Positions 1 to 64,000 of a DNA stretch of 64,000 bases are shown here, piece by piece (the first letter of the stretch is position 1; every line of letters starts with the position of its first letter). Position numbers and translations under genes: made by a program. The DNA is from Scyliorhinus canicula (lineage: Eukaryota). The DNA lies in assembly GCF_902713615.1 (NCBI RefSeq), contig NC_052147.1, positions 30,802,276 through 30,866,275 of the forward strand. Direction: 5' to 3'. The notes beneath the pieces were generated by a model, which was not told where the DNA came from, did not search any database, and saw only the letters and a list, made by a program, of their open reading frames with translations.

Positions 1-2987
1 AATAATTTTTGTTCAAATTTTCACAAAAAAGAAAACGATAAAGAAAATTCTAAGAACAAAAAGAACAGACCCCCCCCCCCCCCCCCCCCCCCCCCCACCA
101 CCCCGGATATACAAAAGAGAAACAATAAATTAACGCCCGTCGTTGGCAAAAAACAGATATTCAACCCAAAAGTAAAACAAAGAGACAACCCCCCCCCCCC
201 CCCCCCCCTCCCCCGGGCTGCTGCTGCTGCTGACCTTTTGTTTTTACCGTTCTGCCAGGAGATCTAGGAATGGTTGCCATCTCCTGAAAAACCCCTGCAG
301 TGTCCCCCTTAGGGCAAATTTCACCCTCTCCAATTTAATAAGCCCCACCATATCGTTGACCCAGGCCTCCACACTTGGGGGCCTCGCATCCTTCCACTGA
401 AGAAGAATCCTCCGCCGGGCTACTAGGGACGCAAAGGCTAGAACACCGGCCTCTTTCGCCTCCTGCACTCCCGGCTCCACTGCAACCCCAAATATTGCGA
501 GTCCCCAGCCTGGATTGACCCTGGATCCTACCACCCTCGATACCGTCCTTGCTACATCCTTCCAAAATTCCCCCAGCGCTGGACATGCCCAGAACATGTG
601 GACATGGTTTACTGGGCTCCCTGAGCACCTAATACACCTGTCCTCGGTCCCAAAAAATCAGCTCATCCTTGTCCCGGTCATATGAGCCCTATGCAGTACC
701 TTAAACTGTATGAGGCTAGGCCTCGCACATGAAGAGGAGGAGTTCACCCTTTCTAGGGCATCCGCCCACATCCCCTCCTCAATCTCCTCACCCAGCTCCT
801 CCTCCCATTTATCTTTCAGCTCCTCCACCGAGGCCTCGTCTACCTCCTGCATCACCTGATACACTTCCAAGATCCTCCCCTCTCCAACCCATACCCCCGA
901 GAGCACCCTGTCCTGAACTCCATGCGGTGGCAGCAGAGGGAACCCCGCCACCTGACAAACACCCTTACTTGCATGTACCTAAACGTGTTCCCCGGGGGAA
1001 GCCCAAACTTCCCCTCCAGCTCACCCAGGCTCGCAAACTTCCCGTCTATGAACAGGTCCCCCAGCCTCCTGACACCTGCCCTGTGCCAATTCAGGAACCC
1101 GCCATCAATTCTCCCCGGAACAAACCGGTGATTCCCCCGTATCGGGGACCCCATCGAGGCCCCCACCTCCCCCCTGTGCCGCCTCCATTGCCCCCAAATC
1201 TTGAGGGTAGCTGCCACCACCGGGCACGTGGTATACCTCGTCGGAGGGAGCGGCAGCGGCGCCGTTACCAGCGCCTCCAGGCTCGTGCCCACAGGATGCC
1301 ATCTCCATCCTCTTCCATGCTGCCCCCTCCCCGTCCATTACCCACTTACGCACCATTGTTGCGTTGGCAGCCCAATAATACCCACAGAGGTTGGGCAACG
1401 CCAGCCCCCCCATCCCTGCCCCGCTCCAAGAACACCCGTCTCACCCTTGGAGTCCCGTGTGCCCACACAAACCCCGTAATGCTCCTGTTAACCCACCTGA
1501 AAAAGGCCTTTGGGATAAGGATGGGGAGGTACTGGAAGAGGAACAGAAACCTCGGGAGTCTTGACTGACTGCACCCTACCTGCCAAAGACAGCGGCAACA
1601 TGTCCCACCTCTTAAACCCCTCCTCCATTTGCTCCATGAGCCTTGTGAGGTTTAGCTTATGCAAGGCCCCCCAGCTCCTGGCCACCTGAACCCCCAAGTA
1701 CCTGAAGCTCCTCTCCGCCCTTTTCAGTGGGAGCCTCCCAATCCCCACCTCCTGGTCCCCCGGGTGTACCACAAACAGCTCGCTTTTCCCAAAGTTAAGC
1801 TTATACCCTGAGAAATCCCCAAATTCCCAGAGAATCCCCATCACCACCTGCATTCCCCCCACCGGGTCCGCCACATACAACAATAAGTCGTCCGCATAGA
1901 GTGACACTCGGTGCTCCTCCCCACCCCGGACCAGCCGCCTCCAATCCTCCGACTCCCTCAGCACCATAGCCAGGGGTTCAATTGCCAGCGCAAAAAGTAG
2001 GGGGACAGGGGACAACCCTGCCTCGTCCCTCGGTATAGTCAAAAATACTCCGACCTCCTCTTAATCGTGGCCACACTCACCATCGGGGCCTCATACAACA
2101 GCCTCACCCAACTGACAAACCCCTCCCCAAACCCGAACCTTTCCAGCACCTCCCACAAGTACCCCCACTCGACCCTATCAAAGGCCTTCACCGCATCTAG
2201 CGCCACCACTATCTCCGCCTCCCCTTCCACCGCCGGCATCATAATAACGTTCAAGAGCCTCCGTATATTAGTGTTCAGCTGCCTCCCCTTCACAAACCCC
2301 GTTTGATCCTCGTGGATAACCTGCAGCACACAATCTTCTATCCTCGTGGCGAAGATCTTTGTCAACAACTTGGCATCCACATTCAGGAGTGAGATCGGCC
2401 TGCATGACCCACACTGCTGGGGATCCTTGTCTCGCTTAAGGATCAAGGAGATCAGCGCCCGAGACATCGTCAGGGGCAAAGTCCCCCCCCCTCGCGTCGT
2501 TGAAGGTCCTAACCAACAGGGGGCCCAGCAGGTCTGCATACGCCTTGTAAAATTCAACCGGGAACCCATCCGGCCCCGGCGCCTTTCCCGACTGCATGTT
2601 CCCTATCCCTTTAACCAGCTCCTCAAACTCAACTGGCGCCCCCAGACCCTCCTCCACCCTCGGGAATCTCAGCCGGTCCAAAAAGCGCCCCATCCCCCCC
2701 TTCTCCGCCGGAGGTTCAGACCGATATAGTCTCTCATAAAAGGCCCTGATGACCCCATTAATGTCTACCCCCCTCCACACCACATTTCCTCCCCGGTCCT
2801 TAACTCCACCAATCTCCCTAGCCGCATCCTGCTTACGGAGCTGGCGTGCCAGCATCCTACTCACTTTCTCCCCATACTTGTACACCGCACCCTGAGCCTT
2901 TCTCCATTGAGCCTCCGCCTTTCTGGTGGTTAACAAGTTGAACTCAGCCCGAAAGCTGCGCCGCTCCCTCAGCAATCCCTCCTCCGG
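1..2987 (-). mobile_element. 5'-truncated L1-clade LINE (ORF2 RT to 3' UTR), frameshifted
   Basis: Minus-strand ORF pieces give KAPGPDGFPVEFYK, RPISLLNVDAKLL, DQTGFVKGRQ, ALDAVKAFDRVEW and SLYADD (YADD at 1887-1898). They end in an L1-type C-terminus (HMFWACPAL...WQPFL) followed by a G-rich then A/T-rich 3' UTR. Confidence 0.93.
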
Positions 2988-5081
2988 GTGGTTTGATCCT
3001 CCATAATCACCTCTGGCACATAATCTTCAATCCTTTGGCCAGCAGCTTGGCATCGACATTGACCAGTGAGAGCGGCCTATATGACCTGCATAGCTCTGGG
3101 TGCAAGAGCACCCCTCTATCCCTTGCCTCATTGAAAACCTTGACCAGCAACGGCCCTAATATCCCCGAGAATTTCTTGTAGAATTCCACCGGATACCCGT
3201 CCGGCCCCGGGGCTTTACCCGACTGCATTGCATTCAAGAGCTCCACTATTTCTTCGGCCCTACTCGGGGCCCCCAGCCCATCCACCTGTCCATCCTTGGG
3301 TAGGTCAGTCCGTCCAAAAAGCGTCTCATCCCCTCCGGCCCCGTAGGGGGTTCCGAGCAATAGAGCCTACTGCAAAAGTCCCTGAACGCCCTGTTTAGCC
3401 CTGCCGACGCCCCTACCAAGTTCCCATCCCCATCAACCACCCTCTCTATTTCCCTGGCCGCCTCCCTCTTCCTAAGCTGCTGTGCCAGCATTCTGCAGGC
3501 CTTCTCACCATGTTCGTAAAACGCACCGCTCGCCTTTCTAAGTTGCTCCACTGCCTTGCCTATGGACAACACCCCGAACTCCGCTTGCAGCCTCCGCCGT
3601 TCCGTTATTAGCTCCACCCCCGGGGTCGCCGCATATCTCCTATCTATCTGTAGGATCTCCCTAACCAGTCGGTCCGTCTCTGCCCTATCCATCCTGTCGC
3701 TATGAGCCTGGATCGAAATCAGCTCCCCTCACACCACTGCTTTCAGCGCCTCCCAGGCCACCGCTGCTGAGACTTCCCCTGTGTCATTAACCCGCAGGTA
3801 GTTCTGCATGCACTTCCTCAGCCTCTCGCATACCGCCTCGTCCGCCAACAAGCCCACTTCCAATCTCCATTGCGGGCGCTGGAAGCTCTCCTCACTAACC
3901 TGCAGTTCCACCCAGTGTGGGGCATGATCTGAAATAGTAATGGCTGAATACCCAGTGTCCACCAGCCCCGCCAGTATATCCCAGCTCCTGGAGAACACAC
4001 TCCTTGTCCAAACATCTGTGGAACCGGACCACCATAGACCTTGGGGGGGGGGGGGGTCCTCCGGCCGCGGCTTCCTCACCATCGCCCTGTACGCCCGGTC
4101 CACCTCCAACAGTCGGGTAAAAGCCCCCTACCCCAGAAGCTTCTGAAACATACTCGCCAGAAACGCGACAACATCAGCCCTCTCAGGGAGACCGATAATT
4201 CTTAAGTTCTGCCGGCGAGCTCTATTCTCCAGGTCTTCCACCTTCTCCAGCAACCTCTTTTGCTGATCCCTTAGCATCCCCACCTCTAGCTCGACCACCG
4301 TTTGGTGCTCCTCCTGGTCCCCAGCACTTTCTCCAGCTTCTGAATCGTCCGATCCTGGGCATCCAACCTGCGTTCCAGCCGATCGATCGACTCCTTTATC
4401 GGGTCAAGACAGTCCCGTTTCTGTCTGCCCTCTTGGATGACTTGCATCAGCTCCTCTGTCGATGGTTGGGCCGTTGCAGCAGGGGTCCGAACATCAGCCA
4501 TGTTGTCTTCAGCCGCAACCTCCACCCAGCCCTTGCTTATCTTTTTATATCATCCTTTTCAGTCCCTTGGGGTTCTCCATTCCAGGCACCAATGCGTGGA
4601 TCAGGAGCCAAATTATCTACGCCTTCAAAGCCAAAACTCAAAACCACCAAAAAGTCGGGGAAAAAGGTCAAAGGTCCGGCCAGAGCAGGAGCCACCAAAT
4701 AGAACAGTACAGCACAGAACAGGCCCTTCGGCCCTCGATGTTGTGCCGAGCAATGATCACCCCACTCAAACCCACGTATCCACCCTATACCCGTAACCCA
4801 ACAACCCCCCCCCCCTTAACCTTACTTTTTTTAGGACACTACGGGCAATTTAGCATGGCCAATCCACCTAACCCGCACATCTTTTGGACTGTGGGAGGAA
4901 ACTGGAGCACCCGGAGGAAACCCACGCACACACGGGGAGGACGTGCAGACTCCGCACAGACAGTGACCCAGCCGGGAACTGAACCTGGGACCCTGGAGCT
5001 GTGAAGCATTTATGCTAACCACCATGCTACCGTGCTGCCCTTTATGTGTGACTTACTCCCTCATAGCTGCCACCAGAGGTC
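2988..5081 (-). mobile_element. Second, internally deleted L1 (5' UTR, ORF1 fragments, endonuclease end, RT start)
   Basis: ORF1 coiled-coil and LENRARRQNLRIIGLPE motif at about 4180-4400. Endonuclease C-terminal ISDHAP motif at about 3920-3940. A second KAPGPDGYPVEFYKK motif at about 3175-3220. Interrupted by a SINE at 4700-5040. Confidence 0.88.
4700..5040 (-). mobile_element. HE1-like tRNA-derived SINE with CR1/HER1-type tail
   Basis: Pol III A/B-box head (GGTAGCATGGTGG...GGTTCAGTTCC) and a tail GGCCGAAGGGCCTGTTCTGTGCTGTACTGTTCTA that resembles the CR1 3' end at 41505-41565. Near-identical copies at 14930-15267(-), 48036-48380(+) and 52125-52376(-). Confidence 0.9.
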
Positions 5082-5330
5082 CCAGGCTAGGTGGATTGGC
5101 CACGCTAAATTGCCCCTTAATTGGAAAAAAAAAATGAATTGGGTACTCTAAATTTAAAAAAAAAATCTTTGAGTAGTGTCCACCTGAGAGGGCAAATTGG
5201 AACTTGATTCAATGTCTCATTCCCATTTTGGCATCGATAAACATGACTATCACCTAAATTTTGGGAGTAAATAGTATTCAGAATTGAATCTGTTCCATGA
5301 TAAACGATCAATTAAGACTGAATTGCGAGT

Positions 5331-5552
5331 GGGCAGCACGGTGGCGCAGTGGATAGCATTGCTGCCTCACGGCGCCGAGGTCCAGGTTCGATCCCGGCTC
5401 TGGGTCAGTGTCCGTGCAGAGTTTGCACATTCTCCCCGTTTGCGTGGGTTTCGTCCCCACAACCCAAAGATGTGCAGGCTAGGTGGATTGGCCACGCTAA
5501 ATTGCCCCTTAATTGGAAAAATGAATTGGGTACTCTAAATTTATTTTTAAAA
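5331..5552 (+). mobile_element. HE1-like SINE, short A/T-tailed subfamily, with 13-bp TSD
   Basis: A/B boxes, tail ...AATTGGGTACTCTAAATTTATTTTTAAAA, and TSD AAGACTGAATTGC at 5314-5326 and 5553-5565. Other copies lie near 9860, 11270, 17020, 22855, 29295, 30100, 36500, 37400, 45650, 48880, 53900 and 54740. Confidence 0.9.
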
Positions 5553-6158
5553 AAGACTGAATTGCCAACAAGAACATGTAATGAAAGTTAATAAAAGATA
5601 GATATGCTGAGGAATTTACTTTGAAAAAGGTCCTCAGTGAATCATGCATACCTCCTGAGTAAATATCATGAGTCATGCAGAGATATCATTACAAGATTAC
5701 TACTAGCCTTACAGTAGTACAATTCTTTATGCGTAAGCCTACATAGTGAATATTGCTCAACTAATTGACAAACTATTCATCTCGAAGTCTGGGTCTTTTT
5801 GACCTGATTACATGTATTTCCAGCAGGATTCATGAGATAGTGATCAGAAGCAGAAATCTTGATTCTGAAGCCATAAAGAACGCTGTTCATCTCATTGCGT
5901 CTTCTAAGCCAGCTTCATCAGAATTTTTTTTTAAAGTAATCTTTTACTCTTTACTTCATCAAGCCATAGTTCCAAAGGAATGTAGGCATCTCTGTCTATA
6001 AGAGTGAGAGATTGTAGCACGTCGTACTTGAGGGGCACCATTCCAGAACCTCAGCTTAAGGCAAGGAGGCAGGGGGTCTTCCATGAAATACCACCGTTGG
6101 TACGGAGATTGAATCCACGCATCATTCTGCAACACACCCTAACCATCTAGCCAACTGG

Positions 6159-6194
<36 letters not shown>

Positions 6195-7819
6195 ACCCCC
6201 ACCCCCCACTCTTCACTAATAGCACTCTATATCCTCATCCAACCAATATTTCCCAATCCCAGTTTCGGGATGTTTAGGTCAACTGTATTATCTCTACTGC
6301 CACCATAGATCAGGAATTAAATCTTGTCTTTTTCACTCAGCACCTAAATGCACAATTTTATGATAACACATTGAGGTATTTTAAGGAAGAATTTGCACCT
6401 TACATCCCAGGATATCACAAGGTGCTTCACAGCCAACCAAGTACCACTTCTGATCTCGAGACGCTTGCTGGAAACACAGAATCACACAATTGTTATGGCA
6501 TAGGAGGCAGCCATTCGGCCCATCAGGTCTACACCGGCTCTCCAAATGGGCAACTCACCTGGTTCCAACCTCCCGTCTTCTACCCGTAACGTCGAGAAGG
6601 ATCTTGCTTTTAATTTAACAGTCTGAGAACACTAGCCAAGTAGTCTTGCATATAAAGAATGGGACTAAATTGTGATACAGGAAGACTGATCATTTACCTT
6701 CCGACTGAAAGAAACATTTTTTGATATTTCATTCAGCAATATAAGCATACATATGTACGGTGTACTAAAACCGGAACTATGCAGTCTGTGATTGAAGGTA
6801 TTCCTATGTTATTTTAATCACTCAAACATGAGTGCACTTAAATTGAATCACTTGTAGATCAAGATGCTTGTGCTTTGAAAGTTGAACATAGAGCTTTGGT
6901 AGAATTTTGTGCAATTTGGATTGTATTGATGGTGGAAGATAACTTGAAGTTTGGGTTGAAATGCCCCCAGAGTTAGATTCAGGAGAACTTAATTAGCAGA
7001 AGTGAGGATTTAGAGGATTTAGAGGGGAGAAAGAGGAACAGATGACAGCAGAATGCATAGAATTCCAATAGAAAGAATTCCTTCAGCGCAGGAGGAGGTC
7101 ATTTGGCCCATCAAGTCTGCACCAACCCCCCAACCCTTGGCGTGCCTGTCTGTGTGGAGTCTGCACGTTCTCCCTGTGTCTGCATGGGTTTCCTCTGGGT
7201 ACTCCGGTTTCCTTCCACAGTCCAAAGATGTGCAGGTAAGGTGGATTGGTCATGTTAAATTGCCCTTGGTGTCCAAAAGAGGTTAGGTATGATTACTGTG
7301 CTACGGGGATAGGGTGGAAGTGTGGGCTTAAATGGGGTGCTCTTTCCAAGGGCCAGTGCAGACTCGATGGGCCGAATGGCCTCCTTCTGCATTGTAAATT
7401 CTATGATTCTATGAAAGAGGGTTGATCTGTAACCAAAAATCTGATTCTACATCTTTCAAACTTGTCTTCAAATTCCTGAACTTCTCTCAACATCAAGATG
7501 ACATTTTCTGCTTTGGACCACACTGGCTATACCATAAGGCCAAAATTCTGGCTGTGTCTTGCTGATCCCCTGCAACATTCAGAGTTTCTTTGGTCAATAC
7601 TGCCCTTCACCCACCACTATAACGATGACAGAGACTTCAGTCTCCAACTGAGCCTTTGTCTGGCTACTGGTTCGACTTGTTTTTTCAGTTGCAGTCTGCT
7701 CCTGGCCACATGTTACATATGCACCTGCGTATGATCATGCACAGCAGAGCTTGGCCTCTAATCATCTTGCAACACCCTTGCCATTGGACCAACGCCCACC
7801 CTGGTAGAAACATGCATAG

Positions 7820-9335
7820 TCGGCAGGTAATAACCACTGGGACTTGGAAGGTCAGGACCCTCATGGACAACCCCAACATTGATAGGCCTAAGCACCATAC
7901 TGCCAGGATAGCTTGGTAACTGGCCTCACCAACAACATTGTCACCCTAAGTCAGACATGGCGCACAGGTAAAGATGAACTAAAGGAACAAGGCTTTGGAT
8001 ATTTCTGGAAGGGCCTTACAGAAGAGGAATGACACCACCATGGGGTGGGTTTCGTCATCATAAATGAGCTTCTCTGGTACCTCAGTGACTCCCCCTGTGC
8101 GATAATCGAGCACCTCATAACAAGCACAAGACTTCAAACACACTCTTCAAACACTCGGATTCAGGGCAGGATGCTCCATCCAGCGACGCCTGGATCGCGA
8201 AACCTGATCAGCGGAAAATCACGCGGCAGCCGAAAATCATGGCTGGCGTCGTGTCCCAGACAGAATGCCATGTTCCGATCACTTGACAGCAGAGTGAATG
8301 CGTTCTTCGCTGTATACCAGCATGGGCATGCAAATTTTACATTAAATGCCATTGGCATATCATTAGCGGGACGGCACGGCATTCTCCGGGCATCCAGTGA
8401 TGCTCCATCTCCACCAGGGGGAGTTACCGATGGTGAGGTTCACTTGTGGGATTTAAATTCAGGAAACAGGCACTGCGGATGCTGAGGGTGTGCGAGGGGG
8501 TACAACAGTGTCCAACAGCACTATGTGTGCTGACAGTTGTGATGCTGGCTGGGGGCTTCTGCCAGGACTGCAGGGGAGTAGTGGGGGGTGCCTAGGAGAT
8601 GGACCTTGGGGTTGGGGTGGCTGGGCACGAACCACCATTGCTGCAGCCTGCACTTAGCACCACAGGTCGCATAGGTGCCCCCCATGGCCGTATCACATAA
8701 CAGCGTGCAATGGAATTGCACTAATTCTACGTGGCACCGGTGCTAGTCGACTAACGAGTCCTGAATTGCTTCGGGACTGGCACCGCTTTCATCAACACTC
8801 ACAATTCAGTCCCGAGGTCAGCATGTCTCTCAAACCGAGAATCCCGGCCTGGATCCTTCTCAATTACGTAATTGTTCAAGCAAAGGACCACTGAGATGTG
8901 CACATTACTTGCATCATGACAGGTACAGGCGGCTGCTGGACTGATCACCATCTGATCTACCATCTCAATCAGCCTGGTGACCAGCAGAAGCAACAGAAGC
9001 AATCTTGCAAGAAAATTAACATTGAAGGCCTCAAAGTTCCCCTCTTAGTCAGCGGTTCACTGCCAACCTCTCACCCTCCAGCGACCAGGAGCTGCAATGT
9101 GCCCATAGTGCCTGACCAACCCAAAGTGTCGCCATATCAAGCACCTTCAAAGAGGTCCTTTTGGTCTCTCTACCAGGAAAGATTGTGATTGGTCTGAGAA
9201 AAGGGACCAAGAGATACAACACCCGAGTACAAGCACAAAACTTTCATTGACTGGGAACTTCACCATGGCTCCAGAGAAAGGGATGAGTCCTACATGTGGC
9301 TGAAGGTAGAAGTGCAGCAGAAAACCTATGACAAC
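7820..9335 (+). mobile_element. Degenerate RTE-clade LINE, 5' part (endonuclease), split by later insertions
   Basis: Translations TGTWKVRTLMDNP..RP..HTARIA, GYFWKG..E...HGVGFVI and CWTDHHLI are typical of RTE/BovB-like endonuclease domains. The element resumes at 17620. Confidence 0.75.
8163..8849. mobile_element. GC-rich non-autonomous DNA element (Harbinger/Tourist-like MITE)
   Basis: Imperfect terminal inverted repeats GGGCAGGATGCTC / GAGAATCCCGGCC interrupting the RTE. The same terminal motif occurs at 12321, about 14445 and 47359-47686. Confidence 0.55.
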
Positions 9336-9339
9336 TTAC

Positions 9340-9705
9340 TTTTCAGATAGACCTGGCTCCTCCCATTAACTACATCATCTGTACTCAAAGCATAAGGTGT
9401 TCTTTTGTCTTTTCTTCAATATGTCCCTTGACTTATTTAGCCAGGACCAAACGCAATACCCCTCAAAAATTATCTACACCCCAGGGATCTTTCAAACATA
9501 AACAATATTCCATTAGCTAGCTATCTGTAAACAAGTAAATGGTTCTCAAATCTATTAGCAGAACACTTCACCTGCCTGGAAAAGCAATGATTATCTCACT
9601 TTTAGGATACCTTAATCACAGCTTTAGCAGTCAAACTGTCTGTATGCATCTTAACAAATTTTTTATAACATTACTGCAAATATATATGACAATTTCTTAT
9701 ATTGA
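9340..9705 (-). repeat. Truncated 3' LTR of the Gypsy element
   Basis: Collinear but clearly diverged copy of 17250-17610, e.g. shared CCCATTAACTACATCATCTGT and GCTAGCTATCTGTAAA.AAGTAAATGGTTCTCAAATCTAT. Confidence 0.8.
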
Positions 9706-12320
9706 TTTTTTTTTAAATGAACCATGAAAAGATGGCTTCATTTTCCAAAGCTTCTTCAACTTTAAATACCACTCCTTTTCTAAACAATACTATTACACTA
9801 AGATACATATCTTGTCATATTCATGCATGCAAATTTAAACATCAGAATAGTCCATTTCAGGGCGGCAGGGTGGCGCAGTGGTTAGCACTGCTGCCTTATG
9901 GCGCCGAGGACTTGGGTTTGATCCCGGCCCCGGGTCACTGTCCGTGTGGAGTTTGAATATTCTCCCCGTGCCTGCTTGGGTCTCAACCCCACAACCCAAA
10001 GATGTGTAGGGTAGGCGGATTGAACATGCTAAATTGCTCCATAATTGGAAAAAAAAGAATTAGGTACTTTAAATTTATTTTAAAAAGTATAGTCCAATTC
10101 AGTCCTTTTCCCCCAACTTTAAATGTTCCATTTTTCTCACATCTCAATGTCGTAATAAGGCATCTGCAATTATGTTTTCTCTTCTTGCTACTTGTATAAT
10201 TTTCAAGTTAAATGGTTCTAGAAATAAACTTTGTCTAAACAGTCTTGCATTACGATTTAGAAACTTCAATGGATTATGGTCAGTATAAACAATTGTCTCA
10301 AATGATGATTGTTAGCAACCGAAATGTCAAAATGTTACAACGCCAATACCAACTCAACGTTTACTTTTCGATGGTAAAATACTTGTTTTAAGGAACATTT
10401 TGTTTTCTGGAAAAATAACCAACAGGTCTTTCTATACCTTTGTCAGCTTGTTGTAATGTATCAATGGCCACCTTAAATTGTTGGTCATAATTCGGTGTCA
10501 CAAAAACTGATGCTGTTGTCAACAGTTTTCAGATTATCAAATGCCCCCTGACATCCAATGAAATATCCTGCTGTTTCTCAAAAGTTGTCAGTGGAGCAAC
10601 CACACTGCTAAAATTTAGCAGATTTACTGTAGAAACCATTCATGCCCAGAAATGTCAAAACTTCCTTTCTCATTGATGATATGGGGAACTTCCCAATAGC
10701 TTTTGTTTTCACGTTCCATTCAGCCATCTGACCATGTCCAATAGTATGGTCTTAAAATGTGACCTAGGCTTTTGTCGACTCACTTTTAGTCAAGTTTACC
10801 ACCAAGCCAGCCTCTTGTAGTCGATTGAACAAGTCCTTCAAATGTTCCAGTGCCCCTTCTATGTTTGACTGACCACCAGTTTGTCTATGAACACTGCACA
10901 ATTCTTTAGTCCAGAAATTACCTTATTGATTAGTCTTTGGTCTGTAGCTGGCATATTTTTCATTCCAAACATCATAACTTTAAACTAGTACAGACCATTT
11001 GGTGTTACAAAAGCCGAAACTGCCTTCGCTCTTTCAGATAAAGGTATTTGCCAGCATCCTTTCAGGAAGTAAATTTTGAGAATAAAATTTGCTTTTCCCA
11101 CCTTTTCAATGCAGTTTTCCAAAGAAGGAACAGGATATGAATCTGACTTCATTACTGCATTGACTTTCCTATGGTCTACATATAATCATTGCGCTCCATC
11201 TAGTTTTGGCACCATCACAATAGGTGAGCTCTAATCACTGCAAATCACTTCAATTATATAATTCTTTTTTTTAAATTTAGAGTAGCCAATTTTTTTTTCA
11301 ATTAAGGGGCAATTTAGCGTGGCCAATTCGCCTACCAGGCACTGCTTTGGGTTGTGGGGGTGAGAAGCACACAGACATGGGGAGGATGTGTAAACTCAAC
11401 ATTGACAGTGACCCGGGTCCAGGATCGAACCTGGGTCCTCGGCGCTGTGAGGCAGCAGTGCTAACCACTGAACCACCATGCCGCCCCCGCAATTCTATCA
11501 TTCTTAAAGATGCTTTCAATCTCCTTTTGAACCTGTGCCAACTTTAGTGTATTCAGTCTAAATGGATGTTGCTTAATTGGAACAGAACAGGTTACAGCTA
11601 CATCATGTACAATCACCTTTGTACTTCCTAGTTTGATTCCCACAAATAGTTCTATATTACTGTAATAACTCTTTCTGATTTTCCTCCGGAAGGTGACTCA
11701 GTAATTTATCCAAATTTCTTCTTACTTCCTCATTGTCCAATCTAATTTGAGGAATGTCAAATTCAGAATCTTCTCGATTTATCTCTTCTCCCTGAGTTAT
11801 AACTATTAACACAGTCTCCTACTTTCCTTCCCTATCAAAATACCTTTTGAGCATATTAACATGACACTCGAGTTTTCCTTCTGTCTGGCATTCTTATCAA
11901 ATAATTCACCTCACTCAATTTTCTTTCAATTTGATAAGGCCCACTATATCTTGTTTTAATGGTTCACCTGTCACTCGTGTTAATACTTTATTCCCACTAA
12001 CAAAACTCCGAGTTTTTGATTTCTTATCCGTCTCTTTTTTCACCACATATTAAGAAAATTTTAAATGCCAACACTAGCCAACACACGAGTTCTATTTAAT
12101 TTCTCGCTAAAGTTTGACACATATTCCAAAACTGTAGTCTCAGATCTCTGACTCACCAATTTCTCCTCAATCAAGTTAAGTGGCCCTTTTACCTCATGAC
12201 CAAAAATCAATTTGAATAGACTGAATTTAGTTAGTTCATTATGTGCATCCCTAATTGCACTACAGTTAAAATCCCTTTATCCCAATCCTCTGGATAATTC
12301 TCACTATAGGTCCTCAACAT

Positions 12321-12870
12321 GGGGCGGGATTCTCTGATCCTGGGGCTAAGTGTTGACGCAATTGTAAGTGCCAGAGCGTTTTACGACGGTGTCAACAGGC
12401 TCCTAGGATCAACGATCCTGCGCCACACGGGGGGCCAGCAAGGCACTGGAGAGCTTCATGCTAGTCCAGCTGCCGATGCAGGGGGCAGCACGAGCGCCGT
12501 GGGTCCGCATATGTGCGCTACGGCCGGCACGAGTTTGCGCATACGCGCTATGGCCAGCGTGAGTTTGCGCATGCACGTATGTTGCCTTCTCCGCACCGGC
12601 CCCAACGCAACATGGCGGAGAGCTACAGGGGCCCGGCGCAGAGGAACATAGGCTCCCACCAGGATAAGCCCACCCGCCGATCGGTAGGCCCCGATCGCGG
12701 GACAGGCCACCGTGGAGCCCCCCCCGGTGTCGGTTCCCTGCACCCCCCCCCCCAACCAGGCCGCCCCCCGCATCATGAACGGCGAGGTCCCGCCGGGTAG
12801 GACCATATGAGAACGGCGCCGGCGGGACTCACCCTAACTTGGCGGGTACTTGGTGAATCATGCGGGGAGA
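12321..12870. mobile_element. GC-rich MITE fragment
   Basis: Begins with the family terminal motif GGGGCGGGATTCTC, is CpG-rich, and has an internal 30-bp tandem repeat with GCGCAT(G/A)CGC-like motifs. Confidence 0.55.
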
Positions 12871-12879
12871 AACTATTGT

Positions 12880-13455
12880 GGAGGAGGTGTTGGTGTTTCT
12901 TCTTACTGATTGTGGTCTGTTGGTCAGAAAGTCAAGGATCCAGTTGCAGAGTGGAGAGCCAAGTCCTAGGTTTTGGAGCTTTGATATGAGCTTGGCTGGG
13001 ATTATGGTGTTGAAGGCAGAGCTGTAGTCAATAAATAGGAGTCTGATGTAGGAGTCCTTGTTTTCGAGATGCTCTAGGGATGAGTGTACAGCCAGAGAGA
13101 TAGCATCTGCTGTGGACCTGTTGTGGTGGTATGCGAATTGCAGAGGAACAAGGCAGTCTGGAGTTGATATGTCTCCTGACTAACCTCTCGAAGCACTTTT
13201 TAATGATTGATGTCAGGGCCATCGGTCGGTAGTCATTGACGTATGTTGTCTGGTCCTTCTTTTGCACCGGTATGATAGAGGTCTTCTTGAAGCAGATGGG
13301 AACCTCAGAACGGAGTAGGGAAAGATCGAAGATGTCCACGAACACACCTGCCAGTTGGCCTGCGCAGCATCTGAGTGCAGACCAGGGACTCTGTCAGTAC
13401 CTGTTGCTTTCCGTGGGTTCATTTTTGAGAAGGCTGATCTGACTTCTGAGGCTGT
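12880..13455 (-). mobile_element. Rex1/Babar LINE RT fragment
   Basis: EVPICFKKTSIIPVQKK...[20 protein letters not shown] is characteristic of Rex1/Babar RT. Confidence 0.85.
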
Positions 13456-13745
13456 GACAGTAGGTATGGGTGTGTCCGAGGCTCTTGGGGCAGTTTACAA
13501 TGGTTCGTTGGCTTCCTGCTTGAAACAAACTTAGAATACATTGAGTTTATCAGGGAGGAGTACTCTGTTGCCAGAGATAGTAAAAGCCAAGCCGTCTTGA
13601 AAGTAAGGATTTTTAAAAACACTACTACAGCAATCATACACACACTAGTCCAGGCTTTTAACCCTTACTGCACCAAATAAACATATCTGAAATTCCTACG
13701 TTCATCACTCTATTGGATTCTGGCACTTGTTCATATGTACTTACT

Positions 13746-14110
13746 TTAAAAAAAAAATAAAATTTTTTATTGGAATTTTTTGAAAAATATATATCAACAG
13801 AACAATAATAACAATAATAATAATAAACACCCCCCGGCACCCGTAACAGCGCATATAACAAAACCCCCCACCCCCGCCAAACCCAATAAACAACAAAATA
13901 AATTAACAATAAGCAAATTAACTTAAACACTATCCCCCTAAACCCCCCCCCCCCCAATCCTTTCCCCCCCCCCCAAGGCTCGCGAACCTCCCGTCAATAA
14001 ACAGGTCTCCCAACTTCCTAATGCCCGCCCTGTGCCACCCCAGGAACCCGCCATCCATGTTCCCTGGGGTTCCCTCGCAGCGGGGCTTCCACCGAGCCCC
14101 CCACTTCCCG
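13746..14110 (-). mobile_element. L1 3' fragment with internal deletion
   Basis: DGGFLGWHRAGIRKLGDLFIDGRFASL matches the L1 at 1030-1110 and is fused directly to an L1-type 3' UTR with AATAAA and an A/T tail. Confidence 0.8.
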
Positions 14111-14443
14111 ATCGCGGGCCCATGGCACCCTTGGCACGGCCGTGGTACTGCTGTGCCAATCGGTGCCATGGTTATAAATAGCGAGTTTGTGACGCCGTTT
14201 TTACGAACGGCAAGACCAGGTGTGTTTGCCGTTCGTAAAAACGGCGGAAAGGGCTGGGACTTCGGCCCATCTAACAGCTGAGAATCGCTGCCGGCCGTAA
14301 AAAAACGGCGGCAGCGATTCGGGTCGGGACTTCGGCGGGGGGGGGGGGGGGGGGGGGGGGGGAATAGCGGGAGGGCGGCAAAAATGTCGGGAAGGCCCTC
14401 CCGCTATTCTCCCACCCGTCGTGGGGGGCGGAGAATTTCGCCC
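14100..14443. mobile_element. GC-rich MITE fragment with internal hairpin
   Basis: Ends GGAGAATTTCGCCC and contains the inverted repeat GAATAGCGGGAGGGC...GCCCTCCCGCTATTC, also seen at 47390-47423. Confidence 0.6.
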
Positions 14444-15626
14444 ATTGTATTTAAGTATTTTTTTGCAGTAAGGGTTAAAAGCCTGGGTTAGAGTGTGTTT
14501 GACTACTAAAATAATGTTTTAAATGATTCTTAGGTTGAACAAAGCTTTTGGGAGCCAGAGGTGCAACTAACCATTGTAAAAAGCTTCAGCTAATGCAGTT
14601 TTTTTTGATTGTGGGGATTCCTTGGGGAGTGAATTAGTTTTCAGCTTTGTGAGATGATTAGAAGTCATAGAATCCCTACAGTGCAGATGAAGGCCTTTCA
14701 GCCCATCAGGTCTGCATAGACCCTCTGAAAGAGCACCCACCTAGGCCCAACCGCCTGTAACCCCACCAAACCTGCACATCCCTGGACACGAGCGGCAATT
14801 TAGCATGGCCAATCCGTCTAACCTGCACACCTTTAGACTATGGAAGGAAACCGGAGCAGCCAGAGGAAACCCATGCAGACACAGGGAAAATCTGAAAAAT
14901 CTGCAGACATTCAACCAAGGCCAGATTTACATAGAACATAGAACAGTACAGCACAGAACAGGCCCTTCGGCCCTCAATGTTGTGCCGAGCCACGATCACC
15001 CTACTCAAACCCACGTATCCACCCTATACCCATAACCCAACAACCCCCCATTAACCTTACTTTTATTAGGACACTACGGGCAATTTAGCATGGCCAATCC
15101 ACCTAACCCGCACATCTTTTGGCTGTGGGAGGAAACCGGAGCACCCGGAGGAAACCCACGCACACAGGGGGAGGACGTGCAGACGCCACACAGACAGTGA
15201 CCCAGCCGGGAATCGAACCTGGGACCCTGGAGCTGTGAAGCATTTATGCTAACCACCATGCTGCCGTTCCACCTGTCAGTGCTGGGTGGAGCTAATGCAT
15301 CCGGCTTTTTGAGAAAGCATTTTCAGTTCAGTTCTGCTCTGGCTGGGAATACAAGTCAGGTTTTATGGAGCAGTGTATCACTATCGCAAACAAAAGCACG
15401 AAATTGTATTTCCATATCTTTGTGTAATATGACTAACATAACATTTTGAGCAACCTATTTCTGATTTTGGAATTCAGGACCTCTTTGGAATACTTTCCCA
15501 CTTTGTTTCCAGCCACAAGCAATCTGTCCCAGCTCAATATTAAACACAAGTTCTACAAAATAGCTGCATTACTGAGTTGTTCTATTTTCCACACGTACGG
15601 TTTTTGAGATTGCAAGTTTAACCTTT

Positions 15627-16105
15627 TTTTGATTTGATTTATTATTGTCACTTGTTAGTACACAGTGAAAAGTATTGTTTCTTGCATGCTGTACAAACAA
15701 TGCATACCGTACATAGGGAAGGAAGGAGATACTGCAGAATATAATGTTACAGTTATAGCAAGGTGTAGAGAAAAGATCAACTTAATCCGAGGTTGGTCCA
15801 TTCAAAAGTCTGATGGCGTAGGGAAGAAGCTGTTCCTGAGTCGGTTGGTATGTGGCCTCAAACTTTGGTATCTTCTTCCTGACGGAAGAAGGTGGAAAGG
15901 AGTATGTCCGGGGTGCGTGGGGTCCGTAATTATACTGGCTGCCTTTCCGAGGCAGCGGGAATTGTAGACAGAGTCGATGGAAAGAGGCTGGCTTGCGTAA
16001 TGGATTTGGCTATATTCACAACCTTTTGTCATTTCCTGCGGTCTTACCAGAAAGAATGCTTTCTATGGTGCATCTGTAGAAGTTGGTGAGAGTCGTAGGT
16101 GACAT
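15627..16105 (-). mobile_element. Rex1/Babar LINE 3' end
   Basis: KAASIITDPTHPGHTPFHLLPSGRRYQSLRPHTNRLRNSFFP C-terminus, then a tail ending TTTTCACTGT...GTGACAATAATAAATCAAATCAAA. Confidence 0.85.
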
Positions 16106-16729
16106 GCCAAATTTCCAAATTACCTGTCTCGGGCGGCAGGGTGGCGCAGTGGTTAGCACTGCTGCCTCATGGCGCCGAGGTCGTGGGTTCAATCCCGGCC
16201 CCAGGTCACTGTCCGTGTGGAGTTTTCACATTCTCCCTGTGTCTGCATGGGTCTCAACTCTCTTTTTCCTTCTCTGCCGTTTCTTTTTCCTATACTTCTA
16301 AATCCAGCTGTCTCAATTTTTCAGCAAGTTGTAATTGTTTAATTTGCAACTGGATCCTAGCTAATTCCAATAATTCACTTGCCAGAACTCAGGCTATGCA
16401 TCCGGCATCTCTTCCAAATTTAAATGCTGAGCTGTCGTTTTAGATTACCTCTACCTTCCACACCAGTGCAGGTACGTTCAACTGTGCAACTTGTCTACCA
16501 ATTCCAAAAGGTTTGTTTTAATAACCTTCTGTAAACCACCCAGGGTTATTTCTTTAATACCCAGAAAACCCTTGGCTTCTGAGAGCCATTTTACAAGTAA
16601 TTTCCTATTCAGCTGACAGAGTATTAGCACCTGAAAACAGCAGCTTCTCACATTCGCTGTCTTTAAATTCAACAATTCCACACTAAACCAGGAATTACAC
16701 TTTTAAAATCAAGGCAAAGAGCTCCAAAT

Positions 16730-17619
16730 TGTATTAGGATCTCAGGCAAGAATCCAACTATTTGCAATTTGTAAAACTGATGAAATGTTACTGCACCACA
16801 GGAGTGATAACACTGACCCATAGGTATCTTTCATGTTAAAATACACTCTAATTTAACCACATAATTAACAACATTAGCAATAAAGAAAGAAACAACTTTA
16901 CAGTTAACGGTTACAACAGTTCTTGAGTAAAAGAGAAAACCTTAACTTTATAAAGTTGCCATTATATTTTAATTAAGTAAACCAATATATTTCAAATACC
17001 ACTCATGGATAAAGTTTTTTTTAAATTTAGAGTACCCAATTCATTTTTTCGAATTAAGGGGCAATTTAGGGTGGCCAATCCACCTACCCAGCACATTTTG
17101 GCTGGGGGGACAAAACCCACTCAAAGACGGGGAGAATGTGATGGATAAAGTTAACAACCAGCTTTCTACTTGCTTTTCCCTGTGAAGAATCTTTGCCGAG
17201 ATAACCTTTCAGTACCAAATTGAAACACCTCTGTTCGGATAAGTTCTAGGACCAACTGACTTTTCCTCCCATTAACTACATCATCTGTCACCAAAGCATA
17301 AGTCATTATTTTGCCTCTTATTCAAGATGTCCTTTGACTTGTTTAGCCAGGACCATACACAATACCCTTCATAAATTATCTACTGCCAAGGGATCCTTCA
17401 AACATAAACAATATTCCATCAGCTAGCTATCTGTAAATAAGTAAATGGTTCTCAAATCTATCAGCAGAACACTTCACCTACAAAATCAATAATTACCTCA
17501 TTTTTATGACACCTTAATCACAGCTTTAGCAGTCATACTACCTGTATGCATTATAACCCAAGTTTTAATAACATTACTGCAAAAAATGTAAAATATGACA
17601 ATTTCTTACATTCATCTCA
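16730..17619 (-). repeat. 5' LTR of the Gypsy element (contains a SINE at about 17020-17140)
   Basis: Bounded by TG...CA on the + strand and homologous to 9359-9703. The adjacent GAGCTCCAA (about 16719-16727) looks like a decayed tRNA-Pro-type primer binding site (low certainty). Confidence 0.65.
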
Positions 17620-18066
17620 ATCTATGGCACAAGCTCTCAAGCACCCACGCTGCTGAAAGCCAGGCATGGAGGAAAGATCATCAAGGACAGGAAGGCAGTC
17701 AGTGCTTGCTGGACAGAACATTTTGATGAACTCCTTAGCGGAGACACCGTCATTGACTTGAACGTCCCCACCTCCTTCTGCAAAACTCCGTCAGGCTCAG
17801 TCACACTGTCAAGCGAGATTGAAAAATCCATTCAACAGTTGAAAACACAGCGAGGCCTCTGGAGAAGATGGAATCTATGCTCAAATTTTAGAACATGGTG
17901 CAGGTAGACTCCTGGCATGGCTGCACAATCTCATAGCTTTCATCTGGGAAAAAGAGCACGTGCTGGGTGATCTCACGGCTGCTGCAATTATGAGAAGGCA
18001 GGCAGGATTATTGCAAGGATCCTCGCTAATTGCTTCCTCCCCATGGCTGAGGAACTCCTTCTAGAG

Positions 18067-18397
18067 CAGGGGTGGGCAAACTACGGCCCGCGGGCCGCAT
18101 GCGGCCCGCCAAAGGTATTTCTGCGGTTTTTAATTTTTTTTTTAAAAGGTTAATGGGGGGGGGCGCTGTTGGGTTACTTACTGGTATAGGGTGGATACGT
18201 TGACTTGAGTAGGGTGATCATTGCTCGGTACAACGTCGCGGGCCGAAGGGCCTGTTCTGTGCTGTTCTATGTTCTATATGAGGCGCCCAGAATCATAACC
18301 GGGTGAAGTAATTATTTTACTTAATATACTATGCGGCCCTTTGTGAATTGTGAATTTCTGAATGTGGCCCTTGCACGGAAAAGTTTGCCCACCCCTG
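18067..18397 (+). mobile_element. hAT (Charlie-like) MITE carrying a SINE tail
   Basis: Perfect 16-bp TIRs CAGGGGTGGGCAAACT and perfect 8-bp TSD TTCTAGAG (18059-18066, 18398-18405). Confidence 0.95.
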
Positions 18398-18528
18398 TTC
18401 TAGAGTGATCACTCAAAACCAGCTCCATTGGACAGACATGTTGTATGACTGACACCAGACTCGCAAAGCTGTGGCAGGAGACTCCCAGGGCACAACTGAA
18501 GCACTTTAGGGATGCCCTGAAACCATCC

Positions 18529-18600
18529 CTCCGAAAGCTAGTGATTCAAAACAAACCTGCTGGACTTTAACCTGGTGTTGTAAAACCTCTTACTGTGCAC
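18529..18600 (+). mobile_element. Penelope-like pseudo-LTR fragment (3' half of hammerhead motif)
   Basis: CTCCGAAAGCTAGTGATTCAAAACAAACCTGCTGGACTTTAACCTGGTGTTGTAA matches the insert at 61407-61505 but lacks the CTGAnGA half. Confidence 0.65.
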
Positions 18601-18949
18601 ACTCCTAACGAGGTCACACATCCCCACAGACCCATGCCCAAACTGGAGGTTTGGGAAGGCATCAAATGCTTTGAGAAACGTTGTTGCGAATGTGCACACC
18701 AAAGCCAGGGCATTGGAGGGAGCACACAAAGCTCCAACTCAACCCTTCGAGCATCACCCACCTCCCATGTGGCAGACAGAATCTGCTAATGGCGCATTAG
18801 ATTTTATAGGCCATTTCAGAACCGGAATGGAAGCAAGTCATCCTTGATCCAGAGAGAGAGCCCAACACCACGGTGTTGCATTTTATAATTTATATTGGTG
18901 GTGTGTTGTCTAAATTGCCCGTTATACAATCTATATTGTGCAGATTGCA

Positions 18950-20120
18950 TTGCTCTCTCAAGACACGAGCTCCCATCGGGTCGACGACAGCCGTGAGCTG
19001 TTCATCCGGGTAACTGTTGACTTCCTGACCCCTCGCGAATCCGCGTCATCACCACTCAACCGCACTGGGCGCGCGCAGGCAAGCCTTCCGGGCGCCGTGA
19101 CGTCAATGGATCGACGCGCCCCTCGACCACTCAGGATCGCACGCGCCGGCCCGCTGACGTCGGCTGGATTGACAGGGCCCTCCGACCAATCGAAAAGCGA
19201 CTCTGCCCGCCGACGTCGGATGGCTTCACCCAACGGCAGGGCGGGGCGAGCGGGAGGAGGGAGGGACTAGTTGGCGCGGCCCCGCCCACCCTCCCTCCCT
19301 CCGCCCGCACGCATCTGGACACACAACCCCCATGTTGGCAATGGACGCGCGTCCCGTCGACTCTGACACAAAAGGAAGAGGAACACAATAGAGGGGAGGG
19401 AGGGGGGAAGGAGAGAGAAAAAAAAACTCCCCACACGGACTGAGAGGCGGCGAGCGCAGGGACCGCCGAGGAATGTGACAGTTTTTTTTAAATTATAAAT
19501 CCTATAATTGCTTCGAGGAGAGGATCCGACCCCCTTCCCCCCCCCCCCCCTCCCCAAAAAAACACGCCGCCCCGAATTTAATGGGCGCCTGAAGAGAGTG
19601 AGGAGAGAGTAGCGGGTACGTCCCCAGCACCCCCAGCCCGGAATCTGACCCCCTCTCCCTCCCCCCGGGCGAACACCAGGCCGGACTCCCCTGGTGGCAG
19701 TGAGGGCCGGGGAGGAGGTCAGTCAGTCAGCCCTGTTGACCCGGGGCTGGGGTTAGGTTTGGGGGGGTGGTGAGTTTGGGGGTGGGTGGGGGAAAGTTTT
19801 TTTTTGGGGGGGAGCGGGGGGGGTGTCTATCTGTGTGTCTCTGTCGGAGTCCCCGGGCTGTCGCCAGCTCTCCCCCCCCCCCCCCCTCCGCGAGGTGAGG
19901 TGACTCGGCTCGGTCGAGAAGGGGGGATATGTCCTCGCCCACCGTCAGCACGCCAGTGGAGAAAGTAGACGGATTCTCTCGGAAGTCGGTTCGCAAGACC
20001 AAGCAGAAGCGAGCGCAGAGCTCCTCGCAGTACAAGATCCAGGGCAAAGCCGTCGACCTGAGCCCCCTGCCTCTGCTGAAAGGTAAGGGCCACCGCCAGG
20101 CCTGCATCGTTTCCAGTTTC

Positions 20121-20156
<36 letters not shown>

Positions 20157-20200
20157 CGTTGTGTGCTGCTTCGGCTCTTGAGGCCACCAGACGAGCAGGT
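18950..20200 (+). promoter_or_regulatory. CpG-island promoter and 5' leader of PPP2R5E
   Basis: Sharp rise in GC and undepleted CpG, free of TEs. Full CRE TGACGTCA at 19098-19105, CRE-like TGACGTCG at 19155-19162, CCAAT at 19186-19190, GC boxes near 19239 and 19279, ETS-like CTTCCGG near 19085. Confidence 0.85.
19929..20082 (+). CDS. PPP2R5E: First coding exon of PP2A regulatory subunit B' epsilon (B56-epsilon)
   Basis: Encodes [51 protein letters not shown], closely matching the recalled vertebrate B56-epsilon N-terminus (..[38 protein letters not shown]). Ends in phase 1 at a strong donor AAG|GTAAGG (GT at 20083-20084). Confidence 0.93.
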
Positions 20201-20984
20201 CGATAAACTCCCGAACAGTGGTTTTAATGGGAGAAATAACTTTTGTTCTGAGCTACTGTAGAGGTTCCTGGAATAAAATGTGAGGAGGAGGGCGGTACGC
20301 TGTGTAAATTCACTCGGGATGTAATTATCCAACTTGGACATTTAAACGCCAATTGGAAGAAGCTTGGACGCCTATGTTCCCCTCTTCCCACCCCACTCCA
20401 TACTTTTTTTTTATGGTTGAAGTACTTAACTTCAACGGATTGTTGTTGTTTGCAGTTTTTCTGTTGCAGTTTTTCTGTTCAACTTGCTGTGGGGTGTTTA
20501 AAAAAAAATCTGGATCATCTGCGAGGGACAGGATTGTTACTCCCCTCTATCCAGGTGACCCAACGCCATTGTGTGGTTGCCAAGTTGACAGTGACTTCAC
20601 AGTCCATTCCCTGTTGCTGAAGTAACAAAGGTCTCTGGAGCAATGACTTTGTAACTGCTTTCTTGTGGGATTACCAGTTTTAAGTAAATGCTTTAGATAT
20701 AGTTTTATTTTCTGAGTTGTGTGCATTCAACTAAATCACACTGGTCAGGTGAGTTATTCTGCTGTCAGTATTTCACGTGCACAAGTGAACATGGGCATTC
20801 TAATGGCCTTGAAAAGGCTCTATTTTATCAGTTCTATAGCGATTTGCCGCCCAAGTCATTTTCAGCTAGCTATAACACCCTCGACGACTTTCAATATTAA
20901 TGGGAGCTGGGGTTCTACCGTAAGAGTGAATTATTGCAGCTTTGTATGTTGATTCTTGTCTGAGTGAGGTCTACAGTCCTCCTA

Positions 20985-21520
20985 GCCAGGATTATTTCAG
21001 GAAACAAAAAGCCTGTCCACCATCTACAAGGCACAAGTCAGGAGTGCAATGGAATACTCTACACTCCAGAGGCTCAACACCATCCAGGACAAAGCTGCTT
21101 GATTGCTACCCCTCCCACAAACATTCAATCCCTCCACCACTGACTAACAGTGGCAGCCTGTGTACCAACTACAAGATGCACTGCAGTTATTCACCGAGGT
21201 CCCTTAGATAACACGTTCCAAACCCATGACCACTACCATCTAGATTCTAGAAGGACAAGAGCAGCAGATACCTGGGAACCCCACCACCTGGAGTTTCAAG
21301 TCCAAGTCACTCACCACCCTGACTTGAAAATATATCGCCCATCCTTCACTGTTGTTAGGCCAACATCCTGGAAGTCCCTCCCTACTAGCATAGTAAGTGT
21401 ACCTAGATGTCAACGATTGAAGCTTTTCACGACCAGCTTCTGAAGGGCAACTAGGGGTGGGCAATAAATGTTAGCCTAGCCAGTGATGGTCACATCCTGT
21501 AAATGAATTTAAAAATAATA
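20985..21520 (+). mobile_element. CR1-superfamily LINE 3' fragment (second family)
   Basis: STIYKAQVRSAMEYS...LNTIQDKAA, and tail GGGCAATAAATG..GCCTAGCCAGTGA...CATCCTGTAAATGAATTT repeated at 51965-52095. Confidence 0.7.
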
Positions 21521-24500
21521 TCAAGCTAATGATTACAACAAGCCTAATCCTATAAGTTTTAGAAGAAAGGGGCTGAATGAGGTAAGTTGTGGTCAGGTGA
21601 TCCAAGTCTGGCAGGTTGTAATGGCACTGAGGTCTGGTTGTATTCTTGCATTTGAATCATTGGAGATTAGTAATGAGATGAGCGTAAACCAGAGGTAAAA
21701 CCTGGATCTTTGGTTTACACACCTGAGGCACTCTATGGATTTGGTTTACACACCTGAGCACTCAATGGATAGCCACCTCCGGAGAATCAGTGTTGAACTT
21801 TCTACCTTTCCTGTGAAAAGGATAAATTTTCTGGTGCTGTGTGTCAGTTTGGCGGAGAAAAATTATTTAATGTTCTGTTAATGTTTCTACTTTCCTGGGA
21901 ATTGATAGATAATAGCTTTGCCTTATTTAACACATCACAGTAGTTTGGGCATGATTAATTATAAAGGTTCCAATTTTTTCTTTGCATGAAGTAAGCTTAA
22001 ATTCTAGTGGTCGTTTCTTTCGCCGCATAGTACTTGATCTCAGTCTGTTGTCTCCCGTTTGTGTTATACATGGATATAACATGGGGCTAACATGAGAGTC
22101 CCCAGTTGGTCAGATCACATCTTAACTCAGGCATTCAGTTCTGGGCACCAGCCCTCAGGAAAACCGAATTGTCCTTGAAGGGCAATTGTCCTTAAAAGGG
22201 CATGCGGTACAGATTCAGCGGAGGGAGGGAGTGGAGTGTTATATGATAAAGAAAAGTATTACTGAAACTGAATGGAAAAATCTACAAGGCAATTGTGAGA
22301 TCGGTGAGGGTGGGTGTGTGGGCTTGGATAGGGTGCTCTTTCCAAGGGCCGGTGCAGACTTGATGGGCCAAATGGCCTCCTTCTGCACTGTAAGTTCTAT
22401 GAAACCAGTACTAAACAACGCTCTGGCGAGGTCTCCCAGGTGCAGCTGTTAGATCTTGGGTGCCAGGAGAATCCTACAATGACATATGTACAGATCTGGA
22501 TTACGCCCAGTGCAGGCAAGATCCAGATTGTGACATCTCACAAATCTCATCAGGCATTTTGAGCATGGCAGTTGTCATGAGTGGTCTCTCGCGAGATTCA
22601 ACGGCGTAGCCCTGACACCAAGTCGGGCGTGTCGAGGTCATTGAATTACCCCCTACACTGTGAGCAGCGAATACAGTAGACTAAATTTAAAGAAAAAAGA
22701 GGGCAAGTTGTAATGCAGATAAGCCTGTATCTAATTCAGTGTCAGCACATATTTGAGGGGCTGAATGGCCTCCCGTACCTTCTATGTTGGTTTTAGTCTT
22801 TTTAAAAACTCGTATCTTCTCATCAAATAATAACAGATTTTATAATTTAAAAAAATAAATTTAGAGTACCCAATTACTTTTTTTCCAATTAAGGGGTAAT
22901 TTAGTGTGGCCAATTCACCTAACCTGCACATCTTTGGGTTGTGGGGGTGAAATGGGGAGAATGTGCAAACTCCACACGGACAGTGACCCAGGGCCCCGAT
23001 TCGATCCCGGGTCCTCAGCGCCACAGTCCCAGTGTGCCACGTGCCATCCCCAGTTTTTTGCTTGGAGGATAGGGAAAGATAATTAAACTGATTAAACATT
23101 ATGCTGCTGACTGTTGGGATGCCCCTTTGACATTTCAGGAAGTTTGTTTTCTGGTACTGAAATCTGTTTGATCAGTTGAGGGCAGTTGAGTTTTCTCATT
23201 GTAAAGTATGCTCACACTGGCAGATGAGGAAACAGTCATGATTTTCTTTCTCTCCCTTCCCTGCAGAAATGCTGAAAAATAAAGCTTCTAATGTTTTGCA
23301 GCCAAAGTTAGTTTGCTGACCAAGTGGGTCATTAAGCTTGTCTGCTTTCAGCTAATCAAATAGTTTAAATTTGACAATAGCCCCCAATTACAGAAGAAAT
23401 GTTCCAGAATTGTGAAATTTGTCTTTTAGCTTCAAAACCAGAAGTCATTCATCTTTTTAAGGGTTCAATCATGCATGCAAGTAAGCAGGCCTTCACACTG
23501 GAGCCATATGCTGGCAAAACAACTCCATCTGCAGGCTGTGCACATTACCTATTACAATTAAATTCTTCCTTTCTCAGTTGGAAATGTAGTTCTTGCACAA
23601 CACTGATCAAATGAAGTAAATCAGCGATGGAAGATTCTTACTTGTTCCCCATTCCAATACATTCTTTAAGCTGCCACACTAAGCCCTCTGGTAGTCCTTT
23701 CCTCACTTCATATTTCCCACTTTCCTCCCTCCTCCAAATACCTAATAACCCTCCACTGCTAACAGCCTCCTAGCACCTTTCTGATATGGGTCAACATTAA
23801 AGAGTATCAACAGCTTAACTGTGGAAGAATATAGTCCAGCTCTCGCATGTTTATACTTTCTAACAGGCATCACTAAAAGTACACAGTAGCGACTTGGCAT
23901 AATTTTCCCCTCACTTTACTGAGGCCACTTGTTGCATTTCAGATTTAGTTGACTCTAGCATGGTCGCTTTTATTACTAAACCCTAGTTGTCCAGATTGTG
24001 ATTTTTCCTTTCTCTCTTCAACAGACTAGCATGCAAGGACACTTTTGAGAGTATTAGCAATCAGCCACATAATGTACATAATCATGTGTTGTGCCTTCTC
24101 GGGTTCACTCACTTCTCTGAAGAGCATTTGTGAACCAGTTTGGATTTTACAAAACCTGACCGCTCTTAAGATCATACTTCCCTGTGTTGGACCAAATTAC
24201 TGGATGTATTGATTTCCAAGTTGCAACTATCATGGTGGGATTTGGTAGTGCAGAGCTAGAACCACTACCTAACCGTCTCTGTAGATGCAATGTAGCGGGT
24301 TAATTGGAGTGGCTGCAATCAGCTAAGAACATAGCCAGAGGATGAACCACATTACCCATCCATTTTTTTTTGTATTGGTATCATACTATGCAATACCTCC
24401 CTTCAATGTCACCCCTGGAGTTTGATATTTTCAGCAGTTCTGACTTTAGCCCATGGAATAATAAATTCAATTTTGGCAATCACTATTGCAAAGATATATT

Positions 24501-25250
24501 AGATTGCCGATTGTGTGTAGCTGTATGGGGCTGTTGCAGTAAAGAAATTAACTACAAATCAATAACAAATTGACAAAACTGAAGGAATCAAAAAAGCCAA
24601 CATTAGCCACCTCTGGTTTTGATGTAGCTTGGTTCATTTTAATGCTGGGTTGCTGTTATTGATTTGAAAGTAATTTCATCCTGATTAGTTTTCAGATCTA
24701 AAACAAAAAAAACGACTTGAGTGCATTTTTGCCTGTCGAGCATTTTAATAATGTCAATACAATGGCATTATGGGGGTGATGCTGAAAGCCACGTTATTTT
24801 AGGGTTAATGCAGTTGGTGATTGCTTTAGGATAATGAAAAGTCCAATGCTAACTGAATATATTAACTATATTAATGGTTTCAAATACAGTATCCCAATGT
24901 GATGCCGAAGATATCGGAGACAATGTAAGCCAGAAGTGTTGCTATTTGGTACACTCTCAAATATTCTTCTACAGCATTTCATCATACTGACAGCATTGAA
25001 ATTGTAATTACGCATTTGTTAGGCATGATGTCTTTAACAGAGAAGCAAACAGACTGAAGGGGGCTCCTAGTTTTAATGTAAATTGAGTTTTTCAACAGCA
25101 TTGCCCAAACCTATATCGTTTTCTTTTATTGCAAGTAATCAATGGAAAAATGTAGTTGAGCAATGTTTTTTAGTACTTAAGTTTTGTTGTTTTTTTAAAT
25201 CTTTGAATTAAAAAAACACTTGACTCTTTTATAAAAAAAAAAATGTTATT

Positions 25251-25457
25251 TGCTCAGTTGGCTGGACAGCTGGTTCATGATGCAGTGCAAGGCCAGCAGC
25301 ATGGGTTCAATTCCCTTAACGGCTGAGATTATTCAGGAAGGCCCCGTCTTCTCAACCTTACCCCTCACCTGAGGTGTGGTGATTCTCAGGTTAAATTACC
25401 ATTGTCAGCTCTACCCTCAAAGGGGAAAGCAGCCTATGGTCATCTGGGACTATGGCT
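25251..25457 (+). mobile_element. Second tRNA-derived SINE family (family B)
   Basis: Head GCTCAGTTGGCTGGACAGCTGG...GGGTTCAATTCC and tail CCCTCAAAGGGGAAAGCAGCCTATGGTCATCTGGGACTATGG. Copies at 26505-26720(+), 42820-43040(+, decayed) and 5995-6160(-, decayed). Confidence 0.8.
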
Positions 25458-25567
25458 TTTAGTTTTTATTTAGTGTCAGTGATGCTGCTAGAAGTAGATG
25501 AAATGCTGTCATGAAACAAATAATATTTGTTTGAAAAGTGCTTTGTAATTCACATTCTGCAACATAT

Positions 25568-25880
25568 AGGGTGGCATGTAGCACAATGGTTAACACTGTT
25601 GCTTACAATGCCAGGCACCCAGGTTCGATTCCTGTCTTGGGTTGCTGTCTGTGTCGATTCTGCATGTTCTCCCTGTGTTTGTGTGGGCTTCCTCCAGGTG
25701 CACCGGTTTCCTCCCACAAGTCCCGAAATACGTGCTTGTTAGGTGAATTGGACATTGTGAATTGTCCCTCTGTGTACCAGAATAAGTGCCGGAATGTGGC
25801 GACTAGGGAATTTTCACAGTAACTTCATTGCAGTGTTAATGTAAGCCTACTTGTGACAATAATAAAGATTATATTATATT
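25568..25880 (+). mobile_element. HE1-like SINE head with alternative (Rex1-like) tail
   Basis: HE1-type head and body, then GGCGACTAGGGAATTTTCACAGTAACTTCATTGCAGTGTTAATGTAAGCCTACTTGTGACAATAATAAAGATTAT. Also at 36470-36958(-) and 59408-59709(-). Confidence 0.8.
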
Positions 25881-27134
25881 ATTTCCCCCCTGTTCACAAA
25901 GTATGGGTTATGGAAGGCAAGGTTTTACTTGAGACTAGTTCCAATCTCTCCACTCTTTTTGATTGTGCTGGCTGACTGTTTCAATAGACTATGATAATAC
26001 CTTGCATAGTGAAGAAGTGTGATGACTGAGCCTAATACTCAATGTTCTTGTGTATTTATTTCAATGGTGGCCACAAATGGAATGGGAATGCTGACTCAAA
26101 GTCTTCCCTTGCCCCCTACACCTCAAATTTGTTTTATGTTATGAATCAGAGATGCATACAAATAATTTGGCCCAGCTGGTCTATGTCCGTGTTTGTACTT
26201 TTTTTTGCCCTCTGTTTCTCTTCCACTTTCCTAATCCCTCTTTCTTCATTAGGTTTCTTCTTAAATTCTTAAGTGCAACTTGTTTTAAGCACTCCCATGT
26301 AGTGAGAATCACTATCTCATCACTCCTCATGTACAGAAATTTCAAATTTTTTTTTTGATTTCTTCATGGTTGCTATCTTCTGTCCATTAGTGAAAACAGT
26401 TTATCCACAGCTTCCAAATAAATGCCTTCATATGGGTAAAGGCCTCTATGGGATCTGCACTTTGTATTTTCTAGAGAAGAGTTCCATCTTTTCGGTTGTA
26501 TTTTAGCTCACTTGGCTAGTCAGCTGGTTCGTAATGCAGAGCAAGGCCAGCAGCGCGGGTTCAATTGCTGTACTGGCTGAGGTTATTCAGGAAGGCCCCG
26601 TCTTCTCAACCTTGCCCCTCGCCTGAGATGTGGTGAAACTCAGATTAAATTACCAACAGTTATCTCTCCCCCTCAAAGGGGAAAGCAACCGTTGGTCATC
26701 TGGGGCTATGGCGACTTTATCTTTACCTGATAATTGCATCTGCTTAAGGGTTTAAACATCCAGATAAACCTTTTCTGTACTTTCCCCTGTACTTAAATAT
26801 CCTGTTTGTAATGTTCAGATCTGGATTCACAAATTTGTGCAGATCACAAATGAACTGCATTTGTAACCTGTGATTTAATCAGATTCCTTCCACATTAATC
26901 TAACAGTTAATTCCCTCTTTTTGACTTTTATCCTATTCCTGTAGAAATAAATTTTGCTTCGATTTTGTTCACTGGCACAAGTGTGTTTTGATTTGTAAGA
27001 AACGGTGTTCATTTTTAAAGTTAAAACTTCAGAGCCTGTATAACTGGGGATCCATCACAGTTTGTGTAATGGGAGCTTCCTTGAAAACTGCTGGGATGTT
27101 TGGTGGCTCTGGTGAATGGACTCCTGAGTTATGA

Positions 27135-27308
27135 AATGGAAATCGCTTATTGTCACAAGTAGGCTTCAAATGAAGTTACTGTGAAAAGCCCCTAGTCGCC
27201 ACATTCCGCTGCCTGTTCGGGGAGGCAGTACGGGAATTGAACCGTGCTGCTGGCCTGTCTTGGTCTGCTTTAAAAGCCAGCTCTTTACCCCTGTGCTAAG
27301 CCAGCCGC
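27135..27308 (-). mobile_element. Family-B-like SINE head fused to the Rex1-like tail
   Basis: Same tail as 25790-25870 joined directly after a B-box (GGTTCAATTCC) of a family-B-like head. A second example lies at 58001-58205(+). Confidence 0.75.
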
Positions 27309-29609
27309 TATGTGGAAGAAATCTGGGTGGGCAAAGTGACTATTCCATTTTCAGCTGATCTTGCCAGTAGGACCAAAGTCAGGGTCCCAACTGAGGAAAG
27401 GCAACATGTTCAAAATTCAGAACAGAAATTGGAAGTGGGAACATTGTACACTATGCCATTATGCTGGGTAGCTAAGGGTTGAACTGACAATGTTCCTAGC
27501 ATAATGCATGATTAAAATATCTCCTTTGCTATTATGACACCATTATTTTAACATGTTCTTTCAAGCTTTTTTTCCTTTAAATTTTCAACGGGGCCACTTC
27601 CCCTGCATTTTTTAGATGACCAGCAAGAGCGGTGTAGTGCAGCCATACATTAATGTGTGTATATATTCTCCTCTGATAGTCTGGGTGGGATTAGAAAATG
27701 ACTGGAAATTCCCTTGCATCATGTTGCACGGTGGGCTAGTGTAGTATCATGGCAATGAGCAATTCCCGATTATAAAACTTTACTCAGTACAGAAATTGTA
27801 ACCACTAATCCATGAGAGGATTGGCTTGTGAAATTTGTACATATTGAATTGATGTTAGTCAGGCATTTCCTAATTGAGTGTGCACTATACTGTCAGATTT
27901 CACTTGCGGATTAACTTCCCTTATCCACAATTACAACAGAATGTATTCTAATGCGTGCTAAAGAATATGATGACAAAAAATGCAACTGAACTGCATTTTG
28001 GGTCTTAACAGCAAAAATACATGAAAGAAGAATGCAAGTCAAAAATTTGAATTAACAATCGTCTTCAGTGCTTCGTGCTAGTTGCACTTGTGGTGTCTGA
28101 AATGAATCATTGGGAACCTCAGAAATATCTTGGGGACAACATTTGTGTGTCACTGGAAATTACCAGGTAGTAGTTTCTGTTTGTACTGTGGTTGGTTTGT
28201 ATTGTCTACTTCAGTGAATGATTCTAAGTATAGCGTAATCCCATTGCAAGTACAGTTGCCTACTGCAATTATAAACAATTAATTATTACCTTTGCTTAAG
28301 GAGACTGTCTTTGAAAAGAAATAAACATTTGAATGTGTACTGTTTTCTATTTATAGTGTGATTTTAGATTGTGGTGTTTGTAGTCTTAAATAGGCACTGT
28401 AAAACCAAAATCTTAGGCTTTGATAGCTGGAGTGCAAATTTGGCTGCAGTGTGCTTATTAGAAATTTAAATTATTGTAAGCATACTCTGAGCAATTTAGC
28501 ATAGTCAATCCACCTAATCTGCACATGTTTGGGTCGTGGGGCTGAAACCCACGCAGTCACGGGGAGAATGTGCAAACTCCATCTTTGGGCACAATAATAA
28601 GTTGGACTCACCCTTGCCCATTATCTACATATATTTCCACCGGGGTTACTGGATATTAATAAGGGATTCAAAACCTGGCAAGGATTTAGGTCTCCTTGCA
28701 TTCCAGCTGAGATGTAACTAATTTAACACACGTTTCTGGTTTGTGTGGCACATTGCCATGCAGGTTTGTACTTTTTATCGATCCGTGGAATGTGAAGATG
28801 TGTTCAGTCTGCAGTTCTTTTAACTCAAAGATTACATAAACACTTGTCACTTGTAGAATATTTGCATCTTAGATGGGGGTAACATGAGTGAATTGTATCA
28901 GAACTGTAGTAATGTTGAAATTCTGGGTGGATTGTGAGATGGATATTTGCATGAATAATATGGAGTGATGTTGGTAATATTGCTGTGGACTGTTTATTTT
29001 CTTCATCAAAGCAGTTCTTTATTTCATTGTCTACTTTTATGATATGGAAAAATATTGTGGTTGAGTTGCAGAATTGAATCTCTTGTAAAAAGATTGCGAA
29101 CTCCACCATCACTAACATGAATGGAACTGGGAAATATTTGCATAAATATGTACAAGTCTCACAAGCAAATCCTCTCGTGGATTAGTTTTCACAGTTTCTG
29201 TACAGGGCAGACTACAAACCGCTTCCAATCATGACTTTATCTTATTACATAATACTACACTACCCACAGTCTAACACGGTGCAACAAAAAATACAGGTCT
29301 CAGCACTGCTGCCTCCTTGGTACCAAGGACCTAGGTTCAATCCCGACCTGTCCACGTGGAGCTTTGCACATTCTCCCTGTGTCTTCGTAGGTCTCACTCT
29401 CACAACCCAAAAAGATGTGCAGGTTAAGTGGAGTGGCCATGCTAAATTTCCCCTTAATTGGAAAAAAAGAATTGGGTACTCTAAATTTATAATAAAAAAA
29501 TCCAAAACATATTGGTCTGGTTGTGTGTTGCTCATTCTAATTTGAGAGCATGAAAGCTGCTTACCCTGCTTGTGATTTCAAGCCAGTAACAAACTGTCAC
29601 AGCTGTGAT

Positions 29610-29764
29610 AAAAGCAAATTACTGTGGATGCTGGAATTTGAAACAAAAACAGAAAATACTGGACTATCTCAGCAGGTCTGACAACATCTGTGGAGAGAGA
29701 ATGGAGCCAATGTTTCGAGGCTGGATGATTTTGACAAAGCGTCATCCAGACTTGAAATGTTAGC

Positions 29765-29817
<53 letters not shown>

Positions 29818-29862
29818 GATGCTTGCTGAGATTGTCCAGTATTTTCTGTTTTTGTATCCGAA
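29610..29862. mobile_element. Penelope-like inverted pseudo-LTR pair with (CT)n and decayed hammerhead motif
   Basis: Left and right halves are inverted copies (ACAAAAACAGAAAATACTGGAC / GTCCAGTATTTTCTGTTTTTGT). Flanking direct repeat CTGTGAT at 29603-29609 and 29863-29869. Core TTGACAA-A-GCGTC-ATCCA-GACTT-GAAA at 29731-29757. Confidence 0.75.
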
Positions 29863-30929
29863 CTGTGATCTGTTTAAATGTTACTATCATTGTCAAAAGC
29901 CCGCTGGTTTTAGACTTTAATCTCCCCACCGACCTGTATATTGCAAGTTTAGATTTTGCAGTATTAATTTTGATCACATTTATTTTGTTAAATTTGTTAC
30001 AAACCAGTAAACTTATTTAACATTAGGTATAGTCAATTATTAGATAACAGGAATGTTCATGACCAGAAAAAATATTTTCCCAAAGTAAATCATTAAAAAG
30101 AAATTTAGAGTACTCAATTATTTTTTTCCAATTAAGGAGCAATTTAGCATGGCCAATCCATCTACCCTGCACATCTTTGGGTTGTGGGGGTGAAACCCAC
30201 GCAGACAGGGGGAGAATGTGCAAACACCACATGGACAGTGACCCAGGGCCAGGATCGAACCTGGAACCTCGGCGTCGTGAGGCAGCAATGCTAACTACTG
30301 CGCCACCGTGCTGCCCCAAGTAAATCATTCATTAACCTTAAAATAAATAGTTTTACTCAAAGGATCCAACTGTATGTAACAAATAATTGATATGAAATAT
30401 GAGCTCCCATATCACATATTAAACAGCATACATTTTATCCTATTTCAATTTGAAATTCATATTTTGTTGTTGGATGATTGCATCTTTGTGTAAACGGAGT
30501 TTTATTTGTCTCAGATGTTCCATCAAAAAGTACCTAAAACTCGTAGATTATAATGCTCCTCTGCATATATAATGTTAAAATCAGAGGAGCAGCAATAACT
30601 GAGAATCAATCCAACCTAATTCAGGAGGGATAGGACCTTTTAAGGAAATAGGACTAATGGAAGACAAATATAGCTCTGTTTAGAGCTATGTAAAATAGTA
30701 GATTTAAGTGAGAAACTAAATCAAGGTGTTATACAATTGAAGTGTGCAGGTAGGAAAAGGATTTGGGATTGTTGTGGATAAGTTCCAATGCAACAGTCTT
30801 AACAGATAGTGGATTGCATGAGCGGAAGCATTTAATATAAACCAAAAGGAAAAATACTATTTAAGGCACTTGGTTAGACTCTAGGTGTAGTATTGTCTAC
30901 AATACTAATCAAACTGAGGGATTTTAGAT

Positions 30930-31270
30930 GCCACTGTGGCTTAGAAGTAGCACAGTCACTTGAGCCAGCAATTTGCATTCAAATCCCATCCAAAGATCTG
31001 ATTTAGATAATTTAGGCTGAGATTTCATGTGCTGTATTGTTGGAGATGATTTCAGATGTGTCATGAACCCCCTCCATTGATAAAAGGATTCCAGTGACAC
31101 TTGCATGGGAGTTCTGTGTTATGGGCAATATTTATCTCTGTACAGATTATTCTTTAAAACTGATGATCTGGTCATTTAATTAATTGTTTGTAGGACTTAT
31201 AAATCTAGTTGTTGAATTTCCACTGATTACAACATCTAAGAGTTAAAAATACTTAATTGGCTATATGAAG
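30930..31270 (+). mobile_element. Old DeuSINE (SacSINE1-like) remnant
   Basis: Decayed tRNA-like head plus segments resembling the Deu domain (GTGCTGTATTGTTGGAG..., TAAAAGGATTCC..., GGCAATATTTATC). A related minus-strand scrap lies at about 5170-5220. Recognised from memory. Confidence 0.45.
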
Positions 31271-32637
31271 ATAATTTCTTAATTTTGAGGTTGAAGGTGT
31301 TGCTGTCAGAATAAACATAGTTTTAGATCTTCAGAACCTGGTTAAATTTTGTATGTTTTCCCAAAGGAGATCACCTGGAAGTAGTAACCTATCAAGTTTT
31401 CAAAATTAAGAGGTTTAATAAAGTAGCTAAATGAATTGTATTAATGCAGGGGTCACAAAGTATACATTTTTAGATTCTGAGTAAATGGCGGGAGCTTCAG
31501 ATTGAACTGTTCACAAGAGGTAATATAGACACATGGTTTGAGGAAGGCCTTGCATGGAAATAGTTTAAATGGACTTGAGACTGATTCAAAAAATAAAAAC
31601 AATTTCATGTTCTTCAGCAGAAAGAAAGGTATGATAAGATGACGTGAAGTTAGGATTTAATAAATCATGAATTATGGTTCTTAAACCTGAGTGTTCACTC
31701 TGCCCTCAGATTAGTCCATTATGAAAGATTGTTACACTTTGTAGCATTTACCCCTCATTGGACAGAGTTCTAGACTGTCATAATACTGTACCATATTAGT
31801 CGTGTGACAGGAAGAACGATTTTCCCAGTGATTCTTTGCTCACTGAATACAGATTAAAGTGTGTGCATGTGGCTGCCTCAGACCCGAAAAGTGCCATGAG
31901 ACACCCACAAGTATATTTTGGTATACTAAATGGGGGCAAATACAATTACATAATCACAGTGCTGAGAAAAATAAAATTAATGCTTTTATTGAAGTTGTAA
32001 GGCTGCTCTTGTAACATCAATTTTCTAATGGTGATATTTTGAATGAACTATTTTCACTTGTCAGCAAGTACTCGGGAAAATGGTAAAAGTAATAACTAGC
32101 CAAGGAGTTGGAATGAGTCGGAAACATTTTGTGTTGCTTGCGGATGAAGAGTTTACTGAGTAACCACAACCTGTGAAGTGATTTGGGATAGAATTTCAAA
32201 GAGCCTTAGTGTAGAGTTCTGTTAATTGGTGTATTGATAGCCTGATATAACGGATGACATCTTTACATTTGAGAGCCAAATGACAATTGGTGACCAAGTT
32301 TTGTACTGACTGAAGTATTTTTTCCATTTTTTGGCCCAAATTGCAGTAGCACCATTTTAATTTATTTAAATGTACACTTTCTGTTGGTGTATCTTTTGGC
32401 TAGGGAATTAAAAGAAAGATTGTCACTTTAGTTAGGTTTGAAATCCGCTCTTCTGACTAAGGCTGGCTGTTACTTTAAACATAGTTTAGACAGCCCAATA
32501 AGAGTGAACAAAGTAGAAACATTGAAAACTGATGTTCTTTCCTCCATAAACCTTGTAGGAAATCCTAATTTACTATTTTACAGCAACTTGGAAGAGTTGG
32601 TTTTCTAGGTGTAACTGGAATACTAAAAACAAACTTG

Positions 32638-32747
32638 GATCCGTTGCATATTATATTGGCTTTGTTGTTTTCAAAAAACCTTCTTGGCAACCGATCCGTT
32701 GCATGTTATATTGGCTTTGTTGTTTTCAAAATACCTTCTTGGCAACC
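32638..32747. repeat. 55-bp tandem duplication (2 copies)
   Basis: GATCCGTTGCAT(A/G)TTATATTGGCTTTGTTGTTTTCAAAA(A/T)ACCTTCTTGGCAACC twice, 2 mismatches. Confidence 0.95.
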
Positions 32748-33229
32748 TAAGTTGCTTTCTTGAATGGATCCCGATGCTTTATTCATATCTGTAAATTATT
32801 ATTTCAGTAGTTCATTGGCACAGTCCTGTTGGACACTTCTAATTCCACTCGTTTTCACAGGAATACCTGGTAAACTAATATTTCCCATTTAGCAATCAAA
32901 CATTCAAAACTGTTTACATAAATCTCTATTTTATTTGATTTATCAGCTAAGCGTTGTAAATTTGAACATTTTAAGTCCAAGTCTTTTCCTGACAGGTTGA
33001 TTTCTGTCATTTAAAAACGCAAATAAAAAATTATATATAATTATGTCTAATTTTGCAAGTTTCTGCATTACTGGGAAGTGCAAGTATATTAACATAGGTA
33101 TTTTTAAAAAAGCAATGTTGCTTTGTCTTGATAACAGTTTTACTGCATAATTATTTTCACATTCACCCAACTATTTGCTTCTAGTTCGTAAAAGCTGAAG
33201 GTATTTAATGGTGTAAAAATGTTTTTTTA

Positions 33230-34680
33230 CAATTTACAGCCAAATTGGCTGTAGCAATTTGTTCCACAGATTCACTACCCTCTGGTGAAGACATTTCTCC
33301 TCATCTCTGTTTTGAATGATCATTCCTTAGGTCTGAGTCTGTGCCCTCGGGTTCTAGTTTCTCCTACTAGTGGCAACATCCTCTCCACGTTCACTCTATC
33401 TAGGCCTCATTATTCTGTGAGTTTCAATTAGATTCCCCCCTCATCCATCCTGAACTTTGAGTTCAGACCCAGAGTTCTCAACCGCTCCTCCATATGACAA
33501 GATCTTCATTCCAGGGATCATTCTTGTGAACCTCCTCTCCCAAGGCCAGCACATCCTTCCTTAGATACGGGGCCCAAAATTGCTCATCATACTCCCAATG
33601 TTGTCTGACCAGAGACATATACAGCATCATGAATGCTAACATTCCATTTGCCTTCCTAACTGTCAGCTGAACCTACCTGTTAACTGTAAGAGAATCATGA
33701 ACAAGGACTCCCAAGTCCCTTTGTGCTTCTGATTTCCGAAGCATCTTCCCATTTATAGTCTCTGCCTCCATTTCTCCTTCCAAAGTGCATAACCTCACAC
33801 TTTTCCACATTGTATTCGATCTGCTGCTTGCCTGCTCTCCTCTTGTCCTGGTCCTTCTGCAGCCTCTCTGCTTCCTCAACGCAACCTGTCCCTCTACATA
33901 TCTTTGTATCATCTGCAAACTTAGCAACAATGCCCACAATTCCTTCTTCCAGATCATAATGTATATCGTGAATAGCTGTGGTCCCAATATTGACCTCTGC
34001 AGAACACCACTAGTCGCCGGCTGCCATCCTGAAAAGTACACCTTTATCCCTACTCTCTGCCTTCTGCCAGTCAGGCAATTCTCTATCCATGCCAGTATCT
34101 TGCCTCAAACACCATGGGTTCTTATTGTATTTAGCAGACTCCTGTATGGAACCTTATCAAAGGTCTTCTGGAAATCCAAATAGATCATGTCCACTGGTTC
34201 TCCTTTGTCTAACTTCCTCAAATAATTCTTGTCTAACTTCCTCAAATAATTCTTGTCTAACTTCCTCAAATAATTCTAACAGTTTAGTCAGACATGACCT
34301 TCCTCTGACGAATCTGTGCAAAATCAGTCCAATTTACCATGCACTTCTAAGTACTCCGCAATCTCATCATTAATAATAGACTCTCAAATCTTACCAACAA
34401 CCAAGTCAGGCTAACCAGCCTATAATTTCCTGTCTTCTGCCTCCCTACTGTCTTAAACAGGATGTTACATTAGCCATTTTCCAATCCTCGGGGACCCTCC
34501 CTGCCTCATGATTCCTGAAAGATTGCCACCAACACCTCCACAATCTCCTCGGCTACCCCCTTTAGGATCCTGGGGTGTAGCCCATCTGGTCCGGGTTATT
34601 TATCCACCTTCAGACCTTTCAGTTTCCCGGACCTTCTCCTTAGTGATGGCCACAACACTCTCCTCTTCTCCTTGACTATC
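33230..34680 (-). mobile_element. Degenerate CR1 LINE (RT region)
   Basis: SGVLQRSILGPQLFTIYI, VAKFADDTKI and YNVEKCEVMHFGRRN, with many frameshifts. Confidence 0.9.
34205..34276. repeat. 24-bp tandem repeat x3 inside CR1
   Basis: TTGTCTAACTTCCTCAAATAATTC in three perfect copies. Confidence 0.95.
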
Positions 34681-35193
34681 ATAATTGACAGTTGAACTTT
34701 TAACCATGTGCTGCTGGTACTGCTACTTACACCTCCATAATATCACTTGATTCTCCTCCCCCTGCCTCTTCCACCACCTCAAGTCTTCTCCTGAAACTCT
34801 CATCCAGAATTTGGTCGCTCCTGACCAGACTCTCACATTCGACCATCGGATCTTGAGGCCATCCAAAACCCTGTTGATCAGTGCTAACTCTTATAAAATC
34901 CTGTTCACCCATCGCCCTGCGCTTGCTGAATTACTCTGGCTCCCAGTTATGTAATGGCTTGATCTTAAAACCACCATCCTTGTTTTCAAATCCCCTTAGG
35001 CATTGTTTCTCTCCATCTATAACAGACAAGAAAGTGGAATTGAGAAGGCATCCAGATCAGCTATGATCTTATTGAATGGTGGAGCCAAGGACTGTGGCCG
35101 AATACTGCTCCTAAATCCTATGTTCCAAGCTATCTCAATTTCAGCTGCTTGTGCATTATCTTTAGTCGCTCCACCAATGGTAGTCAAGCCGTT

Positions 35194-35288
35194 GAAAGAG
35201 AAAATGCTGGAAAATCTCAGCAGGTCCGTCAGCATCTGTAGGGAGAGTAAAGAGCTAACGTTTCGAGTCTGATGACTTTGTCAAAGCT
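35194..35288 (-). mobile_element. Penelope-like pseudo-LTR fragment containing a hammerhead motif
   Basis: Same family as 29610-29862; see the ncRNA call at 35252-35289. Confidence 0.75.
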
Positions 35289-35289
35289 C
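35252..35289 (-). ncRNA. Candidate minimal type I hammerhead ribozyme (U3-A8 variant)
   Basis: Minus strand reads GAGCT-TTGACAA-AGTC-ATCA-GACT-C-GAAA-CG-T-T-AGCTC. Stem I is GAGCT/AGCTC, stem II is AGTC/GACT, and palindromic ACGT replaces stem III. Confidence 0.6.
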
Positions 35290-38200
35290 ATGCCTTCAGC
35301 TGCCTAGACTTTAAGTTCTGACATTTCCTCCCTTTCCACCTCTCAACTTAGCTTTCTTAAGTCATTCCTTAAAACCTACCTCCTCGATCATGGTTTTGGT
35401 CATCATGCCTAATATATCTCTGCTTTATTATCACCTTGGAATGTTTTGGGATGTTTTATAGTGTTAAGATGTCCAATAAATGTTGTTCAAGAGCCTCTTT
35501 CTTACCTGCCTCAATCTTCACTTGTTCCTGGGCTGCTTCTGTCATTGTTTGTCATGTACTGGTTGTTGTCTGTCACGGGATGTGGGTGACACTGGCTTGG
35601 CCAGAGTTTGTTGCTCATCCCTAATTGTCTTTGAGAAGGTAGCGGTGAGGTGAGCTGTTGCCTTGAATACTGCATTCCCTGTGGTGTAGGTACATCCAGA
35701 GTGCCGTTGGGAATTTTGACCTGGCGACTTAACTGGTTTGTGGGCTTCTTCGACACCATTGAAACTTTATCTTTCAGTTCTTTTACCTTCCTCATTGTTC
35801 AACAGCAGAAATCTTTCCCTTCTTGCTAACCTGCCATGTAGTTTAATTCAATCCACAACACATCGAACAAGGGGAGAAATCAGCCTTCTTTGCAGAATCC
35901 AGGGCAATCTATCGTTCAAGCACATCAAAATATATTGGCACATGAAAGGGCAGATATTGGGTCTTATTCCAGAGCAAGTTCATAACTAAATCTCTCAGAT
36001 AAACAGACCATATAGCACAAACAAAATGGACACAAATCAATTGACGAAGTGTAGCCTTGCCGTATCCAAAAATGGGAGACATTTACAAAGCACCATTATC
36101 CATGTGAGGGTAGAGTTTACTTGTTGACTGCGAGTGGCATTAAATGTTTTAATTGTTTTTCTATTTCTGGTAAATATTATGATCATCAGACTCCTGAATT
36201 CTGAATAACATTTCTAGACTGAGATAGAAGTTAAAGAAAAGCTTTTATTATACAGCAAGGGCCTTTGGGCATTTCCACCCGCTTTTTCCAAACTATTTTA
36301 GAGAATATTTTGACTGTTATTCCTGAAAGACTGTTGTGTTCAGGTTATTGATTGAAGCGCATAATTTTTCCATACACTTCCAATACACTTTCCCAGTCAC
36401 CGAATCTGTTAATGGCATTTTTTTCTTGAACAAATCAATTATTACAAAAATAGAGATGATTGTGATGCTTAATAATCTTGTCACAAGTAGACTTTTTAAA
36501 AATAAATTTAGAGTGCCCAATTCATTATTTTTCTAATTGAGGAGCAATTTAGCATGACCAATCCACCTACCATGCACATCTTTGGGTTGTGGGGGCAAAA
36601 CCCACGCAAACACGGGGAGAATGTGCAAACTCCACATGGACAGTGACCCAGGACTGGGATTGAACCTGGGACCTCGGCATTGTGATGCAGCAATGCTAAC
36701 CACTGCGCCACCATGATGCCTCAAGTAGACTTGCATTAACACTGCAATGAAGTTACTGTCAAAATCCCCTAGTCGCCATACTCCGGCACCTGTTCGGGTA
36801 CTCCTGAGGGAAACTTCAATGTCTTTCGGGACTGTGGGAGGAAACCGAAGCACCTGGAGGAAACCCACACACAGGCTGAGAGAATATGCAGACTCTGCAC
36901 ATAGTGACCCAAGCCTGAATCGTACCCGGGTCCCTGGCGCTGTGAAGCAACAGTGCTATATTGAAAAACCATATTGTTTGAACTTCCATAATGGAAAATG
37001 CATAGCCATGTTGACCAGTTCACTATATAAAATGTATGCTGTGTTTCACAAGCCTCTGTCCTCATCCCGGGTTGTACCCTTGACCACTAGAGGAAGTGGT
37101 CTCCCTAGAGACTCGTTTGCCTCAATCTTCACTTGACAGTTTCTTGCAAGCCTAGATTATATGTAATGTTATCTTTTACGTTCAGTAAGTCACATTGTTC
37201 ACTCTGCTATAGCAGCTGAACAAATTGATTTTTGATTGATCTGAGCCAGTTAAACATTTTCCAATGCCCACATACTTTCACAGATTTCTGCCATACCCTT
37301 CTACTCCATATGAACAATGCCGGAGATCTACCGGTCTTTGGTAACTAGTTTACTAATGCTCAGATCATTTCTTGAATAGTTAGTGGTATATTCTTGTAGG
37401 TGGGACAGCACGGTAGCACAGTGGTTAGCACTGCTGCATCACGGCGCTGATGACCTGCATTCGATCCCGGTCCGGGTCACTGTTCGTGTGGAGTTTGCAC
37501 ATTCTCCCCGTGTCTGCGTGGGTAACCCAAAGATATGCAGAGTAGGTGGATTGGCCTCGCTAAATTGTCCCTTAATTGGAAATTTAAAAAATTCTTGCAG
37601 GTGTAATTTTGTCTATTGCAGGAGTTTTTGTGTCTGGTTAGGTATAGGGGAGATGATGAGCAGCATTCCACTGTGCAAGTACAAGCCTAGCTTGATGAAA
37701 CTGCTGATCTTTATTGTATATTCATGTCTATTTTATGGCGTGATGACCTAGATCTATTTTACACTTGCCATATTCACAGCTTAAACGTTGTGCAGAAATT
37801 GTTCCAGTATACTACTGTAGTATAGATGCAGAGCAGCACTTTATGATGCAGTATTTTAGTGGATTGGAATAGGAAATATTTGTGAATAAAATGAATTTTC
37901 TAGAAATTAAGCTACTTTTAAGGAGAATATTGTATCATGGACCAAGTAGAATGGTAAAATTTGCCGAGGAACCTTCAAGAAATGGAGGAAAAATATTTAG
38001 TATGCAGTTGTGGAAATGTAACATGCATACCACATACTGAATTGCTAGTTATTGAATAAAAAACAAACATATACATTTGTATTGGAGCAAATTTAGTAGC
38101 CCTGTCTGACACTACCATAGTCTGAAGAAATTAAAATGGTATGACACTGGAGAGAACTCTCTGCTTGAGATGAGAAAGGGTTGATTGTTACTCTATTTGT

Positions 38201-38619
38201 TTTTTGTTAACTGATCTGCTGACATAGCATTACTGCGTTTAAACATTAGCAGTTGTATTTACATTTTGACTCCTGGGTGGTGATACCAATGATTTTGTAA
38301 CTCTAATGAAAGGAGGCTGTTTAGCCCATCCATCCAGTGAAAGTGAGGTTTTTGGCTCCACTATCTTAGCCAAAAGATCATTTTGGATATTAACATAAAT
38401 AAATGTGTCCCAGTTCTTATCCTGAATCACCCTTTCACGAGTACGAGCCTGTGCATGTTTGTTCTAGTGATTTGCCTCATCTAAAACAGCTTACCTTGTG
38501 TATATTGTTTCCTGTCTTGTATGTTTGTATAAGGTGCCCTCCCTAAAGAGCTCCACTTTTTCAATCTCAGCTCTTAACTCAATCCTTTGACTCCTAGGAT
38601 CAGCCTCATGGTTTTTCAT

Positions 38620-41565
38620 TGGTGCAGGCGGGAGGGATTCAGATTTCTGGATAACTGGGGCTCTTTCTGGGGAAGGTGGGACCTCTATAGACAGGATGGT
38701 CTACATCTGAACCTGAGGGGCACCAATATCCTGGGGGGGGAGATTTGTTAGTGCTCTTTGGGGGGGTTTAAACTAATTCAGCAGGGGCATGGGAACCTGG
38801 ATTGTAGTTTTGGGGTACGGGAGATTGAGAGTATAGAGGTCAGGAGCACAGATTTGACTTCGCAGGAGGGTGCCAGTGTTCGGGTAGGTGGTTTGAAGTG
38901 TGTCTACTTCAATGCCAGGAGTATACGAAATAAGGTAGGGGAACTGGCAGCATGGGTTGGTACCTGGGACTTCGATGTTGTGGCCATTTCAGAGACATGG
39001 ATAGAGCAGGGACAGGAATGGTCGTTGCAGGTTCCGGGGTTTAGGTGTTTTAGTAAGCTCAGAGAAGGGGGCAAAAGAGGGGGAGGTGTGGCGCTGCTAG
39101 TCAAGGACAGTATTACGGTGGCGGAAAGGATGCTAGATGGAGACTCTTCTTCCGAGGTAGTATGGGCTGAGGTTAGAAATAGGAAAGGAGAGGTCACCCT
39201 GTTGGGAGTTTTCTATAGGCCACCTAATAGTTCTAGGGATGTAGAGGAAAGGATGGCGAAGATGATTCTGGAAAAGAGCGAAAGTAACGGTAGTTGTTAT
39301 GGGAGACTTTAACTTTCCAAATATTGACTGGAAAAGATATAGTTCGAATACATTAGATGGGTTGTTCTTTGTATAATGTGTGCAGGGGGGTTTCCTGACA
39401 CAATATGTTGACAGGCCAACAAGAGGCGAGGCCACATTGGATTTGGTTTTGGGTAATGAACCAGGCCAGGTGTTAGATCTGGAGGTAGGTGAGCACTTTG
39501 GAAACAGTGACCACAATTCGGTGACCTTTACGTTAGTGATGGAAAGGGAAAAGTATACCCCGCAGGGCAAGAGTTATAGCTGGGGGAAGGGCAATTATGA
39601 TGCCATTAGACATGACTTAGGATGTGTAGGTTGGAGAAGTAGGCTGCAAGGGTTGGGCACACTGGATATGTGGAGCTTGTTCAAGGAACAGCTATTGCGT
39701 GTTCTTGATAAGTACGTACCAGTCAGGCAGGGAAGAAGGGGTCGAGCGAGGGAACCGTGGTTTACCAAAGAAGTGGAATCTCTTGTTAAGAGGAAGAAGG
39801 AGGCCTATGTGAAGATGAGGCGTGAAGTTTCAGTTGGGGCGCTTGATAGTTACAAGGAAGCGAGGAAGAATCTAAAGAGAGAGCTCAGACGAGCAAGGAG
39901 GGGACATGAGAAGTCTTTGGCAGGTAGGATCAAGGAAAACCCAAAAGCTTTCTATAGGTATGTCAGGAATAAAAGAATGACTAGGGTAAGAGTAGGGCCA
40001 GTCAAGGACAGTGGTGGGAAGTTGTGTGTGGAGGCTGAGGAGATAAGCGAGATACTAAATGAATACTTTTCGTCAGTATTCACTCAGGAAAAAGATAATG
40101 TTGTGGAGGAGAATGCTGAGACCCAGGCTATTAGAATAGATGGCATTGAGGTGCGTAGGGAAGAAGTGTTGGCAATTCTGGACAAGGTGAAAATAGATAA
40201 GTCCCCGGGGCCTGATGGGATTTATCCTAGGATTCTCTGGGAAGCCAGGGAAGAGATTGCTGAGCCTTTGGCTTTGATTTATATGTCATCATTGGCTACA
40301 GGAATAGTGCCAGAGGATTGGAGGGTAGCAAATGTGGTCCCTTTGTTCAAGAAGGGGAGTAGAGATAACCCCGGTAACTATAGGCCGGTGAGCCTCACGT
40401 CTGTTGTGGGTAAAGTCTTGGAGAGGATTATAAAAGATACGATTTATAATCATCTAGATAGGAATAATATGATTAGGGATAGTCAGCATGGTTTTGTGAA
40501 GGGTAGGTCATGCCTCACAAACCTTATCGAGTTCTTTGAGAAGGTGACTGAACAGGTAGACGAGGGTAGAGCAGTTGATGTGGTGTATATGGATTTCAGT
40601 AAAGCGTTTGATAAGGTTCCCTACAGTCGGCTATTGCAGAAAATACGGAGGCTGGGGATTGAGGGTGATTTAGAGATGTGGATCAGAAATTGGCTAGTTG
40701 AAAGAAGACAGAGGGTGGTAGTTGATGGCAAATGTTCAGAATGGAGTTCAGTTACGAGTGGCGTACCACAAGGATCTGTTCTGGGGCCGTTGCTGTTTGT
40801 CATTTTTATAAATGACCTAGAGGAGGGCACAGAAGGTTGGGTGAGTAAATTTGCAGACGACAATAAAGTCGGTGGAGTTGTAGACAGTGTGGAAGGATGT
40901 TGCATGTTACAGAGGGACATAGATAAGCTGCAGAGCTGGGCTGAGAGGTGGCAAATGGAGTTTAATGTGGAGAAGTGTGAGGTGATTCACTTTGGAAAGA
41001 AAAACAGGAATGCGGAATATTTGGCTAATGGTAAAATTCTTGGCAGTGTGGATGAGCAGAGGGATCTCGGTGTCCATGTACATAGATCCCTGAAAGTTGC
41101 CACCCAGGTTGATAGGGTTGTGAAGAAGGCCTATGGTGTGTTGGCCTTTATTGGTAGAGGGATTGAGTTCCGGAGCCATGAGGTCATGTTGCAGCTGTAC
41201 AAAACTCTGGTACGGCCGCATTTGGAGTATTGCGTACAGTTCTGGTCGCCTCATTATAGGAAGGACGTGGAAGCTTTGGAACGGGTGCAGAGGAGATTTA
41301 CCAGGATGTTGCCTGGTATGGAGGGAAAATCTTATGAGGAAAGGCTGATGGACTTGAGGTTGTTTTCGTTAGAGAGAACAAGGTTAAGAGGTGACTTAAT
41401 AGAGGCATACAAAATGATCAGAGGGTTAGATAGGGTGGACAGTGATAAGCATATGGATGATAATGGCATAGTGTAGGTTAGATGGCCTTTAGTTTTTGAC
41501 TTCCCATGTTGGTGCAACATCGTGGGCCGAAGGACCTGTACTGCGCTGTATCGTTCTATGTTCTA
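38620..41565 (+). mobile_element. Young 5'-truncated CR1 (HER1-like) LINE: ORF1 end, ORF2, 3' tail
   Basis: ORF1 SGNH-like end (RREGFRFLDNW..LYRQDGLHLN), APE endonuclease (YFNARSIRNK, AISETW, GDFN, SDHN), RT (DFSKAFDKV, GVPQGSVLGP, FADD at 40850-40861) and tail ending GTTCTATGTTCTA. Confidence 0.96.
38767..41476 (+). pseudogene. CR1 ORF2 (endonuclease-reverse transcriptase), disabled
   Basis: ORFs 38758-39312 and 39380-41476 are joined by one frameshift (about 39288) and one in-frame TAA (39374-39376). There is also an apparent C-terminal deletion near 41443. Confidence 0.9.
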
Positions 41566-41919
41566 TTGCATCCCCTCCAATGTCTTTTTGAATGTCTTAA
41601 TTGAAGTTGAAAACTGCACTCTGATGCAGCCTGACCTGGATGCTGTGTGTAGTACATACTGAATATCTCATTGCATTTCTACTTCACCTTTATTGCCACA
41701 ACATCTCAAGTATATGCATAAACTTATCTTTAGCTTCAGTGTGTGTACTAACTTGGAGTTATCTGCATCGAATTTCATCTTTTGCTGTTTTGCCCTTTTC
41801 AGATCGCATTCCTCTGTAGATGTCTAGTTACTCTTTGCTCATACTGCAGCTGCTTCCACCGCTGTAGTTATAATCTGAAAATGTGACTACTTTACATTGG
41901 GTTACTGATTTCTTTCTCT

Positions 41920-41921
<2 letters not shown>

Positions 41922-41958
<37 letters not shown>

Positions 41959-41965
41959 ACACACA
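41922..41965. repeat. (CT)n-(CA)n microsatellite
   Basis: Read directly from the sequence. Confidence 0.95.
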
Positions 41966-43970
41966 AATTAACCCTGAACAATTGCTGCTGCTTTTTTCCC
42001 CTTCAGTTAATTTTATATTCATACCCAAGTTTTACCTTAAAGTCTCACTGTTTTGCTTGGCTTCCCATTGTTAATTTGGTGTTTTCCCAAAAATAGAAGG
42101 ATAGGTTCGTCGAGCAGGATCTTTGTCTTCTGAATCCTGTTATTTAACCAATTGATTTTTACATTACCTGTGTCAGCTCTGGTTGTAATCTTTTAAGTTT
42201 TCCTAAGTAAAATTGCATCTTTTTTAGAAGCTGTATTTAATGCTGTTTCTACCTTTCCAAGCTCTATCAACCTTCTGTATATAAATATAAATAAATAAGT
42301 CTTGTAACCACTTCCTTCAATTTCTGGTGATTATCTTAGGTTTATGCCTTAACTTATTTACCTCATCAAAGCAGCAGAAGTCTCCAATCCTGTTTCAGCA
42401 TTGCGTCCCAATTTCTCTAGTATCTTGTAACTAGACTGTCATGTTCCGTCACATTAATCTCTTTTTGCACACAAAAGCCTTGTGCCCACACCTAAAAGTC
42501 AACCCACTATTCTAGTTGGTCTGCCTAATATTCAGTGGTTTGCATTACCTGTTCGCTGCTTTATTTTATATTTATATGTCGTATATATTTAGGATATGTT
42601 GAAGCATTGTTAACTTGCCCTAATTTTTTACATTTGTATTTCTGAATTTCAAAAGTCGCATCTAGTTTATCCTAGTGTATAATTGTTACAAATATTCCAT
42701 AAATAGTTGATTGTGTTTTATGAATTATTGATCTTAGTCTGGTTTGTAGTTGCTTGGATATTGTTTATCCACTTTTATTCCTGAGTATAATGATTATATT
42801 GTTACCCATCAAGTAGGGGTTAGTTAGCCACTTCATCCGGCTAAAATAGCGTGAGTGTGGTGCAGAATGACGCCAACAATGCATGTTCAATCTTTGTACC
42901 GGATGTGGGCGTTCATGGAAGCCTGCCTTCTTGCGTTGCCCCATGCTTGAGCGGAGTGGTGTCCCTCAAGCTATATACCCAATTATTGTTCTGTCTAATG
43001 GAGAATGATGCCCGTGGTCATTTATTGATTACGGCTAATTATCAATTGCATATGGTCTCCCCAGTATTCAAGAACTCCTTCTTGATGGCTATCATAACTT
43101 CACACACTTTCAGAAGAATCGTTTTTTTGCTTGTGTAAATATGAAAAGTTATTAGAAATAAATAACAAAGTACAATGCTGAAAAAAAGACTTTTGTCCAT
43201 TAGACTGATCCTATGTATTCACCAGACTTGCCATATTCCATAAAGATTTCCCCCCTCCCAGCTGCTTATCGAACTCACCCTTGATGCACTCACCCCCATT
43301 GTTTCCATTGGCATTCATTCCATAAGTTCACTATCTTCTCTTGGAAAATTGTTAAAACTAAACTGCCTTATCACCCTCCTAAACTGCCGTATCACCTTCA
43401 TAGCCTTGAAGGCTATGTCCCTTTGTAGAATCTGTGCTCGTTAAACCTATTCACATTTGTACTCTCTACTGTTAGCATCTTGAATACTTCTATAAGACAA
43501 TCGCTCAGCTGTACCTTCATCGTAAGCATTCCCAGTTTTTGAAACTTCTCCTAACTTGGCTATCAATTCAATTGTCCTTGGTGTCATCTCTCTAATGTTG
43601 TTATGTTATCTTTCCTCAATGCAGTGACCAGAATGATACAAGTGCATGGGGTGGGTCAGTGCTGCGTGCTAACTTAATAATCTCCCAACATTTGTGTCCT
43701 ATTCCTCCAGCTTTACTACAAAGATCCTACATGCTGCCTTTAATTCTGCCTAAGCCTATGGTAATAGCTTTAGTGGTTTACCTGTCACTGTCCCTCCAAA
43801 TTGCTCTTGCATCGTGCCCAATGGAACTATGTAATTATTCATTATCTTTTCCCAATCTCACGAATATATATTTGCCAACATTGAATTTTCACTTAAAGTT
43901 GTAAACCTTTGGCATTCTGTACCTCAGAGGAAATTCAAGGCTGCTATTGATGGATTTCTAATGTAGGTTT

Positions 43971-44044
43971 ATTGCTGTGGCATAGTTGGTTAAGGTGCCT
44001 GTCTAGTAAACAGGAGATCCTGTGTTCATATCTCAGCAGTGCCT
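43971..44044 (+). pseudogene. tRNA-Thr(AGT) pseudogene
   Basis: 74 nt collinear with recalled vertebrate tRNA-Thr-AGT (about 12 differences). The anticodon arm CCTGT-CTAGTAA-ACAGG is intact, but the acceptor stem is mispaired and the B-box is damaged (GTTCATATC). Confidence 0.85.
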
Positions 44045-44055
44045 TTGTTTCTTTG

Positions 44056-44364
44056 TGGCGGCACGGCACAGTGGTTAGCACTGCTGCCTCACAGCTCCAG
44101 GTACCTGGGTTCAATTTCGGCCTCGGGTGACTGTGTGGAGTTTGCACTTTCTCCCTGTGAATGTGTGGGTTTCCTCCTGCAGTCCAAAGATGTGCAGGTT
44201 AGGTGGATTAACCATGCTAAATTGTCCCTTAGTGTCCAAAACGGTTAGGTGGGGTTACGGAGATAGGGTGGAGATGTGGGCTTAATTAGGGTGCTCTTTC
44301 CAAGGGCCGGTGCAGACACAATAGGCCGAATGGCCTACTTCTGCACTGTAAATTCTATGATTCA
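44056..44364 (+). mobile_element. HE1-like SINE with second CR1-type tail (…GGCCGAATGGCCT…TTCTATGATTC)
   Basis: A/B boxes plus a tail shared with 7140-7412, 22310-22402 and 62296-62608. Confidence 0.85.
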
Positions 44365-46600
44365 GGACTGAGGGAACTGGTGGATATAGGTTGGGCAGGA
44401 AAGTGCAGTTTAAGGGCAAAGATCATATTAAATAACAGAATCATTAGGCTGTATCGCCTACCCCTATTTCTTGCATTCCTCTGATTTCTGCCACTTTTTC
44501 AGTACTGTGTAATTCATACTTTAAAACTGTCCAAGGGGAATGTTTTTTGTCACTAAATTGGCTAGCTCAATTATCTCATTTTAAACAGTTAATCACCTCT
44601 GCTTTTGCTTTGACAAGGAGAGCTGTATTTATCTTGGCTTGATTGGAAGAATGGTATTCGTATGAAAAACTTCAGCTAGGTGGCTAGAGAAACTTTGGTT
44701 CTCCTTGGAACAGAGAACAGATACTCAGTGAGGACAAAACTTCCTAGTGGCAGTAGAATTATTAATCCGAGGGTACTGATTTAGGTAATTGGCTCAAGAA
44801 TTTCAGAGGTGTTATGAGAATGTTTCAATGCGGAGAGCTATGATCTAAAATGTATTGCCTGAAGGGGCAGATGCAACAGTAACTTTCAAGAAGAATTTGG
44901 AAAAATACTAAGTGGTAAAGTTTGCAGGGCTATTGGGAACAGTGGATAGCTATGGGGGACAGTGTGGGGGTAAAATAAATTGAAGTCCGGTTCAATAATG
45001 ATCTAATAAAATAGTGGATCAGGTTTAAGGGATTGAATGGTTTACTCTATGCTGACCTGGGTGTGATATGCATGTGTCTTTTGTGGCGATGGGGTGGGGA
45101 GGGAGTCGTGGCTGAATCTAATGCTGTCTGCTTGCTGCACTGATGTGCTATATGATGTGCATTTCACAAGTGGTTTCTAGAGAGCAGTGGGGCACTTGAG
45201 GTTAATTGTAATCCCCTGACTGCTGCCTTGCCTCTGCTCGCTGAAATCAACACTGAGGGAATTGAATCTGTGGCCAACTTGGTGAACAGCTACGATATTG
45301 GCAAGGTTAGCCTGTTCAATGGAATGAAGTTATTAATTGAAAATTTAAGTACTTTTGGTGAAGAAAGTCTAAATGAATATACTTTAGAACACACCTTGGC
45401 TCTGGAGCTGTTTATTGACTTGATTGAAAGCATCTCATCCTTGTATCAGTCTGTAAAGGTTGATCATTTACTGGAAGGCAACTTGAAACAATTCATGCTA
45501 ACCTTGTATAAATTTATTTTGAGGCCATGTTTGAAACATTGTGCACAGTTTGACTCACAGCCAACAAGAGGGTTACATGGAAGAGAACCAGTGATGTTTG
45601 AAGAAACTAGGGCTCAGCGACATGGCACATTTCTCCACTATGACTTTTAAAAAATAAATTTAGAGTACCCAATTCATGTTTTCCAATTAAGGGAAAATTT
45701 AGCATGTTCAATCCAGCTACCTTGCACATCATTGGGTTGTGGGGTGAAACCCACGCAAACACGGGGAGAATGTGCAAACTCCACATGGACAGTGACCCAG
45801 AGCTGGGATCGAACCTGGGACCTCGGCGCCGTGAGACTGCAGTGCTACTACTGCGCCACCGTGCTGCCCTCTCTCCACTATGACTTTACTAACATATAGA
45901 TTTATTGGGAAAAAAAATCTGAGCTAATTATTTTTATAACTATTAAGCATTAACTGAAAATCTGTGATGGTCATGAATGGCGGAGTAGGCGTGGAAGAGC
46001 CGAATGGCTGCCTCCTGCTTCTATTTTCTATGTATGTTTCTATGTAATCCCTGGTTGCTGAATTCTGGTGGAATAGTGCATTTCCATCAGGCTGTGAAAT
46101 GTGCAAAGTATGTCACTTTAAGGTTGGAGTTGGTAGGTAGGTAAAATTGAATAAAATCAGAAAATTGCCATTCCAGTTAGATTGCATATAATTGAGAATA
46201 TGCCCCTCAAACTGTGCAAATACTCTACTTTAAACCAGAAATTGCTATTTATTTAGCATTTGAGCTGTGGTGGGACTCCTTGCATTACTAGTGAGCAACT
46301 GAAGAATTGTCAGTAATATTTCTAATCCATTAATTTATTCACTGGAGGTTGGTGTCTCATTTATTGCTCATCTGTGGTTGCCCAGAAAATGTGGTGGGGG
46401 CAACTCTCTAAATCGCTGCAGTTTGTCTGAATTTGCTCTTGTTTTGAGAATTGCAGGGTTTTGACGCCCCTGACCCCTCCTTCAGCTCCTTGATTATTTA
46501 TTTTTGGAATGTTATTAGCGAAGACTAATGCACAGTACTTGTTCAACTCCTCTGCCATTTCCTGGTTCCCATTATTATTTCCCCGTTTCATTCTCAAAGA

Positions 46601-49105
46601 CTGTTTTTCAAACTTTTTTCCCGTACCCATTTTTACCAACCAGCCAACATTCGGGACCTACACCGGCCGACCTTCGTGTTCATTTACTTTTAATGCGAAA
46701 GGGGAGCCTGCTTGGTCCTCATGATTTCACTTCAATCAGGCGCAAAGGAAGAGAGGACAATGCACATATCGGGTGCTGCCTCAGCCAGTTCCTCTGTGCC
46801 ATCGTCATCTTTGTGAAAATGAAAATCCAATATAAGTCATCATGAAGGACAAAACTATACCTCAAAATCATCTTTTTATTGCTTTGTTCCTGAGTTAAGC
46901 TTCTTCTTTATAATCAGAGGCCCTGGAGCTGTGTGCCGAGCAAACACTAGCACTGCTCTGTTCTGCCCTGGACTCTCCTAAGCAGCTCGCTCCAGCAGAT
47001 TCTGTTGTGAGATCCTGTCCAATTTGAGTCTCTGGCCATCTCTTGCTTTTCAGTAAACCATTCATCTTCACAGTTCACTTGTCTTGCTTGCCAGCAGCTG
47101 GAAAATGGAAGCAACTCTGCTTTGTGATTTGGTGTCAAAAGCATATACCTGGAGAGCGCTTAATGTCAAGTGTGTGTGCAGGGCACGTGGCCTCTCTGCT
47201 GTCGCTTCTTTCTGGAAAATATCACCTAGCCTAATTTATTTTAATTTAAAATGTGTCAACGGATGCCATTCTCTCTTTTTTGTTTTTGTTTGCAATAGAG
47301 ATGTTATTTTGGAAAGGTAGGCATCAGGGATCCCAACATAACCAAGAGTAAAGAGCATTGGGCACGATTCTCTGTAACCATGATGGGTGGGAGAATAGCG
47401 GGAAGTCCCTCCCGCTATTCTCCCCCCCAAATGGCGTGTCCGATTTTGCGACACGCCGCTTGGAGAAACGTGGGCCGCCGTTTTTCACGTCATTAGGCGC
47501 TGCCGCAGCGTCATTCTTGGCGCGCCGGGCCTTGAAGCCAGGTACAAGGCCTGGCAACCGAGTTTCCCGGTACAGCCCTCCTATCCCCCCGGGGAGGGGA
47601 GAATAGGGGGCCGGGAGAGGCTTCCGACGCCGTCGTGAACCTCTCGGATTTCACGACGGCGTCGGGCCTTGTGGCGAATTCCGCCCATTGTTTCAGCTGA
47701 TATTACAATCTAGCTTTAAAAATCCATTGTTTTTCCAGAATGCAATTTCGTTATAATTCACGTCAAAATGCAAAAATAGCAAATTTCTTCAAGCCATGAC
47801 ACAGAAGTTTAATACTAGAGAAGATACAACACTGAAATCTGCATTCTCCAACCATTATGCTCTCCTGCATGAATACCAAAATAAACAATACACTTTTCAG
47901 AATTCATGTCATTTTGCACCAAAGTCTGGTTTATATCATAAGACGGGAGTCCTTCTCGGTAGAGACAGGGGTTTATTTTCAAAATGTGAACTCCGATACT
48001 AAAATAAAATGTAAAAAAACCGTGGCCATAACCGTTGGGGCAGTACGGTAGCATGGTGGTTAGCATAAATGCTTCACAGCTACAGGGTCCCAGGTTCGAT
48101 TCCCGGCTGGGTCACTGTCTGTGCGGAGTCTGCACGTCCTCCCCGTGTGTGCGTGGGTTTCCTCCGGGTGCTCCGGTTTCCTCCCACCGCCCAAAGATGT
48201 GCGGGTTAGGTGGATTGGCCATGCTAAATTGCCCATAGTGTCCTAAAAAAAAGGTAAGGTGGGGGGGTTGTTGGGTTATGGGTATAGGGTGGATACGTGG
48301 GATTGAGTAGGGTGATCATTGCTCGGCACAACATCGAGGGCCGAAGGGCCTGTTCTGTGCTGTACTGTTCTATGTTCTATAACTCCTGAGAGCTACATTG
48401 ACTCAATTCCGAGTCTGGCATTCAATGCGACCCAGGGTGTTACCAAATATGGTGCCCCCCCCCCCCCCCCCCCAAAGAAATCTGGTGCCCAGTAATCCCT
48501 CACAACTAAACCACATACTAGAGACTGGATCTCACCCCAAGTGTTTGGCGGAGGGGGGGCTGCTGTTCAGTCACCAGGGCCTGTGTCAGCAGATGAAGTC
48601 TCGGGCCAGCACAAGCCTAATTTTCCTGGATAAAGCACTGATTGGAGTCGCGCCGGGGTCAGCGGCATACTGAGCCTTGGGCACAGGCACACCAGGAAGT
48701 GGATCAAAATACTCTCTCTTCCTCCCGACCGTGGGGATGGAGAGGCCTCGCCTCTCCCTGAATCACCGGGTTTCACTCGCCCTAAGTGCCCAGCACGAAA
48801 CCTTCCCGGACACTAGCCGACACTCCGTCTCCACACAAACCGGGGTGAACCCTGAGCTGTGGACATTTAAGCTGTAAATTTTTTTTTTTTACAGTACCTA
48901 ATTCATTTTTTCCAATTAAGGAGCAATTTTTAGTGTGGCCAATCCACCTATCCTGCACATCTTTGGGTTGTTGGGGCAAAACCCACACAAACGTGGGGAG
49001 AATGTGCACTGATCTCAAAGTTAAAGACAGGCGCTCCCATGATCGGTACCACCGCAGGACCTGTGACCTACCCATGGGTCGGGACCCCAACTTTGAAAAC
49101 CCCTG
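46601..49105 (-). mobile_element. Non-autonomous hAT (Charlie/Buster-like) element with nested insertions, inserted in a CR1
   Basis: Imperfect TIRs (CTGTTTTTCAAACT / ACTTTGAAAACCCCTG) and degenerate 8-bp TSD CTCAAAGA / CTCTAAGG. The flanks read as contiguous CR1. There is a transposase N-terminus-like remnant from ATG 47065 to about 46845. Confidence 0.6.
47359..47686. mobile_element. Harbinger/Tourist-like MITE with internal hairpins
   Basis: Imperfect TIRs GGGCACGATTCTC / GCGAATTCCGCCC, ATT on both flanks, and hairpins GGGAGAATAGCGGGA...TCCCGCTATTCTCCC and CCGACGCCGTCGTGAA...TTCACGACGGCGTCGG. Confidence 0.7.
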
Positions 49106-50560
49106 CTCTAAGGGCCTATGTTCACTTTGGCCTCTTCTTTTTTTCTATATTTAAAGAAACTCTTGTCCGTTTTTATATTACTTGCTAAGTTTATCTTCTC
49201 CCTCATTGTTTGGTCATCTTTTGTTTTTTTAAAACCGTCTCAATCCGCTGGTTTACCACTAATCTTTATCACTTTTATTTTTCCTATGTTTACCATTATC
49301 CTTCACTTCCTTGGTTAACCATGGTTGATTTATCCCGTTCCCAGAATCCTCCTTCCTCACTGGCATATATTCTTGTTGAGAGTCATGAACTATTTCCAGA
49401 AACATCTGCCAGTCAATCACCTTTTTTGCCAAACTCCTTTCCCACTCTACTCCAGCTAACTCTGCCCTCATTCCTTTACAATTTCCCGAAGTGTAGCGCA
49501 GTTGTTTCTGACTCAAGTTTCTATTCCTCTAACTATACTGCAACTAGATTTTGCTTTTCTCCCCCCACTAGAATGGCTCCTTGTACCACGGTGCTGTGGC
49601 CAGTTTGCTTATCCTCCCTACAGTCCCTGCTCTTGTCCACACAGGACCAAAAATCTCGAACCTGTTGGGTAGGGGCCAAGGCTCCTGCAGTGCTACCTCT
49701 TGGATCCCTCTACCTGCCTCACTTGTAGTCTCTCAATCCTGTCCATGACCACTGAACAAATTCAAGGTAGTTCATCTAAGGCAGGGGTGGGCAAACTTTT
49801 CCGTGCAAGGGCCACATTCAGAAATTCACAATTTTAAAGGGCCGCATAGTATATTAATTAATAGTCCCGGTTGTAACCAATTAGCGTGCGGCATATACCT
49901 CAGCGCTTCCCCCGGCGGCATCCTGCCTTTAGCCCTCTTTTTCTCTACTTTTCAAAAATGGCGCTTCACCCGGTTATGATTCTGGGCGCCTCATATAGAA
50001 CATAGAACAGTACAGCACAGAACAGGCCCTTCGGCCCTCGATGTTGTGCCGAGCAATGATCACCCTACTCAAGTCAACGTATCCACCCTATACCAGTAAC
50101 CCAACAGCCCCCCTCCCCATTAACCTTATTTTTTTTTTATGACTTGATCTTGGTGGGCCGCATAAAGACCTTTGGCGGGCCGCAGTTTGCCCACCCCTGA
50201 TCTAAGGGGTGTGACTGCCTCCTGTAACACAGCATCCAAGTAACTCTGCCCTTCCCTAATGTGTCACAATGTCTGAAGCTCAGACTCCAGCTCATTAAAT
50301 CTGAGCCAAGGTTCCTTGAGCAACCAACATTTGCTATAGGTGTGGTCACTATGACGCAATGGGGTGCACCATCTCCCTCGTGCTACAGCTACAACACCTG
50401 GCCTGGTCCTCCATCCCTATTTCATTTAATAACATTTTCAATTTGTTTTGAATTTGAATGCTGATTTTAGTTTTCACACCAACCTTTTCAGCCTTGCCTT
50501 CAATTTCAAAGTAAGTCTGATAAGGCGGAAGAGAGAAATACCTGCCGACACAATGTTTAC
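49106..50560 (-). mobile_element. Degenerate CR1 5' fragments (continuing 46470-46600)
   Basis: GNCKGMRAELAGVEW...WQMFLEI...QPWLTKEVKD and ORF1-like LMSWSL...VTWMLCYRR remnants. Confidence 0.7.
49782..50199 (-). mobile_element. hAT (Charlie-like) MITE carrying a SINE tail, second copy
   Basis: Same TIRs as 18067-18397 and perfect 8-bp TSD ATCTAAGG (49774-49781, 50200-50207). Confidence 0.95.
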
Positions 50561-52235
50561 CTGTGATATTACATGGGTGTGTTCACTCAATGTTGTAGGA
50601 CTGCTGTAACTTTTCTCCCAGCTCTCTCGCCGTGGTCTGCTGCAGTCCCCACTGACCTGTGGATGTAGCAAGAGAAAGCAGACACAGCAAAACCTCCCTA
50701 AACTCCCATGCTTTGCTCAATTCCAGAGTCTCACTGCAGCTAGTACCCCGTAGAGACTGCACGTTTGAGACCTGTTTTTATATTCTCAGCCTCCTGTTTC
50801 CAGGAACCCTATTTTAGCCAGTTACTAACTGCCCTGGCTTGCCCCCCCACCCCCCCACCCCCCCCCGCCCCCTCCCCAAAACTAGGAAACTTTGTTTTTA
50901 CTTTGCTTAGGTCTGAAAAGATGCTTAAATGTCTACCCTTCAATTACCAGCAATTTGTGTTAGATTTTAAGAAGGTTATCCCTGACAAAGCTGGCGTTTA
51001 TTGGTCACCTTAAGTTGCCCAGGTTTGATATTTACTGGGTTACTTCCACGGTTAGGGTGACATTAGTGAACCAGTTGAGTTTTTATGATGCTCTGACCAA
51101 TCCATTGGCGTTTTACTAATACCAACTAAATACAAATTCTCTCAAGTTTGTAGCTATTTGAGCTTGAATTCTTTAGTTTACTAATCCAGTAGTTTCGCAT
51201 TGTACCCTTGCTGCAGTCCATCCTGTCAATGATGCACACGGCAGCCAGAGTGCTGCATTGGTGGAGGGCGTGAATGGTTAGGCTAATGCATGAGGTGCTA
51301 ATCTAGTGAATGCTTAGTTTATGGATGCGAGTTGTTTGATATTTGTGTGCAAAAGGATGCTTTACTTTATAGACACATGAGGAATGGAGCTTTTATTTGC
51401 TGGGAGGAAGGACGGGTGCAAGATCCTGTACAACTCTGAGTAATTAATCGTACAATATGTTGTTAGAAACTGCAGAACTGCATTTTTAAAAAAAGTTTGT
51501 AAAAGTTTTGAGCAGTTTGGTAATTGATGTACTCTAGCCGTTGGAAATTTTCAAACAAAAAGATAGCGTGGGATATAACACACTATGTGGCCAGTCAGAT
51601 TTGTTCTTCCCCTTTTTAGAGTATCTAGCTTTTTGCCCTCCGTCCATTGATCTTTAATTTTATTTGTAATAATCTTTCCATTGCTTTTGCCCACCCACCC
51701 ACATATTATTTTGGATTGAGGAAAAGATTTTTTGACTTTGTAATTCCTATTACAGGTTGTCTTAGAGTGGTGTCTGTGCTCGGGTCACGTTATACTGTAG
51801 TCCAGTTCCAGGCACCAAGCAGGGAAGTGTAGAGAAACCAATCGGATGATACATTTGCAGTTACGTATTTTATATCGCCATCATGTGGCTGAAATTGGGA
51901 ATAATCATATAGCACCGGCCCCGAGTCTGTTCTGACATTAAAATCTTGGCTGATTTGCAATTTAACTCCCTCCCTAATAGCACTGTGGGTGTACCTACAC
52001 GTCAAGGACTGCAGCGGTTCAAGAAGGCAACTAGGGATGGGCAATAAATGCTGACCTAACCAGTGACGCCCATCTCCTGTAAATGAATTTAAAAAAATAC
52101 GCCCACTTTGTCTGACATCCCTATATAGAACATAGAACAGTACAGCACAGAACAGGCCCTTCGGCCCTCGATGTTGTGCCGAGCAATGATCACCCTACTC
52201 AATCCCACATATCCACCCTATACCCATAACCCAAC

Positions 52236-52268
<33 letters not shown>

Positions 52269-52379
52269 ACTTACCTTTTTTTTTAGGACACTACAGGCAA
52301 TTTAGCATGGCCAATCCACCTAACCCGCACATCTTTGGACTGTGGGAGGAAACCGGAGCACCCGGTGGAAACCCACCTT

Positions 52380-54230
52380 TGGCTAATGGAAATCTATCAG
52401 TCTCTGAATCAAAATTAATATGATCTAACATCAATTGTCCCTTGTAGAAGAATGTTCAAATTTCTACCACCCTTTTGTGTCGAGAAATATTTCCTAATTC
52501 AATCCTGAAATAATTGGCTCTAATATTTGATCATATGCCCAGTCCTAGACGGCAACCAGCAGAATTAGTTGCTTTCTATCTATCTATCCTATCTGTTCCC
52601 CTTATTGTCATTTATTAACTATATAAATAGTTGCGTTAACACTCCCTGGAAAGAACAAGGAATGCTTATTCTTCAGGTATTGAATGGATCATTTAATCCT
52701 TTGGCCTCTGATGTTGAATCCATTGTAATCTTGGGGTTTCTCTGTACTTATATCTGCAAGTGGTCTCTTCTTTGAAGGAGAGCCACTCCTCGACCCGTTC
52801 CCTGTTTTTACTTTTTAAGCGATAATCCAATTCCCTTCGAATGCCTCGATTGAGCCTGTGTCCACCTCATTCTCGGGCAGTGTGTTCCAGATCCTCACCA
52901 CACACCCTGTGAAAAAGCTTTTCCTCTTGTCACCGTTGCTTCTTTTGCCAATTACCTTTTAAATCTGTGCCCTCTGGTTCTCGATACTTTCACCAATGAG
53001 AACAGTTTCTCCCTATCTACCCTGTCCAGATTCTTTATGATTTTGAGTACCGTTGTCAAATCTGCTCTCAACCATCTCTTCACCAAGGAGGACAGTCCCA
53101 ATTTCTGCAATCTTATCTTCATAAATGAAGTTCCTCATCCCTGAAACCATTCTTGTGAACCTTCTCTGCATCTTCTCTAATGCCTTCACATCCTTCCTAA
53201 AGTGTCATGCCCAGAACTGGATGGAGTACTCCAGTTGAAGTCAAACCATTGTTTTATACAGGTTAACATGCTTGCTTGTGTGCTCTATGCCCCTATTGCT
53301 TTATTAACCGCTCTCTCATCTTTCTCTAGTCCAAAAAACAACCATTAGCCATTACTGTTTATCAGCAATTTTGTATCCATGTTGCCACTGTCCCTTTTAC
53401 TCAATAACGTCTAACTTTGCTCACAAGTCTGTTATCTGGCACTTTTATCAAATGTCTTCTGGAAGTCCCCAAATACCACATCAACAGCGTTGCCCTCATC
53501 AACCATCCCCATTAACACATTCAAAAAAACTTAAGTTTGTTAAACAAGATTTACCCATAACTTTGTGCTGACATTCCTTAATTAACCTGCATCAACTGAA
53601 GCGACTGTTTATTTTATCCTGAATTATCGTTTCCAAAAGCTTCCCCACCTCCAAGGTTAAACTGGCTGGATTGCAGTTCCTGGGCTTATCATTATACTCT
53701 GTTTTGAACAGGGGTGTAACTAACATTTGCAATTCTCCAGTCCTCTGGCAACACCCTGAAGTCAAAGGAAGATTAGAAAATTAAAGCCTGTGCCTCTACA
53801 ATTTCCACTCACTTCGCTCAATATCCTTGGATGCATAGCAAATGGTCTGGGTGACTTAATAAATATCCTATCAAGTGCAGGTTCCTTCTAAATCTTTTTG
53901 AAAAAAATTGAAAGTGCCCAATTTTTTCCCAATTAAGGGGCAATTTAGTGTGGCCAATTCACCTACCCTGCACATCTTTGGATTGTGGGGGTGAGACCCA
54001 CGCAGACACGGAAAATGTGCAAGCTCCACAAGGACAGTGACCCAGGGCCGCGACCGAATCCGGATCCGGATCCTCAGTATTGTGAGGCAGCAGTGCTAAC
54101 CACTGCGCCACTGTGCCGCCCTCATCAATTTTAAGCCCGTCCAGTGTCTGAACTACCTCTCTTTCACCAGGACCTGGGCCGCAGCGTCTTCCTTGGTGAA
54201 GACTGATGCAAAATGTATCTAGATATGTAG
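52380..54230 (-). mobile_element. Degenerate CR1 fragments
   Basis: Antisense CR1 RT and C-terminal remnants homologous to 33230-34680 and 61040-61900. Confidence 0.7.
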
Positions 54231-55919
54231 AAAAGGTTAAGCAATTCTGAGGTAAAACTTTATTTAAGAGCTGTGTTGACTGCACTTAAATTTGCTTTGA
54301 TTTCAGTGCTGCTGGTGCAGATACTTGCAATTAAAGTTATCTGACAAGTAAATGCTGCACGGGCTTACCTTCTTCCCCTGTTTCACTCCCCTGATTGGAT
54401 GTTTTTTTATCACAATACATTTCCCAATTGATTTTTTAATATTAATTTGCTAGCAAAAACCTCCAGCCTAGTCATTTGTGTGGGACTTCCTCACTTATTT
54501 GTAAGCATTTTGGTACGCCTTGTGCAAAAAATTATTTTCTATTCTATTACACTGTGCCTAAAATTCGATAGTTTCATTATTGTTCTGGTGATCTGTACAA
54601 ATCTGGAGTTGCATATGACATAGTAAAGCCTGCTGCTCTCTTAACAGGATTTGGCATAAAAGAACAAAGTCAGTCCCCAGCTTTTGAAATAAGTTTAAAT
54701 GGTGTGGTGGTAAATGGCTTGCATGTGAAAGGTTTCTTTTAATTTAAAGTACCCAATTCATTTTTTTCCACTTTGTTAGTGTGGCCAATCCACCTACCCT
54801 GCACACCTTTGAGTTGTGACCCACGCAGACACTGGGAGAGTGTGCAAACTCCACACGGACAGTGACCCGAGACTGGGATCGGATCCGGATCCTTGGCGTG
54901 TGAAGCAGCAATGCTAACCACTGCTACCGTACTGCCCTTATTTAGGTTAATGAACATTGAATCATAGTTGCAAGATATGATAAAATTGTCACTTGCATTT
55001 TCTCTAACTTTTATCACAATGATCTGGAAATCATGAGTGTTGTGTTCCTTGAAATTAGGCAACCAGAAAATTCAAGTGATCATGAAAATGTACTTGGGAC
55101 TGCTGCAAATTAGTCTTGGTCTTGCGGGTTAGATTTGTGGTTGGAAAATCAATTCCTCATCCTCATCTGGTCCTATCACTTTAGCTTTTATCCTTTGCAT
55201 AAAATCTTGTGATTGCTGTGAAAAACAAGTAACCTTCTGTAAGGATTTATGCTTTTATGTACAGAAATGTGTTCCATAATGTCAATGTTTAAGATAAATG
55301 AATTGTGAGGCATGCTTTAATGAATTTAAACATTTACAGCGCAGTTGCATGCATTTAGACAAGCAAAGTTGTCAAAATCCTTCAACCTACCACTATGCAA
55401 TTGATAACCTCCATGTTGGCATAATGCCTTTAATCAGTAAAGCATTCAAGATGTATGGACCTTTTCAGTTGTAATGAATGCCATACTTGCATTCAAATAG
55501 TCTGAGCACAAAAAAATATACTCCCTTTGGTTGAGTCACTAATATTGTTTGCTGGAAAAAGTTGAGATTTAAAAATGTAGTCAGTCTCATCATTCTTCAA
55601 AACAGTCTGATTTTCTTTTGGTAAGCTAGAGCCAACACTTCAGGGGTAAAGAATAAGCTGGACAATAAAATAGGTCCCAACCTCCAAATTGTATATTTTA
55701 TCTCCCAGATTTTTGACATGCGTTTAACATTCTCTTTCCACTCTGTCAAAGACACGTTTGAGGTTTTTTTAAATGGTAGGAAATTTATTTTGGCCAGCAA
55801 GAAAACTTTGCAGCATGGGGGCTGTAAACATCCATTTTTCAACAGATCCAGAACTTGCAAGTACAATTTTCTACTATGTACATTTTCATGAGCCTTTGCT
55901 GTAAAATCAAGGCCTTTGA

Positions 55920-58500
55920 TATCGAAACTCGGCCCCTCCTGGTCTGCTCTGCTATTGAATAAGATTGTGGCTGATATGATTGTTAACTCAATGCCATGTT
56001 CCCACCGATAACTTTTCACCTCTTTGTTTATCAAGAATCTAACTACCTCTACCTTAAAAATATTCAAAGACTCTACTTCCACTGCCTTTTGAGGTAGTGT
56101 TCCAAAGACATTTGACCTCTTGGAAAAAAGTAATTCTCCTCGCCCCTCTTGGGCAACCCTTTATTTTTAAACAATGACCCCCAGTTCGAGATACTCCCAC
56201 AAGGGGAAATATCCTTTCCACATCCACCCTGTCAAGACTCCACAGGATCTTGCATGGTTTGGTCAAGTCACCTAACTCCGGCGGATATAAGCCTAGTCTA
56301 TCTAATCTTTCCCCATAAGTCAACCTGCCCATTCCAGATATTAGACTAGTAAAGTGTATTTACAACCTTCCCACTACTCCAGATGTGGTCTCGCAAATGT
56401 CCTGAATAACTGAAGCATAACCACCCTACTTTTGTAACTAATTCCCCTCAATAAACAAGAAAATATTACTTCCCTATTATGTGCTGTAATACCACATACT
56501 AATCATCTGTGATTCATGCCGTAGGATACCCAGATCCCTCTGCATTTCCGAGCTCTGCAATCTTCCTGCAATTTTGCATTTTCTCACATACTCAATTTGG
56601 CAGATCCTTGCCCATACATGTAAACCGATCTGAATCCTTTTGAACCTTCCTTATGCCCTCTTCACAACTTACTTTCTACCTGTCTTTTTGTCATCAGCAA
56701 ATTAAGCAACAATACTGTTAGCCCTTTCATCCAAGTCATTTATATAAATTGTAGAAATTTGAGGCCCCAGCACTCCTATTGTGGCACACAACTCGTCGCA
56801 TCTTGCCAAACAGAAAATTATCCATTTCTGCCTACCCTCTGTTTCCTGTTACCCAGCCAATCTTCTATCCCTATCAATCTGTTACATTGTACACCAAGCA
56901 CTTAGATGTGGTGCTTTATCAAATGTAAAATTCATTCACATTATGATCGCTGCGCCCTACAGGCACTTTCTCTATAAGGTTATTAATTAATCCTATCTCA
57001 TTGCACAATACCAAATTTAGTGTAGTCCGCTCTCTTGCTCCTGAACATATTGCTCGAAGAAACTATCCCGAAAACATTCCAGGAACTCCCCATCTGATTT
57101 CTCTAGCCTGTGTAGATTAAAATCACCCAGGATTTTCGTTGTACCTTCTGGTAAATTCCCACTATTGCATCTTCATGCTACCATGCCAATACTGTTAGGG
57201 GGCCTGGATACCACACCTGCAAGTGACTTCTTGTCTTTATCATTTTGCATTTCAACCCAAACTGCTTCCTCATCTTGGTTTCTTGAGCTTGGATCATCTC
57301 TATTGTGCTAATACCACCATTAATTAACAGAGCCACAGCTCCAACTTTTTCTAGTTGCCTGTTCTTTCTAAATGTTGTGTATCCTTCAATATTCAGGCCC
57401 TAATCCATGTAATCCTGCAACCATGTCTGTGTCGCAACAAATTGTACTTATTTATTTCTAATCAGTTCATTCGTTTTGTTTCAAATACTAGTGCATTCCG
57501 AGGCAGAACCGTTAGTTTTGCCACTGCGATTTTATTTACTCTTAGACTTGTACTCTATCACTCACTGTCAATATCCCTCCCTGTCACCATCCATTTATCA
57601 TTTCCTATAGAAGTACCTTTCTCTCTTACCTGGTCTCCATTCATTGATTTACCACATCCTTCCAAATTTGATCCCTTGTTCCCACTATATAGTTTAAAAT
57701 CCTGTCTACTCCCCTAGTTATGAAACTCACCAGAACACTGGTTCCAGCAAGGTTTGGGTGTGGACCGTCCTAGTGGTACAGCCCCCGCTTTTCCCCAGTA
57801 CTGATACCCATGCCCCACAATCAGAACCCACTTCTACTACACCAGTCTTTGAGCCATGCAATTTCTCTAATCTTATTTGCCCTCTGCCCATTTGCACTTG
57901 GCTGGTGACAATCCAGAGATTATTACCTTTTGAGATTCTGCTTAATTCGGTGCCCCTTTCATATCAACTGTGCAGAATCTCTCCTCGTCCTGCCTATTAC
58001 AGGGCTGCTCAGTGGTCTAGACAGCTGGTTTGTAAAGCAGAACAAGGCCAGCAGTGTGGGTTCAATTCCCGCACCAGCTGAGAATTCTGAATTCTCCCTA
58101 TGTACCTGAACAGCTGCTGGAATTTGGCGACTAGGGGCTTTTCACAGTAACTTCATTGCACTGTTAATGTAAGCCGACTTGTGACAATAAAAAAATTATT
58201 ATTATGGATCACGATGGCTGGATTCTCCCCCTTCCACTCTGTTCCTGAACATGACGGGCAGCTCAGCCTTCTGGACTCTCCCTCTTTTCTACAGAGAACA
58301 GTCAAACCTCCTCACTATACTGTCCCCTGCTACTACATTCCTTTTTATTGCCCAACTTGAATGGTTTCCTCTAACACTTGCCATGGCCTGCCTGCTCAGT
58401 CACCTTGCAGCGCCATTCTCATCCAAACCAGCTGAAAAAGCTCAAATCTGTAACAATTTGCAAAGGCTGGGTCTCCTTACCTGCCTCATTTGCAGTCATC
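55920..58500 (-). mobile_element. Degenerate, multiply deleted CR1
   Basis: MGRLTYGERLDRLGLY..GDL..ILWSLDRVDVERIFPLVGVSRTGGH.LKIKG and VESLNIFKVEVVRFL are CR1 C-terminal motifs. ORF1-like remnants lie near 57720-57990. Confidence 0.8.
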
Positions 58501-58519
58501 CTCCCAACCTTAAACCTAG

Positions 58520-60850
58520 GATTTTGATGATGGATTCAGTGATGGCAATGCCATTGAATTTCAAGGGCTGATTTTAGATTTTCTCTTGGAGAAGGTGGCC
58601 ATTACCTGGCACATGGGGTGCAAATATTACTTGTCATTTATTGGCCAAAGTCTGATTGCTGTTCTGGTATTGCTGCCTATGGACAAAGACTGCCTTATTT
58701 TTCTGAGGAGTCCCAAATGTTACTGAACACAATGTAATCATCTGTGAACAAACATCCCCACTTCTGACCTTATGATGGAGTGCAGGTGATTGATGAAGCA
58801 GCTGAAGATTGGTTGGCCTATGACACTACCCTGAGGAACCCCTGTAGCAATGTCATGGGGCTGAAATAATCGACCTCCAACAACCACAACCATCTTCCTT
58901 TGTGCTAGGTATTATCAGTGGAGAGTTTCCATCAAGTCACATTGACTTCAATTTTGATAGAACTTCTTGATGCCATCTCATTCAAACATTGACTTGATGT
59001 CCAGGGTAGTCACTCGCTTCACCTCTGGAACTCAGTTCTATTGTCATGTTTGGCCAAGGCTGTAATAAAGTCTGGAGCTGAATGGCCCTGGCAGGACCAT
59101 GCAGCAATGGTTCTTGATTGCCGGTTAATGACGGCCTCCATCATATTGCTGATGATTGAGTGTAAACTGCTGGAGTGGTAATTGATTGGATTTAATTTGT
59201 CCTGCTTTGTGTATACAGGACATACCTGAACAATTTTTAACATTGCCAGGTAGATGCCAATGTTGTAGTTCTTCTGGAACAGCTTAGTTAAAGGCGTGGC
59301 TAGTTTTGGGGCGCAAGTTCTTTGGTATAGTCAGAATGTTGTCAGGACTGATGGTCTTCAATGTGCTCAGCTGTTTTGGTGTTGTGCAGTGTGAATCGAA
59401 TTGACTTATAGTAATCTTTTATTGTTATAAGTAGGCTTACATTAACACTACAATGAAGTTACTGTGAAAAGCCCCTAGTCGCCACATTCCGGTACCTGTT
59501 CGGATACACAGGGAGAATTCAGAATGTCCAAATTACCTAACAGCACGTCTTTCGGGACTTGTGGGAGGAAACCGGAGCACCCAAAGGAAACCCATGCAGA
59601 CACTGGGAGAATGTGTAGACTCCACACAGACAGTGACCCAAGCCAGGAATCTAACCTAGGACCCTGGAGCTGTGAAACAACCGTGCGACCCTCTGCTACC
59701 ATGCAGCCATAAGACGTATCTGCGATGCTGGGGACCTTGGAAGGAAGCAGAGATGATCATCCACTTGTCACTTCTGGCTGAAGATGGCTGCTAACTCTAC
59801 CAGTCTTGTCTTTTTTGCACTGACAAGTTGAGCTACACTATTGTCCTGGTTGGAGTTGGTGGAGCCTTTTCCTATCTAGTTTAATTATTTACCATTATTC
59901 ATGACGGTTGTGGCAGGATTGCAGAGCTTTGATCTGATCAATTGGTTGTGGGCTGACTTGGCCCTGTCCACAGAATGCTGGTCCTGCTGTCCATCATGTA
60001 GTTCAGTGTTGAAAGGTGTGTCTGCGACAGACAGTTTGGCGATGACAAGGTAATGTTGATTTTTCCCTCGCATTGATGTTCTCACCATTCCCTACCCAGT
60101 CTTACAGCCATGTCCTTCAGGGCTCGATCAATAATGGTGCTACCAAGCTACTCTGGGGTGAGGGACTTGTGTCCATCACCAAGAGTACTTTCCTTGCTGT
60201 TGCTTCATTCACTGTTTCTTCCATGTGATCGTCCACGTGGAGGAATTTGGATTCAACAGTTGAGAGCGGGTGGTCCATGGTCATCAGTTGGAGGTTTCCT
60301 TTCCCAGGTTTGACCCAATGCTATGAAACAAAATGATCCAGAGTCGAGGATTGTTGGGGGCAGGCCCTCCTGAGTGGACATACCCAGTGATGGTGCTGGA
60401 GGAGTCTAAGGCATTGGCAGTAAGGTAACTATGGCAGATAGCTCTTCAAATTTTGGCACGAGTCCTCAAATGTTAGTGAAGAGGACCTAGGCTTGTCTAG
60501 GTGGCATGTGCTTTGGTCATATTTAGTGCCTTGCTCAATACAGCCTTGTTCAATACAGAGTGGTCCTGTTTTTATACTTGTTCAACTTTTCTGTAACCGT
60601 TTGATGCAACTGAATAATGCCCTGATGGACCATTTCAGGTGGCAGTTGAGAATCAAACACCACTGCTGTGATCTGGCGTCACATAGAGGCCAGAGCTAAT
60701 AAGGATGGCAGAGTTCTTTCCCTAAAAGATATTTGTGAAAAGGATGGGTTTTACGACTGCGTGGTAACATGGTCACCATTGCTAAGAATAGAGTTTTTTA
60801 CTCCAGATTGATGTAATTTAAATTTCACCAGCTGCTTTGGTCGAAATTGA
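58520..60850 (-). mobile_element. Degenerate CR1-superfamily LINE (second family)
   Basis: KIVQVCPVYTKQDKLNPINYHSSSLHSIISNMMEAVIN is a decayed RT 'WK.A.V.P..K..NYRPISL' motif. Split by a SINE at 59408-59709. Confidence 0.65.
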
Positions 60851-61041
60851 ACTTTGTGCCTCTGGATTATTAGTTCAGTAACAGTACAAACACTCTCGAC
60901 TGTCATTGATATAATTTTGCTCCTCTTTCCTGTTGTTCATAATATATTCATGTTCTCTTTCTAGTCTTGCAACATTAAATAGTACAAACAGAACTTAATC
61001 TTTATAATAATTTCTGCAATCACTGCAGAAAATCACAAAAG

Positions 61042-64000
61042 ATCCCCACTCTCTGCCTTCTGCCAGTCAGCCAATCCTCTATCCATGCCAGGATCTTACC
61101 CGTAACACCATGGGCTTTTAACTTATTTAACAGTCTCCTATGCGGCACCTTGTCAAAGGCCTTCTGGAAATCTAAATAAATCACGTCCACTGGTTCTCCT
61201 TTGTCTAACTTTCTTGTTACCACCTCAAAGAACTCTAACAGATTTGTCAGACACGACCTCCCTTTGACAAAGCCGTGCTGACTCAGTCCTATTTTACCAT
61301 GCACTTCTAAATATCCTTAAATACAGATTCTAAAATCTTACCAATGACCAAAGTCAGGCTAACCGGCCTATAATTTCCCATCTTCTGCCTCCCTCCCTTA
61401 AACAAGATGTGGAGATTAACCTGAGGAAGGACCTGCGCTCCGAAAGCTCGTGTTTGAAACAAACCTGTTGGACTTTAACCTGGTGTTGTAAGACTTCTTA
61501 CTGTTCTTAAACAAGGGTGTTACATTAGCCACTTTCCAGTCTTCTGAGACCCTTCCTGCCTCCAGTGATTCCTCAAAGATCGTCACTTATGCCTCCACAA
61601 TTTCCTCAGCCATCTCTTTTAGAACCCTGGGATGTAGTCCATCCGGTCCAGGTGACTTATCCACCTTCAGATCTTTCAGTTTCCCCAGAACCTTCTCCTT
61701 CGTAATGGTCACTGCACTTAACTCTGCCCCCTGGTTCTCCTGGAGCTCTGGCATCCCACTGGTGTCTTCCAACGTGAAGACTGATGCAAAGTAACTATTC
61801 AGTTTGTCTGCCATTTCTTTGATTCCTATTATTACTTCTCCAGCCACATTTTCCAGTGGTCCAATGCCTATTTTTGTCTCTACCTTTTATGTATTGATAT
61901 ATTGAAAAAAATTCTTCCTATCTTTCCTTTATATTACTAGCTAGCTTGCACTCATACTTCATCTTCTCCCCCGTATTGCTTTATTAGTTGTCCTCTGCTC
62001 ACTTTTAAAGACTTCCCAATCCTCCAGTTTATCACTAATCCTCGCCATTATGCATGCTTTTTCTTTAGCTTTTATGCTGTCCTTGACATCCCTCATCAGC
62101 CATGGATGTCTTGTCCTCTCCTTAGCACGTTTCCTCCTCGTGATGAATTTCTGTTGTGCCACCCTAATAACCCCCAAAAACACCTGCCATTGCTGTTTCG
62201 CTGTCTTCCCTGCTAGGCTCCTTTACCAATCGACTCTGGCCAGCTCCTCCCTCGTGTCTTTGTAGTTACCCTCATTTAATTGTAATACCGTTTAGTGGGC
62301 AGCACGGTAGTACAAGTGATTAGCACTGTAGCTTCACAGCGCCAGGGTCCCAGGTTCGATTCCCTGCTGTCCCGTGCGGAGTCTGCACATTCTCCCAGTG
62401 TCTGTGGATTTCCTCCGGGTGCTCCAGTTTCCTCCCACAGTCCAAAGATGTGCAGATTAGGTGGATTGACCATGATAAATTGCCCTCAGTGAGCAAAAAA
62501 AGGTTAGTAGGGGTTAGTGGGTTACCGGGATAGGGTGGGTGAGGGTTTAAGTGGGTCGGTGCAGACTCGATGGCCGAATGGCCTCCTTCTGCACTGTATG
62601 TTCTATGAACTTCTGATTGCAGCTTCTCCCTCTCAAACTGCAGGGTAAATTCTATCATATTGTGGTCACTGCTCTGCAAGGGTTCTTTCACCTTAAGTTC
62701 CCTAATCAAGTCTGCCTCATTACACATCACCAAATCCAGAATTGTCTGTTCCCTAGTCGGCTCTGTCACAAGCTACTCGAAAAACAGTCTCTTAGACATT
62801 CCACAAATTCCTTTTCTTGGGATCCACTACCAACCTGATTTTCCCAGTCCACCTGCATATTGAAGTCTCCCATGATTATTGTAATGTTGCCTTTTTTACA
62901 TGCCGTTTCTATTTCTTGATTTATTTTCTGCCCCACAGCCTGACTACTGCTAGGGGCCTGTATATAATTTCCATCAGGGTCTTTTACCTATGCGATTCCT
63001 CAACTCTACCCACAGAGATTCTATGCCTTCTGATCCTATATCGTTCCTTGCTATCGATTTAACTTCATTCCTTACTAACAATGCAACCTCATTTTCTCAT
63101 CTGTCTGTCCTTTCGATAGGACATATATCCGTGGATATTTAGATCCCTGCCCTGATCCACTTGCAGCCATATCTCTGTGATGCCCACAACATCATACCGG
63201 CCAATTTCCATGTGCGCAACAAACTCATTTACCTTTTTCCCTATACTGCGCACATTTAGATACAATACCCTCAATCCTGCATTGGCCACCTACCTTTTTG
63301 CACTCTCCTCAGTCATTGTACCCTGTACTGTGGCCCTTTTTGATTTTTGACTATGGCTTCTCTGCCTTATACTTTCCCCCTTTTTTGTTTCTGGACCAGT
63401 TTTGCTTCCCTCCGACTTCCTGCATCGGTTTCGATCCCCCTGCCACATTAGTTTAAACCCTCCCCAACAGCACTAGCAAACGCCCCAGTCCTGCCCAGCT
63501 GCAGACCGTCTGGTTTGTACTGGTCCCACCACCCCCAGAACCGCTTACAATGCCCCAGAAATTTGAATCCCTCCCTCTTGCACCATCTCTCGAGCCACGC
63601 ATTCATCCTATCTATCCTGACATTCCTACTCTGACTAGCTTGTGGCACTGATATCAATCCTGAGATTACTACCTTTTGAGGTCCTACTTTTTAGATTAAC
63701 TCTTTACTCCCTGAATTCAGCTTGTAGGACCTCATCCGGTTTTTTTGCCTATATTGTTGGTGCCTACGTGCACCACGACAGCTGGCTGTTCACCCCCCCC
63801 CCCCCCCCCCCCCCCAACCACCCCCCCGTCAAAGAATGTCCTGCAACCGCTCCGAGACACCCTTGACCTTTTTCAGGAAGGCAACATACCATCCTGGAGT
63901 CTCGATTGCGTCCACAGAACAGCCTGTCTATTCCCCTTACGATCGAGTCCCCTATCACTATATCCCTGCCATTCTTCTTCCTGCCCTCCTGCGCAGCTGA
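61042..64000 (-). mobile_element. CR1 LINE (ORF1 SGNH-esterase-like, endonuclease, RT start), degenerate
   Basis: IGDSIVRGIDRLFCG, WCKREGFKFLGH..DQYKPDGLQL, LYLNVRSIGKK, SDHNMIEF, KSPGPDGLHPRVLKE and QHGFVKGRSCLTNLLEFF. Confidence 0.93.
61407..61505 (+). mobile_element. 99-bp Penelope-like insert with hammerhead core and 10-bp TSD
   Basis: TSD CTTAAACAAG at 61397-61406 and 61506-61515. Motif CTGAGGA-A-GGA-CCTGCGC-TCC-GAAA-GC-T-C at 61421-61449. Confidence 0.8.

Follow-up and report, generated by a model that had tools for sequence, protein, structure and literature searches.

How is the second reading frame of a LINE translated when it opens in the -1 frame at the very end of the first and lacks an ATG there? 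Translation of LINE second ORFs is an acknowledged open question; to our knowledge, no LINEs other than L1 and SART1 have been studied in this respect, and neither of these frameshifts. The question is raised here by a CR1 element in the 64-kb stretch of Scyliorhinus canicula DNA that was analysed (the window). Its ORF1/ORF2 junction probably preserves, in a copy that is now dead, a signal for programmed -1 frameshifting through which esterase-type CR1 LINEs express ORF2, with the slippage itself inferred and not supported by any experimental data. The features referred to below are these (positions in the window):

38620..41567, + strand: esterase-type CR1 LINE, 5'-truncated and inactivated, with the last ~50 ORF1 codons, ORF2 and a 3' tail
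38620..38776, + strand: ORF1 remnant, C-terminus of an SGNH/GDSL esterase ending ..WGGLN and stop, homologous to ORF1 of the relative L002 (tail alignment)
38733..38740, + strand: G8 run with one private extra G that throws upstream ORF1 out of phase; the closest contigs (X16, X9, X6) leave out one base at 38733
38767..38773, + strand: slippery heptamer TTTAAAC (U_UUA_AAC), in X_XXY_YYZ phase with ORF1 (sequence reading; invariant in 14 diverged lineages)
38774..38776, + strand: ORF1 stop TAA, directly 3' of the heptamer (sequence reading)
38784..38787, + strand: G-run conserved across lineages, starting 10 nt past the heptamer; candidate 3' stimulator
38767..39312, + strand: 5' part of ORF2 in the -1 frame, a linker and then AP-endonuclease (ORF listing; Pfam PF03372)
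39288..39289, + strand: private 2-nt deletion breaking ORF2; AG is inserted behind 39288 in all contigs of X9, X16 and X6
39380..41476, + strand: remaining ORF2 with reverse transcriptase (Pfam RVT_1, PF00078, E = 5.8e-35)
63446..63462, - strand: junction of a second, diverged CR1 copy, GGT TTA AAC TAA TG, with the same heptamer and stop; an ATG overlaps the stop

In birds, reptiles, many fishes and sharks, the principal retrotransposons belong to the CR1 group; assignment of the window element to that group, with an esterase-type ORF1, is based on domains and homologues (no reverse transcriptase tree with reference elements stands behind it). The two ORF2 pieces match the AP-endonuclease (PF03372) and reverse transcriptase (PF00078) families of Pfam, and ORF2 has its homologues among the CR1 ORF2 proteins of sharks, rays, turtles, birds and frogs. 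Of ORF1, no more than the C-terminal ~50 residues (WCRREGF...DGLHLN...) are left, too short for a Pfam match; the collinear ORF1 of L002 matches Lipase_GDSL_2 (9.5e-14), as do the ORF1 products of L004, L096, L097, L098 and L100. A tree of the endonuclease (EN) domain groups the window copy with a turtle element, L005, and with an unlabelled, bird-like metagenome locus, L054.

The window copy is a dead relic, as its 5' truncation, private extra G and private 2-nt deletion show. It breaks off near 38620 (contig depth begins at 38596-38627 and the letters upstream differ in other copies) and its 3' end reads ...GTTCTATGTTCTAT; the ORF2 frame stops at 39312 and restarts at 39380 in the ORF listing. 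The upstream esterase C-terminus (38587..38751, ...DGLHLNLRGTNILGG) differs in phase by one base from WGGLN and its stop, and the earlier note had argued that one G in 38733-38740 must be ignored. That claim holds: ignoring it is justified because the closest family contigs have one G fewer in this run (depth 9.77/9.77 in X16 and 17.6/28.3 in X9), and the corrected ORF1 tail, RFVSALWGGLN, matches up in alignment with the KFATALQGGLN of L002, an intact relative. The family contigs, whose depth peaks at 38762-38793, are informative for the two private lesions; variants close to contig ends go unlisted, so that the absence of any listed heptamer variant is only weak evidence.

At the junction, the zero frame reads GGT TTA AAC TAA (the heptamer-spanning codons occupy 38765-38773) and gives ..WGGLN and stop. 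The -1 frame, TTT AAA CTA ATT CAG..., belongs to an open frame (38758..39312) that contains the endonuclease, with its first ATG at 39130. The earlier note had claimed as much for the phase of the heptamer, the position of the TAA, and the opening of the -1 frame into the endonuclease ahead of any ATG; all of this held, on direct reading and with the ORF listing and PF03372. TTTAAAC is, however, not a rare string (22 occurrences in the window against 14.2 expected), and the significance of this one therefore rests on its phase, position and conservation, not on its occurrence.

When 14 representative U_UUA_AAC lineages are aligned, anchored on the heptamer, all 7 of its positions carry 2.0 bits, in contrast to 0.49 bits in the flanks, which are near random (pairwise identity upstream only 36%); TAA or TAG follows immediately in 14/14. 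The first base of the heptamer is the third base of the preceding codon and is always T, while that codon itself varies (GGT, GCT, TCT, TTT, TAT, AAT, TGT). The same constraint is visible in proteins: in 46 ORF1 proteins ending x-L-N, from taxa that include rays, sharks, coelacanth, teleost, Xenopus and turtles, x (position -3) is any of 11 amino acids. Codons for K, Q, E, M and W cannot end in T; these five residues account for 1/46 at x, as against 28/46 and 21/46 at positions -4 and -5. The heptamer, its phase and its strict conservation at the level of nucleotides, beyond what the protein requires, are shown, and the check for synonymous variation within it comes out in favour of frameshifting.

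The heptamer and stop might nevertheless be conserved as a 10-mer for reasons other than recoding, as a required x-L-N C-terminus of ORF1p or as an RNA or DNA signal, with ORF2 reached by internal entry or non-AUG initiation. The L-N end lies exactly 26 residues past the DGxH motif of ORF1p in many taxa, which could reflect a protein constraint, but no such constraint can fix Leu as TTA, Asn as AAC and a variable preceding codon as NNT. Nor does this explanation account for the U_UUU_UUA and A_AAA_AAC alternatives described below, which are also in phase. Internal initiation, moreover, has no need of an ORF2 frame that is open all the way back to the heptamer, yet between heptamer and EN motif (1069 codons at 19 loci) that frame has 0 stops, as compared with 82 and 148 in the other two. 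It is a very improbable reading.

Relatives were collected through their EN domains, blind to the junction, and those counted have an esterase-type ORF1 of at least 100 amino acids and ORF2 in the -1 frame (n=18). An in-phase canonical heptamer is present within the short ORF1/ORF2 overlap (10-139 nt) in 18/18, as U_UUA_AAC in 11, U_UUU_UUA in 5 and A_AAA_AAC in 2; out of phase, these overlap regions contain just 2 heptamers. These are not independent events, because the lineages share ancestry. In the EN tree U_UUA_AAC is paraphyletic, with the other heptamers nested within it. Sister lineages with homologous ORF1 tails have U_UUU_UUA, in phase and displaced by one codon. In an L2-like clade, A_AAA_AAC sits 30-33 nt ahead of the stop, where the -1 frame is already open; in most lineages 0-3 nt separate heptamer and stop. 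These alternative canonical heptamers, too, are shown. The window's own heptamer, U_UUA_AAC, recurs letter for letter in CR1 copies from sharks, turtles, a teleost and a bird, and from metagenomic eukaryotes that are unidentified; the named organisms with the signal are Natator depressus, Mycteria americana and Paramormyrops kingsleyae. The earlier note proposed testing whether ORF2 is always in the -1 frame, and that is so in 18/19 of the sampled esterase-type elements, the exception, L079, being a decayed copy; this also favours frameshifting. Elements whose ORF1 is not an esterase have long -1 overlaps with an in-phase canonical heptamer in only 8/23, and the claim is confined to esterase-type elements for that reason.

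The closest ORF2 relative, L001 (83%), was excluded: no ORF1 precedes it, and at 38833-38835, where the window reads ATA, it reads ATG. Such a locus could be a variant without ORF1 or a metagenome contig of chimeric origin. L099, from a stork, has the heptamer and stop, but a stop in the -1 frame 132 nt downstream; we take it to be an old decayed copy and regard it as neutral.

The -1 shift might be made not by the ribosome but by RNA polymerase slipping on homopolymer runs, yielding -1 transcripts. U_UUU_UUA and A_AAA_AAC do include six identical bases in a row. Six-base runs are short for polymerase slippage, though, and in TTTAAAC, the commonest site, the longest runs are T3 and A3. Contigs labelled as RNA (the label is a guess) are, in addition, colinear with DNA over the heptamer; record 17 of X6 has 1 difference and 1 gap, the latter being the G-run. 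Polymerase slippage is the least probable reading of all.

A more serious rival is termination-reinitiation: ORF1 is finished at its stop and some ribosomes restart there in the -1 frame, making ORF2p as a separate protein. There are precedents for two variants. SART1 couples stop and start through an overlapping UAAUG (Kojima et al. 2005, as described in PMC3894237 and PMC3708506); for ORF2 of human L1 an unconventional, AUG-independent termination-reinitiation has been proposed (Alisch et al. 2006, as cited in PMC3708506 and PMC5009743). Several observations would suit such a process: the closeness of stop to heptamer in most lineages; the TAATG of the second window copy and the ATGA of L098; a hairpin in the U_UUU_UUA group that starts 6 nt past the stop, a geometry like that reported for SART1 (PMC3894237); and the reported dispensability of ORF1p in ZfL2-1. 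An ORF2 frame that is open from the stop onward fits equally well.

Against it stands the absence of any conserved start or near-cognate codon at the junction: the codons following CUA are AUU, AUG, AGU, GGU, AAU, GGG, GAU and GUA. An AUG overlapping the ORF1 stop is found only in window copy 2 (whose junction shares 68% identity with that of copy 1) and in L098; the window copy and L002 have TAATT instead. No ATG at all lies between heptamer and EN motif in 8/19 elements, including the intact L002 and L097. The openness of the -1 frame and the frequent lack of an AUG are shown, and the check for an in-frame AUG at the junction favours frameshifting. Termination-reinitiation also leaves unexplained why seven bases upstream of the stop should be invariant, a synonymous third position among them, why they should be exchanged for other canonical heptamers, and why A_AAA_AAC should be kept 30-33 nt before a stop with the -1 frame already open. 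It is unlikely, but it is not excluded.

The evidence on a downstream stimulator is mixed. The absence of a strong pseudoknot, claimed previously, is borne out, no stable 3' structure being found at the window junction (MFE z = 0.17). Single-sequence folding finds no significant structure in the 75-90 nt downstream in vertebrate-type lineages (z from -1.2 to +0.8), ViennaRNA predicts no G-quadruplex in those lineages, the window copy included (none is claimed because four G-tracts in ~60 nt are not universal), and no Rfam family was found at the window junction and six related loci. What is shown is a run of 4-7 G that begins 8-10 nt past the heptamer in all vertebrate-type lineages as well as in L040, L079, L095, L096 and L100; the codon preceding it always ends in G while the amino acid varies. 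The proposal in the earlier note that downstream G-runs stimulate frameshifting is met to this extent, that the run is conserved at the nucleotide level; stimulation itself is only inferred. Conserved hairpins with compensatory changes are found in other lineages. Hairpins are placed 4-10 nt downstream of the heptamer in L021, L024, L069, L073 and L074 (covariation was examined only in L021, L069 and L024). The hairpin of the U_UUU_UUA group starts 12 nt past the heptamer, beyond the usual spacing of 5-9 nt.

Programmed -1 frameshifting, the preferred reading, would work as follows. In an active element, ribosomes would translate the ORF1 esterase up to U_UUA_AAC at its last two codons, where a minority would slip one base back (UUA to UUU, AAC to AAA). 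These ribosomes would bypass the adjacent stop and, now in the -1 frame, go on to translate a brief linker (F-K-L-...), the endonuclease and the reverse transcriptase. ORF1 and ORF2 would be joined in one fusion protein, made in a low and constant proportion to ORF1p, like Gag-Pol to Gag. The earlier note had inferred just such a fusion, an inference that is supported but not proven. Whether slippage occurs, how efficient it is, and whether G-run and adjacent stop stimulate it are all matters of inference. A trans-frame product has no experimental support. The want of a predicted stable 3' structure or G-quadruplex in vertebrate-type lineages, the spacing of the U_UUU_UUA hairpin and the resemblance of TAATG and ATGA to translational coupling also count against frameshifting. 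Differences in the linker between heptamer and EN motif do not look clearly coding (101, 102 and 130 at codon positions 1, 2 and 3 in six pairs, an excess short of significance in an alignment that had itself been guided by the ORF2 frame). For the zebrafish L2 element ZfL2-1, only a slight dependence on ORF1p is reported (Kajikawa 2012, as cited in PMC3880073 and PMC4176376); this speaks against a fusion being obligatory, for L2 at least.

A close likeness is to the Gag-Pol-type -1 frameshifting of retroviruses, LTR-retrotransposons and coronaviruses. There, too, canonical heptamers identical to these stand in X_XXY_YYZ phase where an upstream structural or accessory ORF ends, the polymerase follows in the -1 frame, and a fusion at low fixed ratio is to be expected. 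(U_UUA_AAC is the site of IBV and SARS-CoV, U_UUU_UUA that of HIV-1, and A_AAA_AAC that of astroviruses and HTLV.) CR1, in contrast, is a non-LTR LINE whose upstream protein is an SGNH esterase and not a Gag, its stop abuts the heptamer, and its vertebrate representatives have only a G-run 8-10 nt downstream in place of a pseudoknot or strong hairpin. A zero-frame stop directly after the heptamer is also found in luteoviruses and dianthoviruses, which are plant RNA viruses (G_GGU_UUU UAG in BYDV, G_GAU_UUU UAG in RCNMV); their sites differ in relying on adjacent or long-distance RNA structures. For a stimulator without structure there is the -2/-1 frameshift of PRRSV nsp2, with a protein-bound, linear, C-rich motif ~11 nt downstream (a class mentioned in PMC5009743). 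The CR1 motif is likewise short, unstructured, homopolymer-like and 8-11 nt downstream, but it is G-rich and has no known binding factor, and any role for it is purely inferred.

The two LINEs already mentioned offer partial parallels. SART1 shares the -1 frame of ORF2 overlapping the ORF1 stop, with some of the lineages here a downstream RNA structure and, with window copy 2, the UAAUG; it differs in making separate proteins, whereas CR1 conserves not an AUG but a slippery heptamer ahead of the stop. Human L1 likewise translates ORF2 from a bicistronic LINE RNA without need of an AUG, but its ORFs are separated by a spacer that contains in-frame stops, and it lacks a slippery heptamer, while the CR1 ORFs overlap and the ORF2 frame is open to the heptamer. 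Whether frameshifting had already been reported for CR1 was left open previously; no report was found in the full-text literature searched, which did not take in Haas 1997 or Kajikawa 1997.

Esterase-type CR1/L2 LINEs predominate among the retrotransposons of most non-mammalian vertebrates; they are also seen among unidentified eukaryotic elements from metagenomes. A bolder reading, for and against which the case is evenly poised, makes -1 frameshifting the ancestral and general mode of ORF2 expression in these elements, as an esterase-EN-RT fusion, with a signal made of a stop-abutting heptamer and a linear G-run, possibly with a trans-acting factor, and not of a pseudoknot. If frameshifting is real, ORF2p would from the outset be joined to the esterase ORF1p, and its stoichiometry and cis-preference would therefore be explained in a Gag-Pol-like way. 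Annotation of CR1 ORF2 would change, because many ORF2 models begin at an arbitrary internal ATG or GTG. A large and ancient family of sites, with an atypical stimulator, would be added to the known cellular instances of -1 frameshifting.

In copy 1, the 5'-truncated CR1 LINE of the window, and in copy 2, a diverged CR1 copy on the minus strand, the ORF1/ORF2 junction and its surroundings read as follows.

38767-38773, plus strand: slippery heptamer TTTAAAC (direct sequence reading)
38774-38776, plus strand: ORF1 stop TAA (direct sequence reading)
38758..39312, plus strand: open -1 frame, TTT AAA CTA ATT CAG ... (ORF listing)
38784-38787, plus strand: conserved G-run
39380-41476, plus strand: reverse transcriptase (RT) part of ORF2 (Pfam RVT_1)
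~41567, plus strand: 3' end of copy 1, ...GTTCTATGTTCTAT
63462-63446, minus strand: copy 2 junction, GGT TTA AAC TAA TG (direct sequence reading)

Copy 1 ORF1 ends ..WGGLN, encoded GGT TTA AAC TAA, and the heptamer is therefore in X_XXY_YYZ phase. The -1 frame carries the AP-endonuclease domain PF03372 (Pfam), and its first ATG, at 39130, lies deep within the enzyme. Both readings, of the phased heptamer with its stop and of the open frame, had been made in the earlier note, and both held. So did its claim of one extra G in the run at 38733-38740. Relative to WGGLN and its stop, the ORF1 remnant 38587..38751 (...WCRREGFRFLDNWGSFWGRWDLYRQDGLHLNLRGTNILGG) is shifted by one base; the extra G is accepted because it is missing from the nearest family contigs (read sets X16, 9.77/9.77; X9, 17.6/28.3; X6, 374/862) and because correction yields the tail RFVSALWGGLN, which can be aligned with KFATALQGGLN in an intact relative. 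Two bases present in all close relatives are missing after 39288, so that ORF2 is broken between 39312 and 39380. The 5' end reaches only ~38620, upstream of which other copies run on with different letters. Copy 1 is thus dead three ways: truncated start, extra G and two-base loss. Its family abounds in the source organism, and the depth of aligned contigs is highest at 38762-38793, marking the junction as the stretch common to most subfamilies. The tail at 41515-41566 recurs at 80-88% identity in five other window places (48329-48380, 49995-50046, 52125-52176, 14931-14982 and 18227-18277), which might reflect SINEs or MITEs sharing a CR1 tail.

Copy 2 is only 68% identical to copy 1 over the junction, and its ORF1 end (...GAFASAVGEGLN, then stop) keeps phase across it. 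An ATG overlaps its ORF1 stop (TAATG), as it also does in SART1; this raises termination-reinitiation, in which ORF2 would be reached by restarting at the ORF1 stop, as the main rival to programmed -1 frameshifting. The ORF1 esterase region of copy 2 also holds a run of ~25 G with one interruption (63764-63830, minus strand) that resembles an expanded G-tract; with the extra G of copy 1 in mind, G-runs of this family seem prone to length change.

Fourteen representative U_UUA_AAC lineages were aligned by anchoring on the heptamer. All 7/7 of its positions are invariant (2.0 bits), the stop being TA[AG]; the 48-nt flanks on either side score 0.49 and 0.48 bits, and mean pairwise identity upstream is 36%. 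The heptamer opens with a T that fills the third position of a varying codon (GGT, GCT, TCT, TTT, TAT, AAT or TGT): the base is fixed while the encoded amino acid changes freely. A protein survey agrees, in named taxa. Forty-six ORF1 proteins, with named sources among rays, sharks, a sawfish, Latimeria, Paramormyrops, Xenopus and turtles, end x-L-N, most of them exactly 26 residues past a DGxH motif. Codons for K, Q, E, M and W cannot end in T; x takes eleven identities and is one of these five residues in only 1/46, while they occupy positions -4 and -5 in 28/46 and 21/46. A purely protein-level constraint on x-L-N fits the data poorly and is very improbable, and the same holds for transcriptional slippage, in which the frame would change in the transcript itself.

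The heptamer has also been exchanged. ORF1 tails of U_UUU_UUA lineages are homologous to the others (...KHCVSFLG and stop vs ...KHCVKYLN and stop); TTA (Leu) and the stop have not moved, and the slippery run sits one codon further upstream. On the endonuclease tree U_UUA_AAC is paraphyletic and therefore probably ancestral; A_AAA_AAC forms one clade, and U_UUU_UUA lies nested within U_UUA_AAC in at least two places. Repeated in-phase replacement by another canonical slippery sequence would not be expected of a motif with some other function.

By means of an alignment of 14 endonuclease domains, 89 loci were retrieved from contigs of metagenomes and genomes, blind to the junction, and ORF2 frame, upstream ORF and its stop were located in each. 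Of these loci, 19 have an esterase-type ORF1 with a length of 100 aa or more, and in 18 of the 19 ORF2 overlaps it in the -1 frame, the exception (L079) being a decayed copy. The earlier note had proposed examining junction conservation across relatives; the frame is kept in these 18, and the seven bases within the U_UUA_AAC lineages. Every one of the 18 has an in-phase canonical heptamer within its 10-139 nt overlap: U_UUA_AAC in 11 (stop 0 nt downstream in ten, 24 nt in one), U_UUU_UUA in five (one more codon, then stop) and A_AAA_AAC in two (L097 and L098; stop 30-33 nt downstream). Two heptamers in these overlaps are out of phase. Elements with a non-esterase ORF1 have longer overlaps (73-241 nt) and an in-phase canonical heptamer in only 8/23; the signature is therefore peculiar to the esterase type, to which the claim is restricted.

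Several observations lie to the side of this survey. The A_AAA_AAC pair, an L2-like esterase-ORF1 clade, has its heptamer (L097:2100-2106, L098:1148-1154) in phase inside a conserved GGTCAAAAAACG; L098 has an ATGA stop/start overlap and L097 no ATG whatever before the endonuclease. In a non-esterase CR1-like group (L014, L018, L022, L035, L046, L065, L084 and others) ORF1 ends ...ENYxFxVVGxG..KVIKIKK and ORF2 overlaps it by 73-112 nt in the -1 frame, most members lacking a canonical heptamer. Two diverged non-esterase loci, L028 and L082, share a conserved in-phase G_GGA_AAC, the heptamer type of PEG10, 66 nt before the ORF1 stop, with similar downstream sequences.

Full-length ORF2 homologues were traced back to their contigs for junction reading.

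Junctions of individual relatives
L002 (ENA metagenome assembly): ORF2 936 aa, intact, 75% identical to window; ORF1 end GGT TTA AAC TAA TTT; -1 frame open, without ATG before endonuclease
L004 (Logan assembly): ORF1 335 aa with GDSL, ORF2 958 aa; ORF1 end TCT TTA AAC TAA; -1 frame open, first ATG 107 nt past the stop's first base
L005 (turtle Natator depressus): ORF2 939 aa; ORF1 end GCT TTA AAC TAG; -1 frame open, first ATG 77 nt past the stop's first base
L095 (ENA metagenome assembly): ORF1 end TTT TTA AAC TAA; -1 frame open
L096 (Logan assembly): ORF1 end TAT TTA AAC TAG; -1 frame open
L100 (teleost Paramormyrops kingsleyae): ORF1 end TGT TTA AAC TAG, then G7 run; -1 frame open into endonuclease, without ATG
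L099 (stork Mycteria americana): ORF1 end GCT TTA AAC TAG; old copy, -1-frame stop 132 nt downstream

The gene caller assigned L002 ORF2 a GTG start. Between heptamer and first endonuclease motif (1069 codons, 19 loci) stops number 0 in the ORF2 frame and 82 and 148 in the other two; there is no ATG in 8/19, and in the rest the first ATG is scattered over codons 12 to 83. In several elements a -1-frame stop lies only 0-12 nt upstream of the heptamer, which places ORF2 entry at or just after it. We infer from these comparisons that ORF2 is likely read from the heptamer and not from an internal start.

The closest ORF2 relative, L001 (intact, 942 aa, 83% identical), lacks an ORF1 upstream (L001:1-200) and has an ATG where the window reads ATA (38833-38835); either its subfamily is without ORF1 and has a start codon of its own, or the metagenome contig is chimeric. 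In the shark lineage GGG precedes the heptamer (window 38765-38773; L002:451-460), so that G_GGU_UUA and U_UUA_AAC overlap in phase as a 10-nt double slippery run. CR1 fragments (L003, L086, L087, L088, L089; proteins P0068, P0145) also turn up in assemblies labelled Carnobacterium maltaromaticum, Aeromonas cavernicola, Bathyarchaeota MAG, Chitinophagaceae MAG, Klebsiella pneumoniae and Pseudomonas aeruginosa, almost certainly as eukaryotic contamination that now stands in protein databases under bacterial names.

No significant RNA structure was found downstream of the copy 1 heptamer (z = 0.17), as the earlier note had judged. All vertebrate-type lineages, and also L040, L079, L095, L096 and L100, have a run of 4-7 G whose start lies 8-10 nt past the heptamer. 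The -1-frame codon preceding it always ends in G, yet encodes Q, P, K, R or G, and the run therefore looks constrained as RNA. By analogy with the C-rich motif of PRRSV, a linear stimulator, it may serve to bind a factor, which is no more than an inference. Hairpins are present in other lineages: 4-6 nt downstream of the heptamer in L021, L024 and L069 (8 pairs, one compensatory), and also in L074 and L073. The U_UUU_UUA group has a 9-pair hairpin (GCACUCC/GGAGUGC; two compensatory pairs) that begins 12 nt past the heptamer, atypically far, and only 6 nt past the stop.

That spacing speaks for termination-reinitiation, as do the stop abutting the heptamer, TAATG in copy 2, ATGA in L098, and the little dependence on ORF1p reported for the zebrafish L2 element ZfL2-1 (cited in PMC3880073, PMC4176376). 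Reinitiation remains possible but is unlikely: it leaves unexplained the invariant heptamer with its fixed synonymous third position, the switching of heptamers, and the A_AAA_AAC clade, in which the heptamer precedes the stop by ~30 nt.

For programmed frameshifting there are familiar models. The CR1 heptamers are shared with the Gag-Pol sites of retroviruses and LTR elements, and the CR1 signal would work alike. Luteoviruses and dianthoviruses have shift sites abutted by a stop, an arrangement that the CR1 junction recalls. A 2016 review of frameshifting names only HeT-A, TART and L1 among non-LTR elements (PMC5009743), in reviews of LINE translation the ORF2 mechanism counts as unclear and frameshifting goes unmentioned (PMC3894237, PMC3708506), and the junction is not taken up in recent surveys of CR1 (PMC13343379, PMC4120745). 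No earlier report of a CR1 frameshift was found in the literature searched, which left out Kojima 2005, Kapitonov & Jurka 2003, Haas 1997 and Kajikawa 1997.

Comparative evidence reaching far outside the window supports the frameshift interpretation, the mechanism itself being unproven. On comparative sequence evidence, without reporter or proteomic data, esterase-type CR1 elements probably carry a programmed -1 frameshift signal for ORF2. Frameshifting and its stimulation being inferred, this would be a known kind of mechanism, in a new class of host and with an atypical stimulator.
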